A DNA stretch of 63,650 bases, counting the filler, from Reclinomonas americana ATCC 50394 (Eukaryota): assembly GCA_048213135.1 (NCBI GenBank). It is 16 parts of 16 records of this genome, joined end to end, with 100 filler letters (N's around TTAATTAATTAA, not from the genome) between each part and the next. Parts side by side here need not be neighbours in the genome. Positions count along the whole stretch, not along the records: positions 27,744 to 28,785 come from AFZH01018833.1; positions 28,886 to 29,894 come from AFZH01018834.1; positions 29,995 to 34,551 come from AFZH01018835.1; 13 more parts are not named here. One strand, written 5' to 3'. Of the stretch, positions 1-63,650 are shown one piece after another. Each line of letters starts with the position of its first letter. The first letter of the stretch is position 1. The translations under genes and the position numbers were made by a program. The notes under the pieces were generated by a model, which was not told the origin of the DNA, made no database searches, and saw only the letters and a list, made by a program, of their open reading frames with translations.

Positions 1-1325
1 GGGTGTGCGCATGTAAAAGTCGGTGGGATGCGAGGCCACAAACTCGGCCACGACCTCGCACGGATTCTTTTCGTACGACACGGCCCTGCACAATGATGAA
101 AGTGAGCTTAGTTGGGGAGCGGCGATGGGGGAAGGGATGGATTTGAGCGCAACGGATCGTCGGCGTGAACCATCGCGGTGCCGATAAAGAACAGCAGCGA
201 GTACAAATCGTTGAGCCACTCCTGAATGAGTAACCTGTCGGCGTCGGTCGCGTGCAAGGCGTCGCACACTTGCGATAGTTCGCCTGTGGGGGAGTGGGAA
301 AGGGAGGAAAGCGGTGATGAGCGATGGGGCAGTCAACTCACCAATCACGGCCTCGACACTGCACAGGAGACACACGTGAGCCACAAAGATGCACGCGACA
401 TCAAAGCAATCGCGCAGGCTCACGCAACACGTCGCCCTTGGCCTTGATCTGTGCTGAATCCTGCAGCGGCACCTCGCTGGTGATGGTAATATGATCGGCC
501 AGCTCAATCACATCGTAGCAGAGACTCAGCGTGAGGTTGGTCACACACGAGGAGCGATAGGTGGACAGCACTGCGCCGCGGAAAAAGTCAGCGCAAGGAA
601 GAGAAAAAAGCAAGAAGGAACACCAAAATTAGCCCGCAACAATGCGCGTCAAAGAACGGGAATGCCTGCGCGCACAGCTGCTTAGCGCAGCGACAAAGGA
701 GATAGGTGCGTTGTTGCTCACCTGCATGACCTTCTTCGTCAGCGCCTCCTGCAACACGGAATCTCCATATGTTTCATCGCCTGCATGCGCATGCAACAAA
801 CTGTGAGAGACAACTCGCAAAACAAACTGATCGCGCGGATTGCGCAGGAACATCGCTGCGCAACGATCAAACTGCCGCGTGGTCCGCTGCACCGCATAAT
901 GCAAGTGCGGCGCAATGAACACAAATCGATCAGACAAGTCCTCTGCGTGATCGTCAGTCACTTGATATGCACATCCAGCATACACGCAGACAGAGTCGAC
1001 GCACTTGCACACTTTTGCACGTGCGACTGCCGCAAGGCCGCGCGCTGCGCCGGAATGCTCTTGACAGGACGCGGTCTGCGTTGAACACCTGCGCTGCTGC
1101 CACTGCTGCCACTGGTCACACCGCCACCACTGTGTCCTGGAGACTTGGCGCGTGTGGGAGAGGCAGAGTGAGGGCGCGCGCGAGGGCGTTGGAAGAGTGG
1201 AGGCTGTGTGATCACACGCGCGCGCGCGTGAAGGAACACAGGCAAAGAGTGTGAGTGCGCGTTGGTGAGCGGGTTCTGTGGAGAGTGAGCGAGCGATAAG
1301 GTACCTCACGATGTGCGTCGGTCAT
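1..1325 (-). CDS. RNase III-domain protein (multi-exon, runs off the left edge)
   Basis: Spliced translation ...SHSLLHAHAGDETYGDSVLQEALTKKVMQ|LCAQAFPFFDAHL|LSTYRSSCVTNLTLSLCYDVIELADHI...KAKGDV|VEAVIG|ELSQVC matches the RNase III layout (ERLEFLGD...FP..EG.LT.LRS.LV.N..L...ADxxEALIG). All four acidic catalytic positions are present (E/D in ETYGD, D/E in DVVE). The start ATG at 1325 is inferred. Confidence 0.75.
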
Positions 1326-1457
1326 TGTGCGCGCGTGCGCGTGGGTGAGTGAGTGTGTGTGTGTGTGTGAGTGGGACAGACAAGGGAATCCGGCGGTTTC
1401 CGGCAACCTGTGACAGATCGTGCGTTGAGTGTGTGAGAGAGAGTGTGTGTGCGTGTT

Positions 1458-1494
<37 letters not shown>

Positions 1495-1534
1495 GTCTGT
1501 GTGAGTGCATTCGTGTGTGCGCGTGTGTGTGAGC

Positions 1535-2873
1535 ATGTGTGAGGAAATCAGTGTGAATCTGTTCAAGACCGATGCCAGTGGTGTGGTGTGCTCCACCATT
1601 GTGCACCACTTGATCAAGCACGTGTTGTATGTGCGGCAGCAGATACCATGGTGAGGAGAGATCAAGCGTGTGCGTGAGAGAGAAGAAAGAAGGGATTGAT
1701 TGTGTTTCGCGCCCATTTGCGCAGTCCGCTGGAGCAAGTGTGGCAGATGACTCTGCAGGTTTGCGCTCTCTGCGTCTGTCTCTGTCTGCTCTCACACTCG
1801 TTGCTCACCGCACTGGGAAGATGTTTCCGCCTGCGCCTTCATCGCTCTCTTCATCGGCGGATGACGAAGACGAGGAGGAAGAACAGGAGAGAAGACCGCA
1901 AGGACCCTCGCTCTCGCTGTTGGAGCGCAAGTGGGTCAAGGTACACTCACTGCACTCACAGCCTCCTCCTCGCCCCTGCTCACTCGATTGCTTGCCAGTT
2001 CGCCGAGTCCAGTCGTCGTATGATGTCGGTGCTTGATCGGAGATTGAGAAGAGTTCCTTCGCTGGTGGCCTTGGTGCTTGGCGCGTCGCCGACCACGCCC
2101 AAGGAGGTGACTCTGGTGCGCTTTCATCACGGGGAGCTGGACGCAGCAGTGGATGAGAGCGATCCAACGCTGCGGAAACACGCGGATGATTGCGGGAGAC
2201 GCGTATTGCGCACAGTGGTGCAGAGTGCGCCGTCGTTTATGCATGCCGGCTTGAGTTTCGCCCGCCTCCACTCTCCCAGCTTGTTTTCATGCGCTGATGT
2301 GAGTGGCACAGGCAAGACCAAGATGCACGTATTGTGGTGCGATGAAGAGGGAGACGACGTCGTCGAGGAAGAAGAAGATGACAGCGTGTTGCCGAGACCA
2401 GAGGGCTTTGAGTTGAAACTGCGCACGGCCAAGGTGCTGGTGGTGCACGTGTTCTTCCGCAACTCGTCGTTGCGTGCTCCACAGCCTCTGCTATTATCAT
2501 CGCCCGCGAGGGTGTCGCTCATGTGGAGAACAACAGCTTCGATCCAACGTACAGCGCCCTGTCGGATCCGAGTGCACGCTCGTCGGCCTTGATGCGCTGC
2601 CTCAAGACGCAGGTTGTGCGACGACAACGCGGCTCGCAAGCATCATCGTCCACCATACACGAGAGAGAAGAGCAAGAGGAGGAGGAAGACGCGGATGCCT
2701 GCTCGTCGACGTTCACTTGGTTCCAATGTCGAAGCACTCTGAGCGGACTCGGCACGCTGCCTCCGCCTCAAGAGAAGCAGCGCGCGCGTCGACTGGTCGG
2801 CAAGATGGGCTTGCGCTTCCGTGCACGAACAGAGTCGGAGAAGGGAGAAAAGGCGATGGAAGACGATGAATGA
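1535..2873 (+). CDS. MAD2L1BP: p31comet / MAD2L1-binding protein (HORMA domain), multi-exon
   Basis: Exons give HHLIKHVLYVRQQIPCPLEQV, VALVLGASPTTPKEV and C-terminal FTWFQCRSTLSG, which match the p31comet motifs ELLKHIMYQRQQLPLPYEQL, LILLG..ALSPKE and YIWFQAP..LKG. One internal splice near 2440-2510 is unresolved. Confidence 0.8.
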
Positions 2874-2913
2874 AGTCCACTGGGCGTTTTGTTATGTCCT
2901 GTCTGTTTGTTGA

Positions 2914-5900
2914 ATGTGGCGACCGCGACTGAGCAAAGTGCTGGTGGACTTGGCTGTTCTCAAGCGGTGCGAGCACATACGCATGTGGCGATGTCCGTCG
3001 CCATCTGTCTCTCTTGCTCACTGTGTGTGTGTGATGCAGTTGTCAACATGTGCTTTCGCGCGCCTCTGTGTCGTTTGAGGAGGCCTCAGCGGCGGTGCGC
3101 GATGTCAGTGCGCTGTTGCGCAGTCGGTGGGTGTGGGGGTGATAGGGGAAAGGGAGGAAGGGGGATAGAGAATAGAGGAATGCAAGAGAAGAGGATGGGA
3201 AGGGAGGAAGAGGGGAGGGAGAGACTGGAGGAGAGAAAGAGGGGAGAGGAGAAGAGGAGTGAAGCAAGGAGATGTGGGTGACGGGGACGAGATGAGAAGG
3301 AATGAAGGGAGCAAATGAAGAAAGGAGAGAGAAGGCAGGAGATCTTGTTGACGAGAAAGCACGGTGCGACTGAGAATGAGACAATGAGAGAGAGAGAGAG
3401 CATGGAAGGGGAAGGAAAGGAAGCAGAACAAGTGGGGAGCGAGAAGCGATAGACATGCAGACGCTGTTGACAAAGACAACTGCTGATAACGTGGCCCACA
3501 GGCGACTGTTGACCTGTCTGCGCCCAGCTGATCGCACTCATGGTAACTGTCGAGCTTGTTGTGTGCATGCTCTTCTGTCGTCGCTCACTCATGCTGTGGT
3601 GATGCAGCCACGCGTGATGCAGCCTCCACAGAGATCGTGACACTCTTCGCCTCTAGAGTCGGTACATCGCCACCAGCATCGTCGTCGACGTCCTCCGCTG
3701 TGGACACGCTCGTCATGTTCACCAGTGAGGTGGATTGAGTGTGTGTGCCTTTGGGGAGTGTGCGCGATGCCTGACTGCTGGAGGCGCAGTGTGTTCTCGC
3801 TGCTGTGCGTGCCGCCGCTGTGTGGCTGGAGAGTCTGGCTGCTGACGCCTGCCGACCGGAGCTGGACGATGATCAGGCGGTCGATGCCATGATTCGAGTG
3901 TGGAGGTTTTTTGATGATCCGCGCTGTCTCCCCTTGAGGAGCCTCCTGACGATGACGACGTTGGTGGTCGCGCTTGTGCAGAACGGCCTCCGATCTCGCC
4001 AGTGGATGCGCCTCGTTTTGTGCCGATCGTACACTGCTGGACACAGATGGCGTGTTCGCCAGCCAGAATCATGAACGTGAGGCACCACATGCGTCCTCAT
4101 CGGCTGCACAACTTTCCCACCCTGTGCCACGCAGTCATGTCGTCGATCGTGTCGGGTGGTGAGCTGCTGCAACAGTGGGCCACGGCTCGCGCACAGCGCA
4201 TCGTATCGTCATCGTCATCGTCCAATGGCAGCGACAGTGCCTTTTCGAAGCGCTTCTGGGAGTCATGCACATCCGCAGATGGTGGCAGAGGGACGCCGGA
4301 ATGGTCCCTCGCACGCTTGTGGCAGCGCGAAGAGCCGCTTGTCGCTGCCGTGGCGCAGCACATTGCGGTCGACCGATCACTGTTTCGGTGTGTTATTGAT
4401 TGCCTAAGGAGGAGTGCCTAGTCGGCATTGTCGAGTGACGGTGGTGTGGCTGCAGGTGTCCGCCTCCTCACTTGGCGTGGAGCCTGGGCGCGAGTGTGCA
4501 GGTGGTGCGCAAGCGAGACGATGTCTTTGCCGGGTTCGAAGGCACTTTTTTCGAAACGTTGCGCCAGAGTGTGAATTCAGTCTTGTAGGATGAGCAGCCG
4601 AGTCACTGTGTGCGGTCGCGTGCAGTGTGGGAAGACACTACTTTCAGCAATTGTCTCGCGTGCCAGTGTCTACCGATGCACCGCGCGTCAGCCGGGCACT
4701 GAGTTGCGCATTGTATCCCTGTTTTGATGGCGACGAGCAGTTCCGACTCATGTTGCGATAATGACAGGCGCCCTCTCGCACGTACCCGGCGATCCATCTC
4801 ATCGACAGGCGCTATTCGTTGCCACGCTGCCGCTACTGGTCTGCTTGATTGACAACGCACATGATTGTTATCCGTGCTTGACTCGCCTGTCACATCACAG
4901 CGCGATCTGTTTGATGCCCAGCTGTTGCCCTACGTGCACGATGTGCACGCGGTGGCCAACGACATTACGAAATCGCTGGCCATGGTCGACGCCACCGCCA
5001 ATCCACCACTCGTGTTGCTCACGTACCCGGTGACCGATGCGAGCGAGCGGACACGCGACTTTGTGATTCCTATCACATGTGCGGCGGGTTCCGTGGTGCA
5101 GATTGTGGATGCGTGGCTGGCCAACGGATGGACATTGCTGGCGACGCAAGCGGGTGGAGCGAGTGCAGAAGTGGAGGTGTGTGTGGCATGTCGCGCACGG
5201 TTTGATTCTCTCAAACTGAACGCTTCTTCGCATGCGCACAGGCCGAGTTGCTTCCGCCACTACCACCGCCACTGGTAGGTGGAGTGAGTGGCGAAAGTGA
5301 CCAGGATGAATCCGACATGAGACGAGTGGCCGTGGCGCGTGCTCGTGCATTGCCCAACACAGCCGCCGATCCGCCGTTGTGGCGTGCACTCTCGTCGGCA
5401 CCGGCCATGCGTGTGCACGTACTGTCGGCATTGCATAGTGTGCTGCAGTCGGTGGTTTGCTGGTCGGCCAACTTGGTGCAGCGCTATCCGTCCTTTGTCA
5501 GCACGAAGCACGCATTTGGTGTGCTTGGCGACTTGTGGGAGGTGATTGAAAGCGTTGCAGATGATGGCATACTTTCGACTGACGAAAGTGGCGACGCGCA
5601 GATTCGCTCCGCTGCCAGTCACTGCCTGAGCAAGCTGCTGGCGGACGAGCACGCCAGAGACAGTACGTGCTTCCCCGCCAATGCGTCGTCCATCCTCGAC
5701 GACAGCGGTCTCTCCATGGTGCTGGCGCGCCTCTTTGATGCCGCGCTGCGCGAGTTGGAGTCCAACATTGCCGGTCACTTTGAGCGCCACCTCCACAAGT
5801 CGCTCTACTCGATTAGCACGGCCGGCGGTCGCATTCTGCCCGATGCGGTGTCGCCGTGGGTGTTGCTGTTGGTGCGCCTGTGGTGGTGAACCTCAATGTG

Positions 5901-7083
5901 CGTGCCATCATGAGAAGCTGTCTGACCGTCACCCCTCTCAGTTGACCGAGCTGTGGACGCCCGCCATGGAAGCACTCCGCCAGCATCCGCTGGAGACGCG
6001 AACTGCGGTGCTGGAGCGCCTCTTGCACTTGTCGCTGTCGGGTCTTTGGACGGCGGTGGCGACTGTGTACAAGAGCACTCGCATCACGCGACTCGGTGCG
6101 CGGCAGCTGGCGCGTGATGTGGAGGCGTTGTTGGATTATTTGCGGGCGTCGGAGGATTTGACACCGGTGTTGCGTGAAGGGAAAGGGGATAGAAGGGAAG
6201 GGAGGGGAAAGGGAAGGGAAAGAAAAAGGGAAAAAAAGGGAAAGGGAAAGGGCAGGAGGGGAAAGAAGGGAAGGGGAAGGGGAAGAAAGGGAAGGGAGGG
6301 CAGCGTAATAAGGACATTTGGTGTGCTGCGACAAGTACGAAGTGAGAAAATGACAGCATGCACCTGTGCTGCATTGGTTGCGAGAGAGATCCGAGACTAT
6401 GAGTGTGTGACATGGAGAAGGGAGGGGGAAGGGGAAGGGAGGGAGATGGGGAAGGGGGTGAAAATGGGCAGAGAAGAGAGGAGAGAGACGGTGGAGGAGG
6501 AAAGGGGAGGCAGGGCTTTTCCGTCGTCTCTGTTCAGAGAAGGAGCGGTGCAAAGTATGCATGTCGAGAGGGTGAAATGGACAGAGAAGAGAGGAGAGAG
6601 ACGGTGGAGGAGGAAAGGGGAAGGGAAGAAGGGCTTTTTCGTCGCCCCTGTTCAGAGAAGAAGTGATATGACGTGTGGGCACCGAGAGGGTGAAAATGAA
6701 CTGTTAAGAGAGGAGAGAGACGGTGGAGGAAGAAGGAAAAGGGAAAAAGTGATCGGCAGTGAGAAGGGCTTGCGTCGTCTCCGTGCGGAGAAGGAGTGAT
6801 GCTTTGTGCATGCGGACCGACTGAAATTGGAGGGTGTAAGCGGTAGTTCAACCATTCTGCTTCTTTCCGTTCCTGCATTGCTTGCCTCACCACCCACTCA
6901 CTTCCTCCACCCCTCGCTCTCCAACGCAGGGATGTCCACGACTTGCTGCAACACACCACTGTCGAACGCACCAATCTGATTCTTGGCGTCCTGCAAGAGG
7001 AACATCTCGACCGCAAGACGTGTGAAGCGCAGTTCCCACTGGCCGACATTGAGGTGTGGATACGATGTCGAGCCAAAAATTGA
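2914..7083 (+). CDS. large alpha-helical protein with a CATCHR-type C-terminus (CCDC142-like?), many exons
   Basis: A chain of GT-AG exons runs from MWRPRLSKVLVDL to ...DIEVWIRCRAKN*. RITRLGARQLARDVEALLDYL resembles the CATCHR tether motif F/I-S-x-x-G-A-x-Q-L-x-x-D. Exact exon structure not fully resolved. Confidence 0.4.
6455..6800. repeat. intronic degenerate minisatellite, ~115-bp unit x3
   Basis: The core gggtgaaa..agagaggagagagacggtggagga..agggctt..cgtcg..gttcagagaag recurs near 6456, 6570 and 6688. Confidence 0.8.
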
Positions 7084-7254
7084 ATCATAACAAACAGCAA
7101 AGTGCAAGACTTGTAATCACAGCAAATAGAGAGAGAGAGAGAGACAAGGAGAGCGAGGAAGAGAGAGAAGTGCTCGTGTTTTTTCACGCGAGACAACAAG
7201 CACGGGTGGTACGGTGGGGGTGAACCCAGCCTAACAACGGCCTCAGCATACACA

Positions 7255-7371
7255 TTACGTGAGTGACGGGCCCCTCTCAATGGCCTCGCGTGCCAGCAGC
7301 AGCAGATTCGTGGCCCATGTGGACAGACGCGAGACATTGTCGTAGTCGCGCACAGCATCCTCAAACTCGGT
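7255..7371 (-). CDS. alpha-SNAP/Sec17-family C-terminal fragment
   Basis: TEFEDAVRDYDNVSRLSTWATNLLLLAREAIERGPSLT* matches the SNAP C-terminus (F.EAV.EYD.ISRLD.W.T.MLL). The 5' part is lost in the gap. Confidence 0.7.
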   Translation of the reverse strand, partial: TEFEDAVRDYDNVSRLSTWATNLLLLAREAIERGPSLT

Positions 7372-7471
7372 NNNNNNNNNNNNNNNNNNNNNNNNNNNNN
7401 NNNNNNNNNNNNNNNTTAATTAATTAANNNNNNNNNNNNNNNNNNNNNNNNNNNNNNNNNNNNNNNNNNNN
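7372..7471. other. artificial contig spacer (first of 15; others start at 15879, 17365, 20240, 25995, 27644, 28786, 29895, 34552, 41662, 46749, 54200, 57772, 60029, 62136)
   Basis: Identical 100-nt N-run/TTAATTAATTAA/N-run linkers with stops in all six frames. Confidence 0.98.
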
Positions 7472-7531
7472 TGATTCATCTCTCACATCCCGCCGCGTGT
7501 AATCCTCCTCCTCCTCACCTCGTCCCCGCAG

Positions 7532-8103
7532 TGGTGAATGTGCGCGATGGCGATTTCATCTACGAGGAATACCTGGCACCGGTGGGAATGCGCGATGTCA
7601 AGGTGTACGCTGTCGGCAAGGAGTACTTTTTCACCGAGATGCGCAAGAGCCCGGCGGCCGATGGCGTGGTGGAGCGCACCGCCGACGGTCGTGAGGTCCG
7701 CCAGGCGACTGAGCTCTCTGGTGCGTTTAGTCTCCCCACGCTCCTTGCGCGCTACTTTCGCTCACTCTTGCCCGCAGAGGAGGAACTCGCGGTGTGCCGC
7801 ACGGTGGCCACCACCTTCAAGCAAGGTGTGTGCGGTTTTGACTTACTGCGCGCGGAGGATCGCGGACCCGTGGTCTGCGACGTCAACGGATGGTCGTTTG
7901 TGAAGAGCGGTCCGCGTGCGGCCGAGTACTACGCACAGTGCGGTTCCATCCTGCGCAACATTATCCTCGACAACACTCCCACGCCCGTCCGTGATCACCC
8001 TCCTTCGCCGCCTTCACCGCGCCCCACCCCGCACGGTGGCGTCGTGCCAGAATCACCGTTTCCGCCAGTCGCAATCTCGCTGGTGACTGCCGGTGATGAA
8101 TAG
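7532..8103 (+). CDS. Vip1/PPIP5K-type inositol pyrophosphate kinase, ATP-grasp domain (5'-partial)
   Basis: FIYEEYL, DVKVYAVG, RKSPAADGVVER, VCGFDLLR, VCDVNGWSFVK are diagnostic PPIP5K kinase motifs. One intron (GTGCGT...CCCGCAG) at about 7721-7777. Confidence 0.9.
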
Positions 8104-8601
8104 CGAATTTTTTCTGCAACATAATGCCACAGTGTCAAATAAAAGAACGCAATTCTGTACCAGAGAAGGGGAAGAGGCAGGGGGTGGAAGGAGGGAGGGA
8201 GAGAGAGAGAGAGATAGTAACAAGAGGGAGAACGGGCAAGAGAGTGCAGTCGACAGGATCTGAGGTGCATATCGATCCAGATCTGGAAATTAAACTCCGC
8301 CCTCTCTGGAATATCTCTTTTGCAGGTGCTCGCTGAGGAGGGCGACCCTTATGCTCGTCCGATCAGCGACCTTTCGAGCTGCTTCACTTGTCGTGAGGCA
8401 TGCTCCCTCAAAAAAACCGAACACATCACCGGTATTTAAATTTGCCTTCCATCTTGCTCCTCTCACCGCCACGACGATTGATCAAGCTGGCGTACGCAAG
8501 CACAACGCCATTGAGACCAGGCAGTGAGCACACCAGGCGTACAAAGCACGTCGTCAATCGTCCCGCTCATTGTCCTCTTATCTTCTTCCTTTCCACACGA
8601 C

Positions 8602-11103
8602 ATGGCCTCCTCCTCCTCCTCCTCTCCCTCCTCTCACACAGAACGAGTAGACGCACGCGGACTGTACAACTGGCTGCAGCAACTCGGCTCAGGCGTTCGT
8701 CTATACAAGGGCGAGCGTGGGATCATAATAGACGCACGTCGAGCACACGCACAAGAGAGTGTGGTTGCTCTGCGCAAGGATGTGCTCTGTGCACCGAGCA
8801 ACAGTGCCTTTTGTGCAGTGGTCAGCATACCACAAGAGGATGGTGTGTTCTCTCTCACTCACCACAGACAGCATGCGTGCATTGATGACAGCAATGCAAC
8901 TCATTGTACAATGACAGATGGTGTGCGCGAGTTGTCTCCTGTGGATCTTGCTGCGCATGTGTTGGTCAGTGCGTTTGGGGAGGCTGTGGAGGGTGCGTCG
9001 AGTGCACTGGTCAAGAGCACTGTGGTGATTGTGTTGGAGGCGTGTGAGAGGTGAGGGGGAGGGGAAGGGAGTGGATGAGGAGGAGAAGGGGAAGGTCGCA
9101 GAGGTGGGCATGTGCACCTGCGAGCAGCTTGAGTCGCAGAGACAGAGGCCGCGACAGGATAAGGGCACAGGGAGAGAGAGAGGGGGGAGAGAGAGAGAGT
9201 GAGAGAAAGAGAAAAAGAGAGAGAACAGGCCTTTGTGGTCGCCTGTCGCGCAGCGAGAAGAAGGGCAAGTGGAGTGTTGATAGAATTCGGAGTGCAGAAA
9301 GACGACCGAGTGAGGGCAATGGCCATAGGTCCTTCTTCGCAGCCCACGCTTATCCTGTTCTTCTCCTCTCTCGTAATCGAGGAATTCTGCTCAATTCTTT
9401 GCAACGCAGAGCTGCAGATACAGACAGAGAGCAGGTCGAGAACAGGCACTGTGCAGCGAGCGACAGAGCAGGTGGAGTGACCTAGTAATGCAAGGGAGCT
9501 CACTCTCATCTTCTAGCTCCGTCCCTCCTCTTTCGTGCATCCTCTGCTGCATTCTTTGCAACCCAGATCTGCAGAGACGGACCTGCGTCAGGAAGAGAGA
9601 CAGAAACCTCGTCACGAGCAATGAGGATTGCCCTTCGACAAGTGAGAGCCAATGGCAGATGTTGTGCAGAAGCGCGAGAGGCTCGGAAAGAGCTAGTTTT
9701 TCTTTGCTGCTCACTCTCATCCCTCGTTCTCCTTCATTCTCCGCAGATCGACACTGGTGGACAAGCTTGTCGAGTCGGGTGCGTTCTTGAGTGTGGTGCA
9801 TTATGCAGGTAAGTCCATTGCGCTGTGCGTGCTCTCTCTCTCTCTCTGCTCGTCAGTCCTACCTCGCCACCCACAACCCTCTGTGCACCCTGCTGTGCAG
9901 AGTCCTTTGCGGCCTTTGCCAAGCAGTACCCGTTCATGTGCGTGCGCCCCACGGCGACCACCGCGCCGCAAGCAAGAACGGAGCGGAGTCGCTGCTGTGA
10001 GTTGCTCTTGTGTCATCGGGCAGACTTGATAAGCCCTGACGCTTTTTCCGGCGACAGTGAATCTCTTGCGTGCTCTCGGAAGCAAGAAGAAGAGCAAGGA
10101 TGCTGAGTATCCGGCGCACGTGGCCGATCATTGCTTCCTCGGCAGGTATGCGTGTGCACGTCACTCGATCGTTTCGCACGAGTTCGACTGACGTTGAGCA
10201 TGAACAGCTTCTTGTATCACGCCAAGTGCCCAGTGGTGCTGCAGGATTTGGTGCGTGGGGTAGTTACAGTAGTCGTCTTACATCTGCGTCGCTCGCCTCT
10301 CTCGCATTCTGTCTCAGTCGTCACTCAATCATTCTTTGTGCTCTTCTGTCATCCCGCGTCGTCCACTTACTTCGCTCGCTCAAGTCTCTTGTCCCCCAGT
10401 GCTCATGCATCCGTTGTTGCTCGTCTTCGTTCTTTTTTATTGCCACCCTGTTGTTGTTCATCTGTTCTCGTCTTCCTCACTTCTCTTCTTGCTTCCCCCT
10501 CCTCTCCCTTTCCTCCCCTTCTCCTCGCACCTCTCCTTTCCACAGCGCATCACGCACATCCTGAACGTGACGGCGGAGACACCGAATGCATTCGAGGGCG
10601 AGGACTGGGTGCAATACGAGCGCATCGATGTGCACGACACGGTGACGGAGGACCTGTCGGCGCACTTTGAGCGCGCCTTTGCCTTTATTGGTGCGTGTGC
10701 CGCTTGTCACTCCTCCTGCGCTCCTCTGACACGTCTGCGCACACAGAATCTGCGCGAGAGGCGGGCGGGCGAGTGCTGGTGCACTGCGCAGTGGGGTTCG
10801 TGCATGCCCTTTTCTTGCGATTGCTTGTCGCTCACACTCTCGCTTTACAGCAAGAGTCGATCGGCCTCCATTGTCCTATCGTACTTGATGCGTTGGCGCT
10901 CGATACCAATGCGTGAGGCCCTGGAGGAGGTGTGGCGGGCGCGACCGTGGGTGCAGCCGAACATGGGCTTTGTGGCGCAGCTCCGTCGCTTGCAGCGCGA
11001 GCTCGGCATCGTCGGCAACGGTGGCGAGCACGGCGATGGAGATGTAGAGAGAGATGCGCTTGTGGAGGAGGAGGAGGAGGCTGAGGAGGAGCAGGAGAAA
11101 TGA
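8602..11103 (+). CDS. dual-specificity (MAPK-type) phosphatase with N-terminal rhodanese-like domain
   Basis: N-terminal IIIDAR; catalytic domain YPAHVADHCFLG...ITHILNVT...VLVHCAVGKSRSASIVLSYLM...RPWVQPNMGFVAQL with an intact HCxxGxSRS after splicing. Confidence 0.9.
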
Positions 11104-11180
11104 GCGCACTCTACATTCAGGGAAACGCCAACGCGTGGAACGCGAATGGCAGTGGGGCGTCAGCCACCACGGAGGCAGGG

Positions 11181-12237
11181 CTAGCGGAGAGGTCGAGGGT
11201 GATGAGGTGGTGACCGGTGGCGGCGGTCGGCGAGCCCGCAACCGTGGTCACAAAGCCGGCGCTGCAGGCAAGACCGTTGGCGCTCGGCTCGGCACTCAGT
11301 TTGGACGCGTAGAGCGCTGTTTGCTTTCCCTGCGCAAACGTTAGTGAAATGGACGAAGATGCACGAGGTGAAAAGACACCAGACGCTCACGGTCTTCGGG
11401 TCAACGGCCACCACACCAGCTCCCGTGTCGGAACCGAGCGACACGAGACCATGCTGCTGGTCGACACACAGCGGGCCGGTAAACTCGTGCGGCATGAGCA
11501 CCTCCGACACCAGCTTGCCCGACTGCAGATCGATGGAGACCAAGTAGTGCTTGGACGTCGCCGCCTCGCCACCACCAGGCGCATTGACACCGACATTCAT
11601 GAGAATGTAATACACGCCAAGCACAGCATCCACCGCCGCCGCATCCACAATGTAGCCGGCGTAGTGACCCAACGAGGCCACCTTTACATGCGATCCCGTC
11701 AGCGGATCCACTTGCACCAGCGAGTTCTTGCTCTGCTCCTCCACCAGCAGCACCGCATAGCAAGTCGGCGGCGCAGTACTAGTGGACGACGACGAAGGCA
11801 CACATCGCACAGCTCCCAAGTAGTCCTTCAAATCAGTCCTTGCAGTCACCTACGTACGTACGTGGAATAAGCACATGCTGTTTGCTGCATACATAGCATT
11901 CTTCGCGTGCCTTTGCTGGCACACTGCTGGCATTGACAAAGAAGAAGTGCGGACTGCCAAACGGCGGTCCAATGGCGTACAGCAGGTACTCGCGGCCGTT
12001 GTCGTACGCCACTGCCACCTCACCCTCGAGGGCACCGGAGAACGGCGTCACCAGTGCAGTGTAGTTGCCCGTGTGCACATCGAGTCGACCAATGCCGGTC
12101 ACCGGTTGCTTTTGATCGGCAATGTCCCATGTGGTGGCGTAGATGAATGAGGGTGGTGATGAGGCGGTGACTGATGCAGTGCATATGAGGGCGAGGGCGA
12201 GAAGGAGCAGAAGCTCCACGCGCGATGATTGTTGCAT
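11181..12237 (-). CDS. secreted hypothetical protein, probably beta-propeller-like
   Basis: Signal peptide (LLLLLALALICTASVTA) followed by repeated beta-strand/turn units (LVQVDPLTG, LVSIDLQSG, VVAVDPKT). 3' end approximate. Confidence 0.55.
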
Positions 12238-12583
12238 TGTGTGTGGTGGGACACTGCATGTCCGTCGGAGAAATGACAGCGTGTGTGTGTCTTTGGTGTG
12301 TCTTTCGCGTGTCTTGCTTGTGTGTGCGCTCCTTGCTCACTGCAGCTGCGTGTGCGCGTGTGAAAAGCTCGACGTCGCATGCATTTTTTCGAGTAATAAG
12401 AAGTGTCTTGTGTGGTAACTGCTGATGCAGCGTCGACTCTGAGTGCGCGCTCTTGTAGACCGTGATGCGTTTGAGTCACGACGACTCCGCAGAGAGAGCG
12501 CACGGAGCTTGTGCAGAAAAGACGACGTCGACGTCGATCTGTTTGCACTGCTGGTTGCTGCATGACGGAAGGCATGAGAATGC

Positions 12584-13789
12584 ATGTTCCTCTCCACCTA
12601 TGTATACACAGATGCACAAGAAGAAGCAACAACGAGACTGGCAACGGGCAGGTTTCTTGTTGTCCTGCAACATTTCTCTCTCGTGATTGATGAGGTGAGT
12701 GCGCAAGCTGCCTTTCTCTCTTTCCGATCTCTGTTCCCTCCTCTCTCTCTCTCTCTCTCTCTCTGTCGGTCTCTGTCTCCTTCTGTCTGTCTGTCTCTTT
12801 CTCTCTCTCTCTCTCTCTCTGTTTCATTGCTCCTTCTCTCTCGGTTCCCGAACTCTGTTCCCTCCTCTCCCCCTCTCTCCCTCTCCCTGTCTCTGTTCCT
12901 TCACTCTCACTCTCTCACACTATCCCTGGTCCTTCTCTCTCTCTCTCTCTCTCTCTCTGTCTGTCTCTGTTCTTTCTGTCTCTGTTCCTCTCCACAACAC
13001 TCTCTGTCTCTCCTGTGTCTCCCTCTGCGTTGCGCTCCGTGTTTCCCTCTGGTGCACCCTTCCCTCATGCTGCCCCTCACTCTCTCTCCATGGTCCCCAT
13101 CCCAGTCTTCTCTCTTCCCCCTTCCCTTCCCCCACCCTCACACCTCCCTTTCCTTCGTTTCCCTCCATCTGCAGTGACCCCTTCTCCATCGTCCGACTCC
13201 GCGATGTTGCCGACCTCGACGAATACGTTTGCGCCAACAGAGTCGACAACCTCTTCAAGCACGACATTCACGGATTGACCATCTTCCACGTCGCTGCCGA
13301 GTCCAAATGTTCCGATGCTCGAGTACATTTTCGAAAAGTGCCCGCAAATGGCCAACACAGTGGGCACCGGCACTGGTATCACGCCTCTGATGGCGGCCTG
13401 TCGCCGTGGAGCAGTGCAGGCGGTCGAGTGGCTCCTTGCGGACGAGCGACGTTGTTCGCGGGAGATGGCACTGGCGAGGTCGCGTGATGCATGGAATCAA
13501 TGGACTGCGTTGCATGCGGCAGCGGTGTGTGGGAAGGTGGAGATCGCGGAGATGGTCGCGAGAAAGTACCCGGAGCTGCTAAAGTGCGAGGATGGAATGT
13601 CGCGCAAGCCGGCAGAGTGTGCGCATTCGCACAAGCACGTGCATCTCGGGGCGCTACTGGCCAAAATGGAGCATGATCGGGCCGAGTTTATTGCGAATCG
13701 TGCGTCCCACACCCTCTCGCCCGTGTGCCTTGTAGAAGCGCGTGGCACGAGCGCTTACTCTTCTTCTCTCTCCGTCGTGTGTGTGTGCG

Positions 13790-13852
<63 letters not shown>

Positions 13853-15330
13853 CCATGTACATGTACACTGCTGCACTTCGTGTTCCAGCTGGTCGTCGCT
13901 TCGAGTTGCCGAAGAAGAAGGCGTTTGAGATGGCCCGCGATGGCGACCTGATCGGGTTGCAGCGGTTGGTGGATTCCGAAGGTTCAGATGTACTGCTGAT
14001 GAAGAGGGAGATGAGCGACTTTGGCTGGTCGGCGTATGTTGCAGCGGCATCTCGTGGACAAGAAGAGGTGCTGGCATGGCTGATTGAGAGCAGTGGAGTC
14101 GGCCCGCAGCTGGCCCGCGGAGTTGTGCTGGATGGCGACGGCCAGTGCTTCGCATCGGCGTTTACTGTCGCTGCTGCATGCGGACACGCGGCAGTGGTGG
14201 ACTGGTTGGGCAAGGACCCCAAGCGATGCCCGCCCGAGATGATGCGAGTGACAGACCGGAATGGTTCGACCGCCCTGCATCTGGCGGCCCGCGGCCATCA
14301 TGCTGACGCCGTGCGCGCGGTGATGAGGCTGTGTCCTGATCTGGCCGTCCAGGTGGATAATACCGGAAAAACAGCTGCGGAGGTGGGTGGCGCGCATTGC
14401 GAGAGGATAATCGGCCAGGAGATCGCCGCGATGGCCATCCAAGCAGCCGCGGAGGCGAAGAAACCAGTGGCCCGTGCTGGCGCCGTCAGTTTTGCTGTCC
14501 TCGCCGCCCCTGCTGTCGCTGCCGTTGCCGAACCTCTTGCTGCCCCTGCTGATGCCGCCGCCCCCGCTGTTGCCGCTCCTGCTGCTGCTGCCGGTGCTCC
14601 GCTGCCTGCGCCTTGTGAGTTTCTCATCTTGAATGACGCGAGAGAGCCACTCTCACACCGTCTGGGGTGAGAAACAGGGGCTGTTGCTGAGGTTCAACGA
14701 CGGCCGGCCCAGCCAAAATCTGAGTTGCGTACCATACCGAAACCGCATCGGTCGCTGACTCGCCCTCTCAAGTGCATATACGTAGGTGTGCCTGGGAATG
14801 GGCGCGCGATGGCAGGGTAGAACCTCTGCGCCAACTGGTAATGTCCAACGGCGCGCAGGTGCTGCTCAGTGACGAGCACACCGCCAATGGCACGTGTCCT
14901 GTATTCTATCACGCCGCCGCGAATGGTCATCTGCAAGTCCTGCGCTATTTGCACGTGTCAACTGGCATCGGACACACGTTGGTGCGCCAGGTGACCGAGT
15001 TGAACTGGACGCCACTGATGGGTGCCGTCCACAATGGCCACAGGCATATTGTCGATTGGCTGCTGGAGGATGAGGAGCGATGCCCGCTGCAGGTGGCCTG
15101 TGCGCAAACCAATGACAAGGATTTTCGGCCGGGCTCATCTGCATTGCACCTGGCGGTGTTCCAGCGCGATGATGAGACTGCGCTGCAGTTGGGTGCAGCG
15201 AGGCCAGCACTTTTCCCTCTGCGAGACTGCAAAGGAAGGACTGCAGCCATGTGCGCACGGTTGTCTGTTGAATCTTCATTTGCGGATGCGTTGGAAACTG
15301 TAGAGGAGTCAATGCAACATTCAATTGCAG
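12584..15330 (+). CDS. ankyrin-repeat protein built from three similar modules
   Basis: GITPLMAACRRG, WTALHAAAVCG, GSTALHLAARGHH, WTPLMGAVHNGH, GSSALHLAV. Both ends are uncertain and there is an apparent frameshift at ~13305. Confidence 0.85.
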
Positions 15331-15991
15331 GTATGGAGATGGAGAAGGGAGGATGGGAGGTTGGGAGGAGGGGGGAAGAGGGAGAGAGGGAAAGTGAGGG
15401 GGAAGACGAAGGTGGAAAGAGAGAGAACACAGGGAGAGTGAAATAGGCAGGGACGATGGAGAGAGGGCAGAGGGCAGTCTCGCTCGTTGTGTGTAGGTGT
15501 CTCTCTCTGACACTTGCTTCTGGGAGGTAAAGGACGTTTCTTCTCTCCTTTTCTCGCTCTTTCTCTCTCCTTCCTGCTGTCACTCACCGTTGAAGGAGAA
15601 GCAGATGGAGGCGTACTAAGTGAGAGGAAGCTGGGAGTGATCACAACTGAAAACAGTTGAGATGGGAAGCGGTGCGACTGTTGTTGGTTAGGTGCAGGGA
15701 GACAGATTGAGAGAGAGAGAGAGTGAAATGTGCACGGAGATATCTGAAGTTTCTCGCATTCTCGTTCTCGTTCTATCTGTCTCCCGCCGTCTACCTCACA
15801 TACTTGGAAAGGATACCGAGAAGGAGACGCGCACCGTTAGAGAAACTGACAGTGAGACACAAGTTGAGGTGAAACGCTNNNNNNNNNNNNNNNNNNNNNN
15901 NNNNNNNNNNNNNNNNNNNNNNTTAATTAATTAANNNNNNNNNNNNNNNNNNNNNNNNNNNNNNNNNNNNNNNNNNNNGTGAGAGAGAAGA

Positions 15992-16024
15992 GAGTAGGTG
16001 TGTCGTACGACCTCTACGTCGTCT

Positions 16025-16113
<89 letters not shown>

Positions 16114-18724
16114 ATCCGCCTCTCACTGTCGATCTCGTCTCACTCTCTTTCACTCTGTCTCTCTCTGTCTCTCTCTCTCACTGTGTGCATGTGTGTGCGT
16201 TGTGTGCGCAGGCTACATTTGCTACAGTTGCGTGCGCTCGTGTGTGCTTCTTGAGTGCATGAGTGTGTGTTTCCTCTTATCTTCTCTTCTCTCTCTCTCG
16301 TATGTCAGCGACCTTCAACTGTGCTTTGTACTGGAATGCCACTGTGCGAGCGGATTATGAGCGTGATACGGTCAGTACAGGGAGGAGAGGGAAGGGGTGT
16401 GAGAATTCAAGCTCGGAGAAACATGCATTGCAGACTGGCGATGCAGTGTGTGCACCACTTGCTCTTTCTCTCGTCTTCCTTTCTGTCTTTCTCCTTCCTC
16501 CTTGCCTTGTTGATCCTTTGGGCTTTTGAAGGCTTGTTTGGCAGCGTCGGAGATTCCCTCTGCGCTTGTCCTGTCGTCTTGTTCTCCTCTCGTGCCTGTG
16601 GAAAACGGCATGCCAAACAATGGTCAATGCTTTGCTGTGCCCTCCACTTGCATTCTTTCTTTCTTCTTTGTCTTGCTGTGCATCTTGGGCATTATCCGCT
16701 GCGCTTGCCTTGTTGTCTTCGCTTTGTTCTCTCTGCTGTGACAGTGCCTTGCCTCTCTCTCTCTCTCTCTCTCTCTTCTTCCTTGCAGCCTTGCACTATT
16801 GATCTCTCGGCGTTATAAGGCTTGTTTGGCAGCTCAAGATACCCTCTGCGCTTTCTCTCTCTCTCTCTCTGTTTTCTTTCTCCCTGATCGTCGCGGCTTG
16901 TTCGACGCATCACCAAGTGAGAAGAACAGTGCGTGTTGCCTCTCTCTCACTTGATTCTCATCGTCCTAATCACTCGCTTGTTGTCCACCGCTTCACCAAC
17001 TGTCCCAACATTCTCTCGTGCCTTCCTCCTTCACCCCTTCTCACCCCCCCCCCACCACCCAGGGCTCCAAAAACATTGGCGTGCAACCAAACGACATTGC
17101 CTTTGCTATCCACGCCCTGGTGATCACCATCTTCACCATCTACCAGTGCTTCATCTACGAGGTCAGTTGGTTTGAAAATCGTCTTTGTTTGGCCTTTTGC
17201 TGACTCTCACTACATGTGTGCGTATGTGTGTGTGATTGTGCTTGCGTGTGCGTGCGTCTGTCTGTCTGTCGATCTGCATGTCCGTGCGTGTGTGACTGTC
17301 TCTCTCTCTCTCTCTCTCCTCTCTTCTCTCTGTTTCTCTTTCCTCTCTCTCTCTCTCTCTCTCCNNNNNNNNNNNNNNNNNNNNNNNNNNNNNNNNNNNN
17401 NNNNNNNNTTAATTAATTAANNNNNNNNNNNNNNNNNNNNNNNNNNNNNNNNNNNNNNNNNNNNCCCTTTCTCTTCCCCCACTCTCTCCCGCTCCCCTCC
17501 CTTCCTCCCCACAGCGCGCCAATCAAAAAGTGTCGCTGATTGCACGCATCATTCTCGGCTGCATGTGGCTCTTCATGATCATTGTCACCATCCTGCCGGC
17601 CACCGGTGTCATTGACTGGTACCAGGGCTTGACATTCCTCGCGTTGCGTCTCCATACACCTGTGCTGCTCTCTTCCCCTCCTGCTTGGCTAACAGCAGTG
17701 CGACACAGGTACACCAAGATGTTTGCCAGCTTTGTAAAGGTGTGCATGCGCGCCTGACTGTAAGGGATGGTGAAAAAGTGTGTGTGCTGAGTGCTGGTGT
17801 GCCGCAGTACTGTCCGCAAGCATGGATCAATTTCAAGAGAAAATCGACTGTCGGCTGGAGCATTGGTGAGATAGATGCGCTCTCTGTGTAAACATGGTGA
17901 TCGTGGCTCACCTCTTAACAGGCAACATTCTGCTGGACTTCACCGGTGGCACGCTGTCCATTCTGCAACAGATTCTCGATTCCATCGACAAGGGTACGCA
18001 TCGGTGCGGGCGTAGTTCACTGGCGCTGCGCTCATTCTCTTGCAGACGATTGGAGCCCACTGACTGGCGATCTGCCCAAGACTGGTCTCGGCTTCGAGTC
18101 GATTTTCTTTGACATTCTGTTCATGATTCAAGTTGAGTCGCTGACTTTGTCACTCTGTTTGCCGCTCTCATCTCTGTCTCTCCTTATCTATCGCTTTGTT
18201 TGCCCCATTTGTGTCACCTCTTTGTTTCCCTGTCCCTGCACTCTATCCGTCTTTCTTACACGCTTCCCCTCTCGTCTCTCATCTCTTCGTCCGTTCCTCC
18301 CTGGCCTATCTCCCTTCTGCGCATACTCCCTCTTTCGGAGCCCTTCTTCGCTGCGCTTCACCTCTCCCCTCCTCTTCGTGCTTCTGATCTCCCCCCTTCC
18401 CTCTTGTTTCTTCGTTTTCCCTGGCCTTTCCACCTTCTTCACACTCTCTTTCGTCGTCCTGGTCTTCCCTCCCTCGTGATGTTGTCTCTATTCCCGTCAC
18501 CCCTTTCTCACTCACTCCCATTCCTTTTCCTACTTGCGCAGCACTACTGCCTGTACCGCAACCGACACGACCCGGCTCTCGAGAAGCTCAAGGAGGCCGC
18601 CGACGACTCGAAGGATCTGGAGGAACGCAAGGCCATACTGCCTGCTGGTGCCGACGAGGAGCCGCCGTCCGCCACCCACTCTGGCAAGTACTCGGCGGAG
18701 GGCTCGGTGAACGGGCAGGTGTGA
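15992..18724 (+). CDS. CTNS: cystinosin-family PQ-loop lysosomal transporter (spans gap at 17365)
   Basis: [84 protein letters not shown]. C-tail ERKAIL is dileucine-like. 5'-partial. Confidence 0.9.
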
Positions 18725-18767
18725 GGATGTGTGTTGTTGTTGTTGTGTTTTCTCGTTCATCTGTCTT

Positions 18768-21383
18768 TTATAATGCGATAAATCCGTCGTCGTCTTCTTC
18801 GTCCTTCTTGGCCTCGTCGAAATCGTCCGGATCCGTGTTGGAGAATGCCCGCTTCTTGGCCAGTCGGGCGGCGGCATCAGAAGGCGACGACGATGAACCG
18901 GCAGCGGCCTGCTTCAGCGCAGGATGTCAGTTCGTGCATTGTCACAGCTGTGGAAATCAACAAGTACGCACGCACCCTGACGTAGCCCTTGACCTTCCAC
19001 TGGTCCTTGCTCGACTCCATGACTTCGCTCGACACCACACACCGATACGCCTTGCGCGACTCGCCGCGCACCACCGCCCTCCGGCAGTTGTCCGTCACGA
19101 AATGCTTGGCCGACGAGAAGTCGGCACCCGCCAGTGCGCCGCTGTGTGCGGGCACAGTGAGAGGACGATGATGGGAAGAGGGCGGATGAGTGAGGACGCA
19201 ACAGATTGGTCACGTCGTATGGACCGCGCACAAGCAGGGGTTCCGAGGAGCCGCAGGAGAAGATGAGCGCCTTGTATTTGAGCAAGCGCAGGAGAGTCAT
19301 GACGTTGCTGACAAAGTAGCGTCGTGCGCCGGCGTCTGAGGGAGGGTGCGGGTGTGTGAGGAGGTCGGTGAGAGGGGAAAGGGAGGGGGAGAGAGGGGGG
19401 AGGGGGAGAGAGAGCCACGACAAGAGCAAAGAGCGTGACAGGAGAAAGTGTGTCAGAGAAGAATACAGAAGTTGAGGGAAGCCCTTGCGTTTGAAAGGTG
19501 ACTCGGAAGTTAAACCAAGTCGTCACGCTGAGAGAGAGAGAGAGAGAGAGAAAATGCACCTGAAGTGCGCAGTACATGCAAGGAACAGGGGGAGATAACG
19601 CGATTCAACTGCGTGCAGGAAATGACAACCGAGTCACCGCGTTGAGACAAAGAAAGAGTGTAAAGAGAGAGAGAGAGAGAAATGTATGCACTTGAAGTGC
19701 ACTACATGAGACGGAGGAGACAACGCGCTTGAATTGTGCGCCGGAGACGCCAACCATGTCGTCAAGCTGGAGACAGGAAAGAACGCACTTCAGGCGTGCA
19801 CGGAGGAAAGGAACAGAATGCAGAAGAAGACAACCACTTCGTCGCGCTGACAGAGAGGGAGAGAGAGAGCGAGAGAGACAGAGAAAGAGAAAAGGAAGCA
19901 ATACACGTGCCACAGAGGAGATAGCGTGCTTGAACGGTGTGTGTGAGAGAAAAGAGAGTGTTCGCGAACGCGTGCGGCAGCGTCCAAGATTAGGAACGAC
20001 TCGGTTGACCTGCACCCTGTCCTTCCCCCCCTTCTCCCACTCACCCTTGATGGCCGTCCCATAATTGGCCTCCAGCACGACCTCACGCGCACGTGCCTGG
20101 CTGAGAATCTTGAACTTGAGCGGGTACGCCGGTCGCTGACACACATCCAACACGATAATGTCGGCATCCACCGATGCACAGCACGTGCGCAGCGTGGCCT
20201 CCGACTCGGGCTGCACCGCGACGAGATCGAACTTTTGCANNNNNNNNNNNNNNNNNNNNNNNNNNNNNNNNNNNNNNNNNNNNTTAATTAATTAANNNNN
20301 NNNNNNNNNNNNNNNNNNNNNNNNNNNNNNNNNNNNNNNGCGAACGAGCTCGTCGAGGCGGTCTGAGAGGGTGTTCTGCGCGGGAGGGAAAGGGAGGGTA
20401 TAAAGGGAAAGAGAAGCAAAAAGGGGAGTGAGAGAGAGAGAGAGATAATGAGAGAGAGAGAACATGGCGGGGATGGAGGAGAGGAGGGATGATGGGAAGG
20501 AGAGCGAGGAAGTGAGGGAAAGGAAACAGAAGGAGCAAGTGGTGAGAACGGAGAGGGCAGAGGAGAAGGGTGCAGTAATGGAGAGAGAAGAGGGAAGGGA
20601 AGAGAGAAGGAACGAGCGGTGGGAAAGGTGGGTGCGGAGACGACAGAGGAGAAGGGCACAATAATCGAGAGAGGGAAGGAACGACTCATGGGAAGGTGGG
20701 AATGGAGAGGAAGAGTGCAGTGAGCGAGAGGCGGAAGGAAAAGGGAAAGCGAAGGAGCAAGCAGTGGGAAAAGGTGCGAATGGACAGGAGAGAGGAGAAG
20801 GGAAGGCGAGCGAGGGAGTGAAGGAAAGGAAAGAGAAGGAGCAAGTGGTGAGAATGGAGAAGACAGAGGAGAAGGGTGCAGTGAGAGAAGGAGGGAATGG
20901 GAGGGAGAAGGAGGGCATGGAACGAGTGGTGGGAAAGGTTGAGAAGGGTACAGTAATGGAGAGAGAAGGAGAGAAGGGAAGAGAGAAGACACGAGGGGTG
21001 GGAAAGGTGGGAATGGAGAGGAACAGCACAGCGAGTGAGAGGCGAGAAATGAGAAGAGCAAAGGAGGGAAAGAAAGGGCAATGCAGAGACTTACGGACAG
21101 AATGCATGCAATGAGAGAATGCAAGGACACTCACCAGTGCATCACTGGCCACTCGATCGCGCACAGTGACACTGAGCGCAATGCATTCAAAGCCATCTGA
21201 ACATGAGAAAGACAGTCAGTCAACAATGCACTCTCTCTCTCTCTCTCACACACACACACAGTCAACCAACACTGCAACTCTCTCTCCACCTCTCACTCTC
21301 CGCACGCAACATTCAATGTACACATCAATCAGCTCGCCCACACTCTCCACACCAAGACCATCGACAACCACGTTCAAATCCAT
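18768..21383 (-). CDS. RPP30: RNase P/MRP subunit p30 (spans gap at 20240)
   Basis: MDLNV...YGFECIAL; AVQPESEATLRTCCASVDADIIVLD; VVLEANYGTAIK; RRYFVSNVMTL; LIFSCGSSEPLLVRGPYDVTNL. Confidence 0.85.
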
Positions 21384-21481
21384 ACCAAAACACAATGAAA
21401 AGCGATGTAAAGCAGATCTGTTGATTGATTGCATTCTCTTTGTCTTTCTCTTGTGTTTGTGTCACTGTGTGAGAGATAACA

Positions 21482-24400
21482 ATGGGTGATCACACTGATG
21501 ATACGATGACTGATGTGGAGCTTCCGTACTTGCGGTTCAATGATGCACCGCGAGATGTGATGGTCGGTCAGCATCGGCATTTTGTCACGCGTCAAGTTGC
21601 GCATGGGAGAGATGAGTGAGAGAAAGAGTGGGGAGAGTGTGTGTGAGTGATGAGTGTGAGGTGAGTGCGAGAATGGCGCGAGAAGTCTGATTTCCGAACC
21701 ACGTGCATGCATACGTGCAATCAATGATTGGCTTCGTGTTGATCTTCTTCTTCTGCTGTGAGTGAACGCATAGTGAGAGACAGTGCATGTGGTGCGCTGA
21801 GGCGTGTGGGGATGTCGCAAGAGGTTTGATTTCCAGGTTGGAATCCTGCATGCATGCAATCGGTCATTTGACTTCGTATTCATTTTCTCGTGCTGTGAGT
21901 GGACGACGCTGATGCATTGCGAGAGAGAATGCATGTGATGTGTTGGGGGCATGCAGGGATGTCATTTGTGATTTCCAGGTTGGAATCCTGCATGCATGCA
22001 ATCAGTCATTGACTTCGTGTTGATCTTCTTCTGCTGTGAGTGGACGACGCTGGTGCATAGTGAGAGAGAATGCATATGGCACATGAGAGTGTGTGTCATG
22101 AGAGGTGTGGTTTGAATCATGCATGCATGCATGCATGCAAGCAAAGACTGACTTCGTATTCATCTTCTTCTGCTGTGAGCGGACGAACGCTGGTGCATAA
22201 TGAGAGAGAATGCGTGTGGTGCATGAGTGTGTGTGTGTCATGAGAGGTGTGGTTTCCTCCATGCGTTCAGCTTGCCTTGATCGCCTGAGAAGTCTCGCTT
22301 GCAAGTTAGAATCGTGCATGCATCCAGCCTGTTCCTCTTGGTGCACAGTGAGAGAGGATGCATGCCTTGATAATGTGAGAAGTCTCGCTTGCAGGCTGGA
22401 ATCGTGCATGCATCCAGTCTGTTCTTCTGGATGTGCAGAGAGAGAGAATGTATGCCTTGATGGCGTGAGAAGTATCGTCTGCAGGTTGGAATCGTGCATG
22501 CGTTCAGCTTGTCGTTCTTCGTGCAGTGGGAGAGAGTACATGCCTTTATAGTGTGAGAAGACTCGTTTCCATAGCGAAACCATGCATTCTGCAATCTTCT
22601 TGAAGCACAGTGAGAACACATGACTGCGACTTCTCCTCCTCCTCCTCCTCCTTCTCCTTCCCCTCATCCTTTCCCTTCCGCGACCTTCGATTATTGACTA
22701 TCGTCTCCAGTCGTCGGCAATGCCTTCCTCTGCCGGTATGAACGGACGGCCAGTGAGTGGGATGAGCACGACGCGCATTGGACTGAACATTGACACGACG
22801 AGGAGGGGATCGATGGCGGGCATGTCGTTGCCGATGCGACCGCTCAAGTCGTCGCACTATGCTGGTGAGTGCTGCGTGCTCTAGTGCGTTGGTTGCACGC
22901 TCTTTTCGTCTTCGACGATTTTTGCGCTCCGCTCCACTCTCATTTGGTCAATTGCTCGGCCTTCTCTGCATTCTTTCGTATGCTCTGTCTCACTCTGTCA
23001 TGTGCACGCTCATTCATTCACACGGTCTTGTGCTGAACCTTCTCTGCGTTCCTTGTAAACTCTCCGTTCCTCCTTCGAGAGCTGCGCCTTCTTCGATGTC
23101 TTCCATGTGATCTGTCTCACTCTGTCATGTGAATGCTCATTCACCGTCGAGTGTCGGCCTTATCTATGTGCTTTCCAAAACTCTGTCGAGCGTTTACCCG
23201 ATCGCATGCTGTGCCTCTCTTGCAACAATCTGCTGCCGTCTGTTTCGTTTCTGCGCCATTTCTGGACTGAATCTGCCTTGCTCTGACTTCCACTGCTGGA
23301 GCTCTCATGTGCTCGGCCTTCTCTGGTCTCTTTGACCCGCTCTACACCGTTCTTTCCGTTGTAATCCTTGCTTATACTCTCCCTCCCTCTCATCATCGCA
23401 GGATGCTGCTCTTCCTGGAACCAATGTGGCTTGTTCTGGAAGACGTGGTGCGTGTTTTTCGTCTCCTGGGGTCACCCTCCCTCGCGGTCGTGCTTCTGAC
23501 CTTCATTCATGTTGACAGCTCGCTCTCTCGGCGTCGCCTGCCGTACACGATCGACGGACACTCGAATGGCGTGTTGCAGCTGACTGTCGGGGAGCCATCT
23601 TCTGTTCTCGGTGCGTGTCATGAAAGAACACGCCGCGTGGGGTCAGCGTGGCATGCTCCTCATCCATCGGCGCACAGCATGCGGTTGCACGGCGTTGGAG
23701 CACTTGTACTGCTGGATGCCTGTTGGCCTCATTGCCATTCTCTTTGACCGCTCTAGAAACTCAGAAGTTGTGTGTGCATGCTCTGCGTGTCGCGTCGCAG
23801 TCTCTCTCTCACTAACCCTGCCCGCCACAGTATTCAACGAATACCCACCTCCAGCACACTGCGGATGCAACCGGTGGCCTGTCGTACATTACCTTTGACT
23901 CCAGTTCGCGGTATGTGGGGTCGATCGATTACAACACGTATGTCATGCCACTCACCATGCGTCTGCGCCACCGCCAGTGACATGGACATCAGGTGCGTCG
24001 CGGACTCTCTCTCTCTCTCCCTCACTCTCTCACTAACTTACTCACATCGCCGCAGCTCGTACACGTGTTCGTATGGCTGCTGCGGATTGTGCTGCTGTCA
24101 GCAGAGCATGAAGATCTCTGGCGTCATGTCCATTGATGTAGAATCGGCCCCAAGTGCGTGATGACCTCGCAGATGAAGAGTTGTTGCGTGGAGTCACTAA
24201 CTCTCTCGCAGGGCACAAAGATCCCAGGCAGATGCGATACCGCGTGGTGGTGTACGACCGGTCAGCACCGATTCCCCTTCGCACTCTCCCCCCCGTGGTG
24301 TCGCGCTAAAAACTCTTGTGTCATCACAGCGCCGAGCGTTCGTATGCCATCACCAAGCAAGTGGACTCGCGGAACGACGCAGAGGCTGTGCGCGCCATCG

Positions 24401-24602
24401 TCGAGTCGCACGCCCTCAGTGGCGGTCGTGCGCTGCAACGCAGTGCCTCAAGTTGCGCTCTGTACCCGCGTGCACGTCTGTAGCGACGCTCACTCCTCCC
24501 TTCACCCACACGCGCGCAGATCGATCGAGCTTGCAGTCGGCCGACCTCGAGTCACACGTGTCTGTGCTGGGTCCACCAATCGCCCGCTCCCCGTTCCAGT
24601 GA
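21482..24602 (+). CDS. hypothetical Cys-rich protein, multi-exon, divergent from RPP30
   Basis: In-frame exons MGDHTDD...VTRQ|SSAMPSS...|GCCSSWNQCGLFWKTC...|...YGCCGLCCCQQ...|...PIARSPFQ*. Intron 1 is 21596-22710. No family recognised. Confidence 0.5.
21680..22600. repeat. two nested degenerate tandem arrays (~140-bp and ~90-bp units) filling an intron
   Basis: catgcatgcaatc..gacttcgt.ttcatcttcttctgctgtgagtggacg..gagagagaatgc occurs about 4 times, then gagaagt.tcg.ttgcagg.tggaatcgtgcatgc about 3 times at ~90-bp spacing. Confidence 0.8.
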
Positions 24603-24745
24603 CCGGCTCTCCCACCTCTCCCATCTCTCCCTCGCTCGCCCACTAGATTAGCACACCTAAGTATCACTGTTTTGAATTGAGCTGTTAAAAATGACTTGCA
24701 TTGCGTATCCTCCTCGCTCAGTTCCCTCTCCAACTGTCCGTTTTT

Positions 24746-25103
24746 TTATCGGTGCTTGCTGCTGCCGAAACCAGTGAAGCCAACCAGTGCCGCCAGCTCC
24801 GGATCGAGGTCCTCCGTTTCTGCGAGGCAAGAGAGAGAGGTGAGAGTCACGGCGACGAGAAAGTTGCTGGCCTCTCGGTTGGCGACGCACCAGCAGTGAC
24901 AGGCTTCGGCGCATCTGGGTTCTTTTTCCTGCGCTTGCGCTCCCTCTCCTTGTCCTCCTCCTCCTGCCGCTTCAGTCGCTCCTCAATGTCCTCGTCGCGC
25001 AGCGCCACCTTGTTCTTCCTCTCCTTGGCCTCGCGCAGCTTTTGGCGAACGTCGACCACGGTGGCGCGTTGAGTGCGCATGCTGAAGCCCATGTTGCGTT
25101 GAT
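24746..25103 (-). CDS. ZMAT2: U4/U6.U5 tri-snRNP protein Snu23/ZMAT2, last exon
   Basis: HQRNMGFSMRTQRATVVDVRQKL...DIEERLKRQEEEDKERERKRR...ELAALVGFTGFGSSK matches the ZMAT2 C-terminal half. The zinc-finger exon was not located. Confidence 0.8.
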
Positions 25104-26108
25104 CTATAATGGGGGAAGGGGGAGAAGGGGTGAGGAAAAGGAAAGGGGCGAAGCGGGACGGGAGGGGAGGACGGGAAGGAAGAGAGAGAGAGAGATAGAG
25201 AGCGAGGAGAAGGGAAGCGAGGAGGGAGGAGCAAGTGGCATGCAAGAGAGGAAAGCTGCAGATTCACAACGATTCTGTCAAATGTAGAAGGGAGTGCACG
25301 TCAGAAAAAGATAGAGAGAGGAGAAACAGAGAAAGAGAGCATACGCGCAGACGCAGAGAGAAAAGCACACATTCACAACGATTCCAACAGCGACAGAGTC
25401 AGCAAGTCGTACACACATCCAGAGAGGCAGGGAGAGAGGGAGAGAGAGACAGAGGATGAGGAGAAGGGAAGGGGGTGCACGACAGAAGAGAGAATGAGCA
25501 CAGATCCACAATAGTCCCACTCATTCTGTCGACCATCAAGGACATGAGACACTGAGGCATGAGGAAGGCACTGCGCTCTCGGCAGTGGGGCACTCAGCCT
25601 CAGGTCACATTCTCTCCTTCCGTAGTCTCTCTCTTTATCTCTCTGAGTGCGTGTGTGTGCGAGCGCGCGCGCTCTCTCTCTCTCTTCCTATCTCTATGAT
25701 GAGCGCGCTTCTCTTTCCTTGCGCAAAGAAGAGAAATACATGAGAGCGGATAAGCGGGAATGAGAAGGAAACTGTGACTCTCGACGACGACCACTACAAC
25801 TGCGACTTCGCAAGGAGAGGAAAGAGAGGCGCACCAGCAGGAGGAACAGAAGACGCTCTCTCTCTCTCTCTTCGCAGCACACACAAGCGTGCACACGAGG
25901 CAGCGAAAGAGAAGGAGTGCGTTGGAAACAAGTATCTCTCAGAAGTCTGGTCTTTCCTTCCAACCTCAGACTAACTGAGTCCTTCCCTCTCCCCNNNNNN
26001 NNNNNNNNNNNNNNNNNNNNNNNNNNNNNNNNNNNNNNTTAATTAATTAANNNNNNNNNNNNNNNNNNNNNNNNNNNNNNNNNNNNNNNNNNNNTGGTCG
26101 TCGTACGT

Positions 26109-26191
<83 letters not shown>

Positions 26192-26270
26192 TCAATGACT
26201 GTGTGAATATGTGGCTGTGTGTGTGCATGTGTGTGCATGTGTGTGCATGTGCGTGTTGTGCGTACTGCAG

Positions 26271-27552
26271 CACATGATAGCGGAGCCTATCACTTGGACG
26301 CGGAGCTGGCGCCTGGCAATGATCCGAAGTTGGACGAGCTCATTCAAATTGCGCATGATGTTCCGTCCCCTCTCCACTCGCCTCTGTGGTGTTCCTCGCA
26401 CTGAGTGGCGTGTGTAGTTTGGCGTGCCGACGTTTGCGTTGGTTCGACAGTGGGCGCTGGCGCAGAATGGTGTGTCTCCCGCCTCTTCTCTGTTTACCGG
26501 GCATTGGGTCATGACTGCTGCCTCGGTCCACCAGAGACCTTTTATGAGCAGATGATGGGTGGGATCCGGTACTTTGATGTGCGCGCGTGCTGGGATGCCA
26601 AGAGCGCGCAGTGGCGCACGTTTCACATGAGTTGCGCCCGGCGATCGTCTTGCTCAGCTCTTTAAATCTGCTCTCATGACCGCGCGACAGTCATGGGCAA
26701 CCCGATCCAGACGCTGTTGAGCGACATTCGGCGCTTCATTGATGAGCAGCCCACTGAGGTGGTAGTCGTGGAGGTTTCGCACTTGGCCGGCTCCGATGCC
26801 ACCTCACGGGCGCAGCTTGTCAGCATGATCGAGACCACGTTTTCCGGGCGGCTTTTGCCGCGCACTGCTGGCTTCATCTCTATTGCGCAAATGGTTGCCA
26901 CTCAGCAGCGCGTGATGGTGCTGTTTGAGGACGATTCGTTGGTCGCCACCCATCCGCTGCTGTGGTCGCAGGGCGGCACCACCGAGGGCTCCTACACCAA
27001 TCAGGACCAAGTAGACGAGATGATGTCCATGAATGAGCAGCGGCTGTGGCAGTACGGTGGCAACGGAAAGCTGTTTGAGTTGTCGTGGACGCTGACCACG
27101 CAGACCACGGGTTTGTTTCTCGAGATACGAAGTGTTTTTGTCGGTCCTCTCACCTCCTCTGGCAGACGTTGTGCAAACCATCGTGGATCCGTTTCACCAC
27201 CCACGCACACTGGCTGAGCTGGCCATCATCGCCGACAATGCTCTGCCCGACTTTGCTGTCACTCGCGAGAATCTGATGTTTGGCAACATCGTTACGTGCC
27301 CGATGTTTGTAGCATGCAACGGAATAGTGAACGCTGACATGGTTGCTTTGTCTGTAGCTGCTCGTGGATCAGTATGCACACTCAGTGGCTGTGGCCCTGG
27401 CCAAGGAGTTCAACGTGCGACGGTGTCTGGATGTGCCACAGTACCGGGCGCGATCGGCCAGCGGCAACGATTGCCGCAGCTGGGTTCTGTCGGGGACGCG
27501 ATCGTGCAGCGACATTGGGCAGTGGTGCCCGCTGACGTGTGGGTTGTGTTAA
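26271..27552 (+). CDS. PI-PLC X-domain protein (PLCXD-like) with C-terminal ShK-type Cys domain, 5'-partial
   Basis: HDSGAY, EQMMGGIRYFDVR, FHMIMG, DIRRFIDEQPTEVVVVEVSH; terminal C..D....C..W....C......CPLTCGLC*. Confidence 0.8.
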
Positions 27553-27605
27553 CAATTGAAGTGATGTGTTACATACATTCTGCGGGGCGGAGGGGGGGTG
27601 GGGGC

Positions 27606-27643
<38 letters not shown>

Positions 27644-27779
27644 NNNNNNNNNNNNNNNNNNNNNNNNNNNNNNNNNNNNNNNNNNNNTTAATTAATTAAN
27701 NNNNNNNNNNNNNNNNNNNNNNNNNNNNNNNNNNNNNNNNNNNTTCTCTCAACCACTGATCTAATTTAGTTTCCATATA

Positions 27780-27905
27780 TTATAATGTAACATTTTTTTT
27801 ACTCTCATCAATCTTGACATCAATAACCTTTACATCACAGCATGAACTACAAGTTGATTTACATTTTAAATTCTTGAAGAATATTTTTATTTTATTCCAG
27901 AACAT
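27780..27905 (-). CDS. 41-aa viral small protein (basic, Cys-rich)
   Basis: MFWNKIKIFFKNLKCKSTCSSCCDVKVIDVKIDESKKNVTL*, below the ORF-track cut-off. It is packed between neighbours, preceded by a TCTA/AT-rich motif, and the next ORF (METKLDQWLRE...) starts at 27776. Confidence 0.6.
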   Translation of the reverse strand: MFWNKIKIFFKNLKCKSTCSSCCDVKVIDVKIDESKKNVTL

Positions 27906-27926
27906 CTTTATACTATTATGTAGAAA

Positions 27927-28785
27927 TTAAATTACATTATTCCAAATGTAAAATGTGGCTCCAAAATATGGAAAATCTGTGAGTGTTCCGTTGCTATTAC
28001 TCCATAAATCAATTCGATAGTCTGTTCCTGTGTATACCATATTAAATGTTACATTGCTAAAACTTGATCCATTTGTGAAATCACAAGTAACTTTACCATA
28101 CATATTTGATGCTGTCGGGAACAGAGAGCCTGAACCGTCTACACAAATATTATAACCCGCAATGTATCTATAACAACCAATTTGTGTGGTTGAAGGGCTT
28201 GATGTGTTAGCAAATGTTAAAGCTGTTCCACCATCAAACCTAATTACTTCACCGTGCCAAACATTACCACTACTTGCAAACCACATTCTAACAATTCCTT
28301 TCCATGGGCTTGAAAATCCACCACCAGATGCCCAAGAATATGAGCCACTGGAATATGTTAAAACACCGTTACTTGGCGTTGTTCCCGCTATTGATGTTAA
28401 TATACTATTCAATGGTTGTTTCTCTGAATCTAGTTCATTAATGGCATTTTGTACAGTAACAGCTGATATATTTCCAGCTGGTACATTAGTGACTTGTGAT
28501 GCTGTATAATCTCCATTAGCACTAGTTATATTTCCGATTCTATTAAAAACAGTCCTTACAGCATCAGTATTATCTACTTTATCATAACCTTGAACACCAT
28601 TAGATATGCACCAATCTCCAACACTAAAAGATATACCGAATTGTGTTCCGCCATTTGTAACAATCCAGTAATACCCCAAATTAGAACTACCAGCGGTCGG
28701 TAATGCAGGGGAATCATTTTGTGCATCCCATGTTCCTTGATATTTGACATTACCAAGTAAACTATCATTAATTTGAGACAATGGG
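27927..28785 (-). CDS. phage tail-fibre-like protein, C-terminal part
   Basis: YQGTWDA, GDWCISNG..KVDNTDAV..VF.R.G.I....GDY and PAGNISAVTVQNAINELD are modules I recognise from bacteriophage fibre/structural proteins. Open to the gap. Confidence 0.65.
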
Positions 28786-28885
28786 NNNNNNNNNNNNNNN
28801 NNNNNNNNNNNNNNNNNNNNNNNNNNNNNTTAATTAATTAANNNNNNNNNNNNNNNNNNNNNNNNNNNNNNNNNNNNNNNNNNNN

Positions 28886-29894
28886 GACCCACTCGGTATC
28901 GATGGAAATGTAGCAAGGGATAAGTCACCACGAAAGTATTGTGATGTTGTTCCAGTTGTTATTGTGTTTTGTTTTCCAGATTGTAAACTAGAAATATTAC
29001 TATTAGCTGTTGTCATTTGACCTTGTAATGTTGTTATGTTACTATTAGCTGTTGCTATGCTAGATGTGTTTGATGATATATTACTATTAGCTGTTGTCAT
29101 TTGACCTTGTAATGTTGTAATGTTGCTATTAGCGGTTGATATGCTAGATGTGTTTGATGATATGTTACTATTTGCCGTACTCATTTGACCTTGTAATGTA
29201 GATATATTTGAACTATTTGTAGAGGTTGCTGAGGCTATTGAATTCAAACTATTATTACTAGTTCCATAGTTACTAACAACATCATTTGCAGAATGTATAT
29301 AACCAGAACCAGTATAGTTAATAGCTGAAATATTACCTTCATACACACTTAAAGACCCACAATTAACCTCATTACAATCAAGAATGTCACATTGAATATT
29401 GCCAGATGACTCAATAGATGTTGCATAAACTTTTGCCAAATGTGAGTCTCCTTCATCATTTGTGGCTATAGTTATATCACCATATAGTCCTGATAAATGA
29501 ATTGATTTAGCGTCAATATCTCCTGAACTATTAACGACAAAATCACCATTAGTTAATTCATTATCTTCAGTAGTATAAAGTGGTACCCAAACACCTAATC
29601 TTTTAACATAGATATCTTCAAAACTAGCTTCATTACCGCTAATATCATGGCATGTAACATCATGTACAGTCATATTACCTGTAACATCAATGTCATTATC
29701 AACGTCTAATGATGAGGCTATTAATTGCGTTGTAGCATGCATTAATGGGGCTACTACTGAGCCAGTTGTTTGGATAATAGGCAATCCAGCATTATTTGAT
29801 CCATCTAAATAAACAGTTACAGATTTAGGGTCTTCTTCATCATATAATCTAATGGCCTTTTCTGAATATAAATCACCAGTCAAGGTCCCACCAG
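28886..29894 (-). CDS. fibre-like protein fragment with trimeric coiled-coil repeats
   Basis: Open across the whole contig. Begins GGTLTGDL, has beta-rich repeats, then 28-aa (84-nt) repeats TANSNITTLQGQMTTANSNISSNTSSI and KQNTITTGTTSQYFRGD. Confidence 0.7.
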
Positions 29895-30124
29895 NNNNNN
29901 NNNNNNNNNNNNNNNNNNNNNNNNNNNNNNNNNNNNNNTTAATTAATTAANNNNNNNNNNNNNNNNNNNNNNNNNNNNNNNNNNNNNNNNNNNNACTTTA
30001 TGGGTTTTCTACGAGGTTGAAAGAGATGTTGCCCTTGCTGAAAATGTTATCCGTGTTTTCTAAATAGTTTGACGTGATATGTATCATTCTAAGTATCATT
30101 ATTGATATTTACAATGTGATGCCA

Positions 30125-30198
30125 ACTCCGATGAACACTCCGATGACAACTCCTATGACGACTCCGATGATCGGAGTGGTGATCGGAGTTCGGAAACT
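30125..30198. repeat. palindromic array of 12-bp iterons
   Basis: ACTCC(G/T)ATGA at 30125, 30137, 30149, 30161, then inverted TCGGAGT at 30171 and 30183 (plus degenerate TCGGA at 30190). The centre is ACTCCGA-TGA-TCGGAGT. Confidence 0.85.
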
Positions 30199-30509
30199 AT
30201 TAATATCTCTAGGACCATCTTCTTAGGATCTTGATGTTTTATTGTGATTTTATAATTCTCATCTATAGGTTCTTTCTCTATCTCTTTTGGTGGTTCTGTC
30301 TTCTCAGGCTCTTTTGGTGGTTCAATCTTAGGTGGTTCGATATTCAACCTACTAATATGATATTTCGATGCTAAATGCCTTTGTAAATGGACTCGAGCAA
30401 ATTTTTTTTTACATGAGTGACATTCTATTTTCTCAAGCATTTTTGTCATAATCTTTTCTTTATTCTTTTCATAATAATTTTTTGCATACTCTGTTGAATT
30501 TGTGACCAT
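30153..30509 (-). CDS. viral C2H2 zinc-finger protein
   Basis: EYAKNYYEKNKEKI...CHSCKKKFARVHLQRHLASKYH followed by EPPK repeats; typical small zinc-finger of virophages, PLVs and NCLDVs. Confidence 0.75.
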   Translation of the reverse strand: MVTNSTEYAKNYYEKNKEKIMTKMLEKIECHSCKKKFARVHLQRHLASKYHISRLNIEPPKIEPPKEPEKTEPPKEIEKEPIDENYKITIKHQDPKKMVLEILIVSELRSPLRSSESS

Positions 30510-30617
30510 ATATATATAGTATAGAAATTATTCTTTATATATAGTACGCATAAATAATTAATGAAAAATGGTTTAAAGAATAATTAATATCTTATATATA
30601 TAATATAATATATAGAA
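30510..30617. promoter_or_regulatory. divergent viral promoter
   Basis: TAAAGAATAATT followed by a TATATATA tract precedes the ATG on both strands (inverted copies at about 30526-30537 and 30574-30585). Confidence 0.6.
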
Positions 30618-33600
30618 ATGAAAACTTCTGTTATTAAAAATCTGGTTAATGGCTTGTACTCAAAGAATCTGTTATATAGTAACTTGAGAAATAATATTTT
30701 AAAATCAGTCGATAATTATTCCACATTAAGGTCTAAGAAAAATAAGACAGCATCAGATAAAAAAACACTTGTTAGATATGAGAGTGCCTTAAAAGATCGT
30801 CTTATATTGTTAAATGATTTGAAGAAATACAAAGGTCGCAAGGTAAAAACACTCAAGGACGCACGTGATAATATAATTACAGGTATATACAATGAAAATT
30901 TACCATCAACAAATGCTATTGAAAATTTCAACTCATCAGCAACATCAAATCACAAGAAAAGGGATGAATTGGACAAAGATAAAATTAATAAACGTGTCAA
31001 AGCTGAACATTATATGACATTAGATAATATCAAAGCAAAATATGGAGATGCCATTTCCAATTCATGGAAGAATGTAAGCCCTATTGAAGTAACAGAGCAA
31101 AATGAAAAATTAATTGTTAATAACATGTTGGGATTATTATCAAGTTCTGAAAAGGTCTCAGCAAATACAACTATATTTATTCAATGGAAATTGAAATACA
31201 GTGATGAAGATTATAGATATATGAAACAGCCATTTAAGTTTGCATTGAACGGTAAAAATGTAAAAGAGTTTGTTGCATATATTAGAAAAACTGTTCCTGA
31301 GAAAATCAATAATCTCACAAGCAATCCACAAAATGAAGTCTATGAAGTCAGCATTGTTGCGTTTAGATTGTTGATTGTAAAGACCCCAACTGCTGGAGGA
31401 TGTGATGGTGATTACCACAGAATTAAAATAGATAATGTTGTATTGGATAGTGTAAAGTCTGTCAAGAATAACTGTTTATCTGCATGCATAACACATAAAT
31501 TAAAAGAATTAGATAAGAACTATGTTAAACCAAATGTAAATAAATTCAGGGCTGATTGTGGATTTGAAATTGGAAAACCTATTGATATTAGTGAATTAGA
31601 TGTTGTTGCAAATTATTATAAATGTATTATTGTTTTACATGACAGTATGGGAGAAGTATTGAGTAAACATGGTAGAGAAGGACATCAGATTAATATTTGT
31701 TTCAGATATGGACATTACTATCTTATCAGTAACATTGATCCTAAAATATACAAATATTGCAAGAAATGTTGTATGCATTATTTGAAAGTACATACATGTA
31801 ATTCAACCAGATTACGCGAAATGGAACACAGGAGAAAACAAAAGGGACAAATATCAGTATCAAGCAAACTTAAAAAGAAACCTTTGAATATTAACAATAA
31901 TATATTCTTTGATTTAGAAACATTCGGCTTAGATGGTTATGAAACAGATAATTTTTCAAATCATCAAGTATATGCATGTGGTTTATGGAAAGATGGAGAA
32001 TATAAACAGAAATATGGGAAAGATTCAATTGATTTATTAACAGATGAAATTAAATCAATTTATTACGCGGATAATAAACTAAAGAAAGACAACAAGAGTT
32101 ATAATATATGTGCATATAATGGAAGTGGATTTGATTTCTATTTCTTAGTTGATATACTGATTAGCAAAGGTGCATATATTGAACCATCATCTTTTATTAT
32201 TAATCATGGTAAGTTAATTAGTTTTAAATTCAGATATGGTGGACAAAATAATAAATTGTGTAGAGTGTGGGACTTATATTTGTTCTTATTATCATCATTA
32301 AAAGATGCTGGTGATGCATTTGATATTCCGAAGGAGTTGAAAAAGATGGACTTTGATCATGAAAAAGTTAAAACATGGGATGATGTTATTAAATATAAAG
32401 ATGAGGTTGAACCATATCTTAAAAATGATGTATTGGGATTCAAGCATATATTTGAAGTTTTCTCAACATTTATTTATGATACATTCAAAGTACATATCAC
32501 TGATTTCTTGACATTGTCTCATATGACCTATCATCTTTGGGTTTCACAAAATAATTTCAATATATATTTGCCAAGTTATGAAGATTATAAATTTATTTCA
32601 CGAGCAATTTACGGCGCTAGATGTTATCCTATGCAGAAGAAATACATATCCAAACATTATGATGAAATAATAAATGCTAAAAGTGATGAAGAAAGAAAAC
32701 AAATGTACAACAAAATGGAAGATTTCATTTTCAATGGGGATATTGTATCATTGTACCCATCATCTATGAAAAATAAATATCCTGTTGGAAAGTCTAGATG
32801 GTTGACAAAAGAAGAAATTCAAAGTATTAATCTGAAAAATATCCAAGTTGGTGTTTATGAAATAAGTTATATTTGTAATAAGAAAATATTAATTCCAATC
32901 TTACCAAAACATACAAATAATGGAGGATTGTTATGGGATTTGCATGATGGAGAGGGAGTTTATACAAGTGTTGATATAGAAAATGCTTTGAAATATGGAT
33001 ATCAAATTACAATTAAATCAGGTATGGTGTGGGATGAAACTCAATCGGTATTCTCTGATTATATTGATAAAACATTTAAGATTAAGAAACAAGGTGATGA
33101 GGAATCAAACAAAGTATTGAGAGCATGTGGAAAACTTTTGATGAATGCCTTGTATGGAAAATGTCTTCAGTCAGCCATTATTTCAGATACAAAAATATGT
33201 AACAATTTGCAAGATGTTTATGATTTTATGCAAACAAATGAAATCAGTGATTGGACAAACTTTGGTGATAAAATAATGTTAACTGGAGAAACACTTGATC
33301 AATATAAACATTCTAAAGTAAATAAACCAAGACAATTAGGCGCTTTTATTCTAGGTTATTCAAGAAAGATTATGTTAGATTCAATGAGTAAAATTGATCC
33401 TACATTAAATACACATTTCTTTACATATAGCGATACAGATTCTCTACACGTTCCAAATGAATTAATTAGTAAGACAAGAGATCTTTTAGGAGAAGATTTA
33501 GGTATGATGAACAATGATATTAAAAATGGTGGACGCATCATTAAAGAATTTTGCATTAGTCCTAAATGTTACATGTATGTATATATTGATAAAGATGGAC

Positions 33601-33839
33601 ATGTTAAGACAACTATGAAATGTAAGGGTATTACTTCAAAATATTTATTCCCTGAATTATATTATGATGATAGTTTAAATAATTTAGATAAGGTAATTGA
33701 AATGAAGGGATTGAAGAAATATAGAGATGGTAATTTCAGTATTAGAAATTGTAAACAAACAAGATCATTTAATAAAACCGAATATGATAGAATGGATTGT
33801 ATAGATGGTTGTTATTATCCCAAAGGCTATATTTTCTAA
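30618..33839 (+). CDS. polB: protein-primed family B DNA polymerase (1073 aa) with N-terminal TP-like and vOTU-like regions
   Basis: Exo I FFDLETF, Exo II AYNGSGFDFYF, Exo III YLKNDV; polymerase motifs DIVSLYPSSM, KLLMNALYGK, YSDTDS, PKCY, KCKG. Intact ORF. Confidence 0.95.
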   Translation: MKTSVIKNLVNGLYSKNLLYSNLRNNILKSVDNYSTLRSKKNKTASDKKTLVRYESALKDRLILLNDLKKYKGRKVKTLKDARDNIITGIYNENLPSTNAIENFNSSATSNHKKRDELDKDKINKRVKAEHYMTLDNIKAKYGDAISNSWKNVSPIEVTEQNEKLIVNNMLGLLSSSEKVSANTTIFIQWKLKYSDEDYRYMKQPFKFALNGKNVKEFVAYIRKTVPEKINNLTSNPQNEVYEVSIVAFRLLIVKTPTAGGCDGDYHRIKIDNVVLDSVKSVKNNCLSACITHKLKELDKNYVKPNVNKFRADCGFEIGKPIDISELDVVANYYKCIIVLHDSMGEVLSKHGREGHQINICFRYGHYYLISNIDPKIYKYCKKCCMHYLKVHTCNSTRLREMEHRRKQKGQISVSSKLKKKPLNINNNIFFDLETFGLDGYETDNFSNHQVYACGLWKDGEYKQKYGKDSIDLLTDEIKSIYYADNKLKKDNKSYNICAYNGSGFDFYFLVDILISKGAYIEPSSFIINHGKLISFKFRYGGQNNKLCRVWDLYLFLLSSLKDAGDAFDIPKELKKMDFDHEKVKTWDDVIKYKDEVEPYLKNDVLGFKHIFEVFSTFIYDTFKVHITDFLTLSHMTYHLWVSQNNFNIYLPSYEDYKFISRAIYGARCYPMQKKYISKHYDEIINAKSDEERKQMYNKMEDFIFNGDIVSLYPSSMKNKYPVGKSRWLTKEEIQSINLKNIQVGVYEISYICNKKILIPILPKHTNNGGLLWDLHDGEGVYTSVDIENALKYGYQITIKSGMVWDETQSVFSDYIDKTFKIKKQGDEESNKVLRACGKLLMNALYGKCLQSAIISDTKICNNLQDVYDFMQTNEISDWTNFGDKIMLTGETLDQYKHSKVNKPRQLGAFILGYSRKIMLDSMSKIDPTLNTHFFTYSDTDSLHVPNELISKTRDLLGEDLGMMNNDIKNGGRIIKEFCISPKCYMYVYIDKDGHVKTTMKCKGITSKYLFPELYYDDSLNNLDKVIEMKGLKKYRDGNFSIRNCKQTRSFNKTEYDRMDCIDGCYYPKGYIF

Positions 33840-33850
33840 CCATATAATAT

Positions 33851-34551
33851 ATGGATAGTGTTATTAGAAAGGTTTGGGTTGATAATAATTACCCAAGTTT
33901 ATTAAAGTTATTTGATATAATGAAAAAACAAGGATATAAAATAACTGCATCACAGATAAAAGAATTTTTAAACAAACAAGAATCAAATCAGATAGGTAAA
34001 CAATATAAGAAAAGTAAGAGTTTCAATACTATTTTGGCGCCTAGCCCTGCCTATAATATGCAAATGGATATTATGGTTTATAATAGATTTGAGTTTAATA
34101 AGTATAAATATGTTTTATGTTGTATTGATGTATATAGTAGGAAGGCATATTGTGAGCCTATGACAAATAGGGAAGGTAAAACAATTTTAGAAAATGCCAA
34201 GAAAATATTTAATAAGTTCGGTAAATTCCCTATTAATTTAAACACAGATAATGAATTTAATTTTAAAGAGTTTGTTGATTATCTTGAAAAGAACAATGTT
34301 AAATTATATTTGTCATTTGCTGATGATATTATTGATAGTAAGAACAGTATTATTGAAAGATTTCATAGGACATTAGCTGGAATGATGAAGAGATATAGAG
34401 ATAATACCAAGGATTATAATTGGAGTAGTTGGATAAATAAAATAGTTGATTCATATAATAATCAATATCATAGGACTGTTGATGCTACCCCTAATGAAAT
34501 ATGGAATGGAGCCGAACCAAATCAGAAAATAAATAAAGTTGAGAGTAAATA
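33851..34551 (+). CDS. retroviral-type (rve) DDE integrase, 3'-truncated by the gap
   Basis: MQMDIM (D), YVLCCIDVYSRKAY, LNTDNEF (D), IIERFHRTL (E), YNNQYHRTVDATP; Polinton/mavirus-type integrase. Confidence 0.93.
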
Positions 34552-34651
34552 NNNNNNNNNNNNNNNNNNNNNNNNNNNNNNNNNNNNNNNNNNNNTTAAT
34601 TAATTAANNNNNNNNNNNNNNNNNNNNNNNNNNNNNNNNNNNNNNNNNNNN

Positions 34652-37600
34652 GGCACGACTTCGTCCTCGGCACTCTTCATCGCCAGAATATTCTCGCTGC
34701 CTTCAAACTCCAGCTCGGCAATGGCGTCGAAACACTTGCGCAAATGCGGCTGCACGGAGCGCGGCTCACGAGTTTGCGACAGAATGGCCAGCAGCTCGTC
34801 GTTCGACAGGAAGTAGAATCGCGGGAAGGCTGCTCGCTTGGTTTCCTGTTGCCGAGTGAAAAGCAAAAAGTGAGAGAAAGTGTGACGTGAGAAAGGCGTG
34901 GCGTGCAACCGTCACGCACCAGGTACTCTTCGAGGCTCTTTTGCACAGCATCGAGGGTGCGGTTGGCGTTCTGGAACATCTCGAGCACACCCGGCGCCGT
35001 GCACAATTGCAGCACGTTCGGGTTGTTGTGTGCCTTGCGCAGTTGCTCTGCACAGAAGGAGTCAGGAAGCAGAACGAGGGAGGGGGGTGTAGGCGCCGTG
35101 TTTGAGACAAACGCACCCTTCCACTGCTTGTCGACCTCCTGGAACAAGGTGGACTCCTTCGGCAACTGCTTCTGGATATCCTCGGACGAGAAGATGAACT
35201 CGAGGTACATCCAGTTGCGCTGGCATGTGGTCCACTCGTCCAGCACCTCGCTCACCACAGAGAGGCGAGTGTCCCACAGCTCAATGTCCTTCTTGATTCC
35301 ACCCACATAGCGGTGACCCATCATGGCCGACAGCTCAATCTGGTTCTCCTCAAGCTGCGTGGTGACCTCCTCCACACCGCCAATGATAAAGACGTCGCGC
35401 TGCTCGCGGTGGTTCTTGACCTCGAAGCACAGCTCGTCCCAGGTGCTGACAATGCCCTGCAGCTTGGTCTCCAGCGATGACTCGCCTTGCGCCTTGGCCG
35501 CCTCCTGCTCCACAATCTCGCGATCTGCAGTCGCCACCCAGTGAGTTTAACAAAAGAAGAGCTCCTCTCTCTCTCTCTTGTATGGGAATGGGAGACGCAA
35601 CGATCGCAAATGTTGGAGGACAGCAGGGTGCCGACCGTGTAATCGCGGTCCTTGAAGTAGTGCTTGTCCATGGCCTGGAAAATCGCACGCCAGTGGCGCT
35701 CCTTGAGAGTCGTGCCGGCCACAGCGGCAATCACCGGCACCTTCTCCATCCAGTCGCGGACCTCGGCCTTGAGCATCTCCGCAACTTCGTCGGGTCCACT
35801 GCCTGTCGCAGCACCGCGCTTGGCCAGACGGAATGAAGCGACCGAGAGGCCCTGGCCAGAGTCTTGCAACTCCTGGCCGTCGAGTGCGGTGATCTCCGTG
35901 GTCTCCCACTCCTCGCGACGCTGACGGAAGTTGGCCAGCGTCTCCCACAGCTCCTGCTCGTACTTGAACTGCGCGTCGGCGGCCGCCAAGTTCTCCCACT
36001 CTTGACCACGAAGCTGCGCAACAAGGAAGAGAAAAAGGTTGAGCAAGAAGACAAACAAACAAATGGGTACACGCAATCAAGAGAGACGCAACTCCAAAGA
36101 GCTGAAGGTAATGCGAGTACGTGACTGTCTTCTCGCGGTAGGCGTTGAGGTTCTCCTTGACATTGGTGAGCACCTCGAGCACGCTCTCGGGGTCGGACTC
36201 GGGGTCCTTGAACATTCCCGAGCGTAGCGAGAGCATCAGCTTGAGGATGGAGGCCTCCAGATCGCGAATGGCCAGCTCCAGCTTCTCGCTCATGCTCTGG
36301 CGCAATCCGTCGGCGTAGTCCTCGGCCTGCGAGAACATCTTCTGGAAACGCTCTCCGAGCTCCGTCAAGTTCTGGAAGCGCACGTGGTCCTCCATGCCAA
36401 TGTCGACCTTGTGCTGATCAATGAGCACGCTCATGGCCGTGACCTCCTCCACCATGTGGGTGCGGTCTTGGTAGCGCGCACGAATGGCGTTGAGGTTCTC
36501 CACAAACATGGCGAAGCGGTCGAGCTGGTCGGGAGTGGACTCCAGTTGCTGTGACGCACAAACACACAATCAGAATCAAAGACGAACGAATACGGGGAGG
36601 AAAATGGCAGCGCTCACCTGCAAGTCATCCTCTAGAGCACCGACTGCCTCGATACACGCGTGGCGGAAGGTGTTCTGCAGCAGCACCTTGGTGCGTGCCA
36701 AAATACGCTCCGTCTCGTCCTTCAAATCCGTCTGCATGGCCTTGTGGTCGACAGTGATCACGCCGAGGCGGTCGACGGCGCGCATGCTGCGGGGAGAAAG
36801 CAAAACATCAGTCAGCAACACCGCGCACGATGCGACCTACTACTTGACTTGTCACGCACCCCTTGATCTCCTTCTCGTTCTTGTTGATGCGCTTAAAGTC
36901 CTTCTCCAGCTGGTACGCCGACAGCGTCTCGGTGTTGTAGGCGTTCTCGTTCCACGAGTGCACGTACTCGTACACGGGCAGGAAGCCGGCGTACTCGGCA
37001 ATGGCCGCCGAAGTGACCTTGTCAAAGTCGCGATGGACGATGCGCGACGAGAGTGTGCTGACGCTCTGGAACACTGGTGTCGAACGCACCGAGTCGCCAA
37101 TGGGAATGGCGTGGACGGTGGTGGCAGTGGCACCGCGGCGGTCCTCGCGGAAGTACTCGGCCAGGTGCTGGTTGAAAATCACACGCGGCACGTGGTTGAC
37201 CAGCGCAATGATGTGCTCCAGGGTGTTGCCGACGGTCTCCTTGATCTCGGACTCGACAGGCGAGAAGAGGATCTTGCCGTCGCGGAACGAAATGATGATC
37301 TGGAAGACCAGTGGTCTCGGCTCACGCGGCCACGACAGCGTGCTGAGGAAGCGTGCCGAGATCTCGCACGTCGACGAAATCAGTTGCTCGGCGACCACGA
37401 AATCGGCCAGGCGGACGACTGCACAGTAGCGAGTATGAGAAAGGGAGGAAAAGGGAACAAGAGAGAGAGGGGGGGAGTGCGACGCACAATCTTTCAGCAT
37501 GCCCTCCTCGGCCTGTGCACGACGCAAGGCCTTCTGACGCTCCTTCAGCTCCTGCGCCTGCTCCGTCATGGACTTGATGCGGCGGCCCTTCTTCTCGGGT

Positions 37601-39205
37601 TGCGCGGTGAGCTATTGATGGAAGTTTAGAGAGGCCACTTCTTTTCGGGGGCGAGTGGGTGGGAGTAAATGAGGAGGCACGCAACGACACCGCCAGCAGC
37701 CAGTGCTTCCCAATTCTCGGCCGAGGCCGCGTCGGGGGCATTGGCGCGCGCCTTGACTTGCTCGCACAGCTTGACCAGCATGTCCTGTGCGGTGTTGATA
37801 GAATGGCATCAGCAAACCACGCTCACACACGGCGGGGCGGGGAGAAAGGACACTACGCAACGTCGATTTCGACAATCGTGTCCTCGAGCACTTTCTGGGC
37901 GTTTTGCCGCTGGTCCGCCTGCTTGCTGGAGAACTTGCTCAGCGAGTCGGGGTCGCGTTGCGGTGTGAGATCCATCAGCATGGTGGTGCGCAGCCGTGAC
38001 GCTGCGGCGGCCTGCAGATCGCACAGCGTGTCGGCAAAGGCCGGTTTGGCCAAGAAGAGGCGATTGGTGAGGCGTTGGCGCGTCTTGCAGAAGCGACGGA
38101 AGCGCACATCTAGAGTGTGTGGTGGGTGAGTAGGAGACGAGTGTGGCACGAGCAACGACAATGGGGCAGACGCAACTCTTGCGCCACTCGCGGAACGCCT
38201 TGGTGATGAGGAAGTTGCGGTAGAAGCGAATGCGCGTCAGCACGTTGAAGAGTGTGGACTCACGCATCCACTGCGAGAGTGAGATGAACTCGGACGGCGA
38301 GCCAGGCGTCACATGCACCACGCCCTCTGCGGACATTGTGTAGTGCTCGGGTTCGGCATCCTCGCGCCGCACCACCACCAGGTCGTACGGGCGGAACTCC
38401 AGGTCCCACTTGTGGAATTTCGGGTTCAGGTGCACGAACTTGATGGGGCCTGCGAGGTGGGGAAAGATGAGCGGCGCAGGGGAAGGGGTGGGAGCAAGAG
38501 GGAAGAGGGCGCAACTGTTGCGGCCGTAGCGTGAAAAGAACGCCACAGCCTCCTCGCCGGTGCGCAACAGACGGCTTTCCTCGTCGTCGGCACCGGCCTG
38601 CTCCGACAGCAACATGGTGGCCAGCAACTGCTCATGCGACGCCGCCGTGCCATCCGCACTGTCAATCTGCGGCGGCACGCCCAGCGCGGCCGCAGCTTGC
38701 GAGGCGCGGTGCAAGCCACCAGCGCCACCACCACCACTGCCGCCCGTCGACAACAGCGCTGCTGCACGACTCGGGTCCACGCGCAACGCTTGCGCCAGCA
38801 GCGTGGTCCTCATTGATCCCTGCGCCGATGCCATGGCCTCCATGGCCGCCTGCGCACCGCCGCCACCACCACCAGTGCCGCCTTCTGAGGAGTCGGCGGG
38901 GAACGGTCCACCGCCTGCACCTGTGCCACCTCCCGCTCCCTTGCGTCGTCGACCTGCTCGTGGAAGCAGGAGGTCAGAGAGTGGGGACAGAAGGGGAAGT
39001 GTGTGTGTGTGTGTTGAAGTGTGTAAAGTACCGATAGTGGTCGGCTGCATGGCGACTGGCTTGGGCGGTCGACCAAAGGTGAGTCGTTGACGCACTTGTG
39101 GCGTGTCGTAGTCATACACGTCTTCTTGTGGAGTGAACTCAAACACCGTCTGGAGAGTGAACAAAAACGGTCGTGCGAGTGAGTGAGTGAGAGACACACA
39201 CAAGA

Positions 39206-39240
<35 letters not shown>

Positions 39241-39408
39241 CGCGCGCAACTCCTTCGCGAAGCCGCTGCTCGACCTCCTCTGGTGCGAGGTGCACCGTCG
39301 GCTTGGCCGTCGAGTGAAGGACTGGTTTCTCTGCGTGCGCACACACATTGTGAGTAAACACACACAGAGGCAACACGCCTCTCTCTCTCACACTCTCTCA
39401 CCTGCCAT
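34652..39408 (-). CDS. axonemal inner-arm dynein heavy chain, N-terminal half (DNAH6-like), 3'-truncated
   Basis: [105 protein letters not shown]. About 13 introns checked for frame. Confidence 0.92.
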
Positions 39409-39712
39409 ACTTGCGAATCACAGTCTCTTCTCTCTCACACTCACAACTGATGATGAGCGCGCGAAATCCGCACACACACTCGTACCCACACACACACGAA
39501 AGAGAGTCTGTGTGTGTAGACAGACGAGTAGAAAGAGAACAGAAAGAAAAAAAGAGAAAGGGGTGTTCGCGCGAAACACACACAACAACAAACAAACAAA
39601 AAATGCAATCACTTGCTTGCCGTTATCGAATGACTCATCATCTCAATTGTCATCATTCATTGTTTGTGTCGCGCACAAGTCGCGCTCGGTTTTTTGTGCG
39701 TTCCTCGTCGGG

Positions 39713-41621
39713 TTATATGCCACCGACAGCTGCGGGAATGACGTGGAATGTCTGTGCGTGCACAAAGGGCGATGAGCAATGCAGCGATGGCTTTCTCATT
39801 TCGAGTGCGATCTCTCACCGATGATGCTGGTGGGAGCGAGTCACTGGAGATGTCCATGGCGCCGCTGCATTCGCTGTCGGATGTGGCAGGTGAGGGCGCG
39901 CCAATGGCGCCGCCACTCAGGTCGTCGTCGCCGCCCGCGCTGGCGTCGAGCGCGACCAGCTCTTCCTCGTCGTCTTCGCGCTCGGTCTTGGCGGAGAGCG
40001 CGGCAAAGGCGACGCTTGATGGCACGTGGCCGGCGTCGGAGAGCATCTTGAGCAGCGCGCGGACGACCTCTTCGGCGGAGAGGTGGTTGTTCTCCAGCTC
40101 AAAGTCCCAGCCAAAGGTCTGAGGGGAAGAGGAGAAGGAGTGAGGGAAAATGGGGAAGGGGGGAGAAGAGAAGGAGAGAGGAGGGAGGAGGGAGGAAGGG
40201 AGGGGAGAGAGAGACAAAGAAACAAGGCGAGGCAGTGAGAATGTAGAACAATCGAGAAGTGCAGAAACAGAGAGGAGAGACAAAGAAACAAGGCGAAACA
40301 GCGAGGATGCAGACAAACAAAAGTGCAAAGTAGTGCGTGAAGCAGAGAGGGAGAGAGTGAGTGAACGAGAGACGTGGCAGAAGCATGATGGCACGAGTCT
40401 GCATAAAAGGGAGAAGGAGAGACAAAGAAACAAGGCGAAACAGAGACGTGGCAGAAGCAACTTGGCACAAATTTACATGAAACAGAGAAGGTGTGTGTGT
40501 GTGAGAGAGAGAGGGAGAAGCAAGGCGAAACCGCGAGAATGCAGAACGAGCAAGAAGTGCAACGCAGTCTGCATGAGGGATGGAAGACCCGGGCCCAACT
40601 CCTCTTTCCCCCCTCCTCGCTCGTCACGAACCGTGTAAAACTGTCGCACTTTCTGCATCCAGTCCCAGCGATCCTCACGGTACTTTTTGCGTTCGGGCTC
40701 GCGCTTGAGGCGCTGGCAGATGCGGTCCCACAGAATGTCCTCGTTCACGCGCAGTGACACGGTGATGACCTGCCAGGAGACATAAGTGACAGCAGCAATG
40801 AGAGACGGGAGTGACTGACACGCACCCGAATGTTGGCTTGTGCTTCGAGCTCGGTGACCTGCTGTCGGATCACCTGCTCCAGCAAGTGGCCGCTCTCGGC
40901 GTAGAACACGGCCGAGTATGGTGAGCTGCACGGAAAAACATGGTAAGCAACAAAAAACACGAGCGAGAGACAAGCACACGAGAGACAGACCGATCGGCAA
41001 TGAAGACCGTGTTCTCCGCGATACGACCCTGTTTCCGCACCTCGCACTGCTTACGCAGCAGACGCTGGAACCAGTGCGCGATCCAGTACGTCTCCATGAC
41101 CAGACTCTGTGTAAAAAAAAAAGAAATAAAATGAGCTTCGAATTCCCGCGCAACCGAGTGGCAAATGGAAAAGACCTGTGGGTGAAGACCGTACTCGGGC
41201 TGATCAAGGAAGCCCTCGTCGAGCACCTCAAAGCCATACAGACGCGCCAGTTGCTGGCACAGTTCTGTCTTGCCACTTCCTGTTGAGAGAGAGAGAGGGT
41301 GTGTGTGAGTAAGAGATCAGGTGGACATGGCCAGTGTGTGTGGGAGGAGGGAGAGAGGAGAGGTGACTGTGTGCGTGCGCTCGTGTGTGCGTGTGCGTGG
41401 TGAGGGAGGTGAGTGGTGCGTGTGCGTGTGAGGGAAGATGCGGTGTCATGACATGTGAAAGTTGTCATGATGTACACAGAGTCGCAGCAGAGAGTGGAGA
41501 GTGGACGTGCTTGCGCAAGAGGAGAGAGAGAGAGAAAGCGCATGCGTGCATGTGTGCGCGGTGAAAGTGCGAGGTTCAAGTGGCTCTCACCATGGCAGCC
41601 TTCCAAGCAGATAACGTACAT
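39713..41621 (-). CDS. P-loop nucleoside/nucleotide monophosphate kinase-like protein
   Basis: MYVICLEGCHG|SGKTELC (Walker A split by an intron), VFIADR|SPYSAVFY (DRS motif of dTMP/dN kinases), RICQRLKREP. Confidence 0.75.
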
Positions 41622-41761
41622 GACTCTCTCTCTCTCTGTTCCTCTCAGTGTGCGTGTTGTCNNNNNNNNNNNNNNNNNNNNNNNNNNNNNNNNNNNNNNN
41701 NNNNNTTAATTAATTAANNNNNNNNNNNNNNNNNNNNNNNNNNNNNNNNNNNNNNNNNNNN

Positions 41762-42163
41762 GACATCGCGCACCTCGATGAATCCCGAGTGATCTCTGTC
41801 GGCTGCCTGAAACGCCTGCGTCGACATGGTCAAGAAGTGCCGACTCTTCTTCACGAACCTGCGAAGACCCATCGTGATGAAGGTGGAGGGGTGTTAACAG
41901 CCCACTGTCACGCACAACGGAACGCAACTGCTGCAACTGTGTCTGAATGCGCGGCCACGCACTCGTGTCCACATCCGCTCGCGCTCGAGTGGCCTGTGCG
42001 CGCGCGCGCGCGACACAACGAAGACAACACGTGAGGTCAGACACATTGACGTCGCACGACGACAACTTCCGCGTCTCTGCGCAACATCGTTCAACCGCGA
42101 GGCGACCGAGGAGATGTGCTCGGGCGACTTGGCCACTGGTGGACGCGATGCTCCGCAGCCCAT
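41762..42163 (-). CDS. hypothetical protein with N-terminal acylation motif, 3'-partial
   Basis: Starts MGCGAS (myristoylation plus palmitoylation type); runs into the gap. Confidence 0.5.
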
Positions 42164-42219
42164 CTTGTACTCTGTGAGACACTGACGCAAAACACTGACA
42201 GGACACACGACTTAATTAA

Positions 42220-43163
42220 ATGCGACGAGGGAGCGCTCTGTCGACCCTCCTTGTGATTCTCGCACTGTCGTTGCTGGTGGGCGGTGAGGAGGATGACTTT
42301 TGTCCGGCGGCCACTTCATGCGAGGAGTGCATGGAGGCCGGTGCAGGGTGTCAATGTTGCACAACGTGCTTTTTGACAGCTTGCAATACACACGGCGCTC
42401 ATTGTTGGTGGTCGCAGGGTGTGATTCCAGCAGCAAGTGTGCACAAACCTGCGCGTGCGGAGCCATGAAGTGTGTGACGGAGGCGTGTCCAGCTCTCTGT
42501 TGCGTTGCGCGTGATGATGTGTGACTGGGAAGTTTTTCCGTTGTGCTTACGTACTTGCGTGGAGCAGGGATTACGAGTGCAGTGAGTGTGTGGCTTGGTT
42601 TATTGTTGCTGTTGTTGCAAGAGAAGTTTCTCTTATCGCGCTGTGTCTTGTGCAGGTCGGCATCAGCGTGCTGGTCATGTCGTCCGCTGTGCTTGTCTCC
42701 ATCATTGTGGTTATCAGCGTGCTCGTTGTGAGAAGGAAGCGACGACGACAGGCCTCTCGTGCTCTCCTGCTGAACACTGATCCAGGCGGTTTCGTCGCGC
42801 ACCACGCATTCTCCCCCCTCCCTGCTTGTGTCTCATCTCTCTCTCGATGCAGAGCGCAATCTGCCGGGTCGTGCCTTTTCGCCGACAGCAGCGCAGGGCA
42901 GCACGTGGCACATCCCCTCGTCTCCCCCCATTCTGACATCGACCAACACGTCGGCGGTGGCGCTCGGTGGCCGAGCGCGGTCCATTTCTAGTTCTGGTGG
43001 GAACTCGTACCAGACGGCGACTCTGCCGCAGTTCACAGACTCACCACCGCTTCTGTTGCGTCTATCGACACGCTCATGCATGGGCCTATCCATGTCTCAC
43101 GCTTTCCCTCGTTTGTGCACAAACAGAGGCAATCGCCTTCCCTCGTATCCAAAACGGAAGTGA
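42220..43163 (+). CDS. type I membrane protein with Cys-rich (PSI-like) ectodomain
   Basis: Signal peptide, CPAATSCEECMEAGAGCQ.., transmembrane VGISVLVMSSAVLVSIIVVISVLVV followed by RRKRRR. Confidence 0.6.
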
Positions 43164-43196
43164 AACCAATGTCGCGTTCAGTCGTTTTATTGTTAT

Positions 43197-45574
43197 TCAC
43201 CAGTACGCAGAGGAGCCTAGCGCGTCGGCCCACGAGGCCACATGCGTCGGTAATGTCGCACGCAGTCGCAAGCACATTCTACACGGTGCATGAGTCAGGC
43301 ACGTCAAAATCGGCGAGTAGAAACAGTTGGCGTACCTTCGCAGTTCGTCGCATCGCAGATCGAATGCAAAGGTGCGGTCGGCAGTGCTGACCTGGTGCAC
43401 CAAGCCAACGTCGGCGTGCAGCCGCTGGAAGCATCGCCGCAGCACGGTGGGTGTGTACGGTCGCCCGCCCTCCGTTGCAATCACGTCCCTCAGTTCCGTA
43501 TTCGTGCCACGCTGTTGATAGAGGAGTCAGCAACAACTTGTGCACATGGAGGGCTGAGAGCAGAGGGCGTACTCCTCTCTCACTCTTCCTGGCCCCCACC
43601 ACTCACCTTCTTGCCAGTGGCCAGTTCCATGTAGTCAGTGTACACATCCTCGAAAGCAAACGCTGCCTTTTCGCGCTCGTGCAGTCGACACATGCAGATG
43701 CAGAGAATGATCTCGGCCACCGACAGCGCTGCGAGTGCACGGCGCTGAGCGACTCACGTGCACGCACATGCAAGAATGACACACTTGTCGATTACCTTCC
43801 ACAATCCGCTCCACTCCCGGTTTCCGACTATCCCGAACACACGCGAGGAACCAGTCGGCGGTCCATGCCGACGCTGCTTCCACTCGCTGCAACAGCGCCA
43901 ACTGCAAGGGAGAAGAGGTGAGCAAGTGGCGCACTCATTTTTCGTATCCGGCACATCGCCACGCAACAGCCAGTCGCTGAATCTCGGCCGCCACACATCC
44001 TTCGGCAATCCACGTCTCCAGTGCATCCACCACTGCCGGCTCCTCCAGACACCGAGAGATGCCTCGGGAGGCCGCCTTTAGCAGCGCCTGCTGCGCGCCG
44101 TCGCTGCCGACCACATTCGCAGGCGCAAAGTAGTGCTGTCACAAGGGGAAGCGGGTGAGAGAGATACAAATCAGCAGGCTGGAAGCATCCACATAGACAC
44201 ACACCCGCAAGAGCATCATTGGGGCTCCGGCCGACTGGAACTCAGTGAAAAAGATCTGCCGATGAGAGAAGCGACTCTTGACACGCTTCTCCAACAGGTC
44301 CATGGCATTCTGTTGGGTCAATCATGGTCAGCTCTGCAGAACTCACTCTGTCACCACTTCGCTTGATACGCAACTGGCCGCAAGGCGAGACCCGCGACAA
44401 AGATACACGCCTGCATTTCGTGCACCACATCGAGAAGCGCATACAGCGTCTTGCCGCAGGTGGTGGCGATCAACTCAAAGTGCTCCAGACTGATCACAAT
44501 CGGTCGGTCGCACTCAATCACCATGTCCGTCATCAGCGTCAACTGGCGAATCAGGCAAACGTATGTGAACAGGCGTTACTGTCTCTCCCTCTCTCTCGTG
44601 CAAAAAAACGGACACGCACCATGGCTTGCTCTGACAGTGTGGCCGCATCGTCCAGTGTCGAACGTGACGAAAACACCACATCGCTAATCGTCTGTCGCTT
44701 GCCCTTGTCGATGAATGACGGTGGTGGTGGTTTGCCAGAGCTGCCCGCTGCGGCCGACGACGCCGGCGCTTGCCCCTCCGACGCCAGTTGTTCCTCTGCA
44801 GGGGAACGATGAGTACGGGGAGTGAAGGGGAGGAGACGGCGGCGGTGCGGCCGTGAAGGTGGTGGCGGAAAAAGGGGGGGAAGGGGAAAGAGGAGATCCA
44901 CAAAGGGGACGGGAGGAGAAGCGCTCTTCTCTGAAACATTAAGAGTCCTGTTGAGGGAAAATGAATGCCGCACGCACCAATGTCTTGGGCAAACTTGCAA
45001 AAGGGCGCAATGCCGTTGCATACGGCGCGGGCCAGCGATCGATTGTCGGCGTGCGTGAGACCATTGATGCGAACCCACACAAACGCGTCGCTCTTGACCT
45101 CGGCCTCCTCCTGCACCTTGCGGAGACAATACTCCAACACCGACGACTGCATCGTGCGACGGCAAAGTGAGAACACACATTCACAAAATGCCAGACGATG
45201 TACTCCACACCTTGGATGTTCCGTGCCCGCCGGTGAGCAGCACCGACGCATTCTCCTTGTTGGTGATCGAGTGTCGCAGCATCTCCAACAACGCGCTGTG
45301 TGTGCACAGCGCAAAAATGAGTGGAAACCAACACATGCTCCACACAGCAGCTTCCCGTACCCAGCCTGGTAGTCCACACCGGCGAGGCATGTCGGATGTG
45401 GATCGAGAATACGCCGACGAAGAAACGACAGCGCATGATCTACCACAGTTGCACCCTCGTCACCCTGCGACGAGGAGAGGTCACGAGTGAGCTCTCCCCT
45501 CGATGGACTTCCCGAGTCAGGCACGACAACAAACCGCGCGTCTTCGCTTTTGCGGTGGTTCCGGCACGCCGTCG

Positions 45575-45623
<49 letters not shown>

Positions 45624-46221
45624 TGGTGGTGGTGGTGGTCGGCGTCGTCGTGGTTGCCGCCAGTTCTGATTCTGCAGCGGCACGCCCTCGTTTCCTCCGT
45701 GGCACAGCTGCTGCTGCAGCTGCAGGTCCAGGATCGGAGGCCTGCGAATCAGGCACCAGAGCGACTGTGATGATATCGTGCGGGTCAGTGTCCAGCAAAC
45801 GACAGGCGATCGTGCTGGTCGCATGCGCAACGAGTGTACTTGTCGTACAAGTCCTCTGCTTCTTCGCGACTGACGATGGCCACCTCGGCCTGCCGGAAAC
45901 CCACCGATCCTGGACGCGATGCGGCGATCAATCAATCATTTGATGCACTCACACACACGGACACACGCGCACTCACGCACCAGGGAACGACTCGCGCAGA
46001 AACGCCAACACACGCTTCACCTCGTCGACATCAACACGGGCAGCGGTCGCGCACGCCTGCAGACAGTGAGGATTCCTGCATTCACGTACACACACACCTC
46101 ACGCACAGACCTCCAGAAACGCGTTACCATACTGCTCTGGTCGGCGTTTGAACACCAGCGACGTGCTGTGGGCCTTGAGCTCGTGCAGGATGGCCTTGAC
46201 CAGTGCGCACCACGCCTCCAT
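43197..46221 (-). CDS. ORC4: origin recognition complex subunit 4 with N-terminal extension
   Basis: ENASVLLTGGHGTSK, VRINGLTHAD, TLYALLD, MDLLEKRVKSRFSHRQI (diagnostic). Upstream exons splice in frame back to about ATG 46221; ends approximate. Confidence 0.85.
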
Positions 46222-46263
46222 TGTGACGACAAGGACGAGGACAGACAACTATCCACATTCACT

Positions 46264-46693
46264 TCACTCCTCATCATCGCCTCCCGTCATCTCAAACTCA
46301 CTCGGCTGCGCCGCCTCGGCGTCGTCGTCCATCACCACCGGAGCGCCACTTCGTGTCACTGTCGGAGGCGGTGGGCTGTCGGCCGCTCCTGCTGCTGCTG
46401 CGACGGTGGCGGCGACGGCGGCTGCCGCCGCACCAGAAGGCACGCTCGGCGTGTCCGACGACACCTCCAGGTCATCGTCGTCGAACTCGTACTCCATGGC
46501 CACGGCATCGGCGGCCGACGCCGACGCTCCGCCACTGCTGTAGGTAATGTCGACCGGCATGGCTTTGCCGTCCTTCTCGCGCTCCTTGAAGTACGACAGA
46601 CTCTGCGCAAAGTACTGGTTCGGGTGATTGATGGGCTGCGTCTCCTCCCACGCACGTGGGTGCGTCAACTGGAAGAACTTTTTGCACGCCAGC
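46264..46693 (-). CDS. PRIM2: DNA primase large subunit, last exon
   Basis: LACKKFFQLTHP...PINHPNQYFAQS matches the PriL C-terminal Fe-S domain end (ACxxYFE..H....NHPNQFF..S). Confidence 0.8.
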
Positions 46694-46848
46694 TGCAGAC
46701 ATCACACATGTCAGCTCCCAACCAGCCACTGCGCGCAGCGTCACACCCNNNNNNNNNNNNNNNNNNNNNNNNNNNNNNNNNNNNNNNNNNNNTTAATTAA
46801 TTAANNNNNNNNNNNNNNNNNNNNNNNNNNNNNNNNNNNNNNNNNNNN

Positions 46849-47579
46849 GTCAGCATCGTCGTCGCCACCACCGCCGGCGGAGAAACGCAGCAAGCAGGCG
46901 ACAGAAGAGGAGGAAATGCTGGAGGATGGAGTCGAGGAGGACATGTCACACCCTGTTGTCGACGACGACGATGAGGAGGATGATGATGACATGCTGGGGT
47001 TGCCGAAGCAGTGGGTGGACCCCACTCAGTGTTGCGTTCTGGGGCATGACCTTCTCTCTCTCTCTCGCTCTCTGTTGCTGACTACAGTGTGCACCATTAG
47101 ATCGACTGGTGAAGCGAGCTCCGTTGCGCGGGCCTGCGCGTCGCGGCACCATGTACATTCGCCATCGCAGTAGCGTGCATGCGCTGTACAATCGAGTGTG
47201 TCGGCTGTTTGTGGACCACGGGTCTGTTTGCTTTGCATTTCTTGGTCGGAGAAACTTGTGTGTCGTCGCTCATTGTGTGCTTGCCATAAGGCTCAAGTCG
47301 GTGCATGTGCACGCGCTGGGCGCGGCGGTGAACAAGGCTGTGGATGTGGCGTTGATGGTGCGCGATCGTGCGCAGGTGGGCAAGGTGGAGCTGCGGCCGC
47401 GCACCACGACCGAGGTGGTGATTGATGATTTCGAGCCACTGGTCGATGTTGCGTTGCGCCACTCGTCTCCTCACCTCTTCTGTTGTGCTGCTGACTCTCC
47501 GTTGCACGCACAGGGCTTGCCACCGCTGTCGCAGCGACGATACACCACCGGCATGCACATTGAGATCGCGCGTGTGTGA
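46849..47579 (+). CDS. POP7: RNase P/MRP subunit Rpp20 (Alba fold)
   Basis: YRLVKRAPLRGPARRGTMYIR...VHVHALGAAVNKAVDVAL...TTTEVVIDDFEP...RRYTTGMHIEI; three introns. Confidence 0.85.
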
Positions 47580-47977
47580 TCGGATGAGAAAGGAGAGAGA
47601 CAACGAGCTGGCCGAGGTGACGACGACGACGAATCAGGTTCACTCGGTCGCGATTGAGACGACGAGCGCTCTCAACACCAACACACACACACACACATAT
47701 ACGCACGTACGCACGCACGCACGCGCAGCGTGTCGCACGCCAGACGACACGCTCACCACAGAAAAAACGAGTGTCGCGACAGCGGCCCGACGAGGCCGCA
47801 AGTAAAAAAAAGAAAAACTCAAGAAGAAGAGCGAAAGAAATGCATATATTTGCCGAGAACGAGACGGTTTGTCGGGTCACGAGCAACCGATATGTAGAGC
47901 GCGAGAGAAAGAGGGAAGGGAGAAGGGACAGATACAGCACACACACACACACATACAAGGGACAAGCGACATCTGAA

Positions 47978-49298
47978 TTACTCAGACGGTGCGGCGAACA
48001 CGTAGGGAGCCGAGGCGGCGTACACGTCCCTCAGCGACTTGGGTGGGCGACCGAGAATGGTCTGCACGTCGTTGTTGGGGCGCGGGCCCTTGTTGTTCTT
48101 GAACAGGTCCAGCAGCTCCACCATGCCGCGTGCCTGCCACTCCGGCATGCCCATGCCCTTGAAGCTCTCCACCACGGCATTCGGGTCCTCCACCGACTCG
48201 TAGGTGATCTGCGAGTTGGCCAGCTCCGACAGCGTCGACGCAATCTCCGCGCCCGTCAGCGCATCACTCGACGTCAGCGTGTACGTCTTGTTGGCAAACT
48301 TGCTGCGGTCGGCCTCGGTGGCCACCTTCCAGATGCACGCACCCACATCCTCCAGCGAGGTGCCGGTGATGGAGCCCTGGCCGAGGAACATGTACAGCTT
48401 CTTGGAGGCCTTGATTCCCTCCGCAAAGCCGTAGTAGTTCTCGAGGAAGAAATCTGTGTGCGGTGTGAGGAGGAGCGACACACACGGAGAGAGAGAGAGG
48501 GAGGGGGGGAAGGAAAAAGTTACCGAGACGGAAGATGCTGTAGGGCACATGGCAGGCCTTGACGGCATTCTCGGCCTTGGCGAACTGGCGCTGGAAGAGG
48601 ATGCTGCCGTCCTCGAGAGCGCCGGGGACGGAGATGAGGATAATGTGCTTGCACGCCGACGAGCGACCCGCTGCCGCCGCAAAGCGCTCCGCAATGTCAC
48701 CGCGGTCCTCGGCACCCTGAACAAAGCGAAGGAGATGAGCATGTAATATATATGTGAAGGGAAGCAATTTCCCTTCTTTGTTGCTCACTCACCGGGGGGA
48801 TAATGACCAAGACCTGCGCGCCCGCAATGGCGGCATCGATGGAGGCGGGGACGCGGTCGTCGACTTGCACGACATTGGCACGCGGAAGCGCGTCAGTGAT
48901 CTTGTCGGCGCTCTTGCTCACATCGCGAGTCGACACAGTCACGTCGACGCTGTAGTCCTCCGCAAAGGCCTGCAGTGCGGCCTTGCCGACGTAGCCACTG
49001 CCGGAGGTGATGAACACTGTTGACGGGGAGGAGAGTGAGTGGGAGAGAGAGGGCCCGACGGAAAATGTCCATGTGCGCGGAGAAGACACAAACACAAACA
49101 AACAAAGCAAGCTGCGTTGCACATTGTGCGGTTACCTTTGGTGGGGAGAGGAGCAGAGTTGTAGGCGCCTGCAGTGGTGACGAGCAGCGAGAACAAAAGG
49201 TAAGTAATGCATGACGGGGCGGAGTAGTTTTTTTCAAGTGTTTGTTTGTTCTGCGTGTGTTTGTGTCAAGAGCAACTAACGCGTGCGTACTAACCCAT
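47978..49298 (-). CDS. NmrA/atypical-SDR NAD(P)-binding protein, probably N-myristoylated
   Basis: Spliced start MGAYNSAPLPTKVFITSGSGYVGKA; EDVGAC, KTYTLTS, DVQTILGRPPKSL. Confidence 0.85.
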
Positions 49299-49426
49299 GG
49301 TGGTGGTGGTGGTGTGTGTGCGGAGAGTGAACTCGAAGAAAAAATGATGAAAAGTGGGACGGGACGAGGGACACGTGTTTTCAATGCGCCCTTCGTCGTA
49401 ATCGCTCACGCACGCTCCTGTGTCTC

Positions 49427-49668
49427 TCAGAACGAGATGACAGTGTCCGGCGGCTGAGTAGTCGTCGTGGTGGTCGACGTCGAAGTGGTGGTGGTGGTGG
49501 TGGTGGTGGTCGGAACTGCAAGAAAGAGGAAACATCAGCATGCATTTCTTCCTACTTTGCCTCGTCGTTGTATGGTACGCAACTCTGCTCCCAGCTGGTG
49601 TAGGTGCCGGCAGTCGGCCAGGACTGAGTGCCCGTGGTGTCAAGGTGGAAGCCGCCGAGGTAGTTCAT
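49427..49668 (-). CDS. SWEQ-family microprotein 1 (57 aa, two exons)
   Basis: Exons 49668-49584 and 49515-49427: MNYLGGFHLDTTGTQSWPTAGTYTSWEQ|IPTTTTTTTTTSTSTTTTTTQPPDTVISF*. Confidence 0.7.
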
Positions 49669-50417
49669 GATCTACGAATGCCCAACAACGTCAGTCAATA
49701 CAGCCCGTGTGAATCTGGACACACGTCGAGCCAGCGAAAGAGTATATAACGCCCTCTCTCTCACGAATAGCACAAAGGAGAAGAGCGAGCGAATGAAAGG
49801 AGAAGAGCGAGAGGGAGAAAAGAGAGCGAACGAACGAGGGAATGGCGGGTGATGTCAACACACACACTGCTCTCTCCGATGCCACCCCGATGTCGCAACA
49901 AAGCACACAAGCACACACGTGATAGGTGCACACATCAGCTCTCTGTCTCACACAGTCTCGTTTCGTTCTCTATCGACACGAGGGAGTGAAACTGGACATG
50001 ATGATGATGATGAGGCAAGAAAGAGTGAGCGGCGCTATCCGTTGCACAAACACACACAGGGAGAGGGAGAGAGAAAGAGAGAGAGTGATCACCACAGGAG
50101 GCACACAGAGAGAGAGGAGAGTGGGAGAAGGCGATCAAGTAGAGAATCATGATTGTTTCGGCTCTTTTCTCACGACAAACAGATACGCGTCACTGCTCTC
50201 ACTCTCTCACACACGGCGCGCATAGGAGTGGAACATAGGTGTGCCTCTATTCCTCCAAGCGACCCACGCTGCTCACCAGAGGCACAGGAAGAAACTCGTG
50301 ACCGATACGTCCTGCGACGTTTAGATGCATTCCCCTGACCCTTTCTCATTTCATTTCAGGTTGTCACGCGCAGCGTTGGTTGTGATTGGATCCCCACTGG
50401 CGCGTTTTTTCTCCCCG

Positions 50418-50631
50418 TTACCATGCCATTGGAGTGCCGGAGCTGCCGCTGTCGACTGCCGGTGCGGGTGACGCGGGGGCGGCGGTCGCTGGCTCGCCAG
50501 TCGGGACTGCAGGGAACAGGTGAGGACGAGAGGGGGAGGAGGAGAGTGGGGGGAATAGGCGACGGACCTTGCTCCCAGCTCGAGTAGATGTTCTCGTAGT
50601 AGCACGTCGTCTCAGTGTAGCCGCCAGACAT
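50418..50631 (-). CDS. SWEQ-family microprotein 2 (50 aa, two exons)
   Basis: Exons 50631-50568 and 50506-50418: MSGGYTETTCYYENIYSSWEQ|VPTGEPATAAPASPAPAVDSGSSGTPMAW*. Confidence 0.65.
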
Positions 50632-51272
50632 GATGCGTGCGTTCCTGCAATGGCGAAGAGTGAGTGAGGATGGGGGAAGGGAAGGAGGGGGAGGAATGGG
50701 GGGAAGGAGGGAGGGGGAAGGAGAGAGGTGAATCAGAACGCGTGCATGAGAGGCAACAAGAAAGAGAAGAGACAAATGAAAAGAGAGAGATAACACACGA
50801 AAGAGGAGAGGAGGAGAGAGAGAGAACGAGGCAAGGGGAGCGGTAAATCGAACAGGTGCATGCGTGGCAACAAGAAGGACAAGAAACAATAGGGGAGAAG
50901 AGAAAGAGAGAGAGAACGCAGCGAGAGGCGAAGAGAAAGGAGAGAGAGAGAGAGGACATAACAGACAAAGGGAAGAGGAGAGGAGGAGAGAGAACGCAGC
51001 GAGAGAGAACGAGGCAAGGGGAGCGGTAATCGAACAGAGGGACAAGAAACAAGAAGGGAATGAAGAGAAAGAGAGAGAACGCAGCGAGAGGGAAGAGAAA
51101 GACAGGGAACGAGAGGGGGAACAAAAAAGAAAGAGAGAGAGGGCATAACACATTAGTGAAAGAGGAGAGATGGAGAGAGAACGCAGCGCGACAGAAAGAG
51201 GCGTGGAGAACGGTGAAACAAAATGTGTGCATGAGAGGCAAAGAAAAAGACAAGACAGATGAAGGGGAACAG

Positions 51273-51304
<32 letters not shown>

Positions 51305-51353
51305 GAGAGAGAGGAGGGAGGAGAGAACGCAGCGAGAGAGAATGAGACAGAAG

Positions 51354-51467
51354 GAGACAAGGAGAACCTTGGAAGAGCAGGTGTGCATGAGAGACTGAGA
51401 CAAGGAGAACCTTGGAAGAGCAGGTGTGCATGAGAGACTGAGACAAGGAGAACCTTGGAAGAGCAGG
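51354..51467. repeat. 43-bp tandem repeat x2.7
   Basis: gagacaaggagaaccttggaagagcaggtgtgcatgagagact at 51354, 51397 and 51440 (partial). Confidence 0.9.
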
Positions 51468-52448
51468 CGCGCAGAAGAGGCTGCAGAGAGAAGGAGAGCG
51501 GAGACTCGCGAGTATGGGGAGGGAGGCAGCAAACATCGCGTCTCGCTTCGTGTAACAATGGACAGAAGGAGCGACAAAAGCCCACGGCGACGAGCTACAA
51601 AGAGTGGATCCTCGAGCATGAAGACACAGCAGAGGAGAAGACTGTTGTGGATGACGAGGACCCAGAATGAAAAAGTGACAGTGCAGGCGAGAAAACAGTC
51701 GCTCTGACGTTTGAATGAAGATGCCCACAAGATGGTTCATGACTCGAAGGGAAGGGGCTGCGAGGGAGCAAGATATGGCTCACGAATGCGCTTGGGGGAA
51801 CAAGTCATCAGAGAGTGCGACTGAAGTCTTTTAAGCATGACGCCTGCACTCTCATCTCTCTCATCTCATCTCTCTCTCTCTTGCCGTCTGTCACGAGTCA
51901 TTACAGGCCACACCACACAGTGCACGACATAGCTGCTGACGAGTGCTCTCTCTCTCTCTCAACGGAAGAGAACAAGTCATCTGATAGACGCTTGATGTCC
52001 ACTGCGAAACGACGACACAGCGCACACACACAGAGAGGAATGCACTGCATAAGTGCTCTCTCTCTCTCTCTCTCCCTCTCCTCTCTCTCTTTCTTTCACA
52101 CCACCATCGTGTTCGGTGCGAGAACTATGTGTGAGCGAGTGAAAAGACAGCCATGGTCGCCTCCCCTCCCAAGAAAACACACACACTCTCACACGCACAC
52201 AGCAGCCTCATGTGCGCGGGTAGTCACACAGACAGAGAGGAGGCGTCCTTTGCTCAACCAACCTTACAAAAACAAATGAACGACGAGTGAAATTTTGCCG
52301 CACCAATGGCGCCGGCCGTGCTTGCTAACGATGCATGACCCTCTAGAGCTCTTATGCGTGTGCACCAAGAGACATGCAGAGCAGTTGATCAACACACACG
52401 ACTAGTTTTACAAAAAAGAACATTCCTTTTTCTTTCTCTTCTTTTCTC

Positions 52449-52711
52449 TCAGAACGAGATCGTAGTCTCGCCTCCCGTCGTAGTGTTGGTCGTCGTTGTC
52501 GTCGTCGTAGTCGACGTTGTTGTGGTCGTCGTGCTGGTGGGGGCTGCACACACACACACACACACACAAAGAAAGAAAACAGTAATCAATACACGTTGCG
52601 CACACCAACTTTTTTTTGACATGTGGAGAAAGACGCACTCTGCTCCCAGCTCAGATATGAGCCCACCACCGAGGTGCTGCCGCCATTGAGTGCGTTTGCG
52701 ATGACCTCCAT
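52449..52711 (-). CDS. SWEQ-family microprotein 3 (55 aa, two exons)
   Basis: Exons 52711-52639 and 52543-52449: MEVIANALNGGSTSVVGSYLSWEQ|TPTS(T-rich)GGETTISF*. Confidence 0.7.
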
Positions 52712-53383
52712 GATGATAATGCTGCACACAGACACACACAAAACCCCCAGTCAAAAAAGTTGGACAGGCGCTGTGATTGACTGTGTGGTGAACGACAGCA
52801 TGAAGCAGACAGACAGAGAGAAGGAGAAAGAGTGTGTGTATGCGCGCGCGTGCGTGAGAGAGGAACAGGAGCGCGCGCGATGGAGATGTGCGTGACATGA
52901 CACAAAAGAAGACACTCTCGCGCTCTCTGTTCTCTATCTTGCTAATGTCTTGCGTCTCTCCTTGCCGCCCAACAACACGCCGAGAAACACACGCGCAGAA
53001 GACGACAATCACACACAATTGGCGCGAGACCGAATCTCTGCACCAATAAGCACCCCCACTCTGCGTCGCCTAAACACGCACACAAGAGGCACGCAGGCCC
53101 AGACAGAGAGGCAGAGAGAACAGAGAGGGGGCCGCAGATGGCGCACAAACCTTGCGTGAAAATTGTGTGAGTGAGTGAAATTTCACGCTCAACGTTCATC
53201 CTTTGTCCCAACACGAGGAGCGCGCGCGCGTGTCCCTGGCTCACGCACACACGCAGACACACACATACGCACACTCTCCCCCACGCACAACGACCAAGGT
53301 GAGCGGGCGCGCAGAGAGAGCGAGGACGTTGACATGTCCGTAGTTAACGCTCACTTGTCGTCGCCTGCCTGTCAAAGAGAGAG

Positions 53384-54001
53384 ATGAGCGACGAGGACGA
53401 CTTCTGGGACCGCGTCGAAAGCAATGGCCTCGCTGGTGATGACGTGGAAGCGCGAGCAGCAAACGGCAGCCTGCGACTATCGCGACCGAGCTCGGCGTCG
53501 ACGACAATGTCAACGCGTGTGCGCACTCCGCGTCTCGATCTCAACATGCGTGCGCTGCGTGCGATTGAGGGCGTGGAGGGCAGCCTCGAGGGAGTCGCCA
53601 TTGAGGAGTACTTGAGTGAGGAGACTCTGGTCTGTACACACGCACACAAAAGTCAGTTTCCTTGTTGCGCACGTTCGCGTTGTTGATGTTTGTGTTTGCT
53701 TGCTGGGTAGCGTGAGGTGACGGGTCAGATGGATTTGTCGTGTGTGCGCAAGCTGGAGCTGGTGATTGATATCACGGAGAACTCGATTGGGAATCTGGGA
53801 GTCAAGCTGCCGAACTTGAGGGAACTCAAGCTCAGCAATAGTGTTGTGCATTCGTTGAGGTGGGTTGCGGGCAAGGGTGTACTACGGAAACGATGTTGTC
53901 GTGGTGGTGTGGGGAACAGGGCGCTTGTACAGCGTGGGGTTTCTGGCTTGTCCTCATTATCACTCGTCGACTCTCTCTCCCCCTGTCCTCGCGACTTGCT
54001 T

Positions 54002-54035
<34 letters not shown>

Positions 54036-54167
54036 CGTCCCTCCCTCCCTCTCCCTCTGCGCGCGCCGTTGCTCACCAAGCACTCTGCATCTGCTTTCGT
54101 CGGCAACAACTGTGCACACGGTTGTCGCCGCTCGCAGTGCGTGTTATTTCATGCACCATCTCTCTCT

Positions 54168-54199
<32 letters not shown>

Positions 54200-57132
54200 N
54201 NNNNNNNNNNNNNNNNNNNNNNNNNNNNNNNNNNNNNNNNNNNTTAATTAATTAANNNNNNNNNNNNNNNNNNNNNNNNNNNNNNNNNNNNNNNNNNNNA
54301 CTCACTCCCCCTCTTTCCCTCTTCCCCCTCTGTCCCTCTTTCCCTTCACAGAGACCTCGGCACCTCCCTACCACACGTGGAAATCCTCTGGCTCTCCCGC
54401 TGCAACATGCAGGAGTTGGACGGCATCTCGGGATTCGCCGATCTGCGCGAGTTGTACGCCAGCTTCAACGACATTACCGATCTCAGTCCACTGGCGCTGG
54501 CGGAGCACATTGAGACGATTGATTTGGAGGGGTGAGAGACTGCCATGGGGTTTTCTCAGCTACTGTCTCTCTCTCTGCCCCTCATGCCTATCTTTGCGAA
54601 AACAGCAATCGCATCGACGACATTCACCAAGTGCAATTCCTGTCGAGCTGTCCGCGCCTCACCTCCTTGTCGCTGGACAGCAACCCGATGGCCTCACACC
54701 CCCAGTACCGTGCGGTGGTGGTGCATGCACTGGCGTCGCTGGACTTCCTCGACGATGTGCCAGTGACGAGGGCGGAACGCGAGCGAGCCGCCAGTGTGGT
54801 ACCCGCGCTGCTGAGTGACACGAGATGGGCGGGTGTGTCGACGGCGGGCGCCGACGAGGAGATGGAGTTGGTGAAGGACGGTATCAAGTACGCGCGTGTT
54901 GGACTCGATGCCGTGGCAGTGGGGTGCGTTCACCTGTGGAGCATGGTGGAGGATTAGGAGAAACTGACGGTCTCTTATTATCGCAGCGCCACGGTACTCG
55001 TGTCGACACCGGGTGGCGGGTCAAGACCCATGACCGCCATTAGTGCTGAGGATGCTGCATCGATTCACCGACCACTCACTGCGCGGCATGTGAAGAGGTG
55101 CAGTGAAGAGGAAAAGAGGGGAGGGAGAGGAGAGAAGGAAAGGGAGAGAGATTGGCGCTCTTGTATTAGCTGTTTCTTCTCTTCCCAACTTTCTCACCTG
55201 TTGTTACTTGTCGGCTTTTGCAACTGTTCATTCTATAGTATTGCGCCCCACACGAGTTATCGTCTCTAATACGTGCAAACACTCCGTATCTTGTTGCCAG
55301 TGTCTTCTCTTCGACGCTCTCATCTTTGCTGTCTTTTCATTTCTCTTCTCATCTGTTCAACTGTGCTGTCCTACTTGCCTGGCATTTCAAATCAGCTTAT
55401 GTGTTCTTGCACTCTTCACTTATCGTCACTTCCTTCACTCTGCGCAGCAATCTTGCTGCATTCCTTCTTATCTCTTGCGCCATTTTCTTCTTCGCCCCCT
55501 TCCGTTCAGTTGTTTTTCTTCTTCCCGCAGCTTTTTTGTAAGTTGATTTTACGCTCCTTCTTTCTCGCCACTCCTTTGTTCTGTTCTCCCTATATGCAGC
55601 AGTCCTGCAGCGTTCGCTCTCTTGCCCATTCCCCTTGCTTTCCGCTTCCTACTCTTCTTGCCACTCCCTTCGCTGCATTCTCACTTTGTGGTTCTTTTCT
55701 CTGTATGCTCCTCTTGTCACCGTCTTCTTTCCCCTTGCCCCCTTCCCCCTCGCCTTCCCGTCCTCATCACTCTTCCCACACGCAGCCGCGGCACGGCAAG
55801 ACCAGGCTCAGCCTCCGGTCGACCTGGCTCCGCCTCCATGTCGCGCGTGGCTTCGGCGGGCGCACGACCGGGGTCGGTGTCCGGGGCCGGTCGACCCGGT
55901 TCAGCAGCCGGCCGACCTGGCTCCTCTGGTGGTGGTGGTGGCGGTAGTGGTAGTGGTGGTGGAGCACGGCCTGGCAGTGCGCGCATGATTGCGGCGGCCA
56001 CTGGTGCCGCCACTGCCAGATCGAACATTACACAGCCTTCGGGGAGCTTTGGCAGCGAAGAGGACGATGGTGCAAGTGATTTGACATATGGTGAGTAAGT
56101 GAGAGTGAGAGTGAGAGTGAGAGAGAGAGAGAGAGAAAGAGAGGGAGTGCAGCGAGTGGTGGCACTGTGGATATTGGGGAGGCGCGCTGATTCTTGCTCT
56201 TCTCTGTCGCAGGCTCTAGTCGTGTAATATGTGGCAATCCGGTCAAGTCGTTGCGCTCGAGGAAAATCGAGGCCCCTCTACCGTCGGAGATGCCAGCACC
56301 CGAAGTTCCGCCGTCGCCTACACTGCTAAGGTCAGTGAGCGCCAGCAGTACCATGTGTTCTTCTCGTCGTCGTTGTTTGATGCCTGAATTGTGATCCCCG
56401 CAGACTGGAGACAAGAGAAGACATTCTGGAGGAGCTGCGTTTGTACAAGCTGCAGACGGCCGACATGGTGATGCTTCCCGACGACACGGATCTGGTGTTG
56501 GGCGACATTGGCGAGTTCAGTGACGCCTTCACACTCGACACGTTGCCGCCGGAGGTGGCCGACGACGGCTTGTTTGATGCGGCTGATGGCGACGATGCGC
56601 GAAAGGTGTTTACGTGCGCTACCCTCCGCGATGCAACTCCCCACTCGCTGACTTCTTCTCCTTCTCCTCGCAGTCTGCACAACGGGCACTCAATCAGGCG
56701 TTTGTCAGCTCCGATTCAGATTCCGATGGAGTCGATATTCCCGTGGACGACGCCTACCTGGACGAGAAGTTGGGCGAGATCGAGAACCAGCCGCCCAATC
56801 GCAGCTCGCTGCCGTCGTCACAGACGCAGCTGCCGACTCGCAAGCCACCACGGCCGACGACACAGTCGGGCCAGTCCTCATCCTCCTCCGTCTACTCCTC
56901 TTCCTCTTCCTCATCGTCGTCGTCTTCCTCATCGTCGTCCGCCATCTCGGCGTCGTCGACCATGAAGCAGGCACCGCTGCCGCGCTCCAGCTCATCCGCC
57001 AAGGCCGACTTTGTGCTCAACGCCGGCGCCTCCTCCGAGGACCCGCTGCTGGCCACGCCTCCAGTGGCGGTGGGTCGCCTCCGACCAAAGAGTCGCGATG
57101 CCGTTAAAGTGGCTCGTGAGCTAGACTTGTAG
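53384..57132 (+). CDS. LRRC56: leucine-rich repeat protein 56 (axonemal dynein transport factor); spans gap at 54200
   Basis: EEYLSEETL, ENSIGNLGVKLPNLRELKLSNS..SLR|DLGTSL..LWLSRC..ELDGI..LRELYASFNDI.DLSPL, ASDLTYG..VICGNPVKSLRSR. Confidence 0.88.
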
Positions 57133-57653
57133 TTTGTGAAAAGAGAGAGAGTGAGGTGCAGCATGCATACTTGATTTGTATCGCAATATTAAAAAACAAG
57201 CAAAAAACGCTATGGAGCAGTGGAGCGAGACGGTAGGCGTTGCCGCAGACGACATATTTTCCACCCGAAGTCAGTTTCCTGAGCGCGAAACGCATTCATT
57301 TGATTTACGGGAGAGCAGTTTTTATTTTGCGCCGCGAAAAGTCAAAGTCTATAGACCTCGCAGCGCCTGTGTGAGATGGCTGCGACTCACGGGCACAGCG
57401 CCCCGACTGAGCGATTGCTGCCTCCGCCTTCCATCACCAGTGCGCTCTTGCGGCCTCGCGATGCCACCGCTCGCACACTTGTGCAGCGTGCGGCCTCTGC
57501 TGCTGCCTTGGCTGCTGCTGCCTCTTCGTCATCGCCTTCCTCGCGACTGCCCTCGCGCGCGGCCTCCACTGCGCGCTCGGCGACTCAGTCGCCCAGTGTG
57601 GTCAGTGCGAGGTCGACGGCCTCGGCCAGTGCAGTGCTGGAGGTGAGATGAGT

Positions 57654-57688
<35 letters not shown>

Positions 57689-57707
57689 GCACACTCTGAC
57701 TCTCTCG

Positions 57708-57771
<64 letters not shown>

Positions 57772-57871
57772 NNNNNNNNNNNNNNNNNNNNNNNNNNNNN
57801 NNNNNNNNNNNNNNNTTAATTAATTAANNNNNNNNNNNNNNNNNNNNNNNNNNNNNNNNNNNNNNNNNNNN

Positions 57872-57920
<49 letters not shown>

Positions 57921-58052
57921 CGCTCCCCCTCCCTCTTCTTCTCCCTCCCTCCCACTCCTCCTCTCTCTCTCTCCCTTTCCTCCCTCCCTCCCTTTCTCCC
58001 TCTCTCCCTTGCCCTTTATACCCCATTGCATCTTCCTTCGCTCTTCACCGCA

Positions 58053-58507
58053 CCTTTGTTGGCGTATCATCCGTCATGCGATGCAACCACATGTGCCACT
58101 CAGGCGGCACCTGCGATCCATCATAGTTGCTGCTGGAGTACTCCACCCAGCGATCACGGCCTTTTCACACACAAAAGGAGCGCGCGCGTGCGAGTGAGTC
58201 CACGGCCACGTCATTTCCAACTCTCACACACAGAGGCACGCGCGCACCTACAATCTCCTCGTCACCTCGTGCCACCTCATAGTACCTGTTGCCCATGGCA
58301 TCCTCACCCACCAACAACCGCGACGGCTTCTCAAACAGCGCGTCCCTCGCTCGAATCACCGCCAACAAACCGTCCTTGATGGACCCTGTGAGTGACACGC
58401 ACGTGTGAGCACACACACACACGCGTGCACACCCCTCTGCTCTTCCTTATATTCACACCTCGTTCCTCCACAGCACTCTTGATGTTTTGCAGAATGCGTG
58501 ATGCCAT
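58053..58507 (-). CDS. NDUFA12: NADH:ubiquinone oxidoreductase subunit A12 family, 3'-partial
   Basis: [43 protein letters not shown]. Confidence 0.88.
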
Positions 58508-58567
58508 TGTCGCAACGAGCAAGAATGACGGACGGATGTGCTGAGCGTGCAGGACATTACAAACTTT

Positions 58568-61282
<2,715 letters not shown>

Positions 61283-62235
61283 AGCCCTGGCGCGACACAT
61301 GTGTGCGTGTGTTGGAATTGTACCGGTTATCTCGCGCGAGCGGCGATGGGACAGTCTGCTTCGCGCGCGCGCTCTCTCTCTCTCTCTTCGCTCCACCGCC
61401 CGTTTCCCCACTCGCCTGCGTCATTGGTGGGGCATGGATGCGCCGAGTCGCCGAGTCACCGTCGCGGCAAATGCTCGAATTTCGAGTTCGAAGTCATGCG
61501 AGACTCTCTGTTGCCCACGCGTCGGCTTGATGGCCACCACCTCCGTTGCATCGGTGTGCTTGCGGCCCCAAGGATCGCGCCGCTCCGAGCCCCGCGGCTG
61601 GGAGGCAATCGGAATTTCTTTCGTTATTCGATCATGACCCACAATCCGCGGGGACACTCGGCTGTCTGCGCGCATATGACGGTCCACGCAAACCATGTAA
61701 AGTCCAGGAATGCCGGGGTGGCCGGGCATCCGAGACGCAACTCGGGTGTCATGTCATCTCGTTGTTCCTTTTTGCATCATTCTTTTTTGCCCGACCACAA
61801 ACCACTGCCGGAGAATCCAGAACCACTTCCACAGTGGAGAGGTAGCTGCTTGTCTCTGCCACTTGCACACTGCAGCGCCGATCCGCCTGCAGCCTCGGCA
61901 GGTGGTGGGCTGGCAGCGCTTCTCTTTTTTTCCTTGCTGGTTCGAGATATCATCATTATACACTTACACAGCTCATAGTAAGGGGCGCGCCAGCTCGCCT
62001 GGCCTTCGCTCCAACTCTGGGGGGAACGCAATGTCGATGGCCGTGCGATTTCGTTGTGCGCGCCCTCTCTCCTCGTCTTCGTCACTGCTGTCGTCCGAGT
62101 TGAGATCGTCGACGAATCGTGGACCGCTGTCGCCCNNNNNNNNNNNNNNNNNNNNNNNNNNNNNNNNNNNNNNNNNNNNTTAATTAATTAANNNNNNNNN
62201 NNNNNNNNNNNNNNNNNNNNNNNNNNNNNNNNNNN

Positions 62236-63216
62236 TGCGCCTGGTACGAATCCACGTGCTGCTGCGGTGGCATGTACGGTGGTGGCACACGGTATTGGGA
62301 CGGATCGTAGCCGGCACCCGGCTGCGGAGGTGGCGGAGCGGGCGGGTACCCGTGCGGCGGTTGCCCGCCGACCACCAGCACAGCTGCGACAGAGGAGAGA
62401 TGAGAGGTGAGTGGTGCGATGAGAGAAACGAACGGTCGTCATGCTACGAACCACCAGGTCCATAGTTATTCGGCGTCATCTCCAACTCCACCCACGTGAG
62501 ACGGAACTGGACCGGCGGCGCCTTGTGCTGCGGAATCAGGCGCACATCGTGCCTCAGCACCAGCTGCATGCTGCGTGAACACACACAAGCAGAAAGATCG
62601 TATCAGTCACGTGCATCACTTGATGTGAGTGGTAATGCGACAGACCCACGCGGCAGCAACTCGGGATTCTTGCGCCGCAAGTACGCCGACACGGCATGCT
62701 CCAACTAGTTCACGGACGTGAGCACAACACATCGTACATGTAGCGCAAGGAACGAGGCCACGCAACATTGGTGCGCAGCGCCTTCAGGCGCTTGACCTTG
62801 CGCGCATTGTAGCAAATGGCAAAGCACATGCCGGGAATGATGCACAGGAAGAGCAGGCAGCACCAGAACCAGAAGCAGAAGCCGGGCCTGTTTTCAAGCA
62901 AGAGGTAAGCCACACAGATTACACACACGCCTGGCTGGCAACAAAGAATGCACTCAACTTCTCCTGCTCCACTTGCTGCTCGAACGGATGCGAGGCCACG
63001 GCGATGTTGTTGACAATGTCGTCGAACTCTTGTCTCGAGATCTGCGCCTGCATGTGAGACACACACAGGGAGGGAGGGAAGCGCAAGGTAGGGCGTCACC
63101 TGCTGATGCGCCCAGACGGGCAGATCACGCGACCAGCCGCCGTCGGGCAGCGGGTGAATGATCACGCGCTCCGCGGTGCTCGGAGGAAACGAAAGGCTGT
63201 TCACCGGCTGATACAT
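62236..63216 (-). CDS. Cys-rich membrane protein (Golgin A7/Erf4-like?) with Pro/Tyr-rich tail
   Basis: ISRQEFDDIVNNI, CFWFWCCLLFLCIIPGMCFAIC transmembrane segment, tail with GYPPAPPP and PPPY. Boundaries uncertain. Confidence 0.45.
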
Positions 63217-63650
63217 GTGCAGCTCTGTGTTGGGCAGTAGTCAGCAGTGAAAAGACACAACAAGCATGCAGCGCGCCCAACTCAACAAGTGATTTGTGTG
63301 GATTCCGTCAGAATGTTGACGGACTAAAAAAACCTCACATACACAGTCAGGCAGTAAGCGAGGATTGGTGTCGCGCGCATGAACTTGAGCACAAGAGATG
63401 CAAGTTCCATGACCATATGGCCGTGAGGCGTTGATGAATGCACCCCAAGTCAGGGGGGCTTGGTCGTGCAAGTCTCGCATGTGCATGTGCACATGCCCAC
63501 TGGTGAGTCTCTCCCCCTTTCCCTTCTCTTTCTCTCCCTCTCTCCCTTCTGTGTGTGTGCCGCGTGATGCTCATTTAATTAAACGCTGACACTGGTGGCT
63601 ATCCACCACTGGTGAATGCTTACAACCATGACTGATGGCCCTTTCCTATT

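Follow-up and report, generated by a model that had tools for sequence, protein, structure and literature searches.

The AT-rich block at 27744..34551 carries a protein-primed DNA polymerase (pPolB), a DDE (rve) integrase, a small zinc-finger gene and two pieces of a tail-fibre-like gene. It belongs to a window, the whole stretch of 63,650 nucleotides analysed from Reclinomonas americana ATCC 50394, which consists of 16 short contigs joined by linkers. All 15 joins are one identical artificial 100-nt string, N44-TTAATTAATTAA-N44. One linker (27644..27743, without strand) separates a host contig from the first AT-rich contig, and identical linkers were found at 28786-28885, 29895-29994, 34552-34651 and 11 other places in the window. 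The first-pass annotation described the block as a single piece of AT-rich DNA. Its composition was indeed AT-rich (28-34% G+C vs 51-59% in the other 13 contigs), but the linkers at 28786-28885 and 29895-29994 divide it into three contigs of 1042, 1009 and 4557 nt. These contigs stay AT-rich to their very ends, AT-rich and GC-rich sequence never occur together within one contig of the window, and no tRNA genes were found in the block. As the joins are one fixed linker, adjacency to host DNA carries no information; as the outer ends of the block, left and right, both lie inside ORFs, neither flank is a virus-host junction or an element terminus. On the right, the DHC_N2 match of a dynein gene ends at the contig edge at 34652, and a scan of 97 ORFs (at least 150 aa each) from the whole window detected no dynein motor domain. 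This truncation had been recognized before, together with the caveat that at least one flanking join was not true adjacency, which, given the uniform linkers, holds for both flanks. Thus, the position of the block between host contigs is an artefact of the fixed-linker joining of separate contigs. It should be noted that the continuity of host genes across linkers (RNase P p30 at 20239/20340, dynein at 41661/41762 and the left flank contig) was uninformative on adjacency.

The pPolB gene (30618..33839, plus strand) encodes 1073 aa, uninterrupted as first annotated, and matches Pfam family PF03175 (DNA_pol_B_2) with an E value of 2.8e-57 and 195 bits (cut-off 25.8). The poorly conserved N-terminal region (aa ~1-224), presumed to be the terminal protein, is followed by a vOTU-like Cys protease region (GGC...NNC286...H366Y, about 31380-31727), a zinc knuckle (C381xxC384...H392xC394), the exonuclease (motifs D432/E434, D506 and Y600/D604) and the polymerase (motifs D708, K839...YGK848 (Y846-G847-K848), YSDTDS942 (D939/D941) and K983xY985). 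In a 23-sequence alignment, the residues of ExoI-III, of motifs A, B and C and of KxY, as well as Cys286 and His366, were invariant, and a profile of 23 polymerases matched the phi29 polymerase structure 1xhx (E 3e-8, profile positions 679-828). The OTU domain gave no Pfam match in pPolB, although Cys286 (NNC) and His366 (HY) are conserved; a vOTU domain has been described for the pPolBs of polintons, mavirus and plasmids in the available part of PMC11071308.

A search of a representative library of 1.84 billion proteins identified 2338 pPolB relatives at E<=1e-3, and single-protein scans of IMG/VR with the polymerase, the integrase and the polymerase relative P0002 returned no relatives. The nearest polymerases were at most 45-46% identical to pPolB. 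In trees built from metagenomic sequences and the window only, the window grouped with P0002 and P0007, in or sister to a clade whose sampled loci lack an integrase. The AU test rejected the integrase-bearing rows and the window trio as one group; since this grouping cuts across interspersed rows, the rejection says little. Judged by its sequence, pPolB is a separate lineage with P0002 and P0007 (identity at most 46%).

The polymerase stop codon ends at 33839, and an 11-nt spacer (33840..33850, plus strand; CCATATAATAT, which together with the ATG gives TATAATATATG) leads to the integrase ATG at 33851. The first 233 aa of the integrase are encoded at 33851..34551 (plus strand) and match PF00665 (rve) with an E value of 7e-12 and 45.9 bits (cut-off 32.6). 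Among 16 sequences D73 and D133 were invariant and E169 nearly so, and matches to retroviral integrase structures were weak (E 1.4e-3). The integrase had been reported as intact and 11 nt from pPolB: the spacing and strand stood, whereas the contig end cuts the reading frame at residue 233 of ~350. The 15 aligned homologues extend ~110-130 residues further and share a conserved C-terminal domain (GDKVR...YSKE), which is missing here because the contig ends. The pair that defines Polintons/Mavericks, pPolB and rve integrase, is therefore present on the same contig and strand. An rve homologue lies downstream of the polymerase on the same strand in 25 of the 67 loci with at least 600 nt downstream, with a gap of <400 nt in 22 of them. 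The window integrase was 49% identical to that of locus L041, whose polymerase belongs to the other clade. With the polymerase motifs and D73, D133 and E169 present, assignment of the polymerase-integrase contig to a virus-like element of the polinton/virophage/polinton-like virus (PLV) supergroup was supported, in line with the first-pass annotation.

Upstream of the polymerase, on the opposite strand, lies a CCHH zinc-finger gene (30153..30509, minus strand; 118 aa) with a conserved YYEKNKE motif, in agreement with the divergent C2H2 zinc finger of the first-pass annotation. Its match to Pfam zf-C2H2_2 was sub-threshold (E 0.011), with the CxxC...H...H motif present. C30, C33 and H45 were invariant, and H51 was kept in seven of the eight aligned homologues from related loci. 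Seven related loci have such homologues; in L094 and L102 they lie immediately after the polymerase, on its downstream side. The 3' end of the zinc-finger ORF carries 4.4 tandem copies of a 12-nt repeat, GATGACAACTCC (30118..30170, without strand). The AT-rich divergent intergenic region (30510..30617, without strand) holds an inverted repeat of 29 nt (30509-30537 / 30574-30602, 86% complementary), and the promoters of both the polymerase and the zinc-finger gene are presumed to lie there.

The two leftmost contigs of the block, on which the first-pass annotation was silent, carry a tail-fibre-like gene on the minus strand. Its C-terminal piece, fibA (27927..28785; 285 aa and a stop codon), is open at the contig end, and an internal piece, fibB (28886..29894; 335 aa), is open at both contig ends. 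Both align with P0272, a protein of 1089 aa: fibB residues 91-335 match its residues 254-428, and fibA residues 7-281 are 50% identical to its residues 808-1088. fibB and then fibA are thus colinear on P0272, in agreement with their order and orientation in the window, and, judged by their translations, both 1-kb contigs hold parts of a single large tail-fibre-like gene. fibB includes TLQGQMTTANSNIS coiled-coil repeats with a DNA period of 84 nt. Downstream of the fibre gene, a small Cys-rich ORF of 41 aa (27780..27905, minus strand) was recognized by translation only, and another ORF is cut by the left contig end after its first 11 codons (27744..27776, minus strand; METKLDQWLRE). Upstream of its ATG stands TATAATAT, a context that it has in common with the integrase ATG. 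As a separate observation, a 33-aa ORF (30099-29998) was considered as the N-terminus of the fibre and rejected: it has its own stop codon, and its alignment with P0272 was not significant (9 of 300 shuffles reached the score).

We collected the loci of pPolB relatives, 19 from IMG/VR and 76 from metagenomes. The relatives with the nearest polymerases are viral and metagenome contigs of 15-22 kb, on which genes for a Pox_A32 ATPase, Lipase_3, collagen-like fibres and an adenain/Ulp1-like protease were recognized. A further gene family on these contigs specifies a protein of 438 aa; 12 of its 26 members matched PF16903 (Capsid_N) weakly (best E 8e-4), and its Atlas neighbours have Pfam families of the DJR and NCLDV-capsid kinds. 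Relatives on contigs of at least 14 kb, including the integrase-bearing L040, L050, L063 and L078, encode the A32 ATPase, and some also have the protease and the capsid-like protein. This gene set (A32 ATPase, protease, lipase and capsid-like protein) identifies the relatives as PLVs. A profile of the capsid-candidate alignment A2 gave nothing meaningful against PDB sequences. No TIRs were found inside the AT-rich block, whose ends are not element termini, or in four related contigs taken at full length. Within the window itself, Pfam scans and tblastn with 21 such proteins from relatives (nothing below E 0.04 in tblastn) detected no capsid, penton, ATPase or protease gene. The word 'virus' therefore rests on the relatives and on the fibre gene, and because the element is incomplete, the absence of morphogenesis genes from the window is not their absence from the genome. 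For the same want of a capsid, penton, ATPase or protease gene, the earlier label 'mavirus-like' was not supported.

On the basis of these results, it is quite probable that the block is an incomplete, three-contig piece of a small dsDNA virus of the PLV/virophage supergroup (Preplasmiviricota), co-assembled with a GC-rich, intron-bearing protist. All its genes appear functional, the only interruptions being contig ends. The 4.6-kb contig carries the replication and integration end of such a genome, with the CCHH zinc-finger protein, pPolB and the DDE (rve) integrase. The N-terminal part of pPolB may act as terminal protein and prime the replication of a linear genome, and the integrase may insert the viral genome into host DNA. 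The fibre contigs, if they come from the same virus, would encode the virion fibre for attachment, and by analogy with the relatives ~10 kb with capsid, penton, packaging ATPase and protease genes would be missing.

The state of this virus is a separate matter. It is quite possible, if short of probable, that the virus was co-assembled in non-integrated form, being either free, persistently replicating or one that infects a different organism of the culture. The contigs keep their AT-rich composition to the ends, the closest relatives occur as free-standing contigs of 15-22 kb in viromes and metagenomes, and the piece of genome, incomplete to the left and to the right, lies among unrelated host contigs. 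However, an abundant virus of ~17-20 kb would usually give one contig, whereas the pieces here are 1-4.5 kb long, like those of the host, which suggests low coverage or several variants. The presence of an integrase also argues against a virus that does not integrate. No sequencing runs containing the 4.6-kb contig were listed, and the same was true of RNA runs.

On the other hand, the virus may have integrated recently into the nuclear genome of the protist, as a possibly active endogenous provirophage of mavirus type or a Polinton, which we regard as possible but somewhat doubtful. The gene next to that of the polymerase, on its downstream side, encodes an rve integrase whose D, D, E triad is intact, and fragmentation into pieces of 1-4.5 kb would fit several diverged genomic copies. 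One relative, L047, has an in-contig junction at which a polymerase-integrase part of 30% G+C is followed by DNA of 44-52% G+C with 7tm_3, ephrin-receptor-like and laminin-G genes of eukaryotic type. According to the available parts of PMC10120064 and PMC13215967, protist assemblies frequently contain integrated PLVs and virophages, often in fragments; the latter paper gives 97 of 7041 eukaryote genomes. In the window, however, no contig contains both AT-rich and GC-rich sequence, the outer ends of the block are inside ORFs rather than at element termini, and every join is the same fixed linker. In addition, the dynein gene on the right is cut at a linker and has no motor domain among the 97 ORFs scanned, the block contains no TIR (the element ends lie outside the contigs) and the capsid genes of the mavirus type are absent from the window. 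Thus, the terms 'embedded' and 'endogenous' of the first-pass annotation were not supported: no contig holds a virus-host junction, the ends fall inside ORFs, the linkers are uniform and the dynein motor domain is absent.

A different question is whether the three AT-rich contigs belong together. Only the 4.6-kb contig could be polinton-like while the fibre contigs derive from an AT-rich bacterium in the culture, as part of a tailed phage or prophage, since the matches of P0272 among the collected loci, and the best contextualised ones of the first 124 residues of fibA, fall in phage loci. fibA residues 1-124 are 47% identical to a 1870-aa tail protein on L020 and L021, which on L020 adjoins terminase, tail-sheath stabiliser and head-tail adaptor genes, and their best contextualised matches are on tailed-phage contigs with terminase, tail sheath and tail fibre J genes. 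The fibre pieces match PHROG minor tail protein (8e-12) and minor head protein (1.2e-18) families, 90 phage records match fibA by tblastn, and no fibA homologue was detected in the 94 polymerase loci. Among all loci collected, P0272 matches only those of the tailed phages, and an IMG/VR scan with P0272 gave short motif matches only. Against such a mixed origin, the two fibre contigs carry no phage hallmark gene, and the three AT-rich contigs are consecutive among the 16, with the fibre pieces correctly ordered and oriented. The 11-mer start motif is common to a fibre contig and the integrase: TATAATATATG occurs in three copies in the block vs 0.08 expected (0 of 300 dinucleotide-preserving shuffles reached three), and two of these lie on start codons, one that of the integrase on the polymerase contig and the other on a fibre contig. 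Shine-Dalgarno-like motifs (GGAG/GAGG/AGGA) were seen by eye upstream of none of the five ORF starts in the block, including both gene starts on the fibre contig; the same scan found them at 10 of 533 starts in PLV loci vs 105 of 236 in phage-like loci. Moreover, the 14-aa repeat TLQGQMTTANSNIS of fibB recurs exactly in a 1046-aa fibre of L108, a PLV-like contig of 19.7 kb with A32 ATPase, lipase, D5_N and penton- and MCP-like homologues of L063 and L078. Codon usage was non-discriminating: the RSCU correlation between fibre and polymerase genes (r = 0.92) falls within the 0.87-0.93 of unrelated AT-rich genomes. Because of the start motif common with the polymerase contig and the repeat common with a PLV fibre, it is probable that the two fibre contigs come from the same virus as the polymerase contig, and an origin from a bacteriophage appears unlikely.

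A capsid-less self-replicating element with replication and integration genes only (a linear plasmid, or a transpoviron-like or polinton-derived transposon) appears very improbable: although the window is without a morphogenesis gene and such lineages, related to mavirus-type polymerases, are described in the available part of PMC13215967, those relatives that lie on contigs of at least 14 kb have the A32 ATPase, and some also the protease and a capsid-like protein, and a virion-fibre-like gene is probably linked. In addition, mitochondrial and cytoplasmic linear plasmids are not known to carry rve integrases.

Returning to the preferred reading, a viral genome piece of the PLV/virophage supergroup, we tentatively suggest a more specific version, which may well prove wrong: the three contigs may represent one genome of a deep-branching, integrase-bearing PLV with a mosaic fibre (PLV repeat plus tailed-phage domain), integrated or persistent in a culturable protist. 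One more partial copy of a PLV adds little alone. Some PLVs and virophages have been reported as defences against giant viruses, and they are very common in protist assemblies. The assembly merits a screen for the missing part of the virus and for remnants of giant viruses, and the fibre gene provides a lead on fibre modules common to phages and PLVs. If the contigs are one genome with a mosaic fibre, adhesin modules would move between viruses of bacteria and of protists; if the virus is present in a culturable protist, this PLV lineage would have a laboratory host. The case is also a warning that linker-joined contigs are not to be read as integration.

Finally, we compared the block with known systems. 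It shares with the tectiviruses (Bam35, pGIL01 and AP50) and phi29 the polymerase family PF03175 and the principle of protein-primed replication. However, identity to the tectiviruses is 25-27% over about 300 residues (query residues 708-1010), and in tectiviruses and phi29 only the polymerase core aligns, not the vOTU/zinc-knuckle region. We know of no rve integrase in tectiviruses or phi29. The window also differs from mitochondrial and cytoplasmic linear plasmids by its adjacent rve integrase and a probably linked fibre-like gene. Polintons/Mavericks (Polintoviricetes), which occur in animals and protists, have the same defining pair of pPolB and rve integrase, whereas integration into a eukaryotic chromosome with TIRs and target-site duplications of 5-6 bp, which also marks them, is not seen in the block, whose ends lie inside ORFs. 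Furthermore, the morphogenesis genes of its relatives are of a divergent PLV kind, with weak Capsid_N matches, and the sequences nearest to the window were recovered from metagenomes of aquatic and soil origin rather than from animals.

Mavirus-type virophages belong to the class Maveriviricetes, have endogenous forms in flagellates and depend for their replication on a co-infecting giant virus. By description, the block resembles them in a small AT-rich dsDNA genome presumably able to integrate and, as far as PMC11071308 is available, in a pPolB with a putative vOTU-like domain accompanied by an rve integrase. On the other hand, the window lacks capsid, penton, ATPase and protease genes of the virophage type, the gene order of polymerase then integrase is counted as a difference, and the capsid and penton candidates of relative L007 matched no solved structure at E<=0.1 when searched with phmmer against PDB sequences. 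PLVs are a described class of viruses that is common in protists. They are treated as a class in the available part of a preprint (10.64898/2026.06.19.733378), and in that of PMC13215967 the polymerases of pPolB-carrying mavirus-related elements (pMVREs) are monophyletic with those of mavirus, transpovirons and PLVs, apart from Polintons and adenoviruses. Compared with PLVs that carry pPolB and rve (L063, L078, L039, L040 and L007, metagenomic contigs of 16-22 kb), the window holds about one-third of such a genome, without the capsid module; its fibre gene has a domain otherwise found here in tailed-phage tail fibres, and its pPolB is in a separate lineage (P0002 and P0007), whose sister group has sampled members without integrase. 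The likenesses are the same domain order of pPolB (identity 34-40%), an rve integrase that follows the polymerase immediately and in the same orientation, a small gene for a CCHH zinc finger close by, large fibre genes, and AT-rich DNA in which AT-rich rather than Shine-Dalgarno-like motifs abut the start codons.

Every gap in the window was found to be the same construct, an identical 100-nt linker (44 N, TTAATTAATTAA and 44 N) present at 15 sites (7372-7471, 15879-15978 and so on to 62136-62235), in which TTAATTAATTAA stops translation in each of the six frames. The window thus consists of 16 separate contigs (1.0-8.4 kb each), and the adjacency of any feature across a linker is untrustworthy. 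Thirteen contigs (51-59% G+C) carry eukaryotic genes broken between reading frames in an intron-like pattern, with matches to dynein DHC_N2, RNase P p30, aspartyl protease, ankyrin repeats and dual-specificity phosphatase. The other three, consecutive among the 16, are AT-rich and form the block discussed here (27744-28785 and 28886-29894, each 34% G+C; 29995-34551, 28% G+C). When 97 ORFs, each of 150 aa or more, were scanned for host genes, nine gave a Pfam match, and none of these matches was viral. Host contigs have long stretches of CT-rich, low-complexity DNA and a (GA)n microsatellite at their ends (20340-21000 and 27600-27643), which probably explain the breaks in the assembly.

The replication-integration module on the third AT-rich contig is genuine and apparently functional, and belongs to a polinton-like virus (PLV). 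The protein-primed DNA polymerase ORF (30618-33839, plus strand; 1073 aa) matched PF03175 at 2.8e-57, and a profile of this protein and 22 relatives matched the phi29 polymerase structure at 3e-8. All exonuclease and polymerase motif residues were invariant among these 23 polymerases, as were Cys286 and His366 within a GGC...NNC...HY region that lies ahead of a CxxC...HxC knuckle. A vOTU-like cysteine protease domain, with a proposed role in terminal protein release, was described in 2024 at the same position in polymerases of polintons, mavirus and plasmids (PMC11071308); Pfam gave no OTU match to the window polymerase. Only 11 nt separate the polymerase stop from the ATG of the integrase, which matched the rve family at 7e-12 and has D73, D133 and E169. 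The first-pass annotation had called both genes intact; this description holds for the polymerase, and for the integrase its identity and spacing stand, whereas intactness is not shown because the contig ends after the first 233 residues of the ORF. In 15 aligned homologues the protein extends some 110-130 residues further, with a conserved C-terminal domain. The truncation is an effect of assembly, and the gene has no signs of decay.

The zinc finger reported upstream of the polymerase (30153-30509, minus strand) also proved real; its Pfam match was weak (E 0.011), but it belongs to a conserved family in which C30, C33 and H45 are invariant, H51 is found in seven of eight sequences and a YYEKNKE motif is conserved. 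Its homologues adjoin the polymerase in other loci. In two of the related loci (L094:856-1191 and L102:870-1199), the homologue lies directly 3' of the polymerase, the position of the integrase in the window. Where the zinc-finger ORF ends (3'), 4.4 tandem copies of a 12-nt repeat, GATGACAACTCC, occupy 30118-30170 and lead into a short palindrome, ACTCCGATGATCGGAGT; together they are possibly a terminator between convergent units.

The claims that this virus is embedded in the protist genome and endogenous were not supported by the available data. The linkers are uniform, none of the 16 contigs mixes AT-rich and GC-rich sequence, and neither end of the block is an element terminus, because both lie inside ORFs (27744 is codon 11 of an ORF and 34551 is within the integrase). 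The search for terminal inverted repeats that the first-pass annotation had called for found none in the block. On the right, the dynein gene breaks off at a linker, and no contig of the window carries its motor domain; on the left, the contig next to the block gave no dynein match. Judged against its relatives, the viral genome would lack two thirds of its length, on the far side of the host contigs. The most economical explanation is that viral DNA in a small scaffold of three contigs was placed between unrelated host sequences on joining. A free or contaminating virus is a plausible source. Integration in the host genome is also plausible, if somewhat less likely than not, since relatives can integrate and surveys report such elements in many protist assemblies (PMC10120064; PMC13215967). 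In particular, on a 21.6-kb contig from the metagenome collection (L047:1-11882), a related polymerase-integrase end of 30% G+C is followed by DNA of 44-52% G+C encoding 7tm_3, ephrin-receptor-like and laminin-G proteins, and appears to be a genuine copy integrated in a eukaryote.

Each of the two small contigs has a minus-strand ORF open at the contig ends. The two ORFs, fibA (27927-28785) and fibB (28886-29894), are pieces of one fibre gene, because both match colinearly a single 1089-aa protein, P0272, encoded on a 17.8-kb contig of the large collection: fibB residues 91-335 align with its residues 254-428 (48-56% identity), and fibA residues 7-281 with residues 808-1088 (50% identity). Their order and orientation agree with P0272, so the contigs of the block do not stand in random order; up to ~380 codons may be concealed by the linker that separates the two pieces.

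The evidence is mixed on whether this gene and the polymerase come from one virus. FibA residues 1-124 share 47% identity with tail proteins on tailed-phage contigs carrying terminase, tail-sheath and tail fibre J genes, and no fibA homologue was found in any polymerase locus searched. Codon usage did not discriminate between a shared and a separate genome. On the other hand, the three AT-rich contigs are mutual neighbors in the window, and the 14-residue fibB repeat TLQGQMTTANSNIS occurs exactly in the N-terminal coiled coil of a 1046-aa fibre (L108:9947-13084) of a 19.7-kb PLV-like IMG/VR contig that also encodes an A32 ATPase, a lipase, D5_N, and penton and capsid-like homologues of those in loci L063 and L078. 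Moreover, three copies of the 11-mer TATAATATATG lie in the block against 0.08 expected (0 of 300 shuffles reached this number), two of them on start codons, namely of the integrase and of an ORF cut short at the fibre contig's left end. Gene starts in the block, read by eye, have no Shine-Dalgarno-like motif; such motifs preceded 10 of 533 ORF starts in PLV loci versus 105 of 236 in phage-like loci, and their frequency could be a simple marker separating the two kinds of contig. We consider it fairly likely that the fibre and polymerase contigs are one genome, and the fibre gene is probably part of the same PLV as the module.

Several further observations were made. The third TATAATATATG copy (32100-32110, plus strand) lies out of frame inside the polymerase ORF and could be either fortuitous or a signal for an internal start. 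The commonest hexamers just 5' of ATG in PLV loci were TATATA, TATAAA, ATATAA and ATAGAA. In L022 (IMG/VR, 14.5 kb), a fibA match (8550-8948) falls outside any ORF of at least 70 aa, and long ORFs are unusually few under the standard code, which may reflect another genetic code or poor assembly.

Exhaustive HMMER searching of 1.84 billion representative proteins gave 2338 polymerase relatives at E<=1e-3 and 556 at <=1e-30, the closest 45% identical; pattern scans yielded 19 related loci from IMG/VR and 76 from metagenomes. The longer related contigs (15-22 kb, 28-41% G+C) encode a Pox_A32-type packaging ATPase, Lipase_3, an adenain/Ulp1-like protease and collagen-like or other large fibre proteins. 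A well-conserved ~420-440-aa protein is encoded as well; its gene adjoins the ATPase gene in L063 and L078, and its family had 420 relatives in a word-indexed search. PF16903 (Capsid_N) was weakly matched by 12 of 26 aligned members of the family (best E 8e-4, below the Pfam cut-off), and DJR and NCLDV-capsid Pfam families were among its protein-atlas neighbors, which is a lead only. These genes together make up the set described for PLVs (10.64898/2026.06.19.733378; PMC10120064). The mavirus-type (virophage) biology proposed earlier was not supported by the window data.

Of the 67 loci that have 600 nt or more downstream of the polymerase, 25 have an rve homologue there on the same strand; thus, polymerase-then-integrase is a recurrent module of the group. 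In FastTree and IQ-TREE phylogenies, the window polymerase paired with the related polymerase P0002 (support 100) and then P0007 (98-99), within a clade in which no sampled locus has the integrase. Loci with an integrase were scattered over sister groups, with at least four changes of label on the tree, and the window integrase was 49% identical to that of L041. This distribution could result either from loss of an ancestral integrase in some lines or from exchange of modules. No rve integrase was detectable downstream in the nearest polymerase clade (L001-L003, L032-L037 and L046); L001 has instead a 347-aa ORF with no Pfam match, possibly another kind of integration gene or an accessory one. 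By its sequence the element is a new lineage of a kind that is itself well known and very common, and the tectivirus and phi29-type polymerases are only distant relatives of its polymerase, at 25-27% identity.

What the first reader, a model, noticed from the sequence alone, without database searches (positions are those of the whole stretch)
49427..52711. Tandem family of three hidden two-exon microproteins with a YxSWEQxPT motif
Seen: three co-oriented units, absent from the ORF track as whole proteins, share (i) an intron acceptor followed closely by ATC-ATG, (ii) a variable 21-28 aa first exon ending Y-[TSL]-S-W-E-Q, (iii) a phase-1 intron at exactly that point, and (iv) a second exon of 89, 89 or 95 nt encoding xPT, a Thr- or Ala/Pro-rich spacer and a hydrophobic-x-aromatic C-terminus (ISF, MAW, ISF). 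Conserved motif, intron position and spacer length despite divergent codons suggest selection. There is no signal peptide. Inference: a two-motif tether or adaptor peptide (WEQI/WEQV resembles an Atg8-interacting W-x-x-[ILV] motif, though copy 3 has WEQT), or a precursor-type peptide with a variable N-terminal core. I recognise no family.
Basis: partly seen in the sequence, partly recalled or inferred. Interest (0 to 1): 0.75.

Follow-up and report, generated by a model that had tools for sequence, protein, structure and literature searches.

The report
Three orphan lysine-free microprotein genes
Three small, intron-split genes in a row in an unidentified eukaryote are under selection to encode 50-57-residue proteins with no lysine or arginine, which likely work inside the cell as flexible clamps with two short binding motifs a fixed distance apart; no transcript, relative or partner has been found.

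Summary
Three minus-strand units share YxSWEQ, a phase-1 intron and a second exon of 89, 89 or 95 nt, giving products of 57, 50 and 55 aa. A second, syntenic copy of the locus (C3536, 88% identical) shows purifying selection: 8 of 122 synonymous against 4 of 355 non-synonymous sites changed (p=0.003), both exonic indels are in frame, and the splice sites are kept. None of the 162 residues is Lys or Arg. New here: two units have matching 26-nt ATG-free upstream elements ending in a splice donor, so they are probably separate genes with a non-coding first exon. The family is confined to this locus, and no relative was found in any protein, structure, DNA or literature search. The Atg8 reading is weak: the core motif holds in 2 of 3 copies and the xLIR pattern in 0 of 3. 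LC8 and WW readings fail. Best mechanism (inferred, 0.4): disordered cytosolic peptides with two motifs held 31-34 residues apart. No RNA data were available. The scan found this before on other DNA (e1-7449958, most likely the other haplotype).

The parts
53151..53176 (-). U3 probable non-coding first exon (26 nt, no ATG), followed by an AAG|GT donor at 53150
   Evidence: inferred, one mismatch in the other copy
52722..53150 (-). U3 probable 5'-UTR intron (429 nt)
   Evidence: inferred
52639..52721 (-). U3 first coding exon (10-nt leader, ATG at 52711, ends YxSWEQ + 1 nt)
52544..52638 (-). U3 phase-1 intron, 95 nt (77 in the other copy)
52449..52543 (-). U3 last exon: xPT, Thr run, C-terminal ISF, stop
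   Evidence: 2 synonymous changes and a 6-nt indel between copies
52263..52288 (-). U2 probable non-coding first exon (26 nt, no ATG), followed by an AAG|GT donor at 52262
   Evidence: inferred
50645..52262 (-). U2 probable 5'-UTR intron (1618 nt, largely CT repeats near its 3' end)
   Evidence: inferred
50568..50644 (-). U2 first coding exon (13-nt leader, ATG at 50631)
   Evidence: coding part identical in the other copy
50507..50567 (-). U2 phase-1 intron, 61 nt (55 in the other copy)
50418..50506 (-). U2 last exon: xPT, Ala/Pro-rich spacer, C-terminal MAW, stop
   Evidence: 3 of 3 changes between copies synonymous
49584..49671 (-). U1 first coding exon (3-nt leader after TAG acceptor, ATG at 49668); upstream exon not located (candidates near 49991 and donors at 49951 or near 49764)
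   Evidence: coding part identical in the other copy
49516..49583 (-). U1 phase-1 intron, 68 nt; GTTGCG donor, a type also used in this genome's dynein light chain gene
49427..49515 (-). U1 last exon: xPT, Thr run, C-terminal ISF, stop
   Evidence: 2 synonymous changes, one Thr/His codon, 3-nt indel between copies

Best explanation
These are three anciently duplicated genes under purifying selection for 50-57-residue, acidic, lysine- and arginine-free products, which likely act in the cytosol as unfolded clamps that bind a partner through two short motifs held a fixed distance apart. Shown: the exons, the phase-1 intron, the selection and the composition. Inferred: each gene is transcribed on its own from a short non-coding first exon, so the ATG after the acceptor is the first start codon; the Y-x-S-W-E-Q-x-P-T motif docks its Trp in one pocket and the C-terminal T-x-[IM]-[SA]-[FW]-COOH end in a second site; the Thr-rich or Ala/Pro-rich stretch is an extended spacer whose length matters more than its sequence; the variable N-terminal part tunes each paralogue. 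With no lysine the peptides would also resist ordinary ubiquitin tagging. The partner is unknown.
For: Coding and selected: 8 of 122 synonymous vs 4 of 355 non-synonymous sites differ between the two copies, p=0.003; 12 of 486 exon vs 18 of 195 intron bases, p=0.0003; 2 of 2 exonic indels are multiples of 3 vs 11 of 41 in non-coding DNA. Introns and flanks of the paralogues share little or nothing (z from -0.7 to 2.8 in 9 comparisons) while the motif, a Thr four residues before the last and the stop position align. Spacer composition differs (Thr vs Ala/Pro) but Trp-to-end length is 31-34 in all six products; the two copies tolerate 1-2 residue spacer indels. No hydrophobic signal stretch. Own 5' ends: an 11-nt word plus AAG|GT at the same spacing lies upstream of U3 and U2 and matches 3 times in 108 Mb, all at this locus, control 0; 0 of 144 unrelated segments give such a composite; neither leader has an ATG. 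The acceptors would need phase 0, 2 and 2 for an upstream coding exon, unlike the conserved phase of the coding intron. The last three residues fit the class II PDZ-ligand pattern (PMC2891790, passages).
Against: No transcript or protein evidence, and no partner. The leader pattern was defined after seeing these sites; a looser version is not clearly enriched genome-wide (45 matches off this locus vs 31 control, p=0.14); by plain 40-nt identity the best match to U3's element is another site at 52153 without a donor (27 of 40, reached by 4 of 144 controls); U1 has no clear counterpart. Acceptor-plus-ATG does not prove a start: the dynein light chain gene here has an internal exon that begins that way, preceded by a 15-nt micro-exon. 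In-frame upstream ATG-to-GT candidates exist in both copies (7, 14 and 4 for U3, U2, U1), one of them a moderately hydrophobic 27-codon stretch upstream of U2 (ATG 51536, weak donor). U2's last exon scores higher for codon use in the two other frames (11.7, 14.2 vs 9.7), and its stop lies in a donor-like site at 50421. A two-motif clamp does not itself require the total lack of Lys and Arg. The class II pattern is very common by chance.
Confidence: 0.4

Rival explanations
1. Self-assembling structural subunits (of a scale, coat, cyst wall, extrusome or similar): the aromatic, Gly/Ser/Thr-rich first half would stack into fibrils and the Thr or Ala/Pro stretch would project as a possibly glycosylated brush.
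For: Thr runs (22-23 Thr in U1 and U3) resemble mucin-type stalks (recalled). Unchecked scan notes list several other acidic or K/R-free tandem microprotein families in this genome, which could point to a shared structural use.
Against: No signal stretch and no upstream signal exon shared by the paralogues. One locus with three genes only. No Pfam match.
Confidence: 0.17
2. Leaderless precursor peptides: the variable N-terminal part is the core of a small modified or cyclic peptide, cut at or near the conserved Pro, and the fixed-length linker with its aromatic end is the follower that an enzyme grips.
For: Variable N-terminal part directly after Met, conserved Pro, conserved downstream length. 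Leaderless core-plus-follower precursors exist in fungi, where a prolyl oligopeptidase cuts after Pro (PMC12912989, passages). Both amino-acid changes in U3 between copies fall in the N-terminal part.
Against: No tailoring enzyme beside the genes. The part up to the Pro is 23-30 residues, much longer than the 6-10-residue cores shown in those passages. The most conserved stretch would lie inside the core, and the supposed follower is poorly conserved in sequence. U1 and U2 first exons are identical between copies, so no sign of rapid diversification.
Confidence: 0.12
3. Atg8-binding receptors or decoys in selective autophagy, using W-E-Q-[IV] as the interacting motif and the C-terminal end to hold cargo.
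For: Core W-x-x-[ILV] (PMC7297954, passages) is met in U1 and U2, with Ser/Thr just upstream. The genome has Atg8 genes (7 exon matches).
Against: U3 has Thr at the fourth position in both copies. The xLIR pattern matches 0 of 3. Invariant E, Q, P, T are not what the core motif demands.
Confidence: 0.11
4. The units are not whole genes but alternative last exon pairs, or internal exons, of a longer protein whose upstream part lies in micro-exons.
For: Micro-exons and an internal acceptor-plus-ATG exon occur in this genome (also the 4-nt first exon of the neighbouring NmrA-like gene). In-frame upstream candidates exist. U2's end resembles a donor.
Against: Phases needed upstream differ (0, 2, 2). 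Stops align in all three paralogues and are kept in both copies. Only 670 nt separate U3's ATG from the divergent LRR gene. ATG-free leaders fit U2 and U3.
Confidence: 0.12
5. Dead or chance reading frames.
For: No expression data and no relatives.
Against: Selection tests, codon use of the first exons (15.2, 8.2, 5.3 vs 99th percentile 1.9 and maximum 6.5 of 4522 overlapping non-coding windows), blind scan.
Confidence: 0.04

Closest known systems
Lineage-restricted microproteins from small ORFs that act through short linear motifs (general class; recalled)
   Same: Under 100 aa, intron-split, missed by ORF calling, under purifying selection, low-complexity spacer, short conserved motifs
   Different: No sequence relation found to any described family; complete lack of Lys and Arg and a fixed motif-to-C-terminus length are particular to this family
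Atg8-interacting motif (AIM/LIR) proteins (PMC5119064, PMC7297954; passages read)
   Same: W-x-x-[IV] with Ser/Thr upstream in an apparently unfolded context in U1 and U2
   Different: Thr at the fourth position in U3; Gln at the third position fails xLIR in all; conserved P-T follows
Leaderless MSDIN precursors of Amanita (PMC12912989; passages read)
   Same: Tiny intron-bearing genes, variable N-terminal part directly after Met, conserved Pro, downstream extension
   Different: No sequence likeness seen; much longer N-terminal part; the conserved block precedes the Pro; the extension is a low-complexity spacer; no enzyme or product known
LC8 (dynein light chain) binding motif (PMC6607443; passages read)
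   Same: Gln followed by Thr/Ile/Val and then Pro; LC8 is present in the genome
   Different: Glu at -1 and Trp at -2, both described there as unfavourable
Class II PDZ ligands (PMC2891790; passages read)
   Same: Hydrophobic-x-hydrophobic C-terminus in 3 of 3
   Different: A three-residue pattern with low specificity; no PDZ partner was looked for

Membership tests
Protein-coding small ORF gene | Purifying selection on the reading frame | tested here: met
Protein-coding small ORF gene | Spliced transcript and translated product | not testable with these tools
   no RNA holder listed
Atg8-interacting (AIM/LIR) protein | Core [WFY]-x-x-[ILV] at the conserved motif in all members | tested here: not met
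   2 of 3; U3 has Thr (definition)
Atg8-interacting (AIM/LIR) protein | xLIR six-residue pattern | tested here: not met
   0 of 3
Atg8-interacting (AIM/LIR) protein | Binding to Atg8 | not testable with these tools
   the motif spans the intron and Atg8 is present only as exon pieces
LC8-binding motif | Uncharged residue at -1 and no bulky aromatic at -2 from the Gln | tested here: not met
   Glu and Trp in 3 of 3 (definition)
WW domain (resemblance recalled for U2) | Match to the Pfam WW profile | tested here: not met
   0 Pfam families at E up to 10 for the six coding exons scanned singly; single short exons limit sensitivity
Class II PDZ ligand | Hydrophobic-x-hydrophobic C-terminus | tested here: met
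   ISF, MAW, ISF (definition); low specificity
Class II PDZ ligand | Binding to a PDZ domain | not tested
   no candidate partner
Leaderless RiPP precursor (MSDIN-like) | Tailoring enzyme linked to the genes | tested here: inconclusive
   neighbours are Alba/Rpp20, NmrA-like and LRR; an unlinked enzyme is not excluded
Leaderless RiPP precursor (MSDIN-like) | Short core ending at Pro with a follower conserved in sequence | tested here: not met
   23-30 residues up to the Pro; extension differs in composition (comparison)
Leaderless RiPP precursor (MSDIN-like) | Modified mature peptide | not testable with these tools
   needs mass spectrometry
Secreted mucin-like or wall protein | N-terminal signal peptide | tested here: not met
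   best 9-residue hydropathy 0.39, 0.64, 0.92; no shared upstream signal exon; no dedicated predictor was run

The most novel reading that the evidence does not exclude
The genes encode leaderless precursors of an undescribed class of ribosomal peptide products in a microbial eukaryote: a variable N-terminal core, a W-E-Q-x-P processing site, a length-measured linker and an aromatic C-terminal grip for an unlinked enzyme. The other K/R-free microprotein families noted in this genome would then be parts of a larger hidden peptide repertoire that trypsin-based proteomics cannot see.
Probability: 0.1. Interest if true: 0.8.

Novelty: new member of a known kind. Interest (0 to 1): 0.38.

Why it matters
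It is a clean case of a selected gene family that ORF calling, homology search and standard trypsin proteomics would all miss, since the products have no Lys or Arg. If the clamp model holds, it adds a new pair of linear motifs with a built-in ruler. If the precursor model holds, it would extend ribosomal peptide products to a new group of eukaryotes. At present it is an orphan family known from one locus of one genome, without expression data or function, and the scan had already noted it on what is most likely the other haplotype.

Tried and rejected
Expression: no RNA holder was listed for window 47500-53500, so no reads could be laid. Relatives: alignment of the first coding exons (6 rows; first row padded with flanking in-frame DNA) gave no candidate among 11-86 aa proteins, 0 of 326 candidates at E up to 10 among 87-2000 aa proteins, and 1 hit among 1.84 billion representatives (E 2.7e-5), a 600-aa tandem-repeat translation that shares only a few letters of the motif (judged spurious). 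No Pfam family for the six coding exons; one PDB match at E 0.79, an antibody light chain; no usable Atlas hit for two queries. All these searches used unspliced pieces, so relatives of the whole products could be missed. A spliced-form DNA pattern gave 0 matches in viral contigs and 3 in metagenome contigs, which lie off-frame or inside unrelated long ORFs. Own genome: each first exon finds only itself and the second copy; a loose pattern gave 36 matches vs 38 control; C7449 is a GA-rich repeat; 3 of the 8 off-locus matches and 6 of the off-locus matches were read and lack the gene structure. Rfam on 46849-54199: one match below its threshold, outside the units. Structure: the model of the padded first exon was a low-confidence pair of helices (pLDDT 66) and half of the query is not coding, so it was not used. 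Self-assembly job, four copies of U1's first exon plus two intron-encoded residues: no answer (score 0.03). Lineage: no mitochondrial tmRNA match, with a control that rang nowhere; COX1 gave 3 matches, two on one large contig and one on a short contig, not followed up; the NmrA-like neighbour has only 33-34% identical hits among longer proteins. The organism stays unidentified; 'jakobid' comes only from unchecked scan notes. A bacterial promoter scan was irrelevant. Literature: six exact motif strings, 0 papers; follower peptide + RiPP + protist, 0 papers; some searches were seen as listings only and gave nothing on this family; led to two papers read as passages. No supplements were read. The NmrA control and one training exon were out of frame; they were redone.

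Full report
Setting. The window is a gapped scaffold of an intron-rich eukaryote; the finding lies on contig G000:C3371, window 46849-54199. The three units run on the minus strand between an NmrA-like gene downstream and a divergent LRR gene upstream, with an Alba/Rpp20-type gene beyond. The organism was not identified. It has dynein light chain and Atg8 genes.

Observation. Only the phase-1 reading gives x-P-T in all three and stops that align. U1's unusual GTTGCG donor is also used in the dynein light chain gene (read from the sequence). The motif pattern has 8 matches off this locus in 108 Mb, so three in 3.3 kb is not chance (post hoc). In a blind scan of 252 kb, 2 of 262 starts with a two-exon model were free of Lys and Arg, and they were U1 and U2; U3 failed the acceptor filter in this haplotype only.

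Selection. Contig C3536 holds a syntenic copy, 87.9% identical over 7306 columns, with the same flanking genes. Paired contigs recur in other searches, so it is most likely the other haplotype (inference). Between the copies, 8 of 122 synonymous and 4 of 355 non-synonymous sites differ (p=0.003); two of the four come from one Thr/His codon inside a repeat (p=0.0004 without it). Exons differ at 12 of 486 bases and their introns at 18 of 195 (p=0.0003). Both exonic indels are multiples of three, against 11 of 41 in non-coding DNA. The NmrA-like control has 4 of 225 synonymous and 0 of 660 non-synonymous changes, so the units are somewhat less constrained than an ordinary enzyme. Codon use of the first exons is coding-like (15.2, 8.2, 5.3 against a non-coding 99th percentile of 1.9 and maximum of 6.5); U2's last exon does not discriminate between frames by this test, but its 3 changes are all synonymous in the proposed frame. 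Introns and flanks of the paralogues show little or no likeness, so the duplications are old.

Gene starts. An acceptor followed by ATG does not prove a start: the dynein light chain gene has such an internal exon behind a 15-nt micro-exon. I therefore looked for upstream exons. In-frame ATG-to-GT candidates shared by both copies number 7, 14 and 4 for U3, U2 and U1; they have nothing in common between paralogues, and the phases needed differ (2, 2, 0). The best is a moderately hydrophobic 27-codon stretch upstream of U2 with a weak donor. Against that, U3 and U2 each have an upstream element of an 11-nt word, a 26-nt ATG-free stretch and an AAG|GT donor at the same spacing. It matches three times in the genome, all here, and 0 of 144 control segments give such a composite. 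Caveats: it was defined post hoc; a looser form is not clearly enriched; a similar word without a donor lies at 52153; U1 has no clear counterpart. The word resembles an initiator element (recalled, not tested). The most economical reading is three separate genes with a 5'-UTR intron.

Products. No Lys or Arg in 162 residues, against 11% in this genome's ordinary exons (p about 2e-6 on the 111 non-Thr residues); 3-5 acidic residues each; no hydrophobic stretch. Conserved: a Gly-Gly near the start (and the products), Y-x-S-W-E-Q-[IVT]-P-T, and T-x-[IM]-[SA]-[FW] at the C-terminus. The distance from Trp to the end is 31-34 residues in all six products although the spacer is Thr-rich in two genes and Ala/Pro-rich in one.

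Mechanism. Conserved ends with a spacer kept in length but not in sequence point to a two-site binder. I commit to unfolded cytosolic clamps (0.4). Rivals are structural subunits (0.17), leaderless peptide precursors (0.12), parts of a longer protein (0.12), Atg8 receptors (0.11) and dead frames (0.04). Disorder, location and binding are all inferred from composition; none is shown.

Comparison with what is known. No relative was found, with the limit that only unspliced pieces were used as queries. The exact motifs appear in 0 papers of the library searched. The Atg8 core motif holds in 2 of 3 and xLIR in 0 of 3. The LC8 motif fails at two positions. The C-termini fit the unspecific class II PDZ pattern. 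Leaderless fungal precursors are an analogy only. These five papers were read as passages; no supplements were seen.

Earlier notes. An unchecked note, e1-7449958, describes three two-exon, K/R-free genes of 50-56 residues on another piece of this genome. The lengths fit the C3536 products (56, 50, 53), so it is most likely the same family and not independent evidence. Other notes list further small acidic or K/R-free gene families in this genome; I could not test them.

Verdict. A real, selected, orphan microprotein family at one locus. New member of a known kind; interest 0.38, higher if expression and a partner or a processed product are shown.

Noticed in passing
window 27927-34603: AT-rich stretch (27-32% GC) with a type B DNA polymerase and an integrase core ORF, like a Maverick/Polinton element (name recalled).
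   Followed up: no
window 49298-47978, minus strand: NmrA-like gene with a 4-nt first coding exon and a Met-Gly start, a possible myristoylation site (inference); only 33-34% identical hits among longer proteins.
   Followed up: partly
L060:2631-1495, minus strand: Dynein light chain gene with a 15-nt micro-exon and an internal exon that starts with acceptor, three bases and ATG.
   Followed up: partly
window 52153-52114, minus strand: A second element resembling U3's upstream leader (27 of 40 bases) but without a donor, conserved in both copies.
   Followed up: partly
window 51558-51453, minus strand: About 100 nt nearly identical in both copies, with an ATG-led 27-codon frame that could splice in frame to U2 through a weak donor; followed in this copy by short direct repeats.
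   Followed up: partly
window 49649-49603, minus strand: U1's first exon holds a second S-W-P-T stretch eight residues before the main motif, possibly an internal duplication.
   Followed up: no
window 46849-47450, plus strand: Alba/Rpp20-type gene converging on the NmrA-like gene.
   Followed up: no
G000, paired contigs such as C294/C301 and C3371/C3536: The assembly seems to hold both haplotypes as separate contigs and also bacterial-looking contigs, so copy counts may be doubled.
   Followed up: partly
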